Shown here: positions 1 through 64,000 of the stretch, piece by piece | How positions within the stretch are numbered: position 1 is the stretch's first letter | Layout of the letters: every line of letters begins with the position of its first letter | The notes under the pieces: generated by a model | Told to the model about the DNA's origin: nothing | The model's database searches: none | What the model saw: the letters and a program-made list of their open reading frames with translations, nothing else | Position numbers and translations under genes: made by a program | Assembly (NCBI GenBank): GCA_964640185.1 | Contig: CAZXGF010000007.1 | Span: forward strand, 43,452 to 107,451 | DNA length: 64,000 bases | Source: an uncultured Verrucomicrobiota bacterium | GTDB taxonomy: Bacteria > Auribacterota > JABMQX01 | Reading direction: 5' to 3'

Positions 1-127
1 TGGACCATCGTCCGCTACCGCCGTCGGGGCGTTCGCGCACAAACAGAAACACCCAATTAACAAGAGAACGGCGGCAAAGGTTTTTATCGAGCTCATCTTT
101 CGCTCCTTTCTTCCTTCTCTGTTTCTG

Positions 128-1444
128 TTACAGCTTCCACGGCGAACGCATCGGCCTGCTGAGCATCCGGTCAGCCTCCGGGTCGTTGACGAAGCGTTCG
201 GTCTTCGGATTCCATTTGAGTTTGCGTCCGAGCATCATGGCGATGTTGCCTATGTGGGCGATGGTGATGCTTCGATGGCCGATCTCTGCCGGCGCATAGC
301 AGGGCTTGCGAGATTTCACACAGTCGAGGAAATTGCGCTGCTCGCCGCCCGCGCAGGTGTAGAGATGTATCCCGTCGGGGCCGATTTTGGAATCGAGGAC
401 GGACTTGGGACTCGCCCGCAGTGCTCCCCTCCAGGCCGCATTGTCAATCCATCCCTCCGTCCCTTCGAATCGGATGCCCGGCTGGCTCGAGGAGACATTC
501 AGCTCAACGCCGTTGGCATATCTGTAATTGATGTTGTAGTCCGTTGGCGTGTTGTACAGCCCGCCTTTCGGGAAGACACCTTTTCCCTCGACCTCCACGG
601 GGCCGGTGTGCTCGGTGTTGTTGCCCCATTGTGCGAGGTCAATGATGTGCGCACCCCAGTCGGTCAACTGCCCGCCGGAGTAATCGAGAATCCAGCGAAA
701 ATTCCAATGGCACCGGGCGGCGCAGTAGGGTGCCCACGGGGCCTGTCCGAGCCACATGTCGTAATCGAAGCCCTTCGGAGGGGGACCGAATTTCATACTG
801 GCGGGACGAATGGAGTGGCCCCTCGGCAATGTCACCTTGATTCTCCGGAGCTTGCCGATGCGCCCGTTGCGAACCAGTTCACACATGCGATGGTACACGT
901 CCACCGACCGATTTTCCGAAGCCGTCTGGAAAATGCGGTTGTGACGCTTCACAGTGTCGCTGAGGACGCGGCCTTCGGCGACGGTCAACGTCAGCGGTTT
1001 CTCGCACATGACGTCCTTGCCGGCCCTCGCTGCCATCAGGGAGGGAATCACGTGCCAGTGGTCGGGAGTGGAGTTCATCACGGCATCAATGTCCTTGCGA
1101 GCAATGATCTCGCGGAAATCATTGTAAGCCGCACATCCCTTATATTTCCCCTTAGACATCGCCTCGGCGTAATGTTTTTCCACGAGCTTCCGGGCGCCTT
1201 CCCGCCGGGTGGAATCCACATCGCACACGGCGAGGACGTGAGCGTCCGGTTCACTGAGGAATCTCCGGAGGTTGCGGCCAACCCCGTGTTCGCCCGTGCC
1301 GATAAAGCCCAGCGTGATACGGTCGCTGGGGGCTACGGTTCGGTCAGCTCCCAGGGCGGAGGAGGGAATGATGTGCGGCGCCGCTACGGCTGTCGCTACG
1401 CCCTTGAGAAAACTTCGGCGTGTGATGCGCTTGTCTTGAAGCAT
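128..1444 (-). CDS. Gfo/Idh/MocA family oxidoreductase with twin-arginine (TAT) signal
   Basis: 438 aa. N-terminal RRSFLKGVATAVAAP TAT motif, then a Rossmann GFIGTG..H start. The HW..PEKP-like region (DHWH, CEKPL) is typical of Gfo/Idh/MocA. Confidence 0.9.
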   Translation of the reverse strand: MLQDKRITRRSFLKGVATAVAAPHIIPSSALGADRTVAPSDRITLGFIGTGEHGVGRNLRRFLSEPDAHVLAVCDVDSTRREGARKLVEKHYAEAMSKGKYKGCAAYNDFREIIARKDIDAVMNSTPDHWHVIPSLMAARAGKDVMCEKPLTLTVAEGRVLSDTVKRHNRIFQTASENRSVDVYHRMCELVRNGRIGKLRRIKVTLPRGHSIRPASMKFGPPPKGFDYDMWLGQAPWAPYCAARCHWNFRWILDYSGGQLTDWGAHIIDLAQWGNNTEHTGPVEVEGKGVFPKGGLYNTPTDYNINYRYANGVELNVSSSQPGIRFEGTEGWIDNAAWRGALRASPKSVLDSKIGPDGIHLYTCAGGEQRNFLDCVKSRKPCYAPAEIGHRSITIAHIGNIAMMLGRKLKWNPKTERFVNDPEADRMLSRPMRSPWKL

Positions 1445-1601
1445 GGCATTATCTCCTTATCGTTGGAAAACGGGACCAAGTTACGTATTTTGCATGTGTC
1501 TTGGCTTTCGAGCGCCTTTTCCCCGTAACGCATTTCCGTCATAGAAGTTGTTTCAATTCTGGTGTCAGAACAGGGAGTTTTCCTTGACCCACGACACTGT
1601 C

Positions 1602-1835
1602 CTAAACGGCGATCTCAAGTGTCTTGATTCCCACAACTTCGGGATACCGTGTTTCGATAGCCTTCCCATCCTCGCGCATTTCCTGAATGCACATCCCGAT
1701 GACTTCCCGTATGTTCCCCAGCGCTTCCTCGAAGGTTCTGCCCTGCGTATGGCAGCCGGTTAGCGCCGGCACATCTGCCACATAAGAACCGTCCTCGTCC
1801 TGCTCAACTATCACTTGAAAGCGATACGTTTGCAT
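1602..1835 (-). CDS. HicB-like (UPF0150) antitoxin-family small protein, orphan
   Basis: 77 aa from the internal ATG (MQTYRFQVIVEQDEDGSYVADVPALTGCHTQGRTFEEALGNIREVI...). An AGGAGA SD lies 5 nt upstream. The longer 141-aa ORF has an Arg/Cys-rich junk extension. Confidence 0.6.
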   Translation of the reverse strand: MQTYRFQVIVEQDEDGSYVADVPALTGCHTQGRTFEEALGNIREVIGMCIQEMREDGKAIETRYPEVVGIKTLEIAV

Positions 1836-1968
1836 CACAGTCTCCTTACGCAATGAGCGTCCCGGGCGCCAACACAACCATGATGAATGATAATACTGAA
1901 GTCCGCTGGCTATATCAACAGAGACGAAGTTGCAGTCCCGGCGTCTCCTTGACCAAATCCTCTCAACT

Positions 1969-3255
1969 TTACAGGCGCCAGGGGCGCCGCATCTTGCGCG
2001 AGAGCAACTTGTCGGCCTCCGGGTCATTCACAAAGCGTTCCTTATCGGGATCCCACTTCAGTTTGCGTTTCAGCAATATGGAGATGTGACCGAGATAAGC
2101 AATAGTGGTGGATCGCTGCGCGAGCTCGATGGGCGAGCACGTTTCTTTGCGAGACTTGACGCATTCAAGGAAACAGTGGCCGTCGCTATCGGTTTTGTAC
2201 AGGTGAATCTCGTTGGGGCCGATGGCGGAATCCAGAAGTGATTTCGGATTCGCCTGAGCCGGCTTGCCATAGGCTTTGAAAATCCATCCTTCCGTCCCCT
2301 CGAAGCGGACGCCTTCCGGGTTCTGCGACATGTCCGTGAAAATCATCCTCACACCGTTGGCATACTTGTACTCGATGCGCCAGGTCAGGGGCGTATCGGA
2401 GAGGCTGCCTTTTTTCGGGAAAGTGCCGCGTCCGTCTATCTCCACCGGGCCGGTCACATCGGTGCCGTTCGCCCACTGGGCAACGTCGAGGTGATGGACA
2501 CCCCAACCGGCGACAAATCCACTGGAGGCATAATCGGAAATGAAAAAATGAAAGGGCGATTTGCAGCGCATCGCGTTGTAGGGCGCCAACCGCGCCGGCC
2601 CCAACCACCGGTCGTAATCGAACCCCTTCGGCACTGGTATCTCGGGCTGCGGCCCGATTTCCTCGCCGCCGGGGCATGCTACCGTGATAGTATGCAGTTT
2701 GCCGATGCGCCCATTGCGAACCAGCTCGCACATTTTGCGCACGTCGGGCATACCCCGCTGCTCGGTGCCGTGCATGAACACGCAATTACTTTCCTGAACC
2801 GCCTTCCTCATGGCCTTGCCTTCTTCGATGGTGATTCCCAGAGGCTTTTCCAGGTACACGTCTTTTCCGGCTTTGACCGCAGCGACCCCAATGAGAACAT
2901 GCCAATGGTCAGGAGTCGCGATCAACACGGCGTCAATGTCTTTGCGAGCCAGCAGTTCGCGGAAATCGTCGTAAGCGGCGCTCTCCGGTACGTTGGCCAG
3001 CTTCCTCGCTCGTTCGCGCACGTCAGGCTTGACGTCGCACACCGCCACGATTTGACCGCCATATTTCATAAGCTGCCGCATGTCGTACTGGCCCCTCCCA
3101 CCCACGCCGATGCAACCGAGCGTCACCCGATTACTCGGAGCGGTCGTCCCCTTTAGACCCAGGGCTGACGACGGGATGATGTACGGCGTACCAACCACGA
3201 CAGCCGTCGCTCCCTTCAGGAAATCACGACGTGTGATGCCTTTGTCTCGAAGCAT
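1969..3255 (-). CDS. Gfo/Idh/MocA family oxidoreductase with TAT signal (paralog of 128..1444)
   Basis: 428 aa. RRDFLKGATAVVVG TAT motif. Clear paralogy to the first oxidoreductase along the whole length (IPSSALG, ARKDIDAV, TPDHWHV, ELVRNGRIGKL). Confidence 0.9.
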   Translation of the reverse strand: MLRDKGITRRDFLKGATAVVVGTPYIIPSSALGLKGTTAPSNRVTLGCIGVGGRGQYDMRQLMKYGGQIVAVCDVKPDVRERARKLANVPESAAYDDFRELLARKDIDAVLIATPDHWHVLIGVAAVKAGKDVYLEKPLGITIEEGKAMRKAVQESNCVFMHGTEQRGMPDVRKMCELVRNGRIGKLHTITVACPGGEEIGPQPEIPVPKGFDYDRWLGPARLAPYNAMRCKSPFHFFISDYASSGFVAGWGVHHLDVAQWANGTDVTGPVEIDGRGTFPKKGSLSDTPLTWRIEYKYANGVRMIFTDMSQNPEGVRFEGTEGWIFKAYGKPAQANPKSLLDSAIGPNEIHLYKTDSDGHCFLECVKSRKETCSPIELAQRSTTIAYLGHISILLKRKLKWDPDKERFVNDPEADKLLSRKMRRPWRL

Positions 3256-3762
3256 TGTCTCTTCTCCTTATCGTTGCGAAACGTTTCCCTTTCCAGCTAA
3301 AGAAGACGCTGCGGGGCATACTCTTCTTCCCCGTCATAGTCGAACTATCCTTTCATCATCCGCTTGAGGCACACGGTCGCTCTGCTGCAAAATAGTATAT
3401 TCACAATGGACAAGGTTATCATGCAATATTTTTGAGGGTTAATCCGGAGGAGCTGTTCGGACACCTTCGGCGAGGCGTTCACGGCTCTCGTTCTTCCGGC
3501 TCTGCGGCCGACCGGCAGACACCATCAACGTATGAGACAAGCGCCGCCGAAACGCAGCCTTATCCAATTTGGACTTTTCAAAGCATCGCGGATGGAGTAC
3601 AAGGGACGCTGGAAGTTAAGGTGCATTCTCGCGTTCGGCGCCGTCGTGGGTCGTTCGGGAAGTGACCTGATGCTCCAATGCTATTGTAAAGGCTGGAATG
3701 GGATAAACATTCTCCGGGCTTTGGGTTCGCTAATTAACGTCTGCAAGAAGGGTGAGAAAACG

Positions 3763-6363
3763 ATGCGGAATTGTTTCGTACGAGCAGTTGCGGCGACGGC
3801 AACGGCATTCCTGGCCACGGGGGCAATGTCAGAGAGTCCTCGGGGCGAGCAGCTCTTCTACCGGATGCTGGGTTCGAGAACGAATGCCCCGCTGCTTCCC
3901 AAGTCGCGCACGGCGTGCACGCGAGAAGGGGCCGAAAGAACGGGCTCAACCGGTATGTCGGACAGCGGATTCACGGAGTATCCATTCTGTTCTGGGAAGG
4001 TGAGCTACACGTTCGTCGAGAAATACGCATACTTCCCCCGCATCGCGTCGGGCATCGCCATCGCCCCGGGTCGCGTCAATGCCGGCGACATCCTCATTGA
4101 TCACGTCTATGAGCCGGACGGGTGCGTGTGGGGTCCTTCGGGGCGGGAGTTCATTCAGACGTTTGTGGCCTCGGGGCGGGAACTCGTCAGCGTGACGCTG
4201 TTAGTGGCTTCCGAGCCGGGAGCGTTCCGTGCGGCCCCGATCGAAGGCGGCCCCGACGGGCGGCAGGTCGGTCCCGCGAAAACATTCTACTCGGGCCATT
4301 CGCTGGAGACGGGGACGGCTCGCTGGACAGCGGGCGAGGCGCCCCTTGCCCCTGGCGGGAGCTACGCTATCCGGCTGTGGCGTGAAGACGGTCAGTCGTG
4401 GAAACCCTATCTTCACTCGACGGGGAACGCTTACGATGACGGTCTCCTGTACGTTGACGGAGTGGCGCGGCCGGAAAGCGACCTGGCTGCCTGGATCATC
4501 GAAGAACCGCCCGGCCTTTCGCGAGCCATCATCGAGAACGCCGACGGCGATGGTTGGGTTTACGATACGACCGGCATCGTGCTCATTCCCCGCACACCGA
4601 ACGTGCGGTTAGTCTCGGTTCGCGTTTCGCCAGTCGCGGGAAAGGCCTGCGACATGGTTCTACGCATCTGGTCAACCGGTTCGGAGCCCGGTCTCGTCGC
4701 GGGCCCGAAACGGTGTCTGTCAGGGGGAGGCAAGGATGAACCTCATCCGGCCCACTTCCTTTTCGCGGCAGATGAATTGAAGGTCGTGGCGGGTGAGCCG
4801 TATCGGATGGAGCTGTTCACGGTTCCATACAAAGCGAAGTTACCTGACCCGAAGAAGGTGCAAATCGTTCCACGCGATATTCAGGTGAGAGTGTACGGCG
4901 AGCCGGAGCCCGGCGCGCTGCCGGCAATCGCCAATCTTGCGGCCCGCTTCGACGAAGAGAAGTTACTTCGGCTTTCCTGGGTCGTCTCCTTTCCGTGTCC
5001 AACGCACATCGAGATCTCTCGCGTCGGTTCGTCGGACCGCGAGGCGTTCGACCTGGAGTCCGGGGCATCGGAAGCGGTCATCCCCAAGCTGTGGCCCGGG
5101 CACGACTACGATTTTCGACTCGAAGCGACAGGGCCGACGGGCCTTCGCTGGAAGACGCCGGTTTATCGCGTGAGAGTGCCGGGCGGCCCTCATCCGCCGC
5201 CGCCTCCGTACATGTATCCGGAACATCCGCACGCGCTCGTGCACCTGGCGCCGCCGCCGCTCCCTCATCCGCCGGATTGGGGTGTCATCCGATTCCGCGA
5301 GCGAGTTGCGGTCGCCAACGCCGATTTCGAAAACGGGCTGGAGGGATGGAGTGTTGATCCGAAGGGGGTGATTTACGCCGCTGGAAACGAGCACGGTATC
5401 TCGCCGCCGGTTGGTCGAAAGATGGCCGGTTGGTCTCATCAGGCGGGTGAAAAGCGGGAACAGGTCTTTGAAACGAGCAATCTCTACCAGAAGGTCGCGA
5501 CGAAACCCGGTCACCAATATCTTTTGTCCGCCCGGGCTTGTACCGCGGTGGGAAAAGGCGGGCCGCGTGGCGACACCCGCATGCGGTTTTTCGCCGACCC
5601 CAACGGCGGAACCGATTTCGGCGACGCGAATTCAAGCCAGTGGTACTGGACGGACGGGCGGTGGCTTCGCTTCCAGCACCGCTGGGTCGCGACGTCGGAG
5701 CAGGCGACAATCGGCGCTGGTTTCTTCCGCTGGCGCGACCTGGACATTGCCAGCGCGTATGTGGACCACGTACTTGTGTTCGACCTCGGTTTCGTTCCAA
5801 AGACGGCGGCTGAGCCGCCCGCGCGAGCCAGGGGCGTACCCGGAGTTGTTCTGTCCGGCTCTCGGGTCGAAGCGAGCGAGCGAGTCGAGGCGGAGCTATC
5901 GGCGCCGCCCGGCTACGTCATCACGGGCCTGGGTGCGCGTGCCGCCGGCGATAACATCACGACGATGAGAATTCGCATTTGTCCGCTGTTGCCTGATGGA
6001 AGTTTGGGCGAGCCGGAGGAAATGCTGAGCGGTTGGGAGCCAGATGCGGGTTTGGAGGCCAATATTGACCTCCCAGAAGGCTACGTTGCGACCGGGTTTG
6101 GCGGGCGAATCGCCCCGGAGTGGGATGTGAAAACCTTTGCCGTGTGGGGGCGGCCGCTGCTGCCTGGAGGCGCCCTGGGCGAGGAGAAGGAGTTCCGCGC
6201 GGGCATCGAACCTAACGGGGGACTTGAGCGAAAGGTCCGCCTTGAGGAAGGCCGCGTGCTCATCTCCGCAGGCCTCCGCTGCGCGTTCAACGATGTCGCC
6301 GGCATCAGCGCCCGGTCTGCGAAAATCCTTCGTACCGCGACGGCCCGGCGCGATTCCAGGTGA
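3763..6363 (+). CDS. Large secreted hypothetical protein with CBM4/9-like carbohydrate-binding domain and C-terminal tandem repeats
   Basis: Start chosen at internal ATG 3763 (MRNCFVRAVAATATAFLATGAMS, signal-peptide-like). Contains the ADFENGLEGWS...YVDHVLVFDL jelly-roll CBM signature, a poly-Pro linker (PHPPPPPYMYPEHPH...APPPLPHPP), and two ~40-aa tandem repeats (PGYVITGLGARAAG... / EGYVATGFGGRIAP...). Confidence 0.55.
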   Translation: MRNCFVRAVAATATAFLATGAMSESPRGEQLFYRMLGSRTNAPLLPKSRTACTREGAERTGSTGMSDSGFTEYPFCSGKVSYTFVEKYAYFPRIASGIAIAPGRVNAGDILIDHVYEPDGCVWGPSGREFIQTFVASGRELVSVTLLVASEPGAFRAAPIEGGPDGRQVGPAKTFYSGHSLETGTARWTAGEAPLAPGGSYAIRLWREDGQSWKPYLHSTGNAYDDGLLYVDGVARPESDLAAWIIEEPPGLSRAIIENADGDGWVYDTTGIVLIPRTPNVRLVSVRVSPVAGKACDMVLRIWSTGSEPGLVAGPKRCLSGGGKDEPHPAHFLFAADELKVVAGEPYRMELFTVPYKAKLPDPKKVQIVPRDIQVRVYGEPEPGALPAIANLAARFDEEKLLRLSWVVSFPCPTHIEISRVGSSDREAFDLESGASEAVIPKLWPGHDYDFRLEATGPTGLRWKTPVYRVRVPGGPHPPPPPYMYPEHPHALVHLAPPPLPHPPDWGVIRFRERVAVANADFENGLEGWSVDPKGVIYAAGNEHGISPPVGRKMAGWSHQAGEKREQVFETSNLYQKVATKPGHQYLLSARACTAVGKGGPRGDTRMRFFADPNGGTDFGDANSSQWYWTDGRWLRFQHRWVATSEQATIGAGFFRWRDLDIASAYVDHVLVFDLGFVPKTAAEPPARARGVPGVVLSGSRVEASERVEAELSAPPGYVITGLGARAAGDNITTMRIRICPLLPDGSLGEPEEMLSGWEPDAGLEANIDLPEGYVATGFGGRIAPEWDVKTFAVWGRPLLPGGALGEEKEFRAGIEPNGGLERKVRLEEGRVLISAGLRCAFNDVAGISARSAKILRTATARRDSR

Positions 6364-6481
6364 GACACTCCCCGGTTGCTACGCCCGGGGCTCGGGAGAC
6401 GAGTAAGTTTGTTTTGGCTGTGAATGTTTGAAGGCCGTGCACGTTACGAAACATCTATAATAGAGAAAACCGAGAGAGCCA

Positions 6482-7924
6482 ATGATGAGAACTATCGCGA
6501 CGCTGATTTTTGTTGTCGGCATACTGCATGCCGTGAACTGTGCCTCAGCCGCAGACGGTAAGGAAAGTTTTGTTCGGGTCAGCGAGGATGGGCAGGGTTT
6601 CACTGTTGATGGGAAACCGTGGCATCCGTTCGGGTGCAACTATTTCGACCCACATGTGGGTTGGGCGCCGAAACTATGGCAGAAGTTCGATGCGGAAGAA
6701 GTGGAGTCTCATTTCCGTGTGATGCGGGAGCTCGGCGTGAACGTAGTGCGTGTGTTCCTTACGGCGGAGAGTTTTTTTTCTCGGCCGCCGAATCTCGAAC
6801 CAGCCGCACTCGAAAAGTTCGACAAAATGCTCGACATCGCTCGCCGATACGGGATTCGACTCCATCCCACAGGCCCTGACCACTGGGAAGGCTCCCCGCC
6901 ATGGCGGAGAACGGACTTTATGGCTGAGCCGAAAGCGCTCGATGCACAGGTGGCTTTCTGGAAAGCGTTTGCCTCGCGATACCGCGACGAACCAGCGATT
7001 TTCGCGTACGACATTTTGAACGAGCCGCAGGTGCGCTGGAACACATCGGCAATGAAAATACAGTGGCCCGTTTGGCTTCGCGAGCAGTACGGCACAGTGA
7101 AGACTCTGCGCGACGCGTGGGGCGGCGAGGCGCAGGATATTCGCTCGTTTGACAAGGTCGCAATCCCGCCGGATGCGCCAGCGACGAAGTCGCGTGCGCT
7201 GTTAGATTACCAGCGATTCCGGGAATGGGTGGCGGATCGCTGGGTCAGGGTGCAGGCGGAAGCGATACGTGCGGAAGCTCCGAACCACTTAGTAACCGTC
7301 GGCTTGATTCAATGGGCAATTCCGGCGTTTCAGGGCAAGCCTTCGCGGTACTCGGCGTTTCGCCCCTCGCGGATTGCGCCGATGCTGGACTTCCTTTCGG
7401 TCCACTTTTATCCCCTCTACGCCGGTGACCCGTTGGCCTCCGAGGAGAATTTCGACAGAAACCTCGCGTCTCTTGAACTTGTGCTTCGTTACGTAAAAGC
7501 GGGTGCGCCGCGAAAACCTATCTTAGTCGGTGAGTTTGGCTGGCACGGCGGCGGGAGGCCAGACCGTTTAGAAGAACGCTCCGCTGAAGGTCAAGCGCGG
7601 TGGTGTCGGGCGGCGGTTCTTCAAGGGCGAGGGATTGCGGCGGGCTGGCTGAACTGGGCGTACGCGGACACGCCCTCCGCCCGGGATGTGACCAAGTTTT
7701 CCGGCTTGGTCACTGAAGACGGAAAGCCGAAGGCCTGGGGCTTAACGTTTCGTGAAATGGCAAGGCGCCCCGATTTCTGGGCCACGGCGAGGAGAAAGCC
7801 TCAGTCCAGTGTGGTTTTCGATGTTGACCGAGCAATCTGCGATCCCAGAGCCGGCGATGCAGTGCTTCGGCGTTATTATGAAAAATGGAAAACCGAGAGA
7901 GGTTGTGAGCTAATCGTTCGCTGA
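6482..7924 (+). CDS. Glycoside hydrolase family 5-like (TIM-barrel; mannanase/cellulase type), secreted
   Basis: Signal peptide MMRTIATLIFVVGILHAVNCASA. Acid/base motif ILNEPQ and nucleophile motif VGEFGWHG at the expected spacing. Confidence 0.8.
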   Translation: MMRTIATLIFVVGILHAVNCASAADGKESFVRVSEDGQGFTVDGKPWHPFGCNYFDPHVGWAPKLWQKFDAEEVESHFRVMRELGVNVVRVFLTAESFFSRPPNLEPAALEKFDKMLDIARRYGIRLHPTGPDHWEGSPPWRRTDFMAEPKALDAQVAFWKAFASRYRDEPAIFAYDILNEPQVRWNTSAMKIQWPVWLREQYGTVKTLRDAWGGEAQDIRSFDKVAIPPDAPATKSRALLDYQRFREWVADRWVRVQAEAIRAEAPNHLVTVGLIQWAIPAFQGKPSRYSAFRPSRIAPMLDFLSVHFYPLYAGDPLASEENFDRNLASLELVLRYVKAGAPRKPILVGEFGWHGGGRPDRLEERSAEGQARWCRAAVLQGRGIAAGWLNWAYADTPSARDVTKFSGLVTEDGKPKAWGLTFREMARRPDFWATARRKPQSSVVFDVDRAICDPRAGDAVLRRYYEKWKTERGCELIVR

Positions 7925-8047
7925 CGGGCAATGTCGCAGGCGTAAGGGAGCGCCGAGATATTGTTATTCTCCCACATTGCGGGGGCAAGTTGCGGTTGGT
8001 GCAAGGGAAACCGCGACGAGAAACATCACTCGAAAAGGAGGATTGTC

Positions 8048-10348
8048 GTGAAAACATTTCATAGTTTCCTTTGTCCGGCCTTGCTGGCATGCACGTTTTT
8101 TCTTTCACCGCTGAGGCATGCCGAACCCGCAGAGGGCGAGTGGGTCCTCTGGTATCGCCAGCCGGCCGAAAAATGGGTCGAAGCGCTGCCCCTCGGGAAC
8201 GGGCGCTTAGGCGCGATGGTTTTCGGCGGCGCCGAAAGCGAGCGCATCCAGTTCAACGAAGACACCCTCTGGCGGGGCGAACCGCACGACTACTCGCACA
8301 ATGGCGCCGCGAAGTATTTGCCGACTATCCGCAAGCTGCTCTTCGAAGGGAAACAGAGAGACGCCGAACGTCTTGCGATGGACCGCTTCATGAGCGTGCC
8401 GTTGCGGCAGACAGCGTATCAGCCCTTCGGCGACCTGCTGTTGGACTTCCCCGGCCACGGCAAAGCAAGTGACTATCGTCGCCAGTTGGACATTGACTCT
8501 GCGGTCGCAGCGGTCCGCTATCAGGTTGCTGGTGTGACGTTTCAGAGGAAAGTGTTCGCCAGCGCACCGGATCAGGTCATCGTCGTTCGGATCACCGCCG
8601 ACAAGCCCGGGCACATAAGCTTCACCGCGAGACTGACGACTCCCCATCCGGGTTCAAAGACGCGTGCCGTGGGCAACGACCAGATCGCGCTCTCCGGCGG
8701 TGTGAAGGGTGGAGCGATTGCGTTCGAGGCCCGCCTTCTCGCGTCCGCAGACGGAGGCGAGGTGAAGGTCAGCGACAAGAGCATCCAGGTCAGGGATGCC
8801 AACGCGGCAATGCTTCTGCTGGCAGGCGCCACGAATCACGTGAACTTCAAAGACGTCGGCGCCGACCCGGCGCAGCGCTGCCAGAAGGTGATGAAGGCCG
8901 TGGAGGGGAAGAGGTACGATGTCCTGCGCAAAGCTCATGTCGCCGACCATCAACGCCTTTTCCGACGAGTCGGTCTCGACCTGGGTTCCACCGAAAGGTC
9001 GAAATTGCCGACCGACGAACGAATCAAAATGTCGGCCGAAGGCAATGACCCGCAGTTGGCGGCTCTCTACTTCCAGTTCGGCCGGTACCTGATGATAGCC
9101 AGCTCGCGCCCGGGCTCTCAGCCCGCAAACTTGCAAGGAATCTGGAACGAAAGCATGCGCCCGCCCTGGGACAGCAAGTGGACGGTGAATATCAACACCG
9201 AGATGAACTACTGGCCTGCCGAGCCGTGTAACCTTGCCGAGTGCCATCAGCCGCTGTTTGATATGCTCAAAGAAGTAATGATTTCCGGCCGCGACACCGC
9301 GAAGGCGCATTACAACTGCCACGGTTGGGTTCTCCACCACAACACCGACCTCTGGCGCGGCACGGCGCCGATCAACCACTCAAACCACGGCATCTGGCCG
9401 ACCGGCGGCGCGTGGCTGTGCCAGGACCTTTGGTTGCATTACCAGTACGGTGGCGACAGGAAATTCCTCGAGACGCGGGCGTACCCAATCATGAAGGACG
9501 CGGCGCTGTTCTTCACCGATTTCCTGATTGAGGACCCACGCAGCGACAGGGGATGGCTCATAAGCACGCCCAGCAACTCGCCGGAACAAGGCGGGTTGGT
9601 AGCGGGGCCGACGATGGATCACGAGATCATTCGCAATCTGTTCGGCAACGTAATCGAAGCGAGCAAAATCCTCGGCGTGGACGAAGAACTTCGCGACAAA
9701 CTCACCGAGATTCGCAACCGAATTGCCCCGAACCAGATCGGCCGACACGGTCAGTTGCAGGAATGGCTCGAGGACAAGGACGACCCGAACAACCACCACC
9801 GTCACCTTTCACATCTCTGGGCCGTGTACCCCGGCGACGAGATAACTCTTCGCGGCACGCCCAAGCTCGCGGCAGCCGCAAGAAAATCGCTCGAGTTTCG
9901 GGGCGACGGCGGAACCGGGTGGAGTACGGCGTGGAAGGTGAACCTCTGGGCGAGGTTCGAGGATGGCGAAAGAGCGTACAAAATCATCCGCCGGCTCCTG
10001 GCGGTTTGCACACTGCCGAACATGTTCGACAACCATCCGCCGTTTCAGATTGACGGCAACTTTGGCGGCTCCGCGGGGATCGCCGAAATGCTTTTGCAGA
10101 GCCACGCCGGCGAGATCAACTTGCTGCCAGCTCTCCCGAAAGCCTGGCCGAAGGGGTTCGTGAAAGGGCTGCGGGCACGCGGCGGGTTTGAAGTGGACAT
10201 CAACTGGGAAGGCGGCAAGCTGACCAAAGCTGTGGTCCGGTCGCAGCTCGGGAACATTTGCAAAGTCCGCTATGGCGAGAAGGTGGTTGAGCTCAAAACC
10301 CGCGCCGGTAAGGCGTATCGCCTGAACCGTGAACTCGAGCAGATGTGA
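8048..10348 (+). CDS. Glycoside hydrolase family 95 (alpha-L-fucosidase-like), secreted
   Basis: GTG start at 8048 with an AAAGGAGG SD 6 nt upstream and a signal peptide. GH95 N-terminal signature [38 protein letters not shown]. The 7961 ORF start is an upstream extension. Confidence 0.85.
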
Positions 10349-10559
10349 GGGGCTGACGAGAAGCTTTCTGAGTCGGAGTGGAGAGAAAAGTCTTCGCGAC
10401 GAAGCGAGTGTGTTTCTTCCTCGCGCTCCTGAACGCGAGTTCTGCCGTAATCGCACGTAACGCGATTGCTTCGCAAGGCGCCGACCGTTGGTTTGCGCCT
10501 TTGTTCAATGGCAAGAACCTCGACGGTTCGGTGAATGTCAATTGCGCGCCGGAAACCTT

Positions 10560-12629
10560 TTACGGCCGGCCTTTGGACACCGGCCAGGTGGCGCGAAACT
10601 CGTCCTGATAGAGGCCAATTTTATCAAAGCGAATCTTTTTGAACACGGGGATTTTCCGGTAAACGATGGAATCATCTTTCAGTTGGAAATTCATCTTCGC
10701 GGCGTCCACAAACCCCGGGTCCTCGTCGGTAATGAAATTATCTGCGACCTTGATATATTTCCTGTCCGGATCGTGCCAACTGCTCCGGTAGGACACATTG
10801 TTCACGACGACGTTGCCGAGCGGCGCCTGCGGGTGCTCCTCCAGAATGCGCGCCAGTTTCGGATACCTCATGCTCCAGGGCGGTTGCTTAATCCTGAACC
10901 GCTTGAGCGGCTCGTACATGGGCCCGCCAGGACGGAAGTGGTCCCAGGTCAACCCTCGCGTGTCGAGATGCACAGGCTGTTCGCACTCGATAAAGATGTT
11001 ATTCTGCACGATGTTGTCTCGCCCGCCCCCGATAAACGCCGACTCTCTCGTTTCATAAAAGACGTTGCCGAAAATCTCCGTCGAGCTGGCGCAGTCGTCA
11101 AGGTAAACCACCTTCGAGCCGAAGCCCGGCCTGAAGGGAATATGATGTATGAAGTTGTATCGCACCACGTTCCCCCGAAACGTCCAGTCGCGCCCAGTGT
11201 AGAGAACCCCCGCATCGCTCGACTCTAAGACAACATCGTGAATCTCGTTGAGCTCGATGAGGTGGTCGTTGCCGTCATACCCTATCGCCTGATGGGGGGC
11301 ATCGTGAATCAAGTTATGTGCGACCCGGTTGCCCACGCCCTGAATTTTCACCCCCGGGTACCAGGTTTTCAAGCACCTTGCGTAATGATGAATGTGATTA
11401 TTGATCGCACAAAGCCCCGCCGGAGCGAGCGTTTTCCGGTCCCCGCCCGACATGCGAATCCCCATCGCATCCAGATCGTAGATGTCGCAGCCCACAACGC
11501 CGTTCTCCTTTCCGCCGGCCAAGATGACCCCCTGACTCGCGTGGCGGATGACGCATCCGGCGATGCGGTTGTGCTGGCCCGCTCCTACCACTATTGCCAG
11601 CCCGCGCATCACTTCCAGAGTCAAACCCCGGATAGTGATGTACGATGTGTTATCCAGCGACACCATTGCTTCCTGCAACATTGAAGCCAGCAGCGGGCCT
11701 TTCCGAAAATCCTCCGGAGGCAGGAAGTACAAGATGCCTTTCTTGCGGTCGAGATACCACTCCCCGGGCTGATCTACCTCCTCCAGCACATTCACGGCGA
11801 AGAAACGCCGCCACGTCTGCAAATGAGGAGGGGCACGCCAGCCCAGAAGGATTTCCCGCCTCTCCCGGTCGAAGCCGACCGGATTCCAGCCGTCATATTG
11901 ATACTCCTGCTGCCAGTAGCCGCGAAGCCAAACCGCCTCCAGAGTGCCCCAGAGGTTCGGAGAATCTCCGCTATACTTGAACGCCAAAATCTTGCCCAGC
12001 TTGCCTTGCTTTGCTAATCGCGCCGCCGCATCCTCATCGAGGCCGACCGCCTTGGCGCTGCGAGCCAGCGCCCAACCTTCATTGGGCCAGCGAGCCAATT
12101 GCATTCGCTTCCCGTTGCGAAATAATTTCAGCCCACCCGCCAGGCTTCCCAGTTCGCCGTAATCTGTGATCCCATGCTCTCTCAGATTGACCTGGAGCAC
12201 TTTGCCGCGAACCCCTTTCTCCAGGCGTCTGAGAACGCCGGGGTCCTTCACCGGCTCAAACCACGACGCTGGCAGTTCTTCCCCGCCCACCAGGCGCACT
12301 GTTTCCTTGCCGTACGCACGATATGTTACCGGCGACTCTTTCGTCCCCGAATCCTCCTGCGTCAATTGAAACGTGTGCGTGCGATGGTACAGCCCGCCCC
12401 TGATCCAAACCGTAACCGGTTCCTTCAACGAGCCAGCCTCCTTTAGCCTGCGGATTGCATCGCGCGCGCCCTCAAGGCTCCGGAAAGGACTCTCTTCTGT
12501 CCCGGCGTTGGCATCACTTCCGTTCGTCGCGACATAGAGCTCGACGCCCCTGCCCATATCGACCGCTGACACCTGCAGGAAAACCACAAATGCAATGGCC
12601 GCCGTAAGAGTCACCTGCTTCGCTAGCAC
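10560..12629 (-). CDS. Right-handed parallel beta-helix (pectin-lyase fold, DUF1565-like) secreted protein, paralog A
   Basis: 689 aa with signal peptide. DUF1565-type N-terminus (LYVATNGSDANAGTEESPFRSLEGARDA). The C-terminal ~260 aa are near-identical to the paralog at 13575..15716. Confidence 0.75.
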   Translation of the reverse strand: MLAKQVTLTAAIAFVVFLQVSAVDMGRGVELYVATNGSDANAGTEESPFRSLEGARDAIRRLKEAGSLKEPVTVWIRGGLYHRTHTFQLTQEDSGTKESPVTYRAYGKETVRLVGGEELPASWFEPVKDPGVLRRLEKGVRGKVLQVNLREHGITDYGELGSLAGGLKLFRNGKRMQLARWPNEGWALARSAKAVGLDEDAAARLAKQGKLGKILAFKYSGDSPNLWGTLEAVWLRGYWQQEYQYDGWNPVGFDRERREILLGWRAPPHLQTWRRFFAVNVLEEVDQPGEWYLDRKKGILYFLPPEDFRKGPLLASMLQEAMVSLDNTSYITIRGLTLEVMRGLAIVVGAGQHNRIAGCVIRHASQGVILAGGKENGVVGCDIYDLDAMGIRMSGGDRKTLAPAGLCAINNHIHHYARCLKTWYPGVKIQGVGNRVAHNLIHDAPHQAIGYDGNDHLIELNEIHDVVLESSDAGVLYTGRDWTFRGNVVRYNFIHHIPFRPGFGSKVVYLDDCASSTEIFGNVFYETRESAFIGGGRDNIVQNNIFIECEQPVHLDTRGLTWDHFRPGGPMYEPLKRFRIKQPPWSMRYPKLARILEEHPQAPLGNVVVNNVSYRSSWHDPDRKYIKVADNFITDEDPGFVDAAKMNFQLKDDSIVYRKIPVFKKIRFDKIGLYQDEFRATWPVSKGRP
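10575..11360. repeat. ~0.78 kb near-identical direct repeat, copy 1 (3-prime part of beta-helix gene A); partner at ~13618..14400
   Basis: Direct reading: the DNA is almost base-for-base identical between the two tracts. Identity stops abruptly at ~11340/14380, although both genes continue as diverged paralogs. Confidence 0.85.
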
Positions 12630-12662
12630 TGCGCCTCCCTTCGCCTGTTCACACGGGCCGCA

Positions 12663-13433
12663 CTATGCCTCGCCAAGGTGAAATTTCCTTCTGAACTTGT
12701 TCATCACATCCAGGTATTCTTTGGGCTTATGCTTCCTCAGCGCCTTCCACAGCGTGGGGTCCGCTTCAGGTTCGTTAACGAAATGACTGACCTTAGCCAC
12801 GCAGTCCAGGACATCTTCAACCCCCGTTTGCGCGGGTTTCCCGCCTACCATCCTTTGCGTGTAGTCCATCGACGTTGTCACATACTCTGACCCAAAGCAG
12901 CACACCTCAAAGTGGTTCTCCACCGAGTCGTACAGTCGGCGCAATTCCGTGACCGATACCCCAGGGACGTTCCTTGACGGTAAGCCGGTGCGGTCATCCA
13001 GGAGCCTGTGAGCTATGATCTTGTCGCGGAGTTCCTTCACCTTCTTGCGAATCGGTCCGAGCGCTGTGTCCAACTTGCTTTGTCGCAAGCGCGTCTGATA
13101 CGCTTTCTTTTGTTGAGGGTCCAGCCAATGCAGTTGCAGCAGCCTATTTCTGAACCTGGGCAGTGTGTGGGCGTTTTCTCCTCGGTCTTCAACTAACCCG
13201 TGAGCAAGGATGACCGCGGCATAAGTGAAATTCCAGTACAGGGTGTACCAAAAGGTCATCTTGTTAGGGCCATAGAAGTAATCAAAAGGGAATTCCGTGA
13301 TTTTCTCGAGGGTGATAATCGTGTCATTAAGATGAACCAGCCTGTGCCAAATGTTCGTATGGAGGTCATAGTAAGCTTCAAGCGACTCTTGTTTGAGGAG
13401 ATCCTCAGGCCTTTTATCGTTGATATTCGTCAC
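12663..13433 (-). CDS. Low-GC hypothetical protein (probable horizontally acquired gene) between the two beta-helix paralogs
   Basis: GTG start at 13433 with a GAAGGAGG SD 9 nt upstream (VTNINDKRPEDLL...). AT-rich codon usage clearly unlike the flanks. No recognisable enzymatic family. Contains an R-x5-H motif (RDKIIAH). Confidence 0.55.
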   Translation of the reverse strand: MTNINDKRPEDLLKQESLEAYYDLHTNIWHRLVHLNDTIITLEKITEFPFDYFYGPNKMTFWYTLYWNFTYAAVILAHGLVEDRGENAHTLPRFRNRLLQLHWLDPQQKKAYQTRLRQSKLDTALGPIRKKVKELRDKIIAHRLLDDRTGLPSRNVPGVSVTELRRLYDSVENHFEVCCFGSEYVTTSMDYTQRMVGGKPAQTGVEDVLDCVAKVSHFVNEPEADPTLWKALRKHKPKEYLDVMNKFRRKFHLGEA

Positions 13434-13574
13434 CGTTTGGTTCCTCCTTCGAGGTGAATAGCGGCGCCATCGCCGCCTCCAGGGACAACACTGTTTACAG
13501 GACCGCTCAAATACGCCCAATGTTACGGCGGCCGTTGTCAGTCGGGTCAGTGGTGCGCGCCAGTTGTGACGACC

Positions 13575-15716
13575 CTACATGCCGCCGCGCCGAAGGCCGG
13601 TGTTGCCGCCTGCGTTCGACACCGGCCAGGTGGCGCGAAACTCGTCCTGATAGAGGCCAATTTTATCAAAGGGAATCTTTTTGAACGCGGGGATTTTCCG
13701 GTAAACGATGGAATCATCTTTCAGTTGGAAATTCATCTTCGCGGCGTCCACAAACCCCGGGTCCTCGTCGGTAATGAAATTATCTGCGACCTTGATATAT
13801 TTCCTGTCCGGATCGTGCCAACTGCTCCGGTAGGACACATTGTTCACGACGACGTTGCCGAGCGGCGCCTGCGGGTGCTCCTCCAGAATGCGCGCCAGTT
13901 TCGGATACCTCATGCTCCAGGGCGGTTGCTTAATCCTGAACCGCTTGAGCGGCTCGTACATGGGCCCGCCAGGACGGAAGTGGTCCCAGGTCAACCCTCG
14001 CGTGTCGAGATGCACAGGCTGTTCGCACTCGATAAAGATGTTGTTCTGCACAATGTTGTCTCGCCCGCCCCCGATAAACGCCGACTCTCTCGTCTTGTAA
14101 AAAACGTTGCCGAAAATCTCCGTCGAGCTGGCGCAGTCGTCAAGGTAAACCACCTTTGAGCCGAAGCCCGGCCTGAAAGGAATATGATGTATGAAGTTGT
14201 ATCGCACGACGTTCCCCCGAAACGTCCAGTCACGCCCAGTGTAGAGAACCCCCGCATCGCTCGACTCGAGGACTACATCGTGGATCTCGTTGAGCTCGAT
14301 GAGGTGATCGTTGCCGTCATACCCTATCGCCTGATGGGGGGCATCGTGAATCAAGTTATGTGCGAGCCGGTGGCCGACGCCGTAGATTCTCACCGCCGGC
14401 TGATAGACCTTCTTTCGCTGCGAGTAATGATGAATGTGACAGTTCACCACATAATTCCCCGCCGGAGTCAGTGTCGAGCGGTTTCCGCCGGTCATGCGAA
14501 CGGCCGTCGAGCCCACCTCGTGAATATCACACCCGAGGACGCCGTTGTTCGTCCCGCCGTCCAAAACGACAGCATGAGAGCCTATGCAGCGGACGACGCA
14601 TCCCGCGAGGCAGTTATGTGTCCCGCCTCCCACAACGGCCCCCACGCCGCGCGTCACTTCGAGAGTCAGTCCTCGAATTGCGACGTAGGAAGTGTTGGCC
14701 AGCGTCACTAACGGCTCCTTCAAGCTGGAGCAGTATAATGTGTGCTTCCGAAAATCCTTTGGAGGCCAGAAGTACAATACGCCTTTCTTGCGGTCGAGGA
14801 ACCATTCCCCCGCCCGGTCTATCTCCTCCAAAAGGTTCAGCGCATAGAACCACTGCCCGCTTTTAATCCCGCCACCCGGAGTCGAGACGAGCGTGATTTC
14901 CCTCTTTTCCGTATCAATGCGCTCAATCCCGACGTGCTGATCCATCCAGCCGTACCACCAGAAGCCGTGCAATACAACTTCCTCGGCATTGACCCAGCGT
15001 TTCGGGCGGTCGCCGCTGTACCTGAACGTCTTGCCCTGCTTGTTTCCATCCACCAGCCGCCGCGCCGAATCCTCACCGATTTCGATGACCTTGCCGATAT
15101 GAGCCCAGCCTTTATTGGGCCAGCGCGCAAGTTGCATCCGGCTGCCGTTCCAAAACAGCTCCAGCATCGGCCCGGAAATCGAAAGCTCACCGTAATCGGT
15201 GATGCCGCGAGCCTTCAAATCCACCTGCAACACTTTGCCGCGAGCGTCCCTATCCAAACGGCTCAGAACCGCTGTGTCTTTCACCGGCTGGAGCCACGAC
15301 GGCTTTATCTCCAGCCCGCCCACGAGACGCACGTTTTCCTTCCCGTAAGCCCGATAGAGCACCGGCGCCTCTTTCGTCCCCGAATCCTCTTTGGTCAACT
15401 GAAACGTCTGCGTGCGATAGTAAACGCCGTCCCGAATCCAAACCGTAACGGCGCCCTTCAGCGGCCCGGACCGCTTCAGGCGGCGGACGGCGTCTCGCGC
15501 ACCCTCCGGGCTCCGGAAAGGTTTTCCTTTCGTCCCGGGATTGGTGTCGCTTCCATCGCTCGCGACGTAGAGCTCAACAGTTTCTGCTGCGGCCGCCGGC
15601 AGATGCGGAGCGGCAGGGGACAGCAAAGCGGACTGAGCCATTGCAGCGTAACCGGCGGGAACGAGGCACGCCGAAAACAGTAAAACCGTAACTTGCTCAC
15701 GACGGAAGAAATTCAT
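13575..15716 (-). CDS. Right-handed parallel beta-helix (DUF1565-like) secreted protein, paralog B
   Basis: 713 aa with signal peptide. N-terminus ELYVASDGSDTNPGTKGKPFRSPEGARDA. The C-terminal third is near-identical to paralog A. Confidence 0.75.
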   Translation of the reverse strand: MNFFRREQVTVLLFSACLVPAGYAAMAQSALLSPAAPHLPAAAAETVELYVASDGSDTNPGTKGKPFRSPEGARDAVRRLKRSGPLKGAVTVWIRDGVYYRTQTFQLTKEDSGTKEAPVLYRAYGKENVRLVGGLEIKPSWLQPVKDTAVLSRLDRDARGKVLQVDLKARGITDYGELSISGPMLELFWNGSRMQLARWPNKGWAHIGKVIEIGEDSARRLVDGNKQGKTFRYSGDRPKRWVNAEEVVLHGFWWYGWMDQHVGIERIDTEKREITLVSTPGGGIKSGQWFYALNLLEEIDRAGEWFLDRKKGVLYFWPPKDFRKHTLYCSSLKEPLVTLANTSYVAIRGLTLEVTRGVGAVVGGGTHNCLAGCVVRCIGSHAVVLDGGTNNGVLGCDIHEVGSTAVRMTGGNRSTLTPAGNYVVNCHIHHYSQRKKVYQPAVRIYGVGHRLAHNLIHDAPHQAIGYDGNDHLIELNEIHDVVLESSDAGVLYTGRDWTFRGNVVRYNFIHHIPFRPGFGSKVVYLDDCASSTEIFGNVFYKTRESAFIGGGRDNIVQNNIFIECEQPVHLDTRGLTWDHFRPGGPMYEPLKRFRIKQPPWSMRYPKLARILEEHPQAPLGNVVVNNVSYRSSWHDPDRKYIKVADNFITDEDPGFVDAAKMNFQLKDDSIVYRKIPAFKKIPFDKIGLYQDEFRATWPVSNAGGNTGLRRGGM
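13618..14400. repeat. ~0.78 kb near-identical direct repeat, copy 2 (3-prime part of beta-helix gene B)
   Basis: See copy 1. Identity begins at ACACCGGCCAGGTGGCGCGAAACTCGTCCTG in both copies. Confidence 0.85.
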
Positions 15717-15794
15717 GCTGAACCTCCTTTTGAAGAGAGTCCGACAAGCTGACGAGGGCGGATGAGATGCAGCGGCTCGAGCCGAGGACTTATC

Positions 15795-16790
15795 TCAGGC
15801 GCGCTGTGGCGCGCTCCCGAAGTCTCTTCCCCTGTGCCGGCGGAGTATGGTCGCCTTGCTGGACTTGGAGCGAGCCATCTCCTCGCCCACACGGATGGTC
15901 TCTTGCATCTCGGTGTCGGTAAAAGGGCGAAATCCTTTTGCGGCGCGAACGGCGCGCTCTACCTCGGGGACGTTTCTCGCGCCGATGAGGGCACAGGCCA
16001 CCCCCGGCACGCTCAGCGCGTAGCGGAACGCCCTGTCGTAGTCGTCGGCCATCTTTCCCGGGTAACCGCCGAGCACCTTCATCCCCACTATGCCGAGCTT
16101 GTCCCGACGTGCCCGCTGGAGGAGTTCCTCTTTTACCCTCTCCGCCTTTTCCTGGGCGCGGGCCACATAATTCACGAACGGCATGATGACGTCCCACTCA
16201 GCGGACTCGTCGAGCAGTTGCATTGCGGCTGAGTGCGGCGAGTGAACGCTCATCCCGAGAAAGCGAGTCAAGCCTTGCCTTTTCGCCTTGCGAAGGAACT
16301 CCAGCGACCCGCCCCTTCCGAGAATCTGACGGTTCGTGGAAATCGGTTTTATGCCGACGGCGTGCTGTAGGAAAAGGTCAACGTGGTCGGTCTTGAGCTG
16401 CTTGAGCGCTTTGGTCAGGTCCTTTTCGGCGTTCGCGGCGTCGAGGGCATAGGTCTTTGTAACAAGGAAGACCTTGTCTCGGACAGGGGCGATGACGGGG
16501 CCCAGGCGTTCCTCTGCCCGTTCGTAGTCCGGGGCAGCATCGAAGTAACGGACTCCGCCTTCCACCGCCGCTTCGATGATGGCCCGCGTCTGCGCCTCCT
16601 TTATCCCCCTGCCGATATGAGCGCAGCCCAGGCCGAGGATTGTCACGGATTCCTTCGTCCGGCCAAGGACACGTCGAGGCATGGCGTCGGGGCTGGCCGC
16701 TTCGGAGCTTATCATTGAAGATCCGGCGAACTTCGCCGCCGCACCCGCCGCCAGGGTAAACTTCAAAAAAGACCGTCGTGTCTGTCGCAC
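15795..16790 (-). CDS. Aldo/keto reductase with TAT signal
   Basis: GTG start at 16790 with a GGAGG SD 7 nt upstream gives MRQTRRSFLKFTLAAGAAA. AKR core LGCAHIGRG...YFDAAPDY...DHVDLFLQHA. Confidence 0.8.
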   Translation of the reverse strand: MRQTRRSFLKFTLAAGAAAKFAGSSMISSEAASPDAMPRRVLGRTKESVTILGLGCAHIGRGIKEAQTRAIIEAAVEGGVRYFDAAPDYERAEERLGPVIAPVRDKVFLVTKTYALDAANAEKDLTKALKQLKTDHVDLFLQHAVGIKPISTNRQILGRGGSLEFLRKAKRQGLTRFLGMSVHSPHSAAMQLLDESAEWDVIMPFVNYVARAQEKAERVKEELLQRARRDKLGIVGMKVLGGYPGKMADDYDRAFRYALSVPGVACALIGARNVPEVERAVRAAKGFRPFTDTEMQETIRVGEEMARSKSSKATILRRHRGRDFGSAPQRA

Positions 16791-16963
16791 GGCATTTCCT
16801 CCTTCGCTATTCGACAACCGAGCGATCTGCGAAACCGATCCGTGGGCGATAATATACTCCCGTCGCTCGCAAATACAAGGCCGGGCTTCGGCTCTATTTG
16901 CCCGGGAATTGACACAGGGCGGACAGGGCAAGGAGCTGCGTTATCTGTCGCATTTGCCCCGGC

Positions 16964-18295
16964 TCATTGACCGGTATTCAGCAGCTTCTCATTGTCTGCG
17001 ACGACATACGTGCAGACAAGGTCTCCGGTTATGTTGTTCATTGTCTCGAACATGTCCAGTATCGGATTGATGCCGAGGGCAAGCGCGACGATCACGGCAA
17101 CCTGCTGGTCGTTCAATCCCATCGTTCCGAGGATGATGAAAAGCAGCATGAGGCTGCCTCCCGGTACACCCCCCGCCCCGACGGATGCCAGGACTGTAGT
17201 CATCACCAACACGATGAGGCCGAATGCGCTCAGGTGCAGTCCAAACATGTTTGCAGCCAATACGGCGAACATGGGAAGGTGAACGCAGACGCCGTCCATG
17301 TTGATGGTGGCGCCGAGAGGTAGCGAAAAACTGGCGAGCTCACTGCGAACCTTGAGGTGCTCTTCGGCGACTTTTAGAGAAACGGGGAGAGTCGCGGCGC
17401 TGCTGCGAGTCATAAACGCCATGATCATTGCTTCTTGGATTTTCCTGAAAACACGGAAGGGATTGGCTTTCGTCACTACCCGAAGGAGTATCGAATATAC
17501 GACAAGCACCATGACCAGTATGCCGCCCACGACGCCAAGCGTCACGCTGACGTACGGCCCGACGATCTTGGGCCCGTACAGGCCGAAATTCACAATGGAA
17601 AGCGCCAGCACCCCAACGGGAGAATACTCAAGAATCCAGTCAACCAACTTGAACACGCCATCGCGCGCCGCGGTAAGAAGCCCCACCAGGCTCCGTATGT
17701 GGGATGCCTGTTGAGCGTTCTTGCTCGTCTCGGCAATCACGCTTATTGCCAGGCCGAACATGATAGAAAAGACAATGATGGGCAGAAAATTCCCGCTTGC
17801 GAGCGCCCCAAACGGATTCTCAAACATTGATAGCAGCAATTGCCTGAATGTGCCTTCCGTAGCTGCTTGCGTCTCAAGCTCGGCCGCCTGGGCTTTTTGG
17901 ATACCACCGGCTATAGATTCCCACCGGTGAAGAGCTGTCCCGGAGCCGGGATTGATCGCCAGCGCCAGCAACACGCCCACGCCCGCCGCAAGAACGGAAC
18001 AAAAGAAATACCAGCCGATGACTTTCAGCCCGATTCGCCCAAACTTTTTGATTGGCAGGCTTGCCGAACCGACAATCAGCGAAAAGAATATGACGGGGAT
18101 GACAATCATTTTCAGCATGTTCACGAAGACGGCGCCGAACGGTTCAATATAGGTCTTCCATGTCGGCTCTGCGGCATAACCCATCCTGCCGGAGCTCGAC
18201 CACAGCACGATTCCGATAATCGAACCCACTATGAAACCGGAGAGAATTCTAAGCACTAATGGCGTCCGAAAGTACCATCTGAAAACTCTTCTCAT
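16964..18295 (-). CDS. Dicarboxylate/amino acid:cation symporter (DAACS/GltP-SstT family)
   Basis: ~443 aa multi-pass membrane protein (MRRVFRWYFRTPLVLRILSGFIVGSIIG...). Typical DAACS hairpin regions (SSAATLP, GATINMDG). Confidence 0.8.
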   Translation of the reverse strand: MRRVFRWYFRTPLVLRILSGFIVGSIIGIVLWSSSGRMGYAAEPTWKTYIEPFGAVFVNMLKMIVIPVIFFSLIVGSASLPIKKFGRIGLKVIGWYFFCSVLAAGVGVLLALAINPGSGTALHRWESIAGGIQKAQAAELETQAATEGTFRQLLLSMFENPFGALASGNFLPIIVFSIMFGLAISVIAETSKNAQQASHIRSLVGLLTAARDGVFKLVDWILEYSPVGVLALSIVNFGLYGPKIVGPYVSVTLGVVGGILVMVLVVYSILLRVVTKANPFRVFRKIQEAMIMAFMTRSSAATLPVSLKVAEEHLKVRSELASFSLPLGATINMDGVCVHLPMFAVLAANMFGLHLSAFGLIVLVMTTVLASVGAGGVPGGSLMLLFIILGTMGLNDQQVAVIVALALGINPILDMFETMNNITGDLVCTYVVADNEKLLNTGQ

Positions 18296-18386
18296 ATTCG
18301 TGCCCTTGCGAGTTGTGTATTGTGCATGAGCGAGGCAAAGCACTCAGTTATTACTCCGAGCGCTATCCAGTTCACAGCATCCTTAG

Positions 18387-18899
18387 GGCTCCGGTTCATA
18401 AATTCGGTGACGTATTTGCTGGGACAGGATAACAGGATGGACATGATTCTTGGAATCCTGTTTTATCCTTTGCGAAATGTCCTTGGCCTTTCGCTTTACC
18501 TCAACTTCTCACGTACTGGCTTACCGGCGGCAACGAGCGGGTTAATGAGTTGTGGCTCCTGAGCCACCACAATGACCGGCTCGACCCCGCGGCACGCGGG
18601 CCTCGACGATGACCATATCTCTTTTGACCCAACCATGACTGACCCGGAAGGTCTGGAGCAACGTGGCACGGGCGTCTCGCCCGTGGTCTCGCCCGTGGAA
18701 GGTCATGGGCAGGATGCCCATGCCACGTCTTCTCCGACGATTCCTTGCCGTTCGTGCTCTTTGACCCGGCGGCCCGCCGGCCTGTGATTTACTGGATGCT
18801 TCACGTCTCCAGAACAATCCCGTTCACGCCGATGGCGTGATTATCCCGTCAAAATAGCTCCTTTCACGACACCATCATACGTCACCCGATTTGCGAATC
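18387..18899. mobile_element. MITE-like non-coding element, copy 1 (imperfect ~25-30 bp terminal inverted repeats, TA target duplication)
   Basis: Left end TA|GGGCTCCGGTTCATAAATTCGGTGACGTATTTGC. Right end ATACGTCACCCGATTTGCGAATCCATGTACT|TA. The termini are reverse complements (GGTGACGTAT / ATACGTCACC). A second copy lies at 54928..55379. This copy contains an internal fragment of the R1 hairpin. Confidence 0.6.
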
Positions 18900-18906
18900 C
18901 ATGTAC

Positions 18907-19521
18907 TTAGGCAGCGGCATAAACGACATGTTCTTCTCGAAAGTGACTTGTGACGATGTCCGGTCGGTGCCGGGTGCTGCGGAGGTAGGCCCGAACCTGC
19001 CCTATCATTTCTTTCGGGTTGTGGGGACGCTGACGGCCAACCGCATTGGTCTTGACATCTTGATTGACAAGCTCGTCCGGATTCAGTTCCGGACTGTAAG
19101 AGGGCAGGAGGAACATACGGATGCAGTCGGACTGGCGAACCAGCCGGCGCTCGAGCTCGCCGGAGCGATGGACGGGATGGTGATCCACGATGAGGAACAT
19201 CTTCCGTCTCGTATGCTTCAGTAAGCGGCGAAGGAAGCGCATCATCACCTTGGAGCTGAACCGGTCCTCGAAAACCATAAACGCCAGTTGGCCCCTGCTG
19301 GTGATGGAGGACATCATGTCACAACCAATGCGTTGACCGGCCCCAGGAATGACCGGCGTCCGACCGCGTTTCCCGTACGAGCGACCCGCTTCATCCAGCC
19401 GTTGACCGCAACGCGAGAAACTTAGAACACCCGCGCCACCACGCTGTGACTCATGTTCTGTTGCGGGACCGCCGCCGCCACCCGACGGCGGAGGCCTTCC
19501 TGCGCTTCCGGAGAAAGGCAC
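18907..19521 (-). pseudogene. IS630/Tc1-family transposase remnant (C-terminal DDE region only)
   Basis: Hallmark motif FLLPSYSPELNPDE plus LIVDHHPVH. The N-terminal HTH and first catalytic Asp are missing, and upstream sequence is replaced by the R1 repeat. Lies directly next to the MITE right end. Confidence 0.7.
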
Positions 19522-19694
19522 CGTGCATCTTTAATAATCATACATAGAACTAACCTCCTCGTCAATTATATAATGCCCCCGTTAGTAATCCCTCAGTCTC
19601 GGGCGGGACATGGGGACTTTGGGGTAAGAGTCATGCGCAAACATCAACATCCCGCGGGACGCGGGACCCCAGGTCAGGCTCTGCGCCTCACGGC

Positions 19695-19906
19695 CAAAAG
19701 AACAGCCGTCCCCCCATGTGGCATCCCGCTGGGGGCGGGACCCGTGGAAATCATGGGCAAGATGCCCATGCCACGGCAGGCGACCACGGAGTCTCTCTCA
19801 TTCTCCTCTCTGCGCCTCTGCCCCGCGTCTCGCGGGGTTACCCTCCTCCTCCCTTTTTCCCTCCGCCGCCTTGGCGGCGTATCGGCCTGAGACTGAGGCA
19901 TTACGG
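19695..19906 (+). repeat. R1 structured repeat, copy A
   Basis: Two hairpins (CCCGC-TGGGG-GCGGG and CATGGGCA-AGA-TGCCCATG), then a CT-rich tract ending GAGACTGAGGCATTAC. Homologous copies at 45040..45247 (-), 52198..52403 (+) and 56465..56640 (+). Confidence 0.8.
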
Positions 19907-19923
19907 GAGCGGGGGATTTTTTG

Positions 19924-19952
19924 TTGACACTTGAGGGGCAATGGAATATAGT
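19924..19952 (+). promoter_or_regulatory. Near-consensus sigma70-type promoter (TTGACA-17-TATAGT) upstream of tRNA-Val
   Basis: TTGACA at 19924-19929, exact 17-nt spacer, TATAGT at 19947-19952. Predicted TSS ~19959, 40 nt before the tRNA 5-prime end. Confidence 0.5.
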
Positions 19953-19998
19953 TACAAAAGAAAGAAGATAGTTTCCCACTCAGCGGTTTGTGTTGGGC

Positions 19999-20075
19999 GG
20001 GCGATTAGCTCAGATGGTTAGAGCGTTAGCTCGACACGCTAAAGGTCACTGGTTCAAGTCCAGTATCGCCCACCA
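19999..20075 (+). tRNA. tRNA-Val (anticodon GAC), CCA encoded
   Basis: Cloverleaf by hand: acceptor GGGCGAT/ATCGCCC, D-arm GCTC/GAGC, anticodon stem TTAGC/GCTAA with loop TCGACAC, T-arm ACTGG-TTCAAGT-CCAGT. C at loop position 33 is unusual. Confidence 0.8.
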
Positions 20076-20135
20076 TAGCGTTAAAGGAGCAACCTAAATG
20101 GTATTCCCGTCTGGAAAGCCCTTTGGGTTGCCAAA

Positions 20136-21899
20136 ATGTACGGGAAGGGACGTCCGATTACGATAGATTTCAATAAGAAACAGGAGCGGGATAGGTACCG
20201 CCACAGCGTTTCACATATAATGGCTCACGCGGTCAAGAGCCTCTTCCCCGATGCGAAACTGGCCATAGGTCCGCCCATCGAAGACGGCTTCTACTACGAT
20301 TTCGACCTGCCGCAGCCTCTCACACCGGACGTTCTCGGCAAGATCGAGCAGCGGATGGAGGAAATCGTAGCTCAAAACCGCCCGTTCGTGCGAGAGGAGA
20401 TGTCGCGTGAGGGGGCGACGGAGCTGTTCAAGCACCTGGACCAGCCGTACAAGGTGGAGCTCCTTGAGGACATCAGCGATAACATTGTCTCAGTCTATCG
20501 CGAGGGGGATTTCGTTGACCTGTGCCGGGGGCCGCACATGGAAAGCACCGGGCAGCTCAAGGCGTTCAAGCTGCTGAGTGTGGCGGGCTCGTACTGGCGG
20601 GGCGACGAGCGAAACAAGATGCTCCAGCGAATCTACGGCACGGCGTTTCCGGACAAAAAAATGCTGCGGGAGCATCTCCGCAAGCTCGAGTCGGCGAAGA
20701 AACGCGACCACAGAAAGCTGGGGAAGCAACTTGACCTTTACAGCATGCACGACGAAGCTGGCAGCGGGCTGGTCTATTGGCATCCTAAGGGCGCCATAAT
20801 CAGGAGAGTCATCGAAGACTTCTGGCGAGAGGAGCACCGCAAGAACGGCTACGAATTGGTCTATACGCCACACATCTTTCGGTCTGACCTTTTGAAAATC
20901 AGCGGGCACCTCGATTTTTACAGGGACAGCATGTATCCGCCCATGGATGTGGACGGAATTGACTACTACGTCAAGCCGATGAATTGTCCGGGGCACATCC
21001 TCATTTACGCCAACCGGACTCGCAGTTACCGGGAGCTTCCCATCCGCCTGGCTGAGCTGGGAACGGTTTATCGGTACGAGAGGGGAGGGACCCTTCACGG
21101 AATGCTTCGTGTGAGGGGATTCACGCAGGACGACTCGCATATCTTCTGCACCCCAGAGCAGTTGAAGGAGGAGGTCGTCGGCGTGATGAAGTTCGCGGAC
21201 TTCATGATGAAAACGTTTCACTACGACTACGCGATCTATCTGGCGACGCGGCCGGAGAAATCGGTCGGTAGCGACGAGATATGGGAGATGGCCGAGACAC
21301 GCCTGAAGGAGGCGCTCGAGGAGTTCGGAAAGGAATACGACATAGACGAGGGCGGCGGAGTTTTCTACGGCCCCAAAATTGACATCAAGGTCTATGACGC
21401 TCTCGGTCGGGAATGGCAGGGGCCCACGATTCAGGTAGATTTCAATTTCCCGGAGCGATTCAAGCTGACGTTTGTCGGTGCTGACGGCGAACATCACACG
21501 CCGGTGATGATTCACAGGGTGGTATTGGGAGCCATGGAGAGGTTCATCGGAGGGCTTATCGAACATTACGAGGGATACTTTCCTCTTTGGCTGGCCCCGG
21601 TGCAGGTGCGAATTCTCACGGTCACGGAAGCCCATGTAACCCATGCCCGCAAGATGAAGTCACAAATGGAGGAGAAGGGAATCCGTGTCGAGCTCGATGA
21701 CCGCAACGAGACCATGGCTCTGAAGATAAGGGAGTCGCAGCTCCAAAAAATACCCTATACTTTAGTTATTGGCGACAGAGAAGTAGCGGACAACACCGTC
21801 GCGGTGAGGAAGTTCAGAGAGGGTCCTCGCGGCAGCATGGGGAGCGGTGACTTCGTTCAAAAGGTTCTTGAGGAAATCGCCAGTAAGGCGAGAGGTTAG
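20136..21899 (+). CDS. thrS: Threonyl-tRNA synthetase, N-terminally short form lacking most of the TGS domain
   Basis: 587 aa. Editing-domain HxxxH (RHSVSHIMAH). Class II motifs KPMNCPGH, GFTQDDSHIF. C-terminal anticodon-binding domain. Confidence 0.95.
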   Translation: MYGKGRPITIDFNKKQERDRYRHSVSHIMAHAVKSLFPDAKLAIGPPIEDGFYYDFDLPQPLTPDVLGKIEQRMEEIVAQNRPFVREEMSREGATELFKHLDQPYKVELLEDISDNIVSVYREGDFVDLCRGPHMESTGQLKAFKLLSVAGSYWRGDERNKMLQRIYGTAFPDKKMLREHLRKLESAKKRDHRKLGKQLDLYSMHDEAGSGLVYWHPKGAIIRRVIEDFWREEHRKNGYELVYTPHIFRSDLLKISGHLDFYRDSMYPPMDVDGIDYYVKPMNCPGHILIYANRTRSYRELPIRLAELGTVYRYERGGTLHGMLRVRGFTQDDSHIFCTPEQLKEEVVGVMKFADFMMKTFHYDYAIYLATRPEKSVGSDEIWEMAETRLKEALEEFGKEYDIDEGGGVFYGPKIDIKVYDALGREWQGPTIQVDFNFPERFKLTFVGADGEHHTPVMIHRVVLGAMERFIGGLIEHYEGYFPLWLAPVQVRILTVTEAHVTHARKMKSQMEEKGIRVELDDRNETMALKIRESQLQKIPYTLVIGDREVADNTVAVRKFREGPRGSMGSGDFVQKVLEEIASKARG

Positions 21900-21993
21900 A
21901 GTCGCTGTCGGGACAGAGGGAATGTCGGGATAAGGGAGACAGCCCAAGCTGCGCCTAAAGCGACATCAAAAAGCGGAAAGGAGGTGAGCGCTA

Positions 21994-22512
21994 ATCCTTC
22001 GTAATGTCCGTGTTAACTCGCAGATTCGCGCTGCCGAAGTGCGAACTATTGACAGTACCGGCAAGCAAGTGGGGATACTTCCTCGGGAGGAGGCGCTGTC
22101 GTTGGCGCGGATGAGCAACCTTGACTTGGTGGAGGTGGCCGCGAACGCGGATCCGCCGGTTTGCCGCATCATGGATTACGGGAAGTACCGTTACGAGCAA
22201 ACCAAAAAGGAGAAGGTTGCCAAAAAGCACCAGCACGCCACCCGGCTCAAGGAAATCAGGCTGCGACCCAACATAGACGAGCATGACCTCGCGGTCAAAG
22301 AAAAGCGAGCGAGAGAGTTCCTGGAGCACGGATTCAAGGTCAAAGTGAGCCTTCGATTCAGGGGAAGGGAAATTACCCATCTCCATTTGGGCAAGGAAGT
22401 TCTGGATAAGCTGGCCGCCAACGTGCAAGATGCTGGGGCGGTGGAAATGACGCCCAAACTCGTGGGGCGTTTCTTGACGATAGTCATCGGCCCCATTAAG
22501 AGCGGGGAGTAG
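21994..22512 (+). CDS. infC: Translation initiation factor IF-3; probable non-AUG (AUC) start
   Basis: Conserved N-domain begins upstream of the first ATG/GTG (…NSQIRAAEVRTIDSTGKQVGI…), and the reading frame is open back to 21988. A GGAGGTGA SD lies 8 nt before ATC at 21994. IF3 genes classically use an AUU/AUC-type start. The ORF track starts at GTG 22039. Confidence 0.8.
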   Translation: MLRNVRVNSQIRAAEVRTIDSTGKQVGILPREEALSLARMSNLDLVEVAANADPPVCRIMDYGKYRYEQTKKEKVAKKHQHATRLKEIRLRPNIDEHDLAVKEKRAREFLEHGFKVKVSLRFRGREITHLHLGKEVLDKLAANVQDAGAVEMTPKLVGRFLTIVIGPIKSGE

Positions 22513-22739
22513 GAAAGCACAGCCAGCTCAATGCTGCCTTTGACTGACAAGGGTTGCCCAGGAAAACAGGGTGGGTTGGACTTGTCCGGTCTAAAAACGG
22601 GGTGTCATGTTGTGCACCGGCGAGGCGCAGGACATGGCCGCGGCAAGACTCGTTTTGTCATAACTCCCAGGCACGAGTGGTATCGCATTCATCTTTTTTC
22701 TTTTTGACACTGACTTTGCATTGAAGGGAGGCGGCTTTC

Positions 22740-22937
22740 ATGCCGAAGATAAAGACAAACAGGAGCGCTGCGAAGAGGTTCACGTTCACCAGGAAAGGAA
22801 AGATCAAGAGAAGGCAATCCTTCGGACGGCATCTCGCCACCAGCAAGAGCGCCAAGAGGAAAAGACAGTTGCGCCGCGTAGCTCTGGTGGATAAAGCGGA
22901 CGCTAAGAGGATAAGAAAGCTGTTGCCCTACGGTTGA
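22740..22937 (+). CDS. rpmI: 50S ribosomal protein L35
   Basis: 65 aa. [14 protein letters not shown]... Confidence 0.95.
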
Positions 22938-22990
22938 TCCCCTCCTATCCTGCTGCTCACATAGGTGTGGAAAAAACGGAGTAAACGAGA

Positions 22991-23344
22991 ATGGTAAGAG
23001 TCAGCAACGCTGCGGCAAGAAAAAAAAGGCACAAGAGAACTCTCCGGCAAGCCAAGGGGTATCGCGGGCTGAGGGGCAAGAGCTACCGTAGAGCCCGAGA
23101 GACAATCCTGAGAGCTATGGCTTACGCCTACCGCGACAGAAGAGTCCGCAAGAGAGATTTCCGGAGGTTGTGGATCGTCCGCATCGGAGCTGCTGCGAAG
23201 CTCAATGGGCTATCCTACAGTCGTTTCATTGCGGGCTTGAAGAAGGCGGGCGTGCAGCTCAATCGAAAGATCCTGGCTGACATCGCCGTCAGAGATTCGG
23301 ACGCTTTCGCCGCTCTCGTCGAGCTGTCCCGGGGCTCGGCGTAG
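22991..23344 (+). CDS. rplT: 50S ribosomal protein L20
   Basis: 117 aa. [26 protein letters not shown]... Confidence 0.95.
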
Positions 23345-23400
23345 TGTCGGGGACGTGTCGTCGGAGAACGAACACGCCGGAAAGAAAGGCGCGCCGGGGA

Positions 23401-23432
23401 GAGTCTGCCGGAGGCGGACTCTTTCATTTTTG
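23401..23432 (+). terminator. Intrinsic terminator/attenuator hairpin between rplT and pheS
   Basis: GAGTCTGCC-GGA-GGCGGACTC (9-bp stem with one G-U pair) followed by TTTCATTTTTG. Confidence 0.5.
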
Positions 23433-23462
23433 CGCGACTTGAGGGAAAAAGCGAATATTTCA

Positions 23463-24482
23463 ATGCGCGAAGAAATTGAGAAAGCCAAAGAACAGGCGCG
23501 GGACGAAGCGGCTGCTTGTCAGCGCCCGGAACAGATCGAAGAAGTCCGCATCAAGTTCCTGGGGCGTAAGGGAATAATAACATCTCTGATGAAGCGAATC
23601 CCCACATTGCCTCAGGAAGAAAGGAGGGAGGTCGGACTGCTTTTGAACCAGACGAAAGCGGAGGTCTCCCGCCTCGTCGAAGAGAAATCGTCTCAGCTTG
23701 AAGCGGCGGACGCCGAGGCTTCCGTGAGGGCGGAAAGGATTGACATCACCTTGCCCGGGAGAAAGCCAATCCGTGGAAAAAAACATATCATCACCCAGAC
23801 GCTGGAAGAAATCATCGAGATTCTCGCCTACCACGGTTTCACGGTGGAGTACGGGCCCGAGCTTGAGACGGACTATTATAACTTCGGGGCGCTGAATTTC
23901 CCCCCCGACCATCCCGCGAGGGATATGCAGGACACGTTCTATATCACCGACACGCTTCTTCTGAGGACACACACCTCGCCGACGCAAATCCACGTGATGG
24001 AGAAATACAAACCGCCGGTGAGGGTGTGCATGCCGGGGAAATGCTTTCGCAACGAGGCAATAAACGCCCGCAGCCACATCCTCTTTCACCAGATCGAAGG
24101 GCTGTATGTGGATGAGGGCGTGACCTTCGGAGACCTGAAGTCCACTTTGTACGCTTTCTTGAGCAGCTACTTCGGCCGCAAGGTCACGCTGCGGTTCCGG
24201 CCGAGCTATTTCCCTTTCACGGAGCCGAGCGCGGAGGTTGACGTCTCGTGCTTTCTGTGCGCCGGGAGGGGATGCAGCGTGTGCAAGCACACCGGCTGGC
24301 TGGAGCTTCTCGGGTCGGGGATGGTCCACCCCAATGTCTTCAGAGCGGTGGGCTACGACCCGGAGAAATACACCGGCTTCGCCTGGGGCCTGGGAATCGA
24401 GCGGCTGATAATGCAAAAATACGGAATTGACGATATCCGCTTGTTTTTCGAGAACGACCTGAGGTTTCTGGAGCAATTCTGA
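23463..24482 (+). CDS. pheS: Phenylalanyl-tRNA synthetase alpha subunit
   Basis: Start at the internal ATG (MREEIEKAKEQ...), 339 aa. Class II motifs FRNE and GLGIERL. Confidence 0.95.
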   Translation: MREEIEKAKEQARDEAAACQRPEQIEEVRIKFLGRKGIITSLMKRIPTLPQEERREVGLLLNQTKAEVSRLVEEKSSQLEAADAEASVRAERIDITLPGRKPIRGKKHIITQTLEEIIEILAYHGFTVEYGPELETDYYNFGALNFPPDHPARDMQDTFYITDTLLLRTHTSPTQIHVMEKYKPPVRVCMPGKCFRNEAINARSHILFHQIEGLYVDEGVTFGDLKSTLYAFLSSYFGRKVTLRFRPSYFPFTEPSAEVDVSCFLCAGRGCSVCKHTGWLELLGSGMVHPNVFRAVGYDPEKYTGFAWGLGIERLIMQKYGIDDIRLFFENDLRFLEQF

Positions 24483-24543
24483 GCCCGGCGAATCCGCGGG
24501 GTCCGGAAGCAGAATCGCAAAAAAGTAAATCGCTGGTTTCGAT

Positions 24544-26967
24544 ATGAGAGTTTCCTTCAACTGGCTCAAGGAAATGGTTGAGACGGCTCTTCCCCCGGAA
24601 GAGCTCGCCGAAAAGCTCACCATGGCGGGCGTGGAGGTCGAGAAGATCGAGCGTCCGGGGGAGAAGCTGAACGACGTCGTCGTCGGGAAGGTCCTTTCTG
24701 TCGAGCGCCATCCGAATGCCGATAAACTGACCCTTTGCCGGGTTGACTCCGGGCGGGGGGAGTTTCAAATCGTGTGCGGCGCCCCGAACGTCAGAGACGG
24801 GGCTAAGGTGGCTGTGGGGCTGGTAGGAGCGGTTTTGTCGGACGGCAGCACTTTGCGGAAGCTCCGAAAAGCCCGAATTCGCGGCGTTGATTCGGAAGGT
24901 ATGATTTGCTCGGAGATGGAGCTGGGGCTTGGCGAAAATGCCGCAGGAATCATAATCCTCCCCGACGAGTACGAGGTCGGGCAAAGCCTGGCCTCGGCTC
25001 TGGGGCTTGATGACGCGATATTCGTCATAGACGTGACCCCCAACAGGCCGGACTGCCTTTCCATTCTCGGTGTGGCGAGGGAAGTCGCCGCCATTCTCGA
25101 CACGGAAGTCAAACCCCTTTCCCGTGAGATCGTTGAGTCCGAGGAGCACTCCTCGAAGTACGCGTCGGTGGAGACGAGAGACCTCGATCTGTGCCCGAGG
25201 TATTGTGCGAGGGTGCTGACGGGCATACGGGTCGGGCCCTCTCCCGCATGGCTGAAGCAGAGAATAGAACTGTGCGGCGTCAGGGCGATCAATAACATCG
25301 TGGACGCGACGAATTACGTTATGCTGGAGATGGGGCAGCCGCTGCACGCTTTCGACATGGAGAAGCTCAAGGAACAGCGCGTCGTGGTGCGGACGGCTGG
25401 CAATGGCGAGACAATCGTCACCCTCGACGGCCAGCAGCGGACACTCACCTCGGACATGCTCGTCATAGCTGACGCCCAAAAAGCCATCGCTATTGCAGGA
25501 GTGATGGGCGGAGCCAACACGGAGGTGGACGAGCGGACGACATGCGTGCTTCTGGAAAGCGCGTATTTCAAGCCATCGTCCGTTCGGCGAACGTCCAAGA
25601 AGCTGGGGCTTTCGACGGAGGCGTCCTATCGTTTCGAGCGAGGGGCGGACCCCGAGGCTCAAGCCCTCGCCGCTACGCGCGCCGCGGAACTCATGCGAAG
25701 CATCGCAGGAGGGGATGTCAAAAGAGAGGTCATAGAGGTCTCGGGGGAAGTTCCTCCAAGGCCGGAAGTGCGTGTCCGCAGCAGCCGGGTCAATCTGGTT
25801 CTGGGGACATCGCTGCCTGAGAAGCAAATCGAGAATATCTATCGCCGGCTCGGTCTGCAAGTTCTGAAAAAGGAAGAGGACGCGGTCCTCCTCCGCCCCC
25901 CCTCGTTCCGCAGAGACCTCGTTGAAGAAATTGATTTCGTCGAGGAAGTTGCCCGCATCTTCGGGTACGACCGGCTTCCGACGCCAGTGACGCGAGCCAG
26001 GGTGGGCGTCGCAAAGCGCGAGCCGTGGCAAGCTTTCGAGAAGCTGACGAAAAACGTATTGACAAGCTTCGGCTTCTTTGAAATAATCTGCTCCGATCTA
26101 ATCAGCGAGCGGCGCTGTCGTCACATCGTTGATTTGCTCTTTGACGTACCGGTGGAAGTCTTGAGGGTGCTCAACCCAGTCAGCTCGGAGAGGGACGTGC
26201 TCCAACCAAGCCTCTTGCCAGGGCTTCTGGAAAGTATGGCGAGAAACCAAACCCAGAAGCGAGAGAGCATCAGGCTTTTCGAGGTGGGGCGCGTTCGGCG
26301 ACGAGGGGAGAACCGCGAAGGGATAGAAAAGGCTTCGCTTTCTCTCGGAATGAGCGGGTCCTCGCGGCAGAACGTCTGGGACCTTTCGCCTCGAGAGGCC
26401 GATTTCTACGACATGAAAGGAGTCGTGGAAGTTTATCTTTCCCGCCTGGGCATCAAGCGGGTAGCCTTTCGGGAGTTCGAGAAAGGTCTGTTCCAGCCGG
26501 GCAGGAGCGCCTCGATTCTCGCTAACGGCAAGGAAATTGGGCAGTTAGGGGAGTTGAGCGCTGGCGCCTATGAGGCTTTCGACTTGAAACCGAGGGTCAT
26601 CGCCTGCGAGATGAGCGCGGAGGCGCTCGTGCGGCTGATGAACTTCTCGGTCAAGTTCCAGAAGCTTGCGGTGTTTCCGGCTTCCTCGAGAGATATAGCC
26701 ATAATTGTGGCCGAGGAAACGACGTGGGAAGAGGTCGTTTCTGCTGTGAGGAAGAAAAGGCCGAAGATACTCGAGAGCATCGAGCTTTTCGACATTTATC
26801 GCGGCGAGCAGATCGGGCCGGGGAAAAAGAGCATGGCTTTTTCGCTGAAGTACCGTTCAAAACTTGGCACTTTAACAGATGAGGAGGTAGAAACGGCCCA
26901 TTCAGGGATTAAGGCGGGCCTGGCAAGGGAGTTGGCTTGTGAAGTCAGGGAGAACGAAGGACATTAA
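24544..26967 (+). CDS. pheT: Phenylalanyl-tRNA synthetase beta subunit
   Basis: 807 aa. N-terminal MRVSFNWLKE, tRNA-binding and B3/B4 domains, C-terminal FDIYRGEQIGPGKKSMAF. Confidence 0.95.
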   Translation: MRVSFNWLKEMVETALPPEELAEKLTMAGVEVEKIERPGEKLNDVVVGKVLSVERHPNADKLTLCRVDSGRGEFQIVCGAPNVRDGAKVAVGLVGAVLSDGSTLRKLRKARIRGVDSEGMICSEMELGLGENAAGIIILPDEYEVGQSLASALGLDDAIFVIDVTPNRPDCLSILGVAREVAAILDTEVKPLSREIVESEEHSSKYASVETRDLDLCPRYCARVLTGIRVGPSPAWLKQRIELCGVRAINNIVDATNYVMLEMGQPLHAFDMEKLKEQRVVVRTAGNGETIVTLDGQQRTLTSDMLVIADAQKAIAIAGVMGGANTEVDERTTCVLLESAYFKPSSVRRTSKKLGLSTEASYRFERGADPEAQALAATRAAELMRSIAGGDVKREVIEVSGEVPPRPEVRVRSSRVNLVLGTSLPEKQIENIYRRLGLQVLKKEEDAVLLRPPSFRRDLVEEIDFVEEVARIFGYDRLPTPVTRARVGVAKREPWQAFEKLTKNVLTSFGFFEIICSDLISERRCRHIVDLLFDVPVEVLRVLNPVSSERDVLQPSLLPGLLESMARNQTQKRESIRLFEVGRVRRRGENREGIEKASLSLGMSGSSRQNVWDLSPREADFYDMKGVVEVYLSRLGIKRVAFREFEKGLFQPGRSASILANGKEIGQLGELSAGAYEAFDLKPRVIACEMSAEALVRLMNFSVKFQKLAVFPASSRDIAIIVAEETTWEEVVSAVRKKRPKILESIELFDIYRGEQIGPGKKSMAFSLKYRSKLGTLTDEEVETAHSGIKAGLARELACEVRENEGH

Positions 26968-27021
26968 CTGTGTGGTCCTTCGCTCCCGTCCGGACCGATT
27001 CACGAGAGAGTGCTAATTCTC

Positions 27022-27357
27022 ATGGGCATGCAGGAAAAGGGCGTTGTAACAGTTCAGATTTTTGGCAAAGAATACCCGGTAGCGAGCGACCAGAATCGCG
27101 AGTACATTCAGAAACTGGCTGATTACGTGGACACGAAAATGAGCGAGATCGCGGCCGGAGGTGACACGCTTGCTTCGGGGAGGATCGCCGTTCAGGCTTG
27201 TTTGAACATTGCCGATGATCTTATGAGGACGAAGAACGAAAAAGAGCAACTGATCAGAACCGTACAGGGGAGGATTTCAACCATTGCGAAGATGATCGAA
27301 GACAGGCTGGAAAACAAGAGGGCCTGTTCGGAGGTCAAAAAGAGCCACAATGGATGA
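27022..27357 (+). CDS. zapA: Cell division protein ZapA
   Basis: ~110 aa. VTVQIFGKEYPVASDQNREYIQKLADYVD... Start is ambiguous among 27010, 27022 and 27028. Confidence 0.7.
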   Translation: MGMQEKGVVTVQIFGKEYPVASDQNREYIQKLADYVDTKMSEIAAGGDTLASGRIAVQACLNIADDLMRTKNEKEQLIRTVQGRISTIAKMIEDRLENKRACSEVKKSHNG

Positions 27358-27369
27358 GCTGAGACATAT

Positions 27370-27560
27370 ACCCTACCGTGCCCGTAGCACAACGAAGAAT
27401 CTTTGAGCCAACAGTACCGAATCGGGAGCCATGATTGGGTCGCTTTTGCAAGTACGCTCAGGAAAGCATACAGCATCCTTGAGGGCACCCACTTTGACAA
27501 ACAAGCGTTCAAAGATCTCGTTGATACGGCATTAAGGTAGGGTTTTTTTATGTCCTCGGG
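27370..27560 (+). ncRNA. Candidate 6S RNA (ssrS) locus - hypothesis from synteny and end-pairing
   Basis: A 223-nt non-coding gap after zapA, with rarA and a 5-formyl-THF cyclo-ligase next. 5-prime CCCTACC(GTGCC) can pair with 3-prime (GGCAT-taa-)GGTAGGG, and a T7 run follows. Confidence 0.25.
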
Positions 27561-27580
27561 GGTCGCGGGAAGGTAGTTCG

Positions 27581-28939
27581 TTGGACCTGTTTGACTCGCA
27601 AGACCCGCAACTTCAGAAGGATTTTCCCGGCGTTGCGCCGCTGGCGACGCGCATGAGGCCGACGTCCTTCGAGGAGTTCGCCGGGCAGGAGCACATCCTC
27701 GGCCGCGGCAAGTTGCTCAGAAGGGCTATCGAATCGGGGAAGATAGGCTCCGTAATCTTCTATGGCCCGCCCGGAACCGGCAAAACAAGCCTCGCCAAGA
27801 TCATCGCCACAACCACCGATAGCGCCTTCATTCAGATTTCGGCGGTTACCTCCGGCGTCGGCGAAATCAGGTCCACCGGCCACTCGGCTGCTCAAAGGCT
27901 CCGCAGCAGCGCGAAGCGGACGATTCTTTTCGTTGACGAGGTGCATCGTTTCAACAAGTCCCAGCAGGACGTGCTGCTGCCCTACGTCGAAAAAGGCACC
28001 CTCTCTCTCATAGGCACGACAACCCACAATCCCTTCTTCTACCTCAGCGCGGCGTTAGTGTCTCGCTCGCGGCTCTTCGAGTTTCGCCCCCTCTCCGAGG
28101 ATGAGGTGAGAACGATCCTCCTGCGAGCGCTCAACGACCGCGAGAGAGGGTTGGGGAAATACAACGTCAGGCTTGCGGAACCGGCTCTGAAACACATCAT
28201 CTCCGTTTCGGACGGCGATGTCAGAAAGGCGCTCAACGCCCTCGAGCTCGCGGTGGTTACCACGCCCACAGGGGGGAAGGCGGCGGTCGAAGTCGGGCTG
28301 GAGGCCGCAGAGGATTCCATTCAGAAAAAGGCTGTTGTTTACAACGGGGACGGGGATGCCCATTACGATACCATCTCCGCCTTCATCAAAAGCATGCGCG
28401 GGTCGGACCCCGACGCCGCTCTCTACTGGCTCGCCAAAATGCTCTACGCGGGGGAGGACACCCGGTTCATCGCCCGAAGAATCGTCATCTGCGCCGCGGA
28501 GGACGTGGGGAACGCCGACCCTCAAGCGCTGATTCTCGCCAACGCTGCTCTTCAAGCCGCGGAGTTTGTGGGGATGCCGGAGGCGCAACTTCCCCTGGCA
28601 CAAGCAGCGATTTACGTCGCGACGGCGCCCAAAAGCAATTCCACCTTCAAAGGCATCTCCAGAGCCATGTCCGATGTCAAGCAGGAAAGAACTGAGGTTG
28701 TTCCCCAGCATCTGCGGGATGCAAGTTACCCGGGGGCCAAGAGATTGCGGCACGGCAACGGATACAAGTATCCCCATGACTATCCGGGGCATATCGTAGA
28801 TCAATCCTATCTACCCCGCGGGGCGGCCTATTACAAACCGTCCGATCAGGGGTATGAGAACGAAATCGCCAGGAGAATCGAACACTGGAAACAAAAGCTG
28901 AAATCCGAAACAGAATCCGCCTTCAACGGAGACACTTGA
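27581..28939 (+). CDS. rarA: Replication-associated recombination protein A (RarA/MgsA AAA+ ATPase)
   Basis: Walker A GPPGTGKTS, Walker B ILFVDEVHRF, C-terminal MgsA domains. Confidence 0.9.
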   Translation: MDLFDSQDPQLQKDFPGVAPLATRMRPTSFEEFAGQEHILGRGKLLRRAIESGKIGSVIFYGPPGTGKTSLAKIIATTTDSAFIQISAVTSGVGEIRSTGHSAAQRLRSSAKRTILFVDEVHRFNKSQQDVLLPYVEKGTLSLIGTTTHNPFFYLSAALVSRSRLFEFRPLSEDEVRTILLRALNDRERGLGKYNVRLAEPALKHIISVSDGDVRKALNALELAVVTTPTGGKAAVEVGLEAAEDSIQKKAVVYNGDGDAHYDTISAFIKSMRGSDPDAALYWLAKMLYAGEDTRFIARRIVICAAEDVGNADPQALILANAALQAAEFVGMPEAQLPLAQAAIYVATAPKSNSTFKGISRAMSDVKQERTEVVPQHLRDASYPGAKRLRHGNGYKYPHDYPGHIVDQSYLPRGAAYYKPSDQGYENEIARRIEHWKQKLKSETESAFNGDT

Positions 28940-29475
28940 CCTGGGACGAGGTCGAGTCAAACAGCAGGGAAATCATCGAACGCTTGATTGCCCTGCCGGA
29001 ATACCTTCGCTCGAGGTGCATAATGCTGTACTGGTCGTGCCACAACGAGGTGCGAACACACGAGCTCGTGCGAAGCGCTCTGAAAGAAGGAAAAAAGGTG
29101 GTCCTGCCCAGGTGCGACACGAAGCAGCGGCAGATATATCCGTGTCGGATAAGGGATGTCGCCCGGGACCTGGAGCCGGGCGCCTTCGGCATCCTCGAAC
29201 CGAAGGATGAAGCGGGAGGATTAGTTAATCTTTCAGAAATAGAAGTGTGCGTAATGCCGGGGGTCGCTTTTGACCCGGAAGGCAACAGAGTGGGCAGAGG
29301 ATTGGGGTATTACGACCGTTTTCTTGGAGGGCTCGACGAGAAGGCTACGAAGATCGGACTGGCATACGCATTTCAAATAGTGAACAAAATATGCCCCACC
29401 GACCGCGATGCCAGCATGGACAAGATAGTCACACAAAAAGGAACGCTGGCGGCATGCCCGTCGGTGATTAAATAG
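28936..29475 (+). CDS. 5-formyltetrahydrofolate cyclo-ligase
   Basis: 179 aa. TTG start overlaps the rarA stop. Motifs MPGVAFDPEGNRVGRGLGYYDRFL. Confidence 0.85.
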   Translation: MTWDEVESNSREIIERLIALPEYLRSRCIMLYWSCHNEVRTHELVRSALKEGKKVVLPRCDTKQRQIYPCRIRDVARDLEPGAFGILEPKDEAGGLVNLSEIEVCVMPGVAFDPEGNRVGRGLGYYDRFLGGLDEKATKIGLAYAFQIVNKICPTDRDASMDKIVTQKGTLAACPSVIK

Positions 29476-29487
29476 AGGAGGAAAAGG

Positions 29488-31101
29488 ATGATGATAGTCA
29501 ACACCGTAGTGCTGGCTGCATGGGCAGCGTCGCTCTCGAGCGCGATCGGCAACGCTTACCTCGCCGGTGGGCTGGCTCTCGCAGCGGGGATAGTTATCGG
29601 TTATTGTGGGGGGCGGCTCATCGCCAAAAACAACCTGCGCTCCGCGGAGGAACAGGCGAAAAGAATCGTGGCAGACGCCGTTCGGGAAGCCGACCAGGAG
29701 AAGAAGAGACGTATCCTGGAAATCAAAGATGAAGAGTTAAGGGCTCGCGCTGGGTTCGAAAGGGAGACGCGGGAGAGTCGCCGCGAAATAAGGAAACTGG
29801 AAAAGCGCATCCAACAGAGGGAGGAGATCCTCGATAGAAAGGTGGACGTCCTTGAGAAGAAGGAAGAAACCGCAGCAAACAAGAACAGGGCTCTCCGGCA
29901 AAAGGAGTTGGAGCTGTCCAAAAGCGAGGAAGAACTGAAGCTTCTCCGGGAAAAGGCGAGCAAACAGTTGCAGAGGTTATCGGGATTGAGCCGGCAGGAG
30001 GCTCGAGAGATCCTTCTGTCGCGGATAAGGGAAGAGGTGCAGTCCGACGCCGCGACTCTCGTTCGCCGCATCGAAACCGAGGCCAGAGAGAAAGCCGACA
30101 AGGAGGCAAAGAATATCATCGCGCAAGCGATTCAGAGGTCTGCCTCCGACTTTGTGAGCGAGGCGACCGTCTCCACTGTCACCCTCCCGAACGACGAGAT
30201 GAAAGGGCGGATCATCGGCCGAGAAGGAAGAAACATCAGATGTCTGGAAGCGACAACCGGAATAGACATCATCATAGACGACACGCCAGAGGCGGTGGTT
30301 CTGTCAGGTTTTGATCCCGTCCGAAAACAGATCGCCAAAATATCTCTGGAGAGGCTCATGCTCGACGGCAGAATCCACCCCGCCCGCATCGAGGAGATCG
30401 TCGAAAAGGTCAAGAAAGAAATGGACACCACCATCCGCGAGGCGGGAGAGCAAGCCGCCTTCGATGTGGGTATCCACAATCTTCACCCGGAGTTGATAAA
30501 GCTGTTGGGGAAGCTGAAGTTTCGCACCAGCTATGGCCAGAATGTCCTTCACCATTCCATTGAAGTGGCCCGCCTCATGGGAATGATGGCCGCGGAACTG
30601 AACATAGATCCCCACATGGCGAAAAGAGCGGGGCTTCTTCACGACATCGGCAAGGCGGCCTCGCACGAAGTGGAAGGAGCCCACGCCCAAATAGGCGCTG
30701 ACTTCGCCAAGCGGTATCGAGAACATGCCACCGTGGTCAACGCCATCGCCGCCCACCACATGGAGGAGGAAGCAAAAAGTGTCATCGCCGTCCTGGCGCA
30801 GGCGGCTGACTCGCTGTCCGCCGCCAGACCGGGCGCCCGTTCAGAGACCCTCGAAATCTACGTGAAGAGACTCGAGAAGCTCGAGGAGATCGCCAACGCG
30901 TACCCGGGGATCGAGAGGGCTTACGCCATCCAGGCGGGCCGCGAGGTTCGCGTAATGGTCCAACCCAATAAGGTGGGCGATGACCAGATCGTCTTGATCT
31001 CGAGGGAGCTGGCCAAAAGGATCGAGAAGGAACTCGACTATCCCGGCCAGGTAAAAGTGACAGTTATCAGGGAAACGCGAGCCGTGGAGTTCGCGCGATG
31101 A
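29488..31101 (+). CDS. rny: Ribonuclease Y
   Basis: N-terminal TM helix and coiled-coil, KH domain ([12 protein letters not shown]), HD domain (HSIEVARL...HDIGKA). Confidence 0.95.
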
Positions 31102-31213
31102 GCTTCCGCTGCGCGCTCGGATAGGGAGACACGCAATCTCGTCGGCAGGGCCGACATGAAGGCGTGCAAAAACGGCGTGTGCTGCATCATTTTTCTTTAG
31201 ACTGAGAGGTGAA

Positions 31214-32038
31214 ATGAATATCCTTTTCGCGGGAGATATTGTCGGGAAGCCGGGAAGAAGAGCCATCGAATCGCTCTATGCGGGCATTAAGGAGCAGCAC
31301 TCCATTGACCTATTCATTGCCAATGGCGAAAATGCCGCTGGCGGCTCGGGCATAACCGCTGACATAGTCTGGCGGCTTCACTCTTTCGGCGTTGATGTCA
31401 TTACCATGGGCGACCATGTCTGGAGAGAAAAGAACATTCTGGAGGTCATTGACGAGGATTTCCGGCTGGTCAGGCCCGCCAATTTCCCCCCGGGAACGCC
31501 GGGGCGGGGGAGCACCGTCGTGGACGTCCCCGGACGAGGTAAAGTCGGCGTAATTAACGTCCTCGGACGAACACTTATGCTTCGCCTACCCCTGGATTGC
31601 CCTTTCCGGGCCGCGGAGAGAGAGCTCGAGCAGATAAGGAATGAAACGAAGGTCATCATCGTTGATGTCCACGCGGAGGCGACGTCTGAGAAGCTGGCTT
31701 TCGGCCGGTTTCTGGAAGGCAGAGTATCTGCTGTGATAGGAACGCACACGCACGTTCAAACCGCCGACGAGGTTGTCCTCGAAGGGGGCACTGCCTATAT
31801 CACCGATTGCGGCATGACCGGGCCGTTCCGTTCCATCCTGGGAAGGGAGATTGAGCCGGTCCTGAAGAGTTTTGTGACCAGGATGCCCGCCTACTTTAGG
31901 GTGGCAAAAGAAGACGTGCGGTTGACGGGAGTGATTTTGGAAATTGATGAGACCACCGGCAAGGCTCGTCGAATCGAGAGAATCCAGGTGAGGCAGGAAG
32001 AACAAGCAAAAGGCGTCGCGGAGAATCGGAAATCATGA
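31214..32038 (+). CDS. ymdB: YmdB-like metallophosphoesterase (TIGR00282 family)
   Basis: MNILFAGDIVGKPGR...GENAAGG...DVHAEATSEK. The conserved rny-ymdB pairing is a known arrangement in Firmicutes and others. Confidence 0.85.
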   Translation: MNILFAGDIVGKPGRRAIESLYAGIKEQHSIDLFIANGENAAGGSGITADIVWRLHSFGVDVITMGDHVWREKNILEVIDEDFRLVRPANFPPGTPGRGSTVVDVPGRGKVGVINVLGRTLMLRLPLDCPFRAAERELEQIRNETKVIIVDVHAEATSEKLAFGRFLEGRVSAVIGTHTHVQTADEVVLEGGTAYITDCGMTGPFRSILGREIEPVLKSFVTRMPAYFRVAKEDVRLTGVILEIDETTGKARRIERIQVRQEEQAKGVAENRKS

Positions 32039-33333
32039 CGCGGCAACGCATCAGCGGCCAAAAGGGGGCGGCGAAAATCTACTCCGTCTCCGAATTGACC
32101 CGCGATATAAAGGTTTTGCTGGAGACAAGGTATCCGACGGTCTGGGTGGAAGGAGAAATATCGAATTTCCGCGTTTCGCCGACCGGGCACGGGTATTTCA
32201 CCCTCAAAGACGAGTTCAGCCAGATCGCCGCGGTGGCCTTCAGGTCACAGCTCCGCCGCCTCCCCGTCGCTTTGAAAGACGGCATGAGGGTTGTCGTCTC
32301 CGGCAGCATAGGCGTTTACGAGAGGCGAGGGGAGTATCAGATCATCGTATCGAAGGTCGAGGAAAAGGGCGTCGGCGCCCTGCAAATCGCCTTCGAAAAG
32401 CTGAAAAGGAAATTGTTCGAGGAAGGGCTGTTCAGTCCTGAGCACAAAAAAGCTATTCCGCTCTTTCCGCAGCGGATAGGCGTGGTGACCTCCCCGACGG
32501 GGGCCGCAATCCGCGACATTCTCAACGTCCTCGAGAGAAGGTTCTCGAATCTGCATATCATCCTCCATCCGGTAAGAGTGCAGGGCGACGAAGCCGCCGG
32601 TGCGATCGCCTCCGCCCTTGCCGATTTCAATGGCGCCGCGGCGCCAAATGTTGATGTCATCATCGTCGGAAGGGGAGGCGGAAGTCTGGAGGACCTGTGG
32701 GCTTTCAACGAGGAAATCGTTGCCCGCGCGATATTCGCTTCGGAACTGCCCGTCATCTCCGCCGTGGGACATGAGATAGACTGGACTATAAGCGATTTCG
32801 TCGCCGACGTCAGGGCGCCGACTCCCTCGGCCGCGGCGGAGCTCGTTATAGGACGGAAGGAGGAAATCGCCGGGCGGATCACCGCTTTGCGGGAGAGGCT
32901 TTATCATTACGCCTCAGCTCTTGTGGGGGAGTACCGCAGAAGGGTTGACGTGGCGAAACAGAGCTACGTCTTTCGTGAGCCGGGCAATTTGATCAAACAA
33001 TACCAGCAGCAGGTTGACGAGCTTCTGGGGAGATTGAGCCTCCTCTCCCGCCACCGCCTTGAGATGTCCGCCCAAAGGGTGAGGAGTCTGACCGGCCGTC
33101 TGGAATCGCTCAATCCGGAGGGCGTCCTCGCCAGAGGATATAGTATAACCGTCAATGTCGCCGATGGCGCCGTAGTATCGCGTGTGGCCGGTGCCAGAAT
33201 GGGCGCACAAGTCAAGACGCTTGTCACAGACGGCTCGTTCACTTCCCGCGTGACAAACGTTCGCCCGGGACATGTCAGCCGGAGAACAAAGAGCAATGAA
33301 AACTCACAGCGACAAGGAAGAGAAAAGCTTTGA
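32035..33333 (+). CDS. xseA: Exodeoxyribonuclease VII large subunit
   Basis: N-terminal OB-fold (VWVEGEISNF...GHGYFTLKD), catalytic core, C-terminal coiled-coil. Confidence 0.9.
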   Translation: MTRQRISGQKGAAKIYSVSELTRDIKVLLETRYPTVWVEGEISNFRVSPTGHGYFTLKDEFSQIAAVAFRSQLRRLPVALKDGMRVVVSGSIGVYERRGEYQIIVSKVEEKGVGALQIAFEKLKRKLFEEGLFSPEHKKAIPLFPQRIGVVTSPTGAAIRDILNVLERRFSNLHIILHPVRVQGDEAAGAIASALADFNGAAAPNVDVIIVGRGGGSLEDLWAFNEEIVARAIFASELPVISAVGHEIDWTISDFVADVRAPTPSAAAELVIGRKEEIAGRITALRERLYHYASALVGEYRRRVDVAKQSYVFREPGNLIKQYQQQVDELLGRLSLLSRHRLEMSAQRVRSLTGRLESLNPEGVLARGYSITVNVADGAVVSRVAGARMGAQVKTLVTDGSFTSRVTNVRPGHVSRRTKSNENSQRQGREKL

Positions 33334-33625
33334 GGCAGCCCTCAAAAGACTGGAGGAGATTGTCTCCGAGATGGAGCGGGGAGAACTCAAACTTGACGCC
33401 ATGCTCAAGAGGTTCGATGAAGGAATGCGGCTGGCCAAGTTTTGTTCCGGGAAACTTGAAGAAGCGGAGAAGAAAATCGAAATCCTCGTAAAGAAGGAGG
33501 ATGGAAGCTTCGAGGCTCGCGAGTTTTTGCCATCCGGGGAAGCTGCGCCCGCCGACGAAGGTTCACAAGAAGCTCCGAGCCGTGGCCAGGAAGATTCGGA
33601 TAAAGAGGAAGAGCCCTTGTTCTGA
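33296..33625 (+). CDS. xseB: Exodeoxyribonuclease VII small subunit (with acidic C-terminal tail)
   Basis: SFEAALKRLEEIVSEMERGELKLD...LEEAEKKIEIL. ATG at 33296 has a GGAGAA SD 9 nt upstream. Overlaps the xseA end. Confidence 0.8.
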   Translation: MKTHSDKEEKSFEAALKRLEEIVSEMERGELKLDAMLKRFDEGMRLAKFCSGKLEEAEKKIEILVKKEDGSFEAREFLPSGEAAPADEGSQEAPSRGQEDSDKEEEPLF

Positions 33626-33689
33626 GCGCAGAGGCGGGCAGCGTGCGCAACAATACCGCACCGGCCCCTTTGGGGAAGGGAGGGCACAA

Positions 33690-35591
33690 ATGGCTGGATA
33701 CTTGAACATGATAGATTCCCCCCAAGACCTGAAAAAACTGCACCCCAACCAACTCGAACGTCTCGCTCAGGAGATAAGAGAGAAGATTATTCGGGTTGTG
33801 TCTCGCACCGGCGGCCACATTTCCTCCAACCTCGGATGCGTGGAGTTGGCCATCGCCATTCACTACGTTTTCAACGCTCCCAATGACAAGATCATTTGGG
33901 ACGTCGGGCACCAAGCTTACGCGCACAAACTTATCACCGGGCGCAGAGAATCGTTTGCCACCATTCGTCAGTACGGAGGAATATCCGGCTTTCCACTGCG
34001 GGAGGAAAGCGACTACGATGCTTTTGGGACGGGACACAGCGGCACCGCCATATCCGCGGCCGTGGGAATGGCTCTGGCAAGAGACCTGAGGGGGAGCGAC
34101 GAGAATATCCTCGCAGTCGTGGGGGACGCGTCGCTGTGCGCGGGGCCCTCATTCGAAGCGTTGAACCACGCCGGCGGGGACGCCCGAAAGCTGATCGTTA
34201 TCCTCAACGACAACGAGATGTCCATTTCCCGGACGGTGGGTGCTCTGCCAGCTTATCTCAACAGGCTTATCACCACGCCCATCTACAACAAAATAGTCGC
34301 GGAGACCGATTATATCTTAGAGAAGATTCCCAATATCGGGCCGAGGATGATCCGTACCCGGAAAAGAATTCTGGAGAGTATAAAGAGGTTGATTGTTCCG
34401 GGAGCTTTCTTCGAGGAGATGGGGTTCCGCTATTTCGGGCCGGTTCACGGGCACGAACTCCGTTCCCTCATCCACATGCTCCAGCGGATAAAAGATAACA
34501 CTGGCCCGGTGCTCCTTCACGTCATCACCCGCAAGGGTAAAGGCTACAAATCCGCCGAGGAGAGACCGGAGGAGTTCCACAGCGCCGTCCCCTTCGACGT
34601 GGCTACGGGAAAAAAGAAGTCCGTCAGCGAAGAGCAATCTTTCTCGGAGGTTTTTGGAGAAACAGCCATAGAGCTCGCCGAGAAAGAGCCGAGCGTCGTG
34701 TGCATAACCGCTGCCATGGCAAAGGGGACGGGTCTGAACAGATTTCGGAAGCGCTTTCCTCAAAGGTTCGTTGACGTGGGCATCGCCGAGGAACACGCCG
34801 TCATCCTCGCAGCGGGTTTGGCAGCGTCCGGGTTCCGCCCGATCGTGGCAATCTATTCCACGTTTTTGCAGCGAGCCTTCGACCAGATTATTCACGATGT
34901 GTGCCTTCAGAAATTACCGGTGGTTTTTGCGATAGATCGAGCAGGCCTTTCTGGCGAAGACGGCCCAACTCACCACGGCGTCTTCGACCTTTCGTATCTG
35001 GGAATGATGCCGCAGATGACGGTAGCCGCCCCCAAGGATCGAAAAGAACTCAGGGATATGCTTCACTTCGCCGTGAAGCAGAAGGGGCCCGTTGCCATCC
35101 GATATCCGAAGGGGTCTGGCATGCCGGTCGAGGCCAGCGGCGAGGTCGAGACAATTGAAGCCGGAAAGGCGAAAGTCGAGAGAGAAGGCAGGGACCTCGC
35201 CATCGTTGCCCTGGGCAGCATGGTCGAGCACGCGCTCGCTGCCGCCACAGCCTTGCAACAGGGGGGCGTCTCGGCTATGGTCGTCAATGCCAGGTTTGCC
35301 AAGCCGCTCGACAGGGAGCTCCTCCGGCAAATCGCGGAAAAGATGGGCTATTTGGTTACAGTGGAGGAAAATGTTCTTGCGGGAGGCTTCGGCAGTCGCG
35401 TGGCGGAGCTTCTCGAAGGGGAGGGGCTTCGCTCGGCGAGGTTGCTGAGAATCGGCCTCCCCGATAAGTTTATCAAGCATGGCTCGCGGGCAATCCTCCT
35501 GGAGAAGGCGGGGCTGACCTCCTCGGGCATCGTCGAGAAAATCAAGGCAGCCTTTCCCATCAGAGGGCGGGTCGCTTCGCTGGGCTCATAA
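33690..35591 (+). CDS. dxs: 1-deoxy-D-xylulose-5-phosphate synthase
   Basis: Start at internal ATG 33690 (MAGYLNMIDSPQDLKKL). TPP motif GDG...NDN, WDVGHQAYAHK, transketolase C-domain. Confidence 0.95.
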   Translation: MAGYLNMIDSPQDLKKLHPNQLERLAQEIREKIIRVVSRTGGHISSNLGCVELAIAIHYVFNAPNDKIIWDVGHQAYAHKLITGRRESFATIRQYGGISGFPLREESDYDAFGTGHSGTAISAAVGMALARDLRGSDENILAVVGDASLCAGPSFEALNHAGGDARKLIVILNDNEMSISRTVGALPAYLNRLITTPIYNKIVAETDYILEKIPNIGPRMIRTRKRILESIKRLIVPGAFFEEMGFRYFGPVHGHELRSLIHMLQRIKDNTGPVLLHVITRKGKGYKSAEERPEEFHSAVPFDVATGKKKSVSEEQSFSEVFGETAIELAEKEPSVVCITAAMAKGTGLNRFRKRFPQRFVDVGIAEEHAVILAAGLAASGFRPIVAIYSTFLQRAFDQIIHDVCLQKLPVVFAIDRAGLSGEDGPTHHGVFDLSYLGMMPQMTVAAPKDRKELRDMLHFAVKQKGPVAIRYPKGSGMPVEASGEVETIEAGKAKVEREGRDLAIVALGSMVEHALAAATALQQGGVSAMVVNARFAKPLDRELLRQIAEKMGYLVTVEENVLAGGFGSRVAELLEGEGLRSARLLRIGLPDKFIKHGSRAILLEKAGLTSSGIVEKIKAAFPIRGRVASLGS

Positions 35592-35747
35592 GAAAAAGGC
35601 GAAGTGGCTGCCGACGGCTCGTTCCATTATCGAATTTCCGGCGGGACGCGGCGTGGAGGTCACCATCAAACCTGAGCAAGCGGGGGCTGCGTTTCTTCGC
35701 GAAAAAAAGAAACCAGTGGCTGCGAGAGAGCTGAATAGGTGAACCGA

Positions 35748-35951
35748 ATGGCAAGAGTGGTCGTCCAGCGAGACCGGTGCAAGGCCTGCGGCTACTGCGT
35801 CGCCTTTTGTCCGAAGAGTGTGCTGGCGATGTCCAATGACCTCAACATACGCGGCGTGCATTACGCTTGTGTGGTTGATAAAGACGCGTGTACGGGCTGC
35901 GCGATTTGCGGGATGGTCTGTCCCGACGTCGCCATAGAGGTGTACAGGTGA
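35748..35951 (+). CDS. 2x[4Fe-4S] ferredoxin (delta-type subunit of 2-oxoacid:ferredoxin oxidoreductase)
   Basis: Two CxxCxxCxxxCP motifs (CKACGYCVAFCP, CTGCAICGMVCP). ~67 aa. Confidence 0.8.
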   Translation: MARVVVQRDRCKACGYCVAFCPKSVLAMSNDLNIRGVHYACVVDKDACTGCAICGMVCPDVAIEVYR

Positions 35952-37009
35952 ATCCAAGAGTCCTGATGTGCGGCAACGACGCGATGAGTGAAGCCGCTGT
36001 GCGGGCGGGCTGCCGGTACTACTTCGGCTACCCCATTACCCCGCAGAACGAGGTCACCGCGTACATGGCGAGGCGGATGCCGGAGGTAGGCGGGACGTTC
36101 ATCCAGGCGGAGAGCGAAATTGCGGCGATAAACATGGTCTTTGGGGCGGCTGCGGTCGGGGCTCGCGCTATGACGTCCTCCTCAAGCCCGGGCATCAGCC
36201 TCAAGCAGGAAGGCATCTCCTATCTGTGCGGGTGTGAGCTGCCCGCCGTCATAGCGAACGTCGTCAGAGGCGGTCCCGGCCTCGGCAGCATCGGCCCGTC
36301 TCAGGCGGATTATTTCCAGGCGACACGCGGCGGAGGCCACGGGGATTATCGGACCATCGCTCTCGCTCCTTCCACTGTGCAGGAGCTGGTGGACCTGACC
36401 TTCCTCGCCTTCGGTCTGACCGAAAAGTATAGAAATCCCGCGCTCATTCTCTCCGACGGAATCCTCGGGCAGATGATGGAACCCGTCACTCTCCCCGATA
36501 TGGCAGATGCCGAACCGCCCCCGAAAGAATGGGCGTTGACAGGCGCCAAAAACCGCTCCCCGAGAGTGATTAAGTCTCTATACCTCGATGTCACCCGCCT
36601 GGAGAAGCACAACTTCAAGCTGAGGGAGAAATATCGTCGCATCGAGGAGGAGGAAACGCGGTTTGAGGAGTTCCGTATGAGGGACGCCGAGGTGGTGCTT
36701 GTCGCTTACGGGAGCGTGGCTCGCATCTGCCGCGCCGCTGTCCGCCAGGCAAGGGAAGCCGGAGAGAAGGTCGGTCTGTTCCGCCCCATCACGGTCTGGC
36801 CTTTTCCCTACGAGGCTCTGGCGCGCGCCGCCGATACTGCCCGACTGTTCCTCTCCCTTGAGATGAGCTTGGGGCAAATGGTCGAGGACGTGAAACTCGC
36901 TGTCGCAGGACGCAGACCTGTGCGGTTCTACGGCAGGACCGGCGGCTGCGTCATCGCCCTCGAAGAAGTAGTCAAAGAAATAAAAAAGCTCAGGGAAGAG
37001 ATTTCATGA
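35948..37009 (+). CDS. 2-oxoacid:ferredoxin oxidoreductase alpha subunit (KorA/PorA-like)
   Basis: The GTG at 35948 overlaps the ferredoxin stop, with a GAGGTG SD. Motifs GNDAMSEAAVRAGCRYYFGYPITPQNEV... Confidence 0.8.
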   Translation: MNPRVLMCGNDAMSEAAVRAGCRYYFGYPITPQNEVTAYMARRMPEVGGTFIQAESEIAAINMVFGAAAVGARAMTSSSSPGISLKQEGISYLCGCELPAVIANVVRGGPGLGSIGPSQADYFQATRGGGHGDYRTIALAPSTVQELVDLTFLAFGLTEKYRNPALILSDGILGQMMEPVTLPDMADAEPPPKEWALTGAKNRSPRVIKSLYLDVTRLEKHNFKLREKYRRIEEEETRFEEFRMRDAEVVLVAYGSVARICRAAVRQAREAGEKVGLFRPITVWPFPYEALARAADTARLFLSLEMSLGQMVEDVKLAVAGRRPVRFYGRTGGCVIALEEVVKEIKKLREEIS

Positions 37010-37794
37010 TGGAAGAAGGGAATGAGCGTTCACGGCGGGAACGACCTCAAGACAGCCCCGAGCGAAATGTACTCGGTAGGACGCCCTCGCTCAAAGACGT
37101 GCCGACGCATTTTTGTGCGGGATGTGGGCACGGCATCGTCCATCGGATGATCGCAGAAATCGTTGACGAGCTCGGCATCAGAGAGCGTGTCGTGGGAATA
37201 TCCCCGGTGGGGTGCGCGGTCATCGGATACGATTACTGGGATTTCGACGTCAGCGAAGCCGCCCACGGGCGCCCTCCTGCCGTAGCGACCGGCATGAAGC
37301 GAGCGCGTCCCGACCTTATCATTTTCACTTACCAGGGGGATGGCGACCTCGCCGCCATCGGGACTGCGGAGCTGATTCACACCGCTAACCGGGGCGAGAA
37401 CATTACCATCGTCTTCGTCAACAACGCAGTTTATGGTATGACCGGCGGCCAGATGGCGCCGACGACCCTGGAAGAACAGGTCACGAAAACGACCCCCGTC
37501 GGAAGAATCGTCTCGGACTGCGGGGCGCCGCTGAAAGTCCCCGAGATGATCTCGCCGTTTCCCGGCACGAAATATCTCGCCCGAACCGCCCTCAACAGCC
37601 CTAAGAACATCATGACCGCAAAGCGCTGTGTCAAAAAAGCTTTCAAGTGCCAGATAGATGGTGTCGGCTTCTCTCTCGTCGAGATCCTTTCGCCCTGCCC
37701 CACTTACTGGAGAGTCTCACCTCTGGATGCTCTGAAGTGGATTGAGGAAAAGATGATCCCCTATTTCCCCCTCGGCGAGATCAAGACACCGTAG
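37006..37794 (+). CDS. 2-oxoacid:ferredoxin oxidoreductase beta subunit (TPP-binding)
   Basis: CAGCGHG...GDGDLAAIG...NNAVYGMTGGQ. Start overlaps the alpha stop. Confidence 0.85.
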   Translation: MMEEGNERSRRERPQDSPERNVLGRTPSLKDVPTHFCAGCGHGIVHRMIAEIVDELGIRERVVGISPVGCAVIGYDYWDFDVSEAAHGRPPAVATGMKRARPDLIIFTYQGDGDLAAIGTAELIHTANRGENITIVFVNNAVYGMTGGQMAPTTLEEQVTKTTPVGRIVSDCGAPLKVPEMISPFPGTKYLARTALNSPKNIMTAKRCVKKAFKCQIDGVGFSLVEILSPCPTYWRVSPLDALKWIEEKMIPYFPLGEIKTP

Positions 37795-37859
37795 TGAAGC
37801 TTCGCGTAGCCGCCCTTGTGCTTCGCCGGCGCCCCGAGATCACCTGTCCTCCAGCTCGC

Positions 37860-38915
37860 TCATTGGCTGTTCGTCCCTCGAAAAAGGTGAATTGCCTGAG
37901 GTGACAGAAAGGCGGCTACCTCGGCGCCTTCCTTCAGCGAGAGTGCCTGCGCCTGAGCACGCGGAACCTCGGCACGAAACAGAGTTCCGCCAGCTCTAAG
38001 ATCAACGCGCATTGTCGAATCTCGCCGCAGAATTGACTCGACCCGCGCCACGACCTGTCCCTGTTGCGAAGAGGGCGGGGCAAGCCGCACTTCTGCCGCG
38101 CGAATGAGGACGCGGACGTCTCCTTCCGCAGGCTGGCTGGCCCGGAGGGTGAAGCCCCCGAATTCGAGGCGAGACCCGCTGCCTTCGGCCCTGGCTGTGC
38201 CGGTGAGGATTGTTCCCAAGCGGAACAACCTCGCCACACCGACGTCGGCGGGGGATTGGCAAACCTCCTCAGGAGTGCCCACCTGCACGAGGCGACCCTC
38301 TCGGAGGATGCCAACGCGGTCGGCGACTGCGCGCATTTCATCGAGGTCGTGGCAGACGTGGATTGTAGTGGTTTCCGTTTGATGCTGGATTCGCCTCAGT
38401 TCCGTGAGGATTACCTCGCTGGTCTCGTGGTCGAGCGCGCTGACCGGCTCGTCCAGCAGGAGAATCTTTGGCCTCCCTGCCAGCGCCCGGGCGAGTGCGA
38501 CACGCTGCCGCTCGCCCCCCGACAGCCCCTCAATACCCCGCCGCAGGAGACGTCGAATGCCAAGCATATCCGCGAGTTCGTTTACTCGTGTATTTCTCTG
38601 CAAGGGTCGGAAGCGCTGCACGCGAAGGGCGAACTCGATGTTTCTGCGAACCGTCCTCGCTGAAAAGAGCGCGTAGTCCTGGGGCACATAGCCGATGCCT
38701 CGGGCGCGTGGCTCGGAGCGCTCGACGCGTCGGCCATCAATCTCGATGTTACCACTTGAAAGACGGTTCAGCCCTGCAAGGCATTCCAGCAGCAGCGTCT
38801 TGCCGCTGCCCGGCTTGCCGAGCAGCACGAAATATTCTCTTCGCTCGACGTGCAGCGTCACGTCCCGAAGGGCGAAGTCGCCAACGACGAAGTTCAGCCC
38901 GTTTATTCCAATCAT
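37860..38915 (-). CDS. ABC transporter ATP-binding protein with C-terminal TOBE domain (ModC/molybdate-tungstate type)
   Basis: Walker A GKPGSGKT, signature LSGGERQRVALARAL, Walker B LLLDEP. A ~100-aa C-terminal TOBE-like domain. Confidence 0.8.
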   Translation of the reverse strand: MIGINGLNFVVGDFALRDVTLHVERREYFVLLGKPGSGKTLLLECLAGLNRLSSGNIEIDGRRVERSEPRARGIGYVPQDYALFSARTVRRNIEFALRVQRFRPLQRNTRVNELADMLGIRRLLRRGIEGLSGGERQRVALARALAGRPKILLLDEPVSALDHETSEVILTELRRIQHQTETTTIHVCHDLDEMRAVADRVGILREGRLVQVGTPEEVCQSPADVGVARLFRLGTILTGTARAEGSGSRLEFGGFTLRASQPAEGDVRVLIRAAEVRLAPPSSQQGQVVARVESILRRDSTMRVDLRAGGTLFRAEVPRAQAQALSLKEGAEVAAFLSPQAIHLFRGTNSQ

Positions 38916-38919
38916 TCCC

Positions 38920-39726
38920 TCACCACAACCTCTCTCCGCCGAAGAGGCGAATCAGAATGAGGGCAATGGTCGCCATCACTATCATGACCAGAGACACCGC
39001 AAGGGCAACCTCGATTCTCCCAATGGAAGTTTCGAGGTAAATGGTGGTGGGGAGGACTTCCGTTTTCATTCTGACCGCTCCGACAAAGACCAACATTGGC
39101 CCGAACAGGCCGAAGGCGCGAGCCCAGGTAAGGATCCCTCCCGCGATGACGCCGCCGCGAGCGTTTCTCAACGCCACACGCCGGAAAGCTTGGCCGCGAG
39201 TGCATCCGAGTGTGAGAGCGACATCTTCCTGTCGTTGGTCCACTTCATCGAATGTCGTCTTGACCGCCCGAATGCCGTAGGAAGCCGACACGAAGAACTG
39301 AGCCAGAACGATCCCCCTTCGCTGATAAACAAAATCCAGCCCGAGAGACTCCAGCCACAGACCGACACTCGTCCGGAAAAAAACCAACAGGCTTAACCCG
39401 ACCACCAGCGGCGGAAAAACTATCGGAAGGTCCACTATGGTGTCCGCGAGGATGCGCCCGGGAAACCGATAGCGGCTCAAAGCGTAACCCATGGGCACGG
39501 CAAAGATAATGGCTATCACCGTCGTCAGCGCCGAGGACCACAGGCTCAGAACCACCGCCGCGCGAATTTCCCGCGAGCGGAGCACCTCCCTCAGGGCGCC
39601 GACGTTGCTGTATGACACATCCGCGATAACCAGAGCAAGCACCATGACGAGAAACACAACAAGAAAAGCGAAAACTCCTACGGAGAACAACCGACTTCGA
39701 CGTCCACTGATGGGATGAGATGGCAT
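38920..39726 (-). CDS. ABC transporter permease (ModB-like)
   Basis: Multi-pass membrane protein with the EAA-loop region typical of ModB/CysT-type permeases. Confidence 0.75.
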   Translation of the reverse strand: MPSHPISGRRSRLFSVGVFAFLVVFLVMVLALVIADVSYSNVGALREVLRSREIRAAVVLSLWSSALTTVIAIIFAVPMGYALSRYRFPGRILADTIVDLPIVFPPLVVGLSLLVFFRTSVGLWLESLGLDFVYQRRGIVLAQFFVSASYGIRAVKTTFDEVDQRQEDVALTLGCTRGQAFRRVALRNARGGVIAGGILTWARAFGLFGPMLVFVGAVRMKTEVLPTTIYLETSIGRIEVALAVSLVMIVMATIALILIRLFGGERLW

Positions 39727-39747
39727 GGCGCGGCAATTCGCCCGCGG

Positions 39748-40560
39748 TTAGCGAGGCGCCTCCGTCGTGTAGTGATGTTTGGCGAAGATGGCCCGCCCTT
39801 CTTCAGACAGGAGGAACTCCTGGAAGGCAGCAGCCTCTTTCGGATGCTTTGAAGAGCGCAGCACGGCGACCGGAACCGTCGAGACCACGTTCTTATCCTT
39901 CGGGATGGGAACGATCTCGCCCTCCTTCGGATAATGCGCGGCGATGGCGTCCCAGACAATGGTCGCGTCAATCTTACCCACTTTGATGTGCACGCCCAGC
40001 TCGTTTACCGTCAACGAACGAAAAACGACGTTCCTTTCGATGTCGCCCGGTTTGACGCGATTCCGTCGGAGAATCTCGGTTGTGACCCTCCCTACGGCGC
40101 AGGCTTTAGGGTCGCCAAAGCCAAGGCGAAGACCCTCTCGCGCGAGGTCTGCCACGCTGTGAATCTTTTTCGGGTTGCCTCTCCGAACGAGGATGACCGG
40201 AACGAAATAGCAAGCCTCCCGCGACGAGGCAATCAGCCCCTCGCCGTCTGCCTGCTGGACGTAGCGAACGTCGCCCGGCATGTAAAGGTCGCCCCGCTTC
40301 GTCAACTTTATCCGGCTAAGCAGGATGTTTGCGCCCGCATAATCCGGTTCGATAGTCACATTATTCTTCTTTTCGAAAGCTTCGATAATCTCAGCCACAG
40401 CGGGGCGAATTCCGGCGCCGCAGTACAGCAGAAGCTTTGGCTTCGTCGCCGATTTGCCTTGTCCATTCCCCTTCTCCCGATGACAACCCGCGCAGAGCAG
40501 ACCGCCCGCTGCTACGCTTCCAAGAAGAACAACTGTCAAGCATCGTCGTAAAAGAGCCAT
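39748..40560 (-). CDS. ModA-like molybdate/tungstate substrate-binding lipoprotein, copy 1
   Basis: Lipobox LLCAGC. Periplasmic-binding fold segments LLLYCGAGIRPAVAEIIEAFEKK.... Confidence 0.7.
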   Translation of the reverse strand: MALLRRCLTVVLLGSVAAGGLLCAGCHREKGNGQGKSATKPKLLLYCGAGIRPAVAEIIEAFEKKNNVTIEPDYAGANILLSRIKLTKRGDLYMPGDVRYVQQADGEGLIASSREACYFVPVILVRRGNPKKIHSVADLAREGLRLGFGDPKACAVGRVTTEILRRNRVKPGDIERNVVFRSLTVNELGVHIKVGKIDATIVWDAIAAHYPKEGEIVPIPKDKNVVSTVPVAVLRSSKHPKEAAAFQEFLLSEEGRAIFAKHHYTTEAPR

Positions 40561-40583
40561 TTCCTTTCCTACAACACTACCTG

Positions 40584-41378
40584 TCATTTTACATAACCAA
40601 ACTCCGCGAAAATCATCTTACCGTCGCTACGGCAGAAGTCGAGGAACTTCTCCACGAGCTGCCTCTTCTCGCTGTACTTCAGCCCGATGACCCACACGCC
40701 AATCACCTTGTCGTACTCGTAAGACGTGGGGACAATCTCTATCGCGTCGAGGAAGTTGTGAGCTATGCCGTTCCACATCACACCGGCGTCTCGCGTGCCA
40801 AGTTTGAGGGCGTTTCCGATGAGAGAATGGGTGCGAAAAAGCGCGTTGCCAGCGTTTTTGACCACAGGCTCCTTGATTCCCTTTTTCTCCAGCAGCGCGA
40901 AGAGCATCTCCCCGCACGTGGCGAATTCCGGGTTCGGCAGAGCCACCCTCACCCCCGGCTTGGCGAGGTCTTCGATGGATTTCACGCCAGCCGGGTTTCC
41001 CTTGCGAACAACAAGCACCGGCGCAACAAAGCCCACCTGCTCTGCCCTCAACAATGCTCCTGCTTCTCTCGTGTAATCAAGAAACGGATCGTGCGCCACA
41101 TACACATCGCCGGTCTTTCCGATTTTCACTTGCGGGAGAAGGTCCTCGCACTGGCCGAACGAGACGTAAACTTTGACGCCCGTTTTCTTCTCGAACGCCG
41201 TTACGAGCTTCTCCATCGGCGGCCGGAATGAGCCACCACAGAGGACGAGAATCTCCTGACGCCCTCCCTTTTCTTGGGCTGACTCGCCTTGCCGGCTGGC
41301 TGGCTCTTTTTTGGTTTCCTTACAGCCCGACGCCAGCACCGCCACAAGCACGGTCAACAGCATAACTCGCCACTTCAT
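40584..41378 (-). CDS. ModA-like substrate-binding lipoprotein, copy 2 (diverged paralog)
   Basis: Lipobox LASGC. ILVLCGGSFRPPMEKLVTAFEKKTGVKV... is collinear with copy 1. Confidence 0.7.
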   Translation of the reverse strand: MKWRVMLLTVLVAVLASGCKETKKEPASRQGESAQEKGGRQEILVLCGGSFRPPMEKLVTAFEKKTGVKVYVSFGQCEDLLPQVKIGKTGDVYVAHDPFLDYTREAGALLRAEQVGFVAPVLVVRKGNPAGVKSIEDLAKPGVRVALPNPEFATCGEMLFALLEKKGIKEPVVKNAGNALFRTHSLIGNALKLGTRDAGVMWNGIAHNFLDAIEIVPTSYEYDKVIGVWVIGLKYSEKRQLVEKFLDFCRSDGKMIFAEFGYVK

Positions 41379-42482
41379 TCAAGACTCCTTTCTCCTTTTG
41401 ATTATCATCAATCCAATGCCTACCACTATCACCGAGGCGATTCCAATCGCCGCCCCCCACCTTGCGAGCGTCGCCGTTCCGAAAAGCGGCGGCACTGTCC
41501 TATCCCGCCCGTCCTCGAGTTTTCGCCGAGGAACCTCCTGACAAGTTTCCTCCGAGTCATCAAAACCCAGGAGCACCGATTGCAGCGGCTCGAGCGTGAC
41601 CGGGGGGAGACTCGCGATAGCCCTCTCCCAGTCCCAGTCCGTCAGGAGGTCCATCCCCGCGCCCTGAAATCTGAGGTCGCAGGAGCAATCGCCGTTCATG
41701 ATGCCCACGCACTCGACGATGTTCCTGCGGGTGATTCCCTCGCCGATGCAAGCCGTGAGGACTCTGCCGCGGCCGCAAATCCCGAAAACCATGCATTGTT
41801 TCTTGTCCGGCGCCTCTTCCACAACGTCCAATAGCGAGCGGACGAGCCATTTTTCCCTCGCCCCTCCCCGAGAGAGCCGCACGAAGCCCACGTCGAGGCC
41901 GTACTCCCGCTTGCCCGTCGCCAGCACCCAGCGCACGTCCTCCCCGGCCTTTTTGTTTTCCTCGTGATCCGGCCCGGCGAGTAGAAACAATAGACCGCCT
42001 TTCCCTGCACACAGTTCGCGAGCGATACGGGTCTTCATCGGCGAATGAACGATCGCTTTCGCCGTGGGCAAATCCAGCCGCCCCCGAAATAGCACCGTGC
42101 CCCGGGGGCTGAGGATGAGATGGAAAGGCAGCTTGTCCGAGCGATGTTCGCTCAGGACCTCTCGGTCCTCCACCGCGACAGCCTCGCCAGTCACCGCACT
42201 TACCTCCGCGGCTCGGAAAGTAAGGTTAACGTGGCTGCCGAAACTGCTCCCTGCATCTTCGAGAAAGTCGTTCACCTTGCGGTCGCCGTCGTCCTCCTCG
42301 CCGCGATAGAAGTAGTACGTCCGATAAAAGTCTCTTTCCCACCTTTCAAGCATGTAACGATACACCGGTACGGCGCAAGCTCTTACCGGAGCAAACGGGG
42401 CAGACCCAACCGCCATGAGACACAGCGCGGCGACCAGGGCGCGGGGATTGACCGAAACGCCTTTTGGCAACTTGACAGTCAC
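41379..42482 (-). CDS. Exported hypothetical protein with C-terminal membrane anchor (unknown family)
   Basis: N-terminal signal peptide. Cys-rich segment CIGEGITRRNIVECVGIMNGDCSCD. C-terminal hydrophobic helix plus KRRKES. Embedded between two ABC systems on the same strand. Confidence 0.5.
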   Translation of the reverse strand: MTVKLPKGVSVNPRALVAALCLMAVGSAPFAPVRACAVPVYRYMLERWERDFYRTYYFYRGEEDDGDRKVNDFLEDAGSSFGSHVNLTFRAAEVSAVTGEAVAVEDREVLSEHRSDKLPFHLILSPRGTVLFRGRLDLPTAKAIVHSPMKTRIARELCAGKGGLLFLLAGPDHEENKKAGEDVRWVLATGKREYGLDVGFVRLSRGGAREKWLVRSLLDVVEEAPDKKQCMVFGICGRGRVLTACIGEGITRRNIVECVGIMNGDCSCDLRFQGAGMDLLTDWDWERAIASLPPVTLEPLQSVLLGFDDSEETCQEVPRRKLEDGRDRTVPPLFGTATLARWGAAIGIASVIVVGIGLMIIKRRKES

Positions 42483-42687
42483 GTACGCGATTCTCCCAAA
42501 CAGTCCCTTTCGATTAGCGACCGAACCCGCTCAGGCCGGAAAAACTCCCCGGCACAAGCCAGGGAAAAAAGGCACACTCACAAAAGCTGGCCTCCGAAAA
42601 GGTCTTGTGTCACACCGGTTTGTCCGCCCCGTACATTCCCGCGCCGGGGAAGAACTACGGGAGTCGGCCTCGGGCCGCGACACTTTT

Positions 42688-43380
42688 TCACGGGGTCGGA
42701 GGCTTCCGCCGATTCTCCTCGGGGAGCCGGATGCGCCCCCTGTGGAGCAGCACGACTCGTCCGGCATATTCCTCGGCGGATTCATCGTGCGTCACGAGAA
42801 GGACCGTCCCGCCAGCTTTGCGAAAATCGCTCAGATGCTCCAGCACCTCTGCGCCGTTTTCGGGATCGAGATTGCCGGTTGGCTCATCGGCGAGGACGAG
42901 GCTCGGCCGGTTGAGGAGCGCACGCGCAAGCGCGACCCGCTGCCGCTCGCCGGTGCTGAGCTGAGACGGGCGATGGTAAAGGCGCTCGGTCATCTGTAAC
43001 CGCTGCAATATGTCCGTCGCTTCCTTGTGAGCTGAACGCCTCGCTCCCGGAATCGTCGGAACGAGCACGTTTTCCAGCACGTCGAGGTACGGCAGCAGGT
43101 GAAACATCTGGAAGACAAAGCCGACATTCTCCGCGCGGAACGCCGCTCGCTCGCCGCCGGACATCTCGTACAGGTCCCTGCCTGCCACGACCACCTTGCC
43201 CCGCGTCGGCCTCACCAGCCCGCCGATTGTCAACAGCAGCGTTGACTTGCCGCTGCCGCTCGGGCCGCGAATGACGACGAACTCCCCGCGCGCTACGGAA
43301 AGATTGACGTCGTCGAGGGCACGGACATCGCCACCACGCCCGAGGTAGGTCTTGCTGACATTTTGTAGCTCAATCATCAT
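42688..43380 (-). CDS. ABC transporter ATP-binding protein (LolD/MacB family)
   Basis: Walker A GPSGSGKST, signature LSTGERQRVALARAL, Walker B LVLADEPTGNLD. Confidence 0.9.
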   Translation of the reverse strand: MMIELQNVSKTYLGRGGDVRALDDVNLSVARGEFVVIRGPSGSGKSTLLLTIGGLVRPTRGKVVVAGRDLYEMSGGERAAFRAENVGFVFQMFHLLPYLDVLENVLVPTIPGARRSAHKEATDILQRLQMTERLYHRPSQLSTGERQRVALARALLNRPSLVLADEPTGNLDPENGAEVLEHLSDFRKAGGTVLLVTHDESAEEYAGRVVLLHRGRIRLPEENRRKPPTP

Positions 43381-43383
43381 TTT

Positions 43384-44530
43384 CTATTCTTCCATCAGAG
43401 TCACTGCCGGGTCCTGCGTGACTGCGACAATCGCCGGCAGGTAGCTTGCAAGGGCACATATCGCCGGGGCGCCGACCGCAGACCAGCCCAGAAGACGAAA
43501 GACCGGCTCGATTTTACCGGCTGTCACTCGAAATATCTCCGGCCCGAACTGAAGCGCAAGCCCCGTTCCCACAGCGAAACCTATCGCGGCGCCGATTAGC
43601 CCGAGAAGAACCGCCTTTCCGAGAAAAAGCGAGGCGATTCGCCCTGACCCAAAGCCCAACGCCCGCAGAATGCCGATTTCCTGCCGGCGCTCTCGGACGT
43701 TGCTGAGCGACAACAGACCGACCCACACCGCGGATACAAGAAAAACCGTTGGAATAATGAACGCCGCGTACTTCTCAACCATCTTGCGGGTCTCCGCTCG
43801 CGCCACGGCTATCGAGCCTCGCTCCGTAACGTTCGTTTCCGGCAGCACTTCGGCTATGGTCTCGCGGACGTTGCCAAGCTGCGCTCCCTGGCAAAGACAC
43901 CGCAGCGCCTCGATGGCATTGATTTTCCCCGGCTTGCCCAAAACCTCCTGGACATCGTGCAAGTCTCCGTAGATGCGGATGTCGTCCTTGCTGCCTGTCT
44001 CCTGTAGACACCGTTCGACCACAAAATCTTTGCCGAGGAGGGTAATGGTGTCCCCCTCGTTGAGCTTCAAGACCCGAGCCAGTTCGAAGCCGACATAGAC
44101 TTTCCCTCTCGGAATACTGTAGCCCATGTCGGGCTTCTTTTCTTTCCCTCTGACGGGCGTTTCCGGCAGAACGCCGGTCAGGAGAACCTTCTGGTTGCTC
44201 AATGTGATTTTCTTTTGAAGGGTCGCCACAAGATGCCGGATGGTGATGATGCCTGAGTTTGCGAGCTTGTGCACGTAATCCTCCGACATCTCCTCCGTGG
44301 CAAAATCCTCGCTCCAGAAATCGGTCATGTTGGTGTTCTTCGGCACTATCAGGACGTTGAAGCCGAGGTCACGCATCAGCTGCACGGTCTCCCGTTCGGA
44401 AGCGTTGCTCATGGTCAGCACCGCCACAAACAGCGCCACCGCCGCTACGACCGACACAAGCCCCAGCAGAAAATTCAACTTCCTGTGGGCCATTTCTTTG
44501 AAAAGCAATCTCAGCATAGACATTCCTCGC
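43384..44530 (-). CDS. ABC transporter permease, FtsX/MacB-LolE family
   Basis: Start at ATG 44530 (MSMLRLLFKEMAHRKLNF) with a G-rich SD. 4-TM FtsX-type C-terminus. The longer 620-aa ORF is a read-through of upstream repeats. Confidence 0.8.
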
Positions 44531-44595
44531 CCCCTTTGCAGACGATAAACGCTTTCATCATAAGTATAGCCAAAAACGTTGCGAATTCCCATAAT

Positions 44596-45035
44596 AATAT
44601 TGATGTGGCTCCATTTCAGTGGCGGAACTGTCCTTGGACCTAACCCGTGCCGGAATCTCGACCCCATCCCAACACTCACCTTTACGAAGAGGAGAAAACG
44701 CCGGGCCATTCGAACTGGACTCGAGGAATCTTTCGAGTCGTGACGCACATATCTCGCCCTTTCAGGGCTCATCATTCTTGAACCGGGGCCCTTTCTCAGG
44801 GCGTTGCCCTGAGCTTTATTAAGTCTGCCCTTACAGGGCGACCCGAAAGCAATCTTCAGCCCTGAAAGGGCGCAATATTTTAGCCCAGGGCAACGCCCTG
44901 GGGAAATATCACGTGGTAAAATACAAAAGCCCTGAAGGGGCGTAATAGGCTCATCCCCAATACACGGTTCGCACCAGACACACGACAGCGGACCCGCGTG
45001 CCACTGAAATGGAGCCACACCCAATAATATGGATG
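44596..45035. repeat. Cluster of nested palindromes bounded by inverted copies of TGGCTCCATTTCAGTGG
   Basis: Inverted motif copies at 44603-44628 and 45003-45030. Inside: GCCCTTTCAGGGC / AGCCCTGAAAGGGC and the perfect palindromes CAGGGCGTTGCCCTG and CAGGGCAACGCCCTG. Confidence 0.6.
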
Positions 45036-45039
45036 AGAG

Positions 45040-45247
45040 TGTAACGCCTCCGTCTGGGGCGGGTACGGAGCTGCGGGCGAGAACAAGGGAAAAGGAGGGT
45101 AACGCAAAGGCGCAGAGTCGCAGAGAGGAGCATGAGAAGGACTCTGTCGTCGCCTGCCGTAGCATGGGCATCTTGCCCATGATTCCTCCACGGGTCCCCC
45201 GCCAGACGCGGGGGATGCCGCGTGGGCGACGGCTGTTCTTTTTCACC
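45040..45247 (-). repeat. R1 structured repeat, copy D (minus orientation, upstream of the minus-strand ABC operon)
   Basis: Hairpin 1 is extended (CCCCCGC-GTCTG-GCGGGGG). Hairpin 2 is CATGGGCAAGATGCCCATG. CT-rich tract follows. Confidence 0.8.
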
Positions 45248-45793
45248 TGAAAGGCGCAGCCCGAGCCGGCGTCCCGCGTCCCGCGGGATGTTCATGCTTT
45301 CGCATTGCTCTTGCCGCAAAGTCCCCCTATCGCACCCGCAACTGAGGGATTACAAAAAGAATCTTACGCTCGGGCGAGCGCTCCCCAATGGACCGGGGGC
45401 GACCGCAGCACACGTCGGCCCCGGCTCTCACACCAGAGGGAGAAAAGAATTTTTCGCTTGGGGGCGTAATGCCTATGCGATACGATAGGTGCGTTATGCA
45501 AAGAAGCCCCATTCAAAATCTGCCGGGTCACAGCACACCCAATAGCAATTCTGTCGAGCATCTATTCCATGACGAAGAGTGGCAGTTCGGGGGGGATGGC
45601 TAAATCCGGCACACCGCTGCTACCGGGGCGTACGCCCCTGGCGGCGCCGGAGCTCGGAATGCGATTCAGTTTGTTCCGCGGCTCGTGCAAAGGGGCCGCG
45701 ACGTGTGATTGACAACCGCGCTCCGCCGCAGAAAAGAGTTAGAATGGGAAATGCTGGCGTCGAGCTCGAAGACGTGGGAAAAGGAAACGAGAC

Positions 45794-48346
45794 GTGAAAC
45801 GTGCTGCTGTAGTCATCGCGTGGTTTCTGGTTGCCTTGGCGGCGGCATCCGGAGCTGAGCAGAAACCGCAGAAGCAAATTCTCACCTGGCGAGCTCTCCC
45901 CGACATGCCCCAGGCGGTATCCGGACATTTCGCCGGCGTGAGCAATAATGTGCTCATTGTCGCCGGTGGCGCTCACTTCCCTGTGCCGTTATTCGAAGGG
46001 GGCAAGAAGGTCTGGGTTGACACGGTCTTTGCGCTCAGAGCCGGCGCGGATGAATGGCAGACCTCACTCAAGCTGCACAATCCCCTCGCGTACGGTGCGA
46101 CGGCCGTCACCGACGACGGAATTGTCTGCATCGGCGGCGGCGACGCGGAGAGAAACTACGCTGAGGTGTTCCGGCTACAGTGGGTCAATGGGCAAATCCG
46201 CCGGACCCCTTTACCTGACCTGCCGAAGCCTTGTGCGATGTGCAGCGCAGCGGTGCTCGAGGATACAATATACGTCGCCGGTGGACAGGACTCGCCCAAG
46301 GCAACCGCCGCTATGAGAAATTTCTGGGCGCTGGACCTCTCAAAAGCTGAGCTCAAATGGGCTGTGCTTGAGCCCTGGCCCGGGGCGCCTCGTATCCTGC
46401 CAGCGGCCGCCGCGCAGGATGGCGCCTTCTATTTGGTCAGCGGCGCCGACCTCCTCGTCGGAGAAGACCGGGAAGTTTTCCGCCGATACCTGAACGACGC
46501 TTATCGTTTCCAGCCCGGGAAAGGGTGGGAGAGAATCGCCGATGTGCCAAGACCGACGGTGGCGGCGCCGGCAATAGCTTACGGTCCCTCTCACATCCTG
46601 GTCTTTGGCGGGGACGACGGCGAGAACGCCAGCCGAGTCTGGGAATTGAAGGAGAAACATCCGGGCTTTAGCCGCGACATTCTCGCCTACCACACCATTA
46701 CCGACACCTGGGCGAGGATGGGAACGTTGCCGGCTGGTCTGGTGACCACAAACGCCGTGCACTGGCGGGATGCCATCGTTATTCCCGGCGGAGAGGACCG
46801 GCCGGGACACCGCTCGGCTGAGGTTCTTGAGGGTCGCCGGTCAGAATCGAAAGCGCGTTTCGGCTTTCTCAACACAGCCGTTCTGCTCGTCTATCTTTCG
46901 GGGATTTTAGTGGTGGGCGTGTACTTCTCTCGGCGGGAAAAGAGCACCGCCGATTTCTTTCTTGCGGGGCGGCGTGTGCCCTGGTGGGCCGCGGGAGTGA
47001 GCATCTTCGGCACGCAACTCAGCGCGATCACCTTCATGGCCATCCCTGCCAAAGCCTATGCGACGAATTGGGTCTATTTCCTGGTCAACATGTGCATCAT
47101 CGCCATCGCCCCGGTTGTCGTTTTCTTTTACCTGCCGTTCTTCCGTCGGCTGGAGATCACCACAGCTTACGAATACCTGGAGAAACGTTTTCATCTTCAC
47201 GTGCGTCTGTTCGGGAGCGTGGCTTTCATACTGTTCCAATTGGGGCGAATGGGCATCGTGCTATTCCTGCCGGCGCTCGCTCTGTCAACGGTAACTGGGA
47301 TTAATATCTATACCGGCATTCTACTCATGGCGGTTTTGTGCACGTTTTACACCGTTCTGGGCGGAATCGAGGCTGTGATCTGGACCGATGTGTTGCAGGC
47401 CATGGTATTGCTTGGAGGCGCGTTGGTCAGCCTACTTATCATTTCAACGAGTCTTGACGGCGGCCTCCGTGGAATCATGGCCATCGGTCAGGCCAACCAC
47501 AAGTTTCATGCGTTCAACTGGACCTGGGATGTCACGATGGCGGCTGTTTGGATTGTCGTTATCGGCAATCTTTTTGCGACCCTTGTCCCCTACACGACGG
47601 ATCAGGCAGTGATTCAGCGCTACCTCACCACGCCGAACGAAAGGGACGCGGCTAAGTCCATCTGGACCAATGCGGTTCTCACGATTCCCGCGACTATCAT
47701 CTTCTTCGGAATCGGCACGGCCCTTTTCGCCTTCTACAAGGCTCGCCCAGACCTTCTCAACCCTGCGCTGCAAACGGACGCCATTTTCCCCTGGTTCATT
47801 GTGCAACAACTGCCGGTGGGCGTCTCGGGTCTGGTCATCGCGGGTCTATTTGCCGCGGCGATGTCCACTCTCGACAGCAGTATGAACAGTGTGGCAACGG
47901 CGATGGTGACCGATTTCTACCGCCGATTCAAGCCCCGCGCCGCGGACAACACTTGTCTGAGAATCGCTCGCGGCCTGACGGTCGTCCTGGGCACAGTGGC
48001 CGCCGCAACAGCACTTCTCATGGCAGCATACAAGATCAAATCGCTCTGGGACCTTTACTTAAGGTTGGTTGGGTTGCTGGGCGGGAGCCTGGCGGGCGTG
48101 TTCGCACTTGGCATCTTTACCCGACGGGCGCACGGGCGCGGCGCTCTGGCGGGAGCGGGCGCCAGCGTGATTGCTCTGTTCCTCGTGCAGCGATATACCC
48201 GACTTCACTTGTTCCTTTACGCGCCGGTGGGCATCATCTCGTGCTTCGTGGTCGGCTACCTTGCCAGCCTGCTGCTCCCCGCAGCTCCAAAACTACTGAA
48301 AGGATTAACAGTATTCACGATGAACAGCCGGAGGGACACGCAATGA
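45794..48346 (+). CDS. Fusion protein: N-terminal NanM-like Kelch beta-propeller (sialic acid mutarotase family) + C-terminal sodium:solute symporter (SSS)
   Basis: GTG start, signal peptide. The ~350-aa N-terminal region has Kelch-type repeats like YjhT/NanM. From ~residue 370 there is a 13-14-TM SSS core (LAGRRVPWWAAGVSIFGTQLSAITFMAIPA...). Confidence 0.75.
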   Translation: MKRAAVVIAWFLVALAAASGAEQKPQKQILTWRALPDMPQAVSGHFAGVSNNVLIVAGGAHFPVPLFEGGKKVWVDTVFALRAGADEWQTSLKLHNPLAYGATAVTDDGIVCIGGGDAERNYAEVFRLQWVNGQIRRTPLPDLPKPCAMCSAAVLEDTIYVAGGQDSPKATAAMRNFWALDLSKAELKWAVLEPWPGAPRILPAAAAQDGAFYLVSGADLLVGEDREVFRRYLNDAYRFQPGKGWERIADVPRPTVAAPAIAYGPSHILVFGGDDGENASRVWELKEKHPGFSRDILAYHTITDTWARMGTLPAGLVTTNAVHWRDAIVIPGGEDRPGHRSAEVLEGRRSESKARFGFLNTAVLLVYLSGILVVGVYFSRREKSTADFFLAGRRVPWWAAGVSIFGTQLSAITFMAIPAKAYATNWVYFLVNMCIIAIAPVVVFFYLPFFRRLEITTAYEYLEKRFHLHVRLFGSVAFILFQLGRMGIVLFLPALALSTVTGINIYTGILLMAVLCTFYTVLGGIEAVIWTDVLQAMVLLGGALVSLLIISTSLDGGLRGIMAIGQANHKFHAFNWTWDVTMAAVWIVVIGNLFATLVPYTTDQAVIQRYLTTPNERDAAKSIWTNAVLTIPATIIFFGIGTALFAFYKARPDLLNPALQTDAIFPWFIVQQLPVGVSGLVIAGLFAAAMSTLDSSMNSVATAMVTDFYRRFKPRAADNTCLRIARGLTVVLGTVAAATALLMAAYKIKSLWDLYLRLVGLLGGSLAGVFALGIFTRRAHGRGALAGAGASVIALFLVQRYTRLHLFLYAPVGIISCFVVGYLASLLLPAAPKLLKGLTVFTMNSRRDTQ

Positions 48347-50628
48347 ATTCCATAATCGGAGACCTCGAGACCGAATGGAAACGAAAGGCAGCACGTCTTA
48401 TTGCCTCAGTGCTCCTGTGCAGCAGTGTGACTGCGGCGACTGCCACAGAACGACCCACATCAGCGCTACCGCGATATTACACTATTCCCATCATTGATCT
48501 TTCGCAGGAAACTCACCGCCAGGTCATCGTTGACAAGGAGCCCGGCCAGTACCTCGGCCATCCCAGCACGGTTCTTCTCAGGGACAACAAGACCATCCTC
48601 GCGGTTTATCCCAAAGGCCACGGGCGCGGCGCCCTTGTAATGAAAAAGAGCACTGACGGCGGCTTGACCTGGAGCGGGCGCCTGCCCGTGCCCGAAAACT
48701 GGGCGACATCGAAAGAGACGCCCACGCTCCACCGTGTGACCGACCCGCAGGGTGTCGAGCGGCTGATTATGTTCTCCGGGCTTTACCCGATACGCATGGC
48801 GGTCTCAGAGGACAATGGCGACACATGGACACCGTTCAAACCTATCGGCGATTTTGGCGGAATCGTCACTATGGGGAGCGTCGTGCGGCTCAAAGATGGG
48901 ACTTACATGGCCATGTTTCACGACGACGGACGCTTCCTCCGCAAAGAGCGCAGCCGCTCGTCATTCAAGGTCTATAAAACCCTTTCCACCGATGGCGGTC
49001 TGACGTGGAGCGAACCCGAGGTCGTCACCCAGCACCCGACCGCTCACCTGTGCGAGCCGGGGGTCGTCCGCTCGCCTGACGGCAACCAACAGGCCTGCCT
49101 CCTGCGGGAGAACAGCCGTCAATTCAACTCGATGGTCATCTTCAGCAACGACGAGGGAAAGAGCTGGACAAAACCGGTTGAACTGCCCGCCAGCTTGACG
49201 GGCGACCGCCATGTTGCCCGCTACGCGCCCGACGGCCGGCTGGTCATCGTCTTCCGCGACACGACTCACATCAGCCCGACAAAGGGCGATTTTGTCGCCT
49301 GGGTCGGCGCCTACAAGGACATCATCCGCGGCCGCGAGGGCCAGTACCGCGTCCGCCTGCTGGACAACAAGAGAGGGGCGGACACCGGCTATGCGGGCCT
49401 GGAATTGCTCCCCGACGGCACATTCGTCGCCACAACATATTGCCATCTTGAAGAAGGCGAATCGCCCCTGGTTGCCAGCGTCCGCTTCAAGCTGGACGAG
49501 CTCGACGCCAAAGCCCCCCGGTTGCTGCCCCAGCAGACCGCCCTATTCGTTAGCGGCGCCGACGGCTACCATACCTACCGCATCCCTTCGCTGATTGTTA
49601 CAAAAAAGGGAACGGTACTGGCGTTCTGCGAGGGGCGTAAAAGCAGCCGAAGCGACAGCGGCGACATTGACCTGCTTGTCAAAAGGTCCACTGACGGCGG
49701 GCGGATATGGAGCGAGCAGAAGATCGTCTGGGACGACGGCGCCAACACCTGCGGCAACCCCTGCCCCGTCGTGGACACGGAAACTGGCACTCTCTGGCTG
49801 CTGATGACACACAATCTCGGTGTTGACCACGAAGGCCAGATCCTCGCAGGCGCCAGCAAGGGCACACGCACGGTCTGGGTCACTAAAAGCGACGACGACG
49901 GCCTGACGTGGGCGGCGCCCGTCGAAATCACCGGGGACGTCAAGAAACCGAACTGGAGCTGGTACGCGACTGGTCCCGGGGTGGGTATTCAACTCAGCGC
50001 CGGTCCCCACAATGGCCGCCTTGCTATCCCATGTGACCATAAGACTCTCGGCGACAAGGTCGGTTACTACTCCCACGTTTTCTACTCCGACGACCTCGGT
50101 AAAACCTGGAGGCTCGGCAGCTCGACCGAGAATGGCGTCAACGAATGTCAGGTCATCGAGCGAAGCGACGGGTCGCTGCTGTTGAACATGCGCCGCTCGC
50201 ACACCAACAAGGCTCTTTGGCGAGCCATCGCCACCAGCACTGACGGTGGGACGAGCTGGTCGAAGCTATCCTACGACAAAACGCTGATAAGTCCCCGCTG
50301 CCAGGCGAGTCTTCTGCGTTACGACCCCCCCGAAAAGTCGGAAAAACCGCTGGTACTGTTTTCCAACCCAGCGGACACGAAACAGCGAATCAAGATGACA
50401 GTACGGCTCAGCTATGACGAAGGGCGCACGTGGCCGGTCGCAAAGCTTCTGCACGCGGGTCCTTCCGCCTACTCCTGCCTCACCGTTCTGGCGGATAGGA
50501 GCATCGGCTGCCTGTACGAACGGGGCGACAAAGGCGCTTACGAAACGATTACCTTCGCGCGATTCAGGCTACCATGGCTGACAGATGGAGCCGAGACGCC
50601 GGAACGAAAAAAAAGTCCGGCGTTATAG
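48343..50628 (+). CDS. Exo-alpha-sialidase (GH33) with two BNR-repeat domains, secreted
   Basis: Nine Asp-box motifs (STDGGLTWS, SEDNGDTWT, SNDEGKSWT, STDGGRIWS, SDDDGLTWA ...). The start ATG overlaps the upstream stop (ATGA). Confidence 0.9.
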   Translation: MNSIIGDLETEWKRKAARLIASVLLCSSVTAATATERPTSALPRYYTIPIIDLSQETHRQVIVDKEPGQYLGHPSTVLLRDNKTILAVYPKGHGRGALVMKKSTDGGLTWSGRLPVPENWATSKETPTLHRVTDPQGVERLIMFSGLYPIRMAVSEDNGDTWTPFKPIGDFGGIVTMGSVVRLKDGTYMAMFHDDGRFLRKERSRSSFKVYKTLSTDGGLTWSEPEVVTQHPTAHLCEPGVVRSPDGNQQACLLRENSRQFNSMVIFSNDEGKSWTKPVELPASLTGDRHVARYAPDGRLVIVFRDTTHISPTKGDFVAWVGAYKDIIRGREGQYRVRLLDNKRGADTGYAGLELLPDGTFVATTYCHLEEGESPLVASVRFKLDELDAKAPRLLPQQTALFVSGADGYHTYRIPSLIVTKKGTVLAFCEGRKSSRSDSGDIDLLVKRSTDGGRIWSEQKIVWDDGANTCGNPCPVVDTETGTLWLLMTHNLGVDHEGQILAGASKGTRTVWVTKSDDDGLTWAAPVEITGDVKKPNWSWYATGPGVGIQLSAGPHNGRLAIPCDHKTLGDKVGYYSHVFYSDDLGKTWRLGSSTENGVNECQVIERSDGSLLLNMRRSHTNKALWRAIATSTDGGTSWSKLSYDKTLISPRCQASLLRYDPPEKSEKPLVLFSNPADTKQRIKMTVRLSYDEGRTWPVAKLLHAGPSAYSCLTVLADRSIGCLYERGDKGAYETITFARFRLPWLTDGAETPERKKSPAL

Positions 50629-50764
50629 GATAGATGCGACAACAACATCGTGGCGGTGGCCCGCAAAGGGCCGGTGCGTTGAAGGACTTATGTGACCGAC
50701 GCCGCAGAGCGCTATGAGATGTTTTTCAAAGCGGGAACACAAAACTGATAGGAAGACGCATAAA

Positions 50765-51691
50765 ATGAGACGACAACATCTGACTGGCTTGATTGCGGCG
50801 CCGCACACCCCCATGCACCCCGACGGAAGTGTCAATCTTGACATGATCGAAAAGCAAGCGGAATTGCTTGCGGGCGGGGCTCTGAGCGGTGTCTTTATTT
50901 GCGGCACGACAGGGGAGAGCGTGTCGCTTACTATCTCCGAGCGGCTCGAGGTCGCGGAACGCTGGCAAGCTGTCGCCGGGCGTGATTTCCCTATCATCGT
51001 CCACGTCGGGCATCTCTGTCTCGGTGATTGCAAAGTCCTCGCAGCGCACGCCCAGAAGATCGGCGCCCACGCCATAGCCGCCATGGCGCCGTGCTTTTTC
51101 AAGCCTGCCGATGTAGAAGACCTCGTCCTGTTCTGTGCCGAAATTGCCGCCGCGGCGCCGGAGTTACCCTTCTATTATTATCACATCCCTGCCTTGAGCG
51201 GCGTCAGCATTCCCATGCTCGATTTTCTAAAGGAAGCCTCAGGGCGAATCCCGACGCTTGCCGGCGGGAAGTTCACTCATGAGGACTTAATGGATTTTGG
51301 CCGCTGTCTCACCTTCGAGGGAGGGAGATTTGACATAGTATTCGGCCAAGACGAGATTCTGCTATCGGCGTTGGCTCTGGGGGCTCGCGGCGCCGTGGGC
51401 AGCACATACAACTTTGCGGCGCCCCTCTATCAAAGGATTATAGAAGCCCACAAAAGTGGCGACATCGCTGCCGCCCAGAAAGAGCAGGCCAGGGCTATGG
51501 AGTTAGTCCACGTTTTGAAAAGCTATGACGTTCTTCCAGCGGGCAAGTCCGTCATGAAAATGATCGGCCTCGATTGCGGCCCCGTTCGCGTTCCCCTGCG
51601 TACGCTTACGGACGAACAATGCGATGAGCTGCATGCTGAGTTGCAGCGCATCGGCTTTTTCACTTATTCCCTGCGGTGCGGGCCCTCGTGA
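50765..51691 (+). CDS. N-acetylneuraminate lyase / DapA-family aldolase
   Basis: Class I aldolase motifs GTTGE and a Schiff-base Lys region. Sits next to the sialidase. Start at internal ATG 50765. Confidence 0.8.
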   Translation: MRRQHLTGLIAAPHTPMHPDGSVNLDMIEKQAELLAGGALSGVFICGTTGESVSLTISERLEVAERWQAVAGRDFPIIVHVGHLCLGDCKVLAAHAQKIGAHAIAAMAPCFFKPADVEDLVLFCAEIAAAAPELPFYYYHIPALSGVSIPMLDFLKEASGRIPTLAGGKFTHEDLMDFGRCLTFEGGRFDIVFGQDEILLSALALGARGAVGSTYNFAAPLYQRIIEAHKSGDIAAAQKEQARAMELVHVLKSYDVLPAGKSVMKMIGLDCGPVRVPLRTLTDEQCDELHAELQRIGFFTYSLRCGPS

Positions 51692-52197
51692 CCCTCGAGA
51701 CTCGCCGTTAGGCGCAATCTCGGTTTGTCCGAACCCTTGCTTTCTGCCTCACCACCGCCGCAACGTAAAACCGGCGGCCGACTTACATCGAAAAGATGTC
51801 CGCCGGCGAAATGCGGACTCGGCGCCCTGATTTCCTTTTCCGCGAGCGTATTTGATATGAAGCTTTATCGCCCCTTTGGTCTGTCGAAACCTCGCCCAAT
51901 CGAAAACACTTAAACACAATCTTCTGGTACTGGAATCCCATGTGAATATCTTGTTCCTGATACGAATTGGATTACTACGTTTCAGTCCCTGGAACCTGTT
52001 CGGCGTACCGAGAAACGATTGCATGTACATTTGACACAGTCCCTTTTCATTGGCGTCAGCAGAAATGGAACTACGAACCTCCGAAACTCCCAGATGGTAG
52101 CCCACGTTCGTCGCTTGTTATCGTAAGTCCCTGATTTGCAAGGGGCCGATTTTTCAGTTTGTCATTACATCGCCCTTTCAGGGCTGTACCCTTCGCG

Positions 52198-52403
52198 GCA
52201 AAAAAAGCCGCTCCCCACGTGGCATCCCGCCGGAGGCGGGACCCGTGGGAATCATGGCCAAGATGGCCATGCCACGGCAGGCGAAGACGGGTTCCCTCTC
52301 ATCCTCCTCTGTGCGACTCTGCGGCTTTTGCGTTACCCTTCTCTTCTCTTTCTCCCTCCCCCGCCGTGGCAGGGCATCCGCCCAAGACTGAGGCCATACA
52401 CGC
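52198..52403 (+). repeat. R1 structured repeat, copy B
   Basis: Hairpin 1 is CCCGCC-GGA-GGCGGG. Hairpin 2 is CATGGCCAAGATGGCCATG, a double compensatory change versus copies A and D. It is preceded by a GCCCTTTCAGGGC motif. Confidence 0.8.
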
Positions 52404-52418
52404 CCTTCGTAATTGTCT

Positions 52419-52447
52419 TTGACAAGCGCCGCACGGCGCGGTACACT
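52419..52447 (+). promoter_or_regulatory. Near-consensus sigma70-type promoter (TTGACA-17-TACACT) upstream of gatB
   Basis: TTGACA at 52419-52424, 17-nt spacer, TACACT at 52442-52447. About 95 nt before the gatB GTG. Confidence 0.5.
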
Positions 52448-52546
52448 GCATTTTTGCGGCTTGATGTCCGGGCGGGACAAGTTCCGCTGGACGGCGAGCG
52501 CGCATTGCCGCAAGTATCTTCTTCCATAGTAGCAGGAGGAAAAGTC

Positions 52547-53974
52547 GTGGAATACGAAAGCGTCATCGGACTGGAGGTCCACGCGGAACTGAAGACCGAC
52601 ACGAAGATTTTCTGCGGTTGCTCGACCGAGTTCGGCGCCGAGCCCAACACGCAGACGTGCCCGGTGTGTTTAGGTCTGCCGGGCGTTCTGCCGGTCTTGA
52701 ACGAAAAGGCGCTTCGATATACAGTGAAGGTTGGTCTGGCTCTCGGATCCGAGATTTCCTCGTTCAGTAAGTTTGACCGGAAAAACTATTTCTATCCGGA
52801 CCTGCCGAAGGACTTTCAAATCTCGCAGTACGACAAGCCGCTGTGCCGAGGGGGCGCCGTGGAGTTCTCCTGCAACGGCGAGAAGCGGAAAGTCGCGCTG
52901 ACCCGTGTGCATCTGGAGGAGGATGCCGGAAAGCTGATACATTTCCCTGACGGGGAAAGCGGCGTGGATTTCAACCGGGTCGGGATTCCTCTCCTGGAAA
53001 TCGTGAGCGAGCCGGAGATACGCTCGCCGGACGAGGCCTATTTCTATCTTCTGGAGTTGAAGCTGTTGCTGAAATACCTCGATGTCAGCGATTGCAACAT
53101 GGAGGAGGGTAGCCTGAGGTGCGACGCGAACGTGTCCGTGCGTCCAAAGGGGCAAAAGAAGCTGAGCACGCAAGCGGAAATCAAGAATATGAACAGTTTC
53201 ACCGGAGTCCGCCGGGCCCTGGCCTACGAGATCGAGCGCCAAATCGGAGTGCTGGAGGGCGGGGGGAGAATCGTTCGGGAGACGCGGCGGTGGGACCCGG
53301 ATTCGCAAAGGACAGCTTCCATGCGAAGCAAGGAATGGTCACATGATTACCGCTATTTCCCTGAGCCGGACCTCGTGCCTTTTGTCCTCGAAAAAGCCTG
53401 GATTGACGAAGTGCGCGCCACCATACAGGAGCTGCCGGAAGCTCGCAAGGGACGGTTCATGGAGCAATACGGGCTTTCGGAGTACGACGCCGGAGTCCTC
53501 ACCGCCCAGAAAGCTTTCGCCGATTATTACGAGGAATGCGCGCACCTCCATGACAATTACAAGGCGATCTGCAACTGGGTCATGGGTGGTGTCCTCCAAG
53601 AATTGAATGCGAGAAAGATTTCTATCGGAGACCTCCCGATCTCCCCGAAGATGCTGGCGAACATGGTCCGCATGATAGACGATGGTAGAATTACCAGCAA
53701 TATCGCCAAGGAGGTTTTCGCGGAAATGTCGGAAACCGGCAAGCCTCCGGACAGAATCGTCGAAGAAAAAGGGCTGTCACCGATAACGGACGCGGGGGAA
53801 ATCGAGCGGGTTGTCGAGGAGGTCATCGAAAACAACCCCAAGCCTGTCCGGGATTTCCGCTCCGGTAAAGAGAGAGTTATCGGCTTTCTCGTGGGGCAGG
53901 TGATGAAAGCTGTCGGAGGAAAAGCTGACGCCCGGTTGGTCAACAAGATATTGAGAGAAAAGCTGAAACAGTAA
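52547..53974 (+). CDS. gatB: Asp-tRNA(Asn)/Glu-tRNA(Gln) amidotransferase subunit B
   Basis: GTG start with an AGGAGGA SD. YESVIGLEVHAELKT...FDRKNYFYPDLPK. C-terminal GatB/YqeY domain. Confidence 0.95.
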   Translation: MEYESVIGLEVHAELKTDTKIFCGCSTEFGAEPNTQTCPVCLGLPGVLPVLNEKALRYTVKVGLALGSEISSFSKFDRKNYFYPDLPKDFQISQYDKPLCRGGAVEFSCNGEKRKVALTRVHLEEDAGKLIHFPDGESGVDFNRVGIPLLEIVSEPEIRSPDEAYFYLLELKLLLKYLDVSDCNMEEGSLRCDANVSVRPKGQKKLSTQAEIKNMNSFTGVRRALAYEIERQIGVLEGGGRIVRETRRWDPDSQRTASMRSKEWSHDYRYFPEPDLVPFVLEKAWIDEVRATIQELPEARKGRFMEQYGLSEYDAGVLTAQKAFADYYEECAHLHDNYKAICNWVMGGVLQELNARKISIGDLPISPKMLANMVRMIDDGRITSNIAKEVFAEMSETGKPPDRIVEEKGLSPITDAGEIERVVEEVIENNPKPVRDFRSGKERVIGFLVGQVMKAVGGKADARLVNKILREKLKQ

Positions 53975-53979
53975 CAATC

Positions 53980-54819
53980 ATGCCACTTTTTGGAAAACCG
54001 AAATACTCCGCCGTAAAAGTCAAGAAAGTTCAGATTCCCAGCGGGCGGTGGATGAAATGCACCAATTGCCGGGAAATCATTGACGCCAAAGCGTTTCAGA
54101 ACGCGTACAAGACCTGCCCGAAGTGCAAGTTCCACTACAAGATGAGCGCCCGAGAAAGGATTGACTTGCTCCTCGACGAGGAAAGTTTCGACGAGATGGA
54201 CAGCCAGATGCTTCCGCAGGACCCCTTGGGCTTTGTGGACTCCAAGAAATACACCGACCGACATAAGCAGGCGCAGAAGAAATCTCAGTTGAACGAGGCA
54301 ATCCTGACCGGGATGGGGTCCGTCGCAGGGCGCCCCGTCGGCTTCGGGGTGATGGATTTCAATTACATCGGCGGAAGTATGGGTTCCGTCGTCGGGGAGA
54401 AGGTTACCCGGCTGACAGAGCGCTGCCTCGACGAGCGGTGCGCTTTGGTTATCGTGACCTCTTCCGGCGGCGCCCGGATGATGGAGTCCACCTACAGCCT
54501 AATGCAGATGGCAAAAACCTCGGGGGCCTTGTCGCGATTCCACAAGGCGGGATTGTTCTACATAGCCGTGCTCTGCAATCCGACCACCGGCGGCGTCACC
54601 GCGAGTTTCGCGTCTCTGGGAGACGTCATCATAGCCGAGCCGGGGGCGCTAATCGGCTTCGCGGGGCCGAGGGTCATCGAGCAGACCATCCGGCAGGAGC
54701 TGCCGCAGGGGTTCCAGCGGTCGGAGTTCCTCCTCGACCACGGCATGATAGATATGATTGTCCCTCGTAAAGAGCTCCGGACAAAGCTTCAAGAGCTGGT
54801 CGCCTTTTTCTCCGAATAG
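53980..54819 (+). CDS. accD: Acetyl-CoA carboxylase carboxyltransferase beta subunit
   Basis: Zn-ribbon CTNC...CPKC and a carboxyltransferase domain. Confidence 0.95.
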   Translation: MPLFGKPKYSAVKVKKVQIPSGRWMKCTNCREIIDAKAFQNAYKTCPKCKFHYKMSARERIDLLLDEESFDEMDSQMLPQDPLGFVDSKKYTDRHKQAQKKSQLNEAILTGMGSVAGRPVGFGVMDFNYIGGSMGSVVGEKVTRLTERCLDERCALVIVTSSGGARMMESTYSLMQMAKTSGALSRFHKAGLFYIAVLCNPTTGGVTASFASLGDVIIAEPGALIGFAGPRVIEQTIRQELPQGFQRSEFLLDHGMIDMIVPRKELRTKLQELVAFFSE

Positions 54820-54927
54820 GCTCCCATTGTCTTTGCGCAACTGTCCACTCCTCCGATAGCCCTCCGACCGACTGCCTCCCCGCACACTTTCATCTTCCCC
54901 CCGAAATATGGGATGGCCCTGCTTAAT

Positions 54928-55379
54928 GCTCCGATTCATAAGTTCGGTGACGTATTTGCCTCGACAGGATAACAGGATGGACATGATTCTTGGAATCCTG
55001 TCTATCGTTGCGAAAGGTTCTTGGCGTTTCGCTTTACCCCAACTTCTCACGTACTGGCTTACCGGTGGCAACGACTTCTGCTAACGAGTTGTATCTCCTG
55101 AGCCGCCACAACAACCTCGTTGATACACTTCCGCTCGACGATGACTGTGTGACTTTCGACTCCGCCATGGCTGTGCAGGAAGGTCTCGAACAACTTCGCC
55201 GCCAATTCCTTGCGCTTCGTCGTCTTTCACCAAGCGGCCTCTCCGGCGTGTGATTTACTGGATGCTTCACGTCTCTGGAACAATCCCGTTCACGCCGATG
55301 GCGTGATTATCCCGTCAAAATAGCTCCTTTCACCAGACCATTATACGTCACCGTATTTGCGGATCGATGTACTTAACCT
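54928..55379. mobile_element. MITE-like element, copy 2
   Basis: Left TA|ATGCTCCGATTCATAAGTTCGGTGACGTATTTGC. Right ATACGTCACCGTATTTGCGGATCGATGTACT|TA. The ends are ~85-90% identical to copy 1 and the internal region diverges. Confidence 0.6.
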
Positions 55380-55500
55380 TTCTCCTGAAGGGGGCTTCTG
55401 GTGAATCGTGACAGCAGAGCCCGCCCCTTGCGACCGACTCAACCAGCCCATTTCGTGCAGAAGAGTCGCAGAATCTCAAGCTGGTGTAAAATAGCGCCCT

Positions 55501-56043
55501 CTACTTCTGCTCGAGGAACTCTCCGGTCAACATGCGCACCCCGTCGTCCTGGATGAGGTTGCGGGTCGTTTTGTCCCACCGGCGAGTTCGGTACGCGAGG
55601 CGGTGCTCGCCGTGGCAATCGGTGCAGTATTTCTTCTCCGTGGCCGCGCCCGCGAGGAAGGGCTTGTGCATCTTACTGAGCTTATTCCCAGCGTGGCACT
55701 TCAGGCAAAATGGATTGTTCTTCTCGTTCGCGTACATGATGTCGGGCGGCGTGATGTTGTCCTCGTCGGAGCAGTGCGGGGTGGAATCCCCGTGGCAATC
55801 CTCGCAGCCGACGTTGGCTTTCGCGTGGAGCACGGCAAGCTCCTCTTCTTCGTAGTTCATATGGCAAACGTGGCAGCGGCTGTTGTCGGCGACGGAGCCT
55901 TCTGGCATATTGGCAGCCTTTTCAGCCTCGCCCGGCTCCTTCAGCAATAACGGCGGCTCCTCCTCGGCCTTAGGATTGTGACTGCATGATGTAGTGACAA
56001 AGAGCACCGTCGCGACCAGCAACAGCCATAGACAATACCTCAT
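55501..56043 (-). CDS. Tetraheme c-type cytochrome, probable lipoprotein
   Basis: Four CxxCH motifs (CHVCH, CEDCH, CLKCH, CTDCH). Signal peptide ending TTSC. Confidence 0.85.
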   Translation of the reverse strand: MRYCLWLLLVATVLFVTTSCSHNPKAEEEPPLLLKEPGEAEKAANMPEGSVADNSRCHVCHMNYEEEELAVLHAKANVGCEDCHGDSTPHCSDEDNITPPDIMYANEKNNPFCLKCHAGNKLSKMHKPFLAGAATEKKYCTDCHGEHRLAYRTRRWDKTTRNLIQDDGVRMLTGEFLEQK

Positions 56044-56464
56044 GTCCGATCCTTTCACGAAGAATAGGTTAACCGCGGCTCAAACTGCGTCACGCGCACT
56101 GCCCGAAGCCTCGCCCGCGCCTTCCGCGTGAGCTGTCGTTAAACCGGTCTAACCTGTTTTCTACACGTATTCCCAGTCCTTTAGCCACTGATATTCCTGG
56201 GGCAACTTCGTCCACATCTCGTCGGTGGCCTTCTTCAGTTCGGCAGCCTCCGCGATGTCGAGCTGCCGCCACACCACAAAATCATGTCAATTCAACGTAT
56301 CACAAAGCTCACCAAAACGCCAACGGGGCCATTCACGGGGGTATGGCTCCATTTCAGTGACACGCGGGCCACCTTTCGCTCGCTTGGCGCAGGCGGCGTG
56401 TTTCCGAGGGACGAACCGGGAGGGTGACGCAAATCCCTTCCCTCACCTCCCTGTGTGCGGATAG

Positions 56465-56640
56465 GCGTCGCACGGGCGTCCCGCCCGTGAAGCATCATGA
56501 ACAAGATGCCCCTCCCACGGCAGGCGACGACGGAGTCCTTCTCATCCTCCTCTCTGCGACTCTGCGCCTTTGCGTTACCCTCCTTTTCCCTTGTTCTCTC
56601 ACGCAACTCGGTATCCGCCCGAGACTGAGGCCATACGCCG
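56465..56640 (+). repeat. R1 structured repeat, copy C (hairpins degenerate, CT tract intact)
   Basis: ...CATCATGAACAAGATGCCCCTCCCACGGCAGGCGACGACGGAGTCCTTCTCATCCTCCTCTCTGCGACTCTGCGCCTTTGCGTTACCCTCC... Flanked by TGGCTCCATTTCAGTG-type motifs. Confidence 0.7.
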
Positions 56641-56938
56641 CACCCACTTTTTTAGGGGTGTGGCTACATTTGAGTGGGTGATCTTGCCAAGTGCAACGCC
56701 ACCCCGCCATGGCGGGGCGGTCTCGAGGGCGTCTCGCCCTCGATTCTTTCTTATATCCTTTGCGTCTTCGCGTCTTTGCGAGAGGTCTCCCCCGTCCCAT
56801 TTCTCCCGCTAAGAAGCCAAGCGTCCTGTCCATCTTGTTTTTGACTTGCGGTTCTTCACTCCGAGTTCTGCGACGCGGAACAAACAAACCAAGGGCGAGT
56901 TCTCTACCACTTAAACGTAGCCGCACCCACTTTTTTAG

Positions 56939-56966
56939 TTGCGGTTTTTTTGGGACGGGCTATAAT
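56939..56966 (+). promoter_or_regulatory. Candidate promoter (TTGCGG-16-TATAAT) upstream of the DUF1559 gene
   Basis: Perfect -10 TATAAT at 56961-56966. The -35 is weaker. ~120 nt before ATG 57088. Confidence 0.4.
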
Positions 56967-57087
56967 GATTTTTGTACTTCAATATTCTCGGTGTCTGCCT
57001 GAAAAGGCGGCGCGACGAACAAGCACGATGGTGGGGGAATGGGTGGTGTTTTGTCTCCGCAAGCATCAGCATGAGGAGGGAGTATCC

Positions 57088-57840
57088 ATGAAAACCCGAC
57101 ATGTCAAGGGATTCACACTCATAGAACTTCTCGTTGTCATGGCGATTCTTTCAATATTGATGGCGCTTCTGCTGCCGGCTATCCAAACCGCCAAGGAAAA
57201 GGCGAGATGGAGTCGTTGTATCTCGAACATGCGTCAGCTCGGTCAGGCGATGATGATGTACGCCGGCGACAACGACGGGCACCTGCCGGCATCGGGCTCA
57301 GAACACAACCAGGGAAGATTCGATTACGTTTGCGGTGGAACGGGGAATTCGTTCCCGCAGACGGACCCTGCCTCCATGAAAAGGATCAAGATCGAAGAAG
57401 GGACACTATGGCCTTACATGACGACCCTCCCACGGTGCGGACCCTACGGAAGCGCCACGAAAGGAATGACGGAGAAATGGTACGCCTCACCGGACAAAAA
57501 CCCGTACCTCTGTCCTTCTTCGGGACCGGTGGGAAGAAAAGCCGGATTGAGCTATTCGATGAACGCTGCTCTGGATGACAGAACCAGCGGCGGCAGCGGT
57601 ATCGGAATCCAAATATCGCGAATCAGAACCCCAAGCAGGACTATCCTGTTAGTTGACGAGAGCGAGCTGAAGCTCAACGACGGGCGCTTTGTGCCCCCCG
57701 GCGAAGCCGCCCACCTGATGATCAAGCATAACGATGGCGGCAATCTCCTCTTCTGCGACGCGAGCGTGAAGTGGGTCGCACAGGAAACGTTCATGAAAAT
57801 GATACAATCGGACTCGGGCTGCTGGGACCCCCTCCGGTGA
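57088..57840 (+). CDS. DUF1559 / prepilin-type N-terminal cleavage-methylation domain protein (Planctomycetota-typical)
   Basis: [31 protein letters not shown], then the H-X9-DG-type C-terminus. A GAGGAGG SD lies 7 nt upstream. Confidence 0.9.
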
Positions 57841-58134
57841 GTTTATCCTGACTTTGCAGTTCTGGGTCTCTCCTTGGGCAAGCTCCTTTTCCCGCAAGCC
57901 CTTTCGCTGACCCGCCGCGAGCTTCCACAAACGCGCAGCCTCCGCCCTTGTGCCCGCGTGTCGCATTATCTCATTTTCAAGCGATAAAACGCGAGGAAGC
58001 GCTCGCCGCGCTCTGCTACCCGAGCGCCTGAATAAAAGTGCGGGGCCGCGCAAGAAGGAGGGAGAGGTTCCTTGGCGCCCGCCCAGGGAGCGCACATGCA
58101 TCAGCAGGCTGGAGAGAACGCGATACCGAATGTT

Positions 58135-58950
58135 TCACTCAATGACAATGCCAGCGTAGCCGACTACATAGCTGTAATCCCCGGTCACGTCGAAACTTGT
58201 GACGTAGGACACGAGGTGGGTTTTCTGCGCTCCGAGCAGTTTCGCCGCCGCTATCGCTGTGGCAACAGCAGCCCAACCACACATCGTCACGCGTTGTTCC
58301 CTGACCAGCCGCAGAAGCCTGCCTGCGTCGAGTTGGAGAATGGCATCAATCGCCATCATATCTTTCCGGCGTACCTCCGCCTGCCGGGCAGGGTTGGAGC
58401 GCTCAGTGTGCGACATGTCAGTGCTGGCGACGATGAGAATCTCTTTGCCGAGGTTCTTAGTCGTTTCGGCGATGCTTTTGCCGAGCGCCTCAAACTTCAC
58501 TTCGTCCGTGGAAACGATGCAAATCGGCACAATCTGCACGTTCGGATTTACGTACTGGAGAAACGGAACCTCCACTTCAAGAGAATGTTCGCTCTGATGT
58601 GCCGCGGCATCTTCCCTGAGGACCTCAAAGGCCTCCTTCAACGAAGTGGCGACCTCGGAGTCAATCTTCACCTCGCCGAAGGGCATCTCCCAGGCCCCCT
58701 CACTCATGATTGCGAAGTCGCTGCCGATTCCCCAGTGATTGGGGCCGAGTATGATAGCTGTCCCGGGAACCCTCACCTCGGAAAACGTCGCCCCCGCTGT
58801 CCGACCTGAGAAGTCATACCCCGCATGGGGGGTGACCACCGCAATAGCTTTCCTGTCCCCTTTGACGGGTACAAACTCTTCGATTTGCCTTCGAAGAGCA
58901 GCTTCGTTCATCGGGTAAAATCTGCCACAAGCCGCCGGTTTTCTTTTCAT
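58135..58950 (-). CDS. Memo1-like protein (AmmeMemoRadiSam system protein B family), orphan
   Basis: CGRFYP, TPHAGYDFSG, GPNHWG, EHSLEVEVPFL. No AMMECR1 or radical-SAM partner is adjacent. Confidence 0.7.
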   Translation of the reverse strand: MKRKPAACGRFYPMNEAALRRQIEEFVPVKGDRKAIAVVTPHAGYDFSGRTAGATFSEVRVPGTAIILGPNHWGIGSDFAIMSEGAWEMPFGEVKIDSEVATSLKEAFEVLREDAAAHQSEHSLEVEVPFLQYVNPNVQIVPICIVSTDEVKFEALGKSIAETTKNLGKEILIVASTDMSHTERSNPARQAEVRRKDMMAIDAILQLDAGRLLRLVREQRVTMCGWAAVATAIAAAKLLGAQKTHLVSYVTSFDVTGDYSYVVGYAGIVIE

Positions 58951-59180
58951 GGCGAGTGCCCTCCCCTCCGTCGTTTGGCTGCGAGCTGGCGGCAGCGAGC
59001 CAATCCTCACCTTCCAAGCGTCGTCCGTTTGCGAGCGCCGGCATACGGCAAGGAGATGGGAAGTTGTCCATCCCGGTCCCTGTCCCGGACAGGATGCGCC
59101 GCTTACTCACAGTCCCCACTACCTTTTTCAGTTGACAACTGGTGCCTATGTTTGTATTGATTTACTCCGGCTTCATCGAA

Positions 59181-59252
59181 GGCGGCATAGCCAAGTGGTT
59201 AAGGCAGAGGATTGCAAATCCTTTATCCTCGGTTCGAATCCGGGTGCCGCCT
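59181..59252 (+). tRNA. tRNA-Cys (anticodon GCA)
   Basis: Acceptor GGCGGCA/TGCCGCC, anticodon stem GAGGA/TCCTT with loop TTGCAAA, T-arm CTCGG-TTCGAAT-CCGGG. CCA not encoded. Confidence 0.9.
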
Positions 59253-59399
59253 CTCTCCCTTTCCCACTGGCACCACGCCGGTTGCGAAGCGACCCTGTGA
59301 AGCTCTGTCGAGGTCGCCAACTGTCAGTGGCCTTATGTTTGACGAGTTCTCTCGGATTTTTCCCCGCCCTTCGCGCTCCCACTCTACCATAAGGCTCTG

Positions 59400-59603
59400 T
59401 CAATGGATACCGCAAAACGTGTGCTCCTTCAGAAAGTCTTCGATGTCCCTCTCCTTGACCAGCACCCTTGCGGCCCGCTCGCCGCTGCCCGGATACCTTA
59501 TCACCGGCAATTCCCCCCGCCGGACCATGCGCAGAATGCCGTTGCGGGAAAGTCTGAGCGCCTTTCCGGCCTCTGCCACTGTCAATAATCGGGGGATCGC
59601 CAT
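59400..59603 (-). CDS. Excisionase-family HTH DNA-binding protein (AlpA/Xis-like)
   Basis: LLTVAEAGKALRLSRNGILRMVRRGELPVIRYPG matches the excisionase-family HTH pattern. First gene after the tRNA-Cys 3-prime end. Confidence 0.75.
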   Translation of the reverse strand: MAIPRLLTVAEAGKALRLSRNGILRMVRRGELPVIRYPGSGERAARVLVKERDIEDFLKEHTFCGIH

Positions 59604-59609
59604 GTTAAA

Positions 59610-59795
59610 TTAAGCCTCGTTTTCACCCTTCAAAACGCCGACAAGCTCCGTGTCCTCTGTCGCCATCGCTGCCCAGAACGCCTCCTGTCCTTTCGCCGTC
59701 GGTGTCACTGCTGCAAGTTCTTCTCGGGTCCGGTGGCAGATCTCCTCAAGCATCGCCACAACCCTTGCCTCAGTCTCAGAATCGCCTTTGCTCAC
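59610..59795 (-). CDS. Small acidic hypothetical protein upstream of the Xis-like gene
   Basis: 61-aa ORF with a 4-nt gap to the Xis-like gene. No recognisable domain. Confidence 0.3.
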   Translation of the reverse strand: MSKGDSETEARVVAMLEEICHRTREELAAVTPTAKGQEAFWAAMATEDTELVGVLKGENEA

Positions 59796-60026
59796 CGTCT
59801 CTCCCTATGCGGGCGGGGGCCGGAGAGGTGATGACGGAAACAGAGACCCGGCCCCCGTAGCTGAAATGTAAAGGCAAGCCCCCGAAGGGGAGGCACTGAC
59901 ATGCTTCCCGGACAGCCAGGCCAAAGCCGCTGCCAGGCGGACTCTCGCAAGGCACGCTCGACAGAATTGCCATCCCGTCTTTGCGCGCCCCAGGTTGTCC
60001 TGTCGGGAGCTTGCCATCGTTTTCAC

Positions 60027-61751
60027 TCACCGGTTTTTGAGGTCGTCTCCCAGCGTGTCTACTCGTCGCGTAGTTCCCAAAAGCATATTGGCCATTAGAG
60101 TCATCGCCCCCTCTATAGAAAGTTGCTGACGTTCCACCGCCATCAGAAGTTTGTTAACCGTGGACGCCTGCTTTGGGTGAAGCAATTTGGCTGCCCAAGC
60201 GCGCAACATCAGGTTCGCGGGCTCGACTGTCGCAAGTTCAGGGACACCCGCCGTTCCGGGGAACATCGGCCTCGCCGGGGTTATCCCCGCCATCTGCAAT
60301 CGGGCTTGTGCCTTCACGCCCTCTCGCCGTTCTCGTATAGATTCCCGATAGGCTGTTCGCTCCGCCTGCCGTCGTGCCCTGAAATCACCAGGGGCCTCGC
60401 CAGGCATCATTCGCAGGCTTGGAAGCACCGCCTCACGGATAGGCCGAGTGAGCTTCTCTGCAATGGACTCTGCCTTTTGAAATGCCTTGCCAACAGCCTG
60501 GGCTGCACCGAACAACGAATTCGCGGCATTTACTCCCCACTGAAAAGCCGTTTTGAACTTGTCCGCGACGGAGTCCTGCTTCTCGCCGGCCTTGCCCAAG
60601 TCCTCTATGGGCTTCCGAGACGAGTCTATTGCCAGTTGCCAAAGCCGCGCGCCCTCGCCCGTCTCCTTGAACGCCGAGAGCATTTCAGGCGTCTTCCATT
60701 CCTCCTCAGTAACAGGAGGTCTGCCTACCGCACCCATGTGGGGTACATATCTCGTCTGCGGTTTGCGCTTTGCCTGCGCTTTCCCCCAAGTTTCAAACTC
60801 TTCCCAAAACTTCTGATAAGCCTCGGTACCGACCTTGACCTCCTTCACTGCCAGGCCAGCCCACCCCGACAGCGCCCGAAACACCGGACTTGCGCCTATC
60901 TCCTCGACCTTCTCGGCAACCATGCTCAAGGCATTGACCACTGACTGAGCCCATTCTTGCGCCTTGCCGGACTCCATCCACTTGCCAAGCTTCTCGGCCC
61001 ACTCCTGCATTTTCGGAATGAGCACCTTAGCCAGCACGCCCCACACACCCATCATGCCGTACTTCAGCTTTGTCATGACATCATCATAGGCTTTCGACAT
61101 CGCGGCGAGCTTGCCCATGCCCGGCGACAGCCGTTCCACTTCGTCACCCATCAGTTGGAAATACTCGCGGCCCAGTTTCAGAACAGGAATCAGGTCTTTT
61201 TGTCGAGTGCCCAGAAGACTCAAAACAAGAGCCATCTTTTGCTGCTCAGGAATGGCCTTGTTCGCCATGTAATCTACCAATCGCATGAAGACCTCGGCGA
61301 GGTCTGTAAGCCCTCGTTTCATTTCCTCATCGGTATAACCCAGCTTCTTGAATTCGCGCGTGTAGGTCGCTAACCCGTACTTGGCTTGCTCCATGTTTTT
61401 TGCAAGCAGCGGGAAGGACTTAGCAAGCAGCTCGAAGCTTCCGTGCTCCTGCTCGACCGCGTACCGGAGCCGGTGAAGGTCCCTGACCGTTATGCCCGTG
61501 ACCTTCGACAGCTTGTGCAGCTCGAGCGCATAGGCCATCGTGGACTTGACACCCTTCACCGCGATAGCCGTCCCCACAGCCGCCATCGCCGCCCCCGCCA
61601 TCGCTCCGAATTTGGCGAAGGCTTTGCCATAACGCATGACATTCTGGGACATGGTGCGCATGCGCTTGTCCGCCTTGTCTATCCCTCTCATAAAATTTGT
61701 GATCTTTGAGTTCAGGCCGATCCACGCCTCACCTATGTTAGCTTTCGCCAT
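60027..61751 (-). CDS. Phage tail tape-measure-like protein (alpha-helical, Ala/Gly-rich hydrophobic segments)
   Basis: 574 aa. A strong SD (GGGAGGTGA) precedes the ATG. AMAGAAMAAVGTAIAV segments and helical repeats are typical of tape-measure core regions. Assignment by composition and pattern only. Confidence 0.4.
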   Translation of the reverse strand: MAKANIGEAWIGLNSKITNFMRGIDKADKRMRTMSQNVMRYGKAFAKFGAMAGAAMAAVGTAIAVKGVKSTMAYALELHKLSKVTGITVRDLHRLRYAVEQEHGSFELLAKSFPLLAKNMEQAKYGLATYTREFKKLGYTDEEMKRGLTDLAEVFMRLVDYMANKAIPEQQKMALVLSLLGTRQKDLIPVLKLGREYFQLMGDEVERLSPGMGKLAAMSKAYDDVMTKLKYGMMGVWGVLAKVLIPKMQEWAEKLGKWMESGKAQEWAQSVVNALSMVAEKVEEIGASPVFRALSGWAGLAVKEVKVGTEAYQKFWEEFETWGKAQAKRKPQTRYVPHMGAVGRPPVTEEEWKTPEMLSAFKETGEGARLWQLAIDSSRKPIEDLGKAGEKQDSVADKFKTAFQWGVNAANSLFGAAQAVGKAFQKAESIAEKLTRPIREAVLPSLRMMPGEAPGDFRARRQAERTAYRESIRERREGVKAQARLQMAGITPARPMFPGTAGVPELATVEPANLMLRAWAAKLLHPKQASTVNKLLMAVERQQLSIEGAMTLMANMLLGTTRRVDTLGDDLKNR

Positions 61752-61918
61752 TTCTCACCTCCCGTGCCTTCCCTTGAGCACGCGAACAGTGGGCAGTAAG
61801 GACGGATAGTCTGAGGACCTTTCCTCAAGCGCCTCGACCCGCCGCTCCAACGGTTCAAGTGCCTTCTCGGCCGCTTGTGTTGCCCTGCTTTCTATGCGCT
61901 TTTTCTCCGCTTGATCAA

Positions 61919-62218
61919 TCACCTCGCACCTCCTTCAGTTCCCTGTTCGACTTGCCCTTCGCCCGGATTCATCCTCACGTATTCGACGATAACCTTCAGC
62001 CCCTCGCCGAGGTCGGCCTTGAGCTCTCGTGGAAGCAGTTGCCCCAGAAGCCTCAAGAAGTCGCGTGGCGACTCTTTCCCGATGTTGACGAGGTCTTCTT
62101 TCCCGCCAAGCTCATCAAACGCCTCAAGGATGGTCTGCTTGAGCAGCGTGTACTTATTTTGGCTCCCCTTCGGGCGTCCGGCATTGCCCGGTTTGAACTG
62201 TGTATCCTGGCTCGGCAT
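61919..62218 (-). CDS. DUF5681-like phage protein (GNAGRPKG motif)
   Basis: FKPGNAGRPKGSQNK...LLPRELKADL. Paralogous to 62239..62610. Confidence 0.5.
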   Translation of the reverse strand: MPSQDTQFKPGNAGRPKGSQNKYTLLKQTILEAFDELGGKEDLVNIGKESPRDFLRLLGQLLPRELKADLGEGLKVIVEYVRMNPGEGQVEQGTEGGAR

Positions 62219-62238
62219 GTCCCTAATCTGTCCCTTCT

Positions 62239-62610
62239 TTACGGGTTCGCCGCCTCACGCAATCTGTTTGCGATGCGCTCCCGTGTTTCACTATCTGTAA
62301 CCTCCTGCAAGACTATGATTTCAAACTGCTTGAACATTGTCCGGGCATCCTCTATCGTCAAGTCCGCCCTGATTTCTCGTGGCAAAAGACTGACAATCGC
62401 CCGCAGCAATCCCACCGGGTCCTTTTTCCCCGCCTTCTCGATCAACCCTTTGACGAAGCCCTCAAGCCCTCCGCCGCCTTCGGCCTCGTCACCAAGCGCC
62501 TCCAGGCTCTTGAGAATCGCGTCCCGCAAAGCCCAGACTTTAGTTTTCTGCCCTGGCAACCGTCCTCTCGGATTGCCGGACTCGCCCTTTTTCCACAATC
62601 GCTTCGCCAT
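62239..62610 (-). CDS. DUF5681-like phage protein, paralog (GNPRGRLPG motif)
   Basis: Start at internal ATG 62610 (MAKRLWKKGESGNPRGRLPGQK) with a CAGGAG SD. Shares LLPREIRADL with the neighbour. Confidence 0.5.
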   Translation of the reverse strand: MAKRLWKKGESGNPRGRLPGQKTKVWALRDAILKSLEALGDEAEGGGGLEGFVKGLIEKAGKKDPVGLLRAIVSLLPREIRADLTIEDARTMFKQFEIIVLQEVTDSETRERIANRLREAANP

Positions 62611-62827
62611 TTCAAAACTCCTGGTACGTCCTGTTATAAGCACATGCTTTCTTACCCCATACCCGAAATAGGAGAAGGCGAGTCCCCGGGGGCAACGAGC
62701 TGGCCTTCGTTGCAGAGAATGAGACGAGGGCCGGCGACCAGCACAGACTCTCGCAAGGCACGCAGAATGAAACTGCCGCTCCTTACTGCACGCCCCACAT
62801 CCTCCATTCGGGGACTCGCGCAAATAC

Positions 62828-63406
62828 TCATTTTGTTACAATCTCCTTCGCCCCCACGAGGGGACGCACACTCTCCGGCAAATCGCATAGCCGTCGAACC
62901 TCCGTTTCCTTGAGCCGTTTGAGCAGCATCTCTCGCGTGCCGAATAGGGGCAGATACTCTGTTTCGCATAGCTCTCGTAAGCTGCGTGTGGGCAGCCGTC
63001 CGAGTTGGCTTTTCGACGGGTGCATTCTCGTTGTCTGGGCCCGAGCAAAACGTAAGGCCAAAAGTGCCTCCTTGAAATGGCGCACTTTGGGTGTTTTCGC
63101 CAACGGTCCGAAGCCAGCACCCCAAAAGTCCAGTTGACGAGCCTCACCGTTGAACGTGTAGAAAACCCGTGCCTGTGCGCGACTCAGGCGTGCGAAAACA
63201 TCCAACCGGTACTCGGTCCGCAACGGCTCTTTTTCTTTTGCGGGCTGCCCTTCCTTCTTGGCCTTCAGGGCTGCCCAACCCTGAGCCTCGGCGACACGGC
63301 GGACTTGCGCATAGGTGACGCCACGCTTCTCACTCAAGGCGCGCATGGAGACGCCGCCCGCGAGGTATTCTGTCCTGATGGACGTCCAGTCAATTTCCAT
63401 TTTCAT
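62828..63406 (-). CDS. Terminase-small-subunit-like HTH protein
   Basis: N-terminal IDWTSIRTEYLAGGVSMRALSEKRGVTYAQVRRVAEAQGW resembles the HTH of phage TerS/Terminase_5-type proteins. Start taken at internal M (MKMEIDW). Confidence 0.4.
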   Translation of the reverse strand: MKMEIDWTSIRTEYLAGGVSMRALSEKRGVTYAQVRRVAEAQGWAALKAKKEGQPAKEKEPLRTEYRLDVFARLSRAQARVFYTFNGEARQLDFWGAGFGPLAKTPKVRHFKEALLALRFARAQTTRMHPSKSQLGRLPTRSLRELCETEYLPLFGTREMLLKRLKETEVRRLCDLPESVRPLVGAKEIVTK

Positions 63407-63710
63407 CAGTAGGATCCTCCGTGTTCTCCTTCCCAAGTTCCTTCCGCGCGAGCTTCAGGGCCGCCTCGAGCTGCGAAATATTGTCATCAGTCGCCTCCAG
63501 GCAAATGCCCTTTTTTGTCGGCAGAAGCATGCCACTGCCCGGATCCCAGTGCCGCCGCATGTCGAGTAGGCGCTTTCCCTTATACGTCCGCAGGCTCACC
63601 CGCGTCCGCCAAACATGAGTGCTGCCCCACTCCGCGAGCACCGTCCCGTTGTCTCCGGTCGGCTTGTCGCCCGGGCCGGGGGCTGTCTTCGGTTTGTCTG
63701 TATCAGTCAT
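63390..63710 (-). CDS. PC4/YdbC-like ssDNA-binding protein
   Basis: RVSLRTYKGKRLLDMRRHWDPGSGMLLPTKKGICL matches the bacterial/phage PC4-like domain pattern. Confidence 0.45.
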   Translation of the reverse strand: MTDTDKPKTAPGPGDKPTGDNGTVLAEWGSTHVWRTRVSLRTYKGKRLLDMRRHWDPGSGMLLPTKKGICLEATDDNISQLEAALKLARKELGKENTEDPTDENGN

Positions 63711-63827
63711 CCCATTCCTGCCTTTCGCTAACGTGAAAATCAGGGCCTGTTTTATTTCCCCCTTTGGGGTAGAATTGCGCTAACGCGGAGAAGAGGAGGG
63801 GAGGGGAGCCTGGTAGAATTATAGAAG

Positions 63828-63953
63828 TGGGTCGGTTCCACCCCTTATAGCAGCTCCCCAAAATGCCGTTATAGGGGTAGGTTCCACCCCTTATAGGCTG
63901 CTCCATAGGGGTAGGTTCCACCCCTTGATAAGGGTCGGTTCCGACCGTTAGGG
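63828..63953. repeat. Four direct 21-23 bp repeats (GGGT[CA]GGTTCCACCCCTTATAG), iteron or arm-site-like
   Basis: Copies at 63828-63850, 63874-63897, 63908-63931 and a degenerate one at 63932-63953, separated by TATAGG-containing spacers. Lies in non-coding sequence at the distal edge of the phage-like island. Confidence 0.7.
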
Positions 63954-64000
63954 TCTGTTTTAATAGTGGTTCATTTCCGGCCACCATCGCGCTCCTTTCG

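Follow-up and report, generated by a model that had tools for sequence, protein, structure and literature searches.

A complete 9.6-kb integrative element in a tRNA-Cys gene encodes small-terminase and tape-measure homologues and resembles phage satellites in gene plan

We analyzed a 64,000-nucleotide stretch of DNA (the window) from an uncultivated, apparently PVC-type bacterium. Near its right-hand end, a tRNA-Cys(GCA) gene is followed by a run of genes that all lie on the minus strand (Table 1). An earlier note had read this region as a satellite-like or remnant phage-derived island; every gene that it listed is present at its place, though the list omitted a 55-aa ORF. The note also proposed looking past position 64000 for an integrase and a second att copy, and we found both on a JGI metagenome contig, L010, which is 99.68% identical to window positions 56802-64000 and adds 7.75 kb past the window. 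A perfect copy of the 47-nt att core lies at L010 2884-2930 (equivalent to window positions 68822-68868) with a weak pseudo-tRNA score (31.5 bits); beside it, ~4.8 kb past the window end, is a tyrosine integrase gene, and beyond it are host-like ORFs. The two att copies are 9,614 bp apart. They bound a complete integrative element of 9.61 kb, which we call E1 and whose target is the 3' end of tRNA-Cys; the window shows the right-hand half of E1, and this end of the tRNA adjoins the excisionase (Xis) end of the element.

Table 1. Features of E1 in the window and on the extending contig L010.
Feature	Position	Strand	Evidence or remark
tRNA-Cys(GCA), intact	59181..59253	+	ARAGORN; Rfam tRNA 66.9 bits
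att core, 47-nt perfect direct repeat AGGATTGCAAATCCTTTATCCTCGGTTCGAATCCGGGTGCCGCCTCT	59208..59254	.	repeats tRNA-Cys 3' part
HTH_17 (MerR/AlpA-type) excisionase-like, 67 aa	59400..59603	-	Pfam HTH_17 E=1.9e-10, above cut-off
acidic ORF, 61 aa	59610..59795	-	ORF list
terminator-like hairpin	59878..59894	-	consensus scan only; such sites no commoner than chance
tape-measure protein (TMP) homologue, 574 aa	60027..61751	-	PHROG profile matches
coiled-coil-like ORF, 55 aa	61755..61922	-	ORF list
DUF5681b, TerS homologue, 99 aa	61919..62218	-	DUF5681 weakly, 16.3 bits vs cut-off 27.5
DUF5681a, paralogous TerS homologue, 123 aa, GNPRGRLPG motif	62239..62610	-	Pfam DUF5681 28.1 bits, just above 27.5 cut-off
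HTH DNA-binding protein, 192 aa	62828..63406	-	small-terminase PHROGs, N-terminal ~50 residues only
PC4-like ssDNA-binding protein, 106 aa	63390..63710	-	Pfam PC4 8.8e-11, 41.6 bits vs cut-off 25
four iteron-like ~22-nt repeats, GGTMGGTTCCACC core	63825..63949	.	repeat search vs shuffles
predicted winged-helix gene, 108-121 aa (3' end only in window)	63960..64000	-	full gene L010 7427-7792
Mini-A topoisomerase-like gene, 315 aa	L010 5116-6063		outside window
RHH genes (ribbon-helix-helix regulators)	L010		outside window
tyrosine integrase	L010 3077-4219		outside window

From its far end, E1 encodes the integrase, the ribbon-helix-helix regulators, a Spo11/Top6A-like Mini-A protein with 5Y-CAP and Toprim domains, small ORFs and a small winged-helix protein, followed by the four iterons. 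Between the iterons and the tRNA come the PC4-like gene, the HTH protein gene, the two DUF5681 paralogues, the 55-aa ORF and the TMP homologue, and then the acidic ORF, the HTH_17 excisionase gene and att. As the earlier note had reported, genes for an integrase, a capsid, a portal or a large terminase are absent from the window part of E1. Pfam and PHROG scans, which covered the larger ORFs among the far-end and window genes, detected none for capsid, portal, large terminase, tail tube or lysis in the 9.6 kb, and large-terminase queries matched nothing in the window or the available host loci. The lack of capsid, portal, large terminase and lysis genes excludes an ordinary prophage and supports the satellite-like reading. 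The idea that a complete prophage or a GTA-like cluster continued just past the window with capsid, portal and large terminase lost its plausibility once the part beyond the window edge came into view; L010 covers all of E1, with the far att copy 4.8 kb past the window, and we now give this idea practically no credence.

E1 is present in all contigs that span the neighboring host gene and the tRNA, shorter contigs stopping at or before the att core, and no presence/absence polymorphism was observed among contigs reaching across the site. Neither an excised circle of E1, nor an empty attB, nor a packaged copy was seen. The GC content of E1 (57.6%) equals that of the host (57.8%), which fits long residence and also a domesticated island.

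The same metagenomes contain two related elements: E2 (11.2 kb), which probably shares a parent contig with E1, lies in a tRNA-Arg gene between 43-nt perfect repeats, and E3 (7.3 kb) lies in a tRNA-Leu gene between 89-nt repeats that are 99% identical. Both follow the plan of E1 but carry a D5-type primase-helicase replicon (PriCT/D5_N). All 10 genes common to E1 and E2 are intact and free of frameshifts, with dN/dS of 0.18-0.70. The TMP, PC4 and HTH genes are missing from E3 and hence are not core to the family.

These comparisons bear on whether E1 is the leftover end of a prophage that lost its structural genes, which the earlier note had ranked as an equal alternative, alongside a GTA-like fragment. 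Such a remnant would account for phage-derived genes without their usual partners and for the fixation of E1 in all contigs seen. However, the intact att sites of E2 and E3, two further compact elements of the same plan in other tRNA genes, together with dN/dS below 1 in every gene common to E1 and E2, make decay unlikely. Perfect att repeats also enclose only 9.6 kb in E1, its integrase and excisionase are intact, and its ordered integration, regulation, replication and packaging layout with an origin of its own is unlike what random deletion leaves behind. We consider a decayed remnant very improbable.

The 574-aa protein has no Pfam match, and its 19 PHROG matches, mostly to tape-measure families (best 8e-24), cover residues ~20-300, bearing out its description as tape-measure-like. 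This N-terminal part of ~300 aa is TMP-like and includes hydrophobic segments; the C-terminal half is without a match. Its relatives appear to be tape-measure proteins of real tail modules: the distant homologues P0003, P0005 and P0006 occupy a TMP-like position within phage structural-gene clusters, and one cluster with a TMP homologue (L007) also contains a capsid gene. We found no relatives in IMG/VR viral contigs. The E1 and E2 copies are equal in length and 81% identical (dN/dS 0.31), and the 55-aa ORF directly precedes the TMP gene in E1 as in E2, with 85% amino acid identity between the copies.

The two DUF5681-like paralogues noted earlier are both recognizable, and we assign them, from synteny and a profile match of moderate strength, as predicted small-terminase (TerS) homologues, because DUF5681 relatives lie directly upstream of large terminase (TerL) genes in phages. 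This adjacency occurs in two metagenome contexts and in at least 19 of 27 scanned IMG/VR loci; phage Pam1 has the annotated order TerS-TerL-portal, and TerS and TerL are likewise adjacent in Rhizobium phage RHph_N2. An alignment of the island DUF5681 proteins matches Pam1 TerS with 85% probability (hhalign, E 6e-6), and structure predictions bearing on the assignment (pLDDT 53 and 67) are too weak to establish a fold. DUF5681b matches phrog_11043 (1.1e-8) and is the only one of the genes common to E1, E2 and E3 with phage-packaging homology; its E3 homologue is 61% identical, and its dN/dS between E1 and E2 is 0.18. The gene of its nearest non-island relative (39% identical, locus L031) is followed directly by a fragment of a terminase large subunit.

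The earlier note had instead called the HTH protein TerS-like, which fits the N-terminal DNA-binding domain only. The best TerS PHROG match of the 192-aa protein (8e-10) covers residues 2-63 only, and that of a longer, 202-aa version of the ORF (6.9e-10) covers the same region (residues 12-73); the middle region is without assignment, and the C-terminus carries a SAP-like motif. Among its remote homologues, 75 of 76 match phrog_1206 terS, in a search where nearly all alignments are confined to the N-terminal ~50-90 residues, and the AF2 model is confident at residues 1-50 only. The predicted likeness to small terminases is thus limited to the DNA-binding domain, and the DUF5681 pair appear to be the better candidates.

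E1 also appears to have its own replicon. The repeat cluster that the earlier note had seen is real: each of the four iterons is an internal dyad, GGTnGG-TT-CCnACC, at spacings of 46, 34 and 23 nt, and shuffled sequences are expected to contain none. The cluster is a probable replication origin, with binding sites for the small winged-helix protein encoded upstream. The first gene downstream encodes the PC4-like ssDNA binder, also called correctly before, and E2 has a homologue at the equal position. E2 and E3 carry at the equal place a different iteron set, CTGACGGG, in two direct copies and three inverted ones, of which two are exact and the third is partial. This set tracks the primase-helicase rather than the genes downstream; the iteron type switches together with the replicase module across elements. 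At the other end, the HTH_17 protein also matches phrog_66 excisionase/regulator (1.2e-6), in agreement with its earlier call, and as the final gene before att it has counterparts at the equal position in E2 and E3.

E1 has an integrase, an origin, and TerS-like and TMP genes but lacks those for capsid, portal and large terminase, so its most likely way of spreading is to hijack a helper phage. We infer a satellite lifestyle and put at roughly 60% the probability that E1 is a phage satellite of PICI-like or tycheposon-like kind that, like PLEs and EPIPs, brings its own tape measure. When a helper tailed phage infects or is induced, the integrase and HTH_17 protein would excise E1, which would copy itself from the iteron origin with its own initiator and the PC4-like single-strand binder. 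The small-terminase homologues, perhaps aided by the HTH protein, would steer the helper large terminase onto satellite DNA, so that E1 enters capsids made by the helper, and the E1 tape-measure protein would be incorporated into helper-derived tails, as experimentally shown for Vibrio PLEs. Counting against this reading, no helper phage was identified, and we recognized in E1 no gene for capsid-size redirection or known interference functions.

Alternatively, E1 may be an unpackaged, self-replicating defence island or integrated plasmid-like replicon, whose TerS homologues, TerS-type HTH protein and TMP act as decoys or dominant-negative inhibitors of phage packaging and tail assembly. Its own replicon with int/xis, its occurrence in every site-spanning contig and its host-like GC would suit such an island, as would the fact that no helper phage was identified and no packaged form seen. 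Tail-assembly interference is a documented antiviral strategy (for example, PLE11 Rta), and two reports describe it as encoded by defence islands, prophages and PICIs (PMC11364771, PMC10884400). However, PADLOC defence models give only weak Toprim and ZorC-like matches, and a full-length 574-aa TMP that has kept the same length in E1 and E2, along with two TerS paralogues that evolve under purifying selection, resembles working virion and packaging parts more than inhibitors. This alternative, which we regard as unlikely, overlaps the satellite model, since known satellites pair interference with transfer.

The likeness of E1 to PICIs and tycheposons is one of gene plan and does not show sequence membership in a described family. 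Like PICIs, SaPIs and tycheposons, E1 is ~10 kb long and has a site-specific tyrosine integrase, att repeats, an excisionase/AlpA-type HTH protein, its own predicted replicon with iterons beside the initiator gene, and a small-terminase homologue without large terminase, capsid or lysis genes. PICI-like tycheposons carry a tRNA-specific tyrosine recombinase, xis, pri/hel/top genes and terS, and, as in E1-E3, sister elements occupy different tRNAs with their own integrases and swapped pri/hel/top replication modules (bioRxiv 10.1101/2020.12.28.424599). E1 differs in its two DUF5681-type TerS paralogues plus TerS-HTH protein, its tape-measure gene, its host, and the lack of an evident Stl-like divergent master repressor.

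The 582-aa TMP encoded by Vibrio cholerae PLEs takes the place of the helper TMP in chimeric tails (bioRxiv 10.1101/2025.01.29.635557). Compared by description, PLEs and E1 share a satellite-encoded TMP without tail tube or sheath genes; unlike PLEs, E1 has no recognizable tail assembly chaperone or baseplate hub, and its integrase is a tyrosine recombinase aimed at a tRNA gene. The EPIPs of Mycolicibacterium, satellites of 11 kb that carry TerS and TMP (PMC12822802), resemble E1 in gene content (small terminase, HTH protein, integrase, TMP, most virion genes absent). They differ in a serine integrase and reported head-tail adaptor, stopper and scaffold genes, and were isolated as particles. 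P4-like satellites share with E1 an integrase beside a tRNA and an AlpA/HTH_17-type protein, and with E2 and E3 a PriCT/D5_N primase-helicase of P4 alpha type, in place of which E1 has the Mini-A/winged-helix replicon; PHROG scans gave no match to psu, sid, delta or other capsid-redirection annotations.

Mini-A proteins are characterized by RxxYY, a Toprim E and DxDxxG, and a C-terminal xWELDAL box (PMC7671362), to which RQVYY, the Toprim E with DLDPSG, and AVELDAL correspond in the E1 protein. As in the family, the protein has ~300 aa, no neighboring B subunit and a location within a virus-related integrated element; what sets it apart is its place in a satellite-like element that lacks a capsid, at the position where the sisters have a primase-helicase.

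The hairpin between the TMP gene and the acidic/Xis pair may split two transcription units. At the acidic-ORF position, E3 likewise encodes an acidic protein, with an MLEEI motif in common by eye; the E1 protein has no BLAST match to this 67-aa E3 protein or to the 93-aa E2 protein. The E3 protein is 83% identical over 23 aa to the N-terminus of the E2 ORF.

We recovered the far half of E1, the island inserted in tRNA-Cys(GCA), through a metagenome scan whose query was an alignment of the 574-aa protein with its 81%-identical relative. The scan identified a JGI contig (Ga0315551_10000594, here L010) that matches window positions 56802-64000 at 99.68% identity and continues 7.75 kb further; coordinates convert as window = 71752 minus L010. 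The 3' part of the tRNA (window 59208-59254) has a perfect 47-nt copy at L010 2884-2930, 9,614 bp away, and just within this far att copy, which by score is a weak pseudo-tRNA, sits a tyrosine integrase of 380 aa. L010 thus supplies both items that the earlier note had proposed to look for past position 64000, an integrase and a second copy of the tRNA-Cys 3' end. The perfect repeat, with an integrase at its far copy, indicates that E1 is a complete att-bounded element of 9.61 kb, within the ~7-15 kb of the att-bounded, integrase-ended islands of PICI-like satellites. Its GC content (57.6%) is close to that of the host (57.8%). A search for an empty tRNA-Cys site, made through the adjoining Memo-like host gene, found none, and every contig reaching past the tRNA carries the island. 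Short Logan contigs end on the att core or slightly short of it, with two breaks inside it; a 47-nt repeat is expected to have this effect.

The ORF, Pfam, PHROG and repeat scans of the window bore out the gene list of the earlier note together with its non-coding repeat cluster; all listed genes were found, and one 55-aa ORF had been left out of the order. In our ORF reading of the window, all credible genes to the right of tRNA-Cys are on the minus strand. A 94-aa minus-strand ORF (63703-63987), annotated as a gene in one JGI record of this sequence (L012), is probably spurious, because it overlies the repeat (iteron) cluster and has no homologues and no family match. A sigma-70 promoter scan detected no promoter, terminator-like sites did not exceed chance frequency, and NCBIfam and PADLOC scans gave nothing relevant.

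Features of the E1 island that lie inside the window
Feature	Position	Strand	Evidence
tRNA-Cys(GCA)	59181-59253	+	Rfam, 66.9 bits
HTH_17 protein, 67 aa	59400-59603	-	Pfam HTH_17, E 1.9e-10
Acidic ORF, 61 aa	59610-59795	-	ORF call
TMP-like protein, 574 aa	60027-61751	-	PHROG; no Pfam match
55-aa ORF	61755-61922	-	missing from the earlier list
DUF5681b, 99 aa	61919-62218	-	weak DUF5681, 16.3 bits
DUF5681a, 123 aa	62239-62610	-	DUF5681, 28.1 bits vs cut-off 27.5
HTH protein, 192 aa	62828-63406	-	small-terminase PHROGs, 8e-10, over the first ~50 residues only
PC4-like protein, 106 aa	63390-63710	-	PC4, 8.8e-11
Repeat cluster, four 22-nt units	63825-63949		GGTnGG-TT-CCnACC dyad in each unit; chance expectation none

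In the far half, the integrase is followed by a 70-aa ribbon-helix-helix (RHH)-like protein and a pair of small ORFs. Next come the gene for a 315-aa protein and ORFs of 81, 150 and 77 aa. The last gene stops at window ~63960, directly before the iterons, and its product of 108-121 aa reads like a winged-helix protein. Pfam and PHROG scans of the larger ORFs and searches with large-terminase (TerL) queries detected neither a TerL, portal or capsid gene nor one for a tail tube or lysis in E1. This absence excludes an ordinary prophage and a gene transfer agent: a complete temperate prophage would hold TerL, portal and major capsid genes between its att sites, and a GTA would hold them in its cluster. 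We consider it very likely that E1 is complete as a mobile element and has no virion genes.

Two sister elements occupy other tRNA genes. E2 (contigs L001-L005) is an 11.2-kb element in tRNA-Arg(ACG), bounded by perfect 43-nt att repeats, and bears the 81%-identical homologue of the tape-measure-like (TMP) protein. Its genes run integrase, RHH protein, divergent 381-aa HTH_17 protein, 710-aa PriCT_1/D5_N/DUF5906 primase-helicase, PC4, HTH protein, 56-aa ORF, TMP homologue, two DUF5681 paralogues, 93-aa ORF and HTH_17. E3 (L019 3615-11042) is 7.34 kb long and lies in tRNA-Leu(CAA) between att repeats of 89 nt with 99% identity to each other. Its integrase, RHH protein and primase-helicase are 66%, 82% and 83% identical to those of E2, and its DUF5681b homologue is 73% identical to that of E2 and 61% to that of E1. 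E3 also has a small acidic protein in the same position and an HTH_17 ORF, and is without the TMP, PC4 and HTH genes. The excisionase-like HTH_17 ORF of E3, at 10617-10817, is absent from the source annotation. Comparison of E1 with E2 bears on whether E1 could be a decaying remnant: all ten genes common to the two are intact, with dN/dS of 0.18-0.70, which argues against decay. The TMP homologue is 574 aa long in both elements, with dN/dS of 0.31.

The two DUF5681 proteins may have a packaging function. DUF5681a is a borderline pass at the 27.5-bit gathering threshold of Pfam DUF5681 (PF18932) and DUF5681b falls below it, but the two align with each other at 27% identity and have GNxGRP...LLPRE motifs in common. 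Relatives of these proteins lie directly upstream of a Terminase_6N large terminase in two metagenome contexts, and the closest DUF5681b relative outside the islands (39% identical) is followed downstream by a Terminase_3 match (8.5e-5). In Pseudanabaena phage Pam1, a DUF5681 relative annotated as small terminase (TerS) precedes TerL and portal genes; another in Rhizobium phage RHph_N2 is likewise directly upstream of the large terminase, and in IMG/VR at least 19 of 27 scanned loci show DUF5681-TerL adjacency. An hhalign comparison of the island DUF5681 alignment with Pam1 TerS gave 85% probability (E 6e-6). From the TerL-adjacent relatives and the Pam1 profile match we read the pair as small-terminase homologues, with small-terminase function predicted. 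By homology and synteny, E1 would then carry the combination that marks packaging hijack, a small terminase in an element without TerL. Searching cultured phages by tblastn with the two window proteins gave no match; the phage link emerged solely by way of intermediate homologues. The AlphaFold2 model of DUF5681a is all-helical with a pLDDT of 67, low confidence for reading the small-terminase fold, an oligomeric ring that binds DNA by its N-terminus and TerL by its C-terminus, and a BFVD fold search returned nothing significant. A DUF5681 protein has been found by mass spectrometry in purified virions of Salmonella phage STGO-35-1 (PMC8954984), which one would not expect of a small terminase; carry-over or a second role may account for it. 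Independently of how E1 lives, the family, now listed as being of unknown function, gains a testable small-terminase assignment.

The HTH protein of 192 aa bears a TerS-type DNA-binding domain and differs in its remainder. Searched in full with HMMER against 1.84 billion representatives, it gave 106 matches, nearly all confined to the N-terminal ~50-90 residues, apart from the E2 orthologue and a pair of long proteins with repeats; 75 of 76 scanned relatives match phrog_1206 terS. Its AlphaFold2 model has a pLDDT of 53, with the HTH alone confident, and a scan of genome contigs with the protein gave no match. The C-terminal third (window 62828-63000) contains LRELCETEYLPLFGTREMLLKRL, which is SAP/HeH-like by eye and has no Pfam match; in the full HMMER search, LRELCETEYLPLFGTREMLLKRL matches several repeats in the two long proteins P0020 (1462 aa) and P0117 (747 aa).

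The 574-aa protein has 19 PHROG matches, mostly to tape-measure families (best 8e-24) and covering residues ~20-300. Distant homologues are 27-34% identical across the N-terminal ~45%, and three of them (P0003, P0005 and P0006) belong to phage structural-gene clusters, where they follow small ORFs in a TMP-like position; one cluster holding a distant homologue also has a capsid gene. A tail tape measure is identified by TMP-family homology and by homologues placed behind the chaperone genes of tail modules; on its PHROG matches and the TMP-like position of its relatives we count the protein as a TMP homologue. Pfam PF10145 is matched by the distant homologues P0008-P0011 only and not by the 574-aa protein itself, and a scan of IMG/VR viral contigs with the TMP homologue found no relative. 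PDB sequence searches with this protein, the HTH protein, DUF5681a and the 315-aa protein gave no meaningful match. All 23 differences between the window and L010 fall within a 170-bp patch of the TMP gene (60480-60648), the contigs being otherwise identical; in that patch the window matches the paralogous E2 copy at 100% identity, owing either to gene conversion between E1 and E2 or to chimeric assembly of one record.

The replication modules of the three elements differ. E2 and E3 have a common CTGACGGG iteron arrangement directly after the stop codon of a D5/PriCT primase-helicase, followed by different downstream genes; E1, which does not encode this replicase, has another replication module and other repeats at the equivalent place. 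The iterons thus follow the replication module through all three elements, which supports their being an origin, and we regard the E1 cluster as a putative origin. The 315-aa protein (L010 5116-6063, equivalent to window ~65689-66636 and hence beyond the window) matches phrog_6247 'DNA topoisomerase' at 7.6e-65. Its translation reads RQVYY, Toprim EKD and DLDPSG, and AVELDAL near the C-terminus. Mini-A proteins are defined by an RxxY/FY catalytic tyrosine, Toprim E and DxDxxG, a C-terminal xWELDAL, a length of ~300 aa and no B subunit (PMC7671362), and on these motifs the protein is predicted to be a Mini-A type IIB topoisomerase-like protein. We infer that the E1 initiator is the winged-helix protein, Mini-A or both. 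Mini-A fills the slot that holds a D5-type primase-helicase in the sister elements, and this interchangeability is a concrete lead on its role whatever the lifestyle of E1.

An excisable, self-replicating element with homologues of packaging and tail-length proteins, and without the machinery on which they act, is most simply explained as a satellite, and we put the probability that E1 lives as a helper-dependent phage satellite at roughly 60%. In such a life cycle, the integrase and the HTH_17 protein would excise E1, which would replicate from the iterons with the PC4-like protein as single-strand binder. The DUF5681 proteins would then redirect the helper's TerL, E1 DNA would be packaged in helper capsids, and E1's own TMP would go into helper tails, a step with direct precedent in PLEs. 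No helper phage was identified, and no excised circle or packaged copy was seen. Possibly E1 is instead a non-packaged island whose phage-derived proteins, the same packaging and tail homologues, act as decoys against phages.

The satellite reading draws on several known systems. Every PLE has a gene for an alternative TMP (582 aa), and chimeric tails selectively incorporate this protein; the study that showed this notes that tmp genes are predicted in further putative satellites as well (bioRxiv 10.1101/2025.01.29.635557). EPIPs are 11-kb satellites carrying TerS and TMP (PMC12822802). PICI-like tycheposons, with a tRNA-specific tyrosine recombinase, xis, exchangeable pri/hel/top genes and terS (bioRxiv 10.1101/2020.12.28.424599), come closest to E1 in overall plan. 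Classical PICIs have no tail genes, whereas E1, like PLEs and EPIPs, has one tail homologue, the TMP. PICIs also place a divergent master-repressor/activator pair beside int; in E1 the genes are co-oriented, with RHH proteins after int, whereas E2 does have its divergent HTH_17 protein. PLEs pair their TMP with a tail assembly chaperone, some adding a baseplate hub, but in E1 we recognised neither chaperone nor hub. P4-like satellites are marked by psu/sid/delta capsid-redirection genes, a cos site and an alpha primase-helicase; in the PHROG scans no match carried an annotation for psu, sid, delta or other capsid redirection, and a primase-helicase occurs in E2 and E3 only. We would class E1 as a phage satellite or PICI-like element, distinguished by its DUF5681-type TerS paralogues, private TMP, Mini-A replicon variant and unusual host group.

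If so, E1 represents an additional lineage of phage satellites, from uncultivated and little-studied hosts, and is an independent case of a satellite with its own tape-measure gene. Satellite-borne TMPs were described first in PLEs (early 2025) and next in EPIPs, and a further case would support tail manipulation as a general satellite strategy. A bolder and rather improbable proposal is that E1-E3 form an undescribed satellite lineage of uncultivated PVC-type hosts, with a trio of TerS-derived DNA binders, a private TMP and an exchangeable replicon in which the Spo11/Top6A-like Mini-A replaces the primase-helicase in E1. Were it true, Mini-A would gain its first functional context, in initiation or resolution of satellite replication, and satellite tail manipulation would reach well beyond Vibrio and Mycolicibacterium.

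The surrounding host DNA yielded several further observations. N_methyl/DUF1559-type proteins adjoin the island, and the window has a match to Acido-Lenti-1 RNA; these two features suggest that the host is of PVC type. A 6S RNA gene lies at window 27367-27547 (Rfam 52.4 bits, gathering score 46.4). The Acido-Lenti-1 match, on the minus strand at window 44858-44902 (49.8 bits), is spanned by a ~165-200-nt host repeat (window 44797-45022) with further copies at L001 1119-1316 and 13070-13229; these copies lie on both sides of the E2 insertion site in opposite orientation and score below the Rfam threshold. Near E2, the last 20 nt of tRNA-Pro(TGG) recur exactly 181 nt downstream (L001 16220-16239 and 16401-16420), perhaps the trace of a further integration or excision. 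E1 and E2 probably reside together on the parent contig of the window, since database entries for proteins of both elements, among them one identical to the 574-aa protein (P0001), come from an NCBI contig of one length, 151,588 bp. A dispersed host sequence of ~48 nt occurs at window 19721-19768, 52222-52269 and 45165-45205 and at L001 15862-15909, in copies 90-96% identical, and its presence in both the window and the E2-bearing contig fits an origin of the two in the same or a very close genome.
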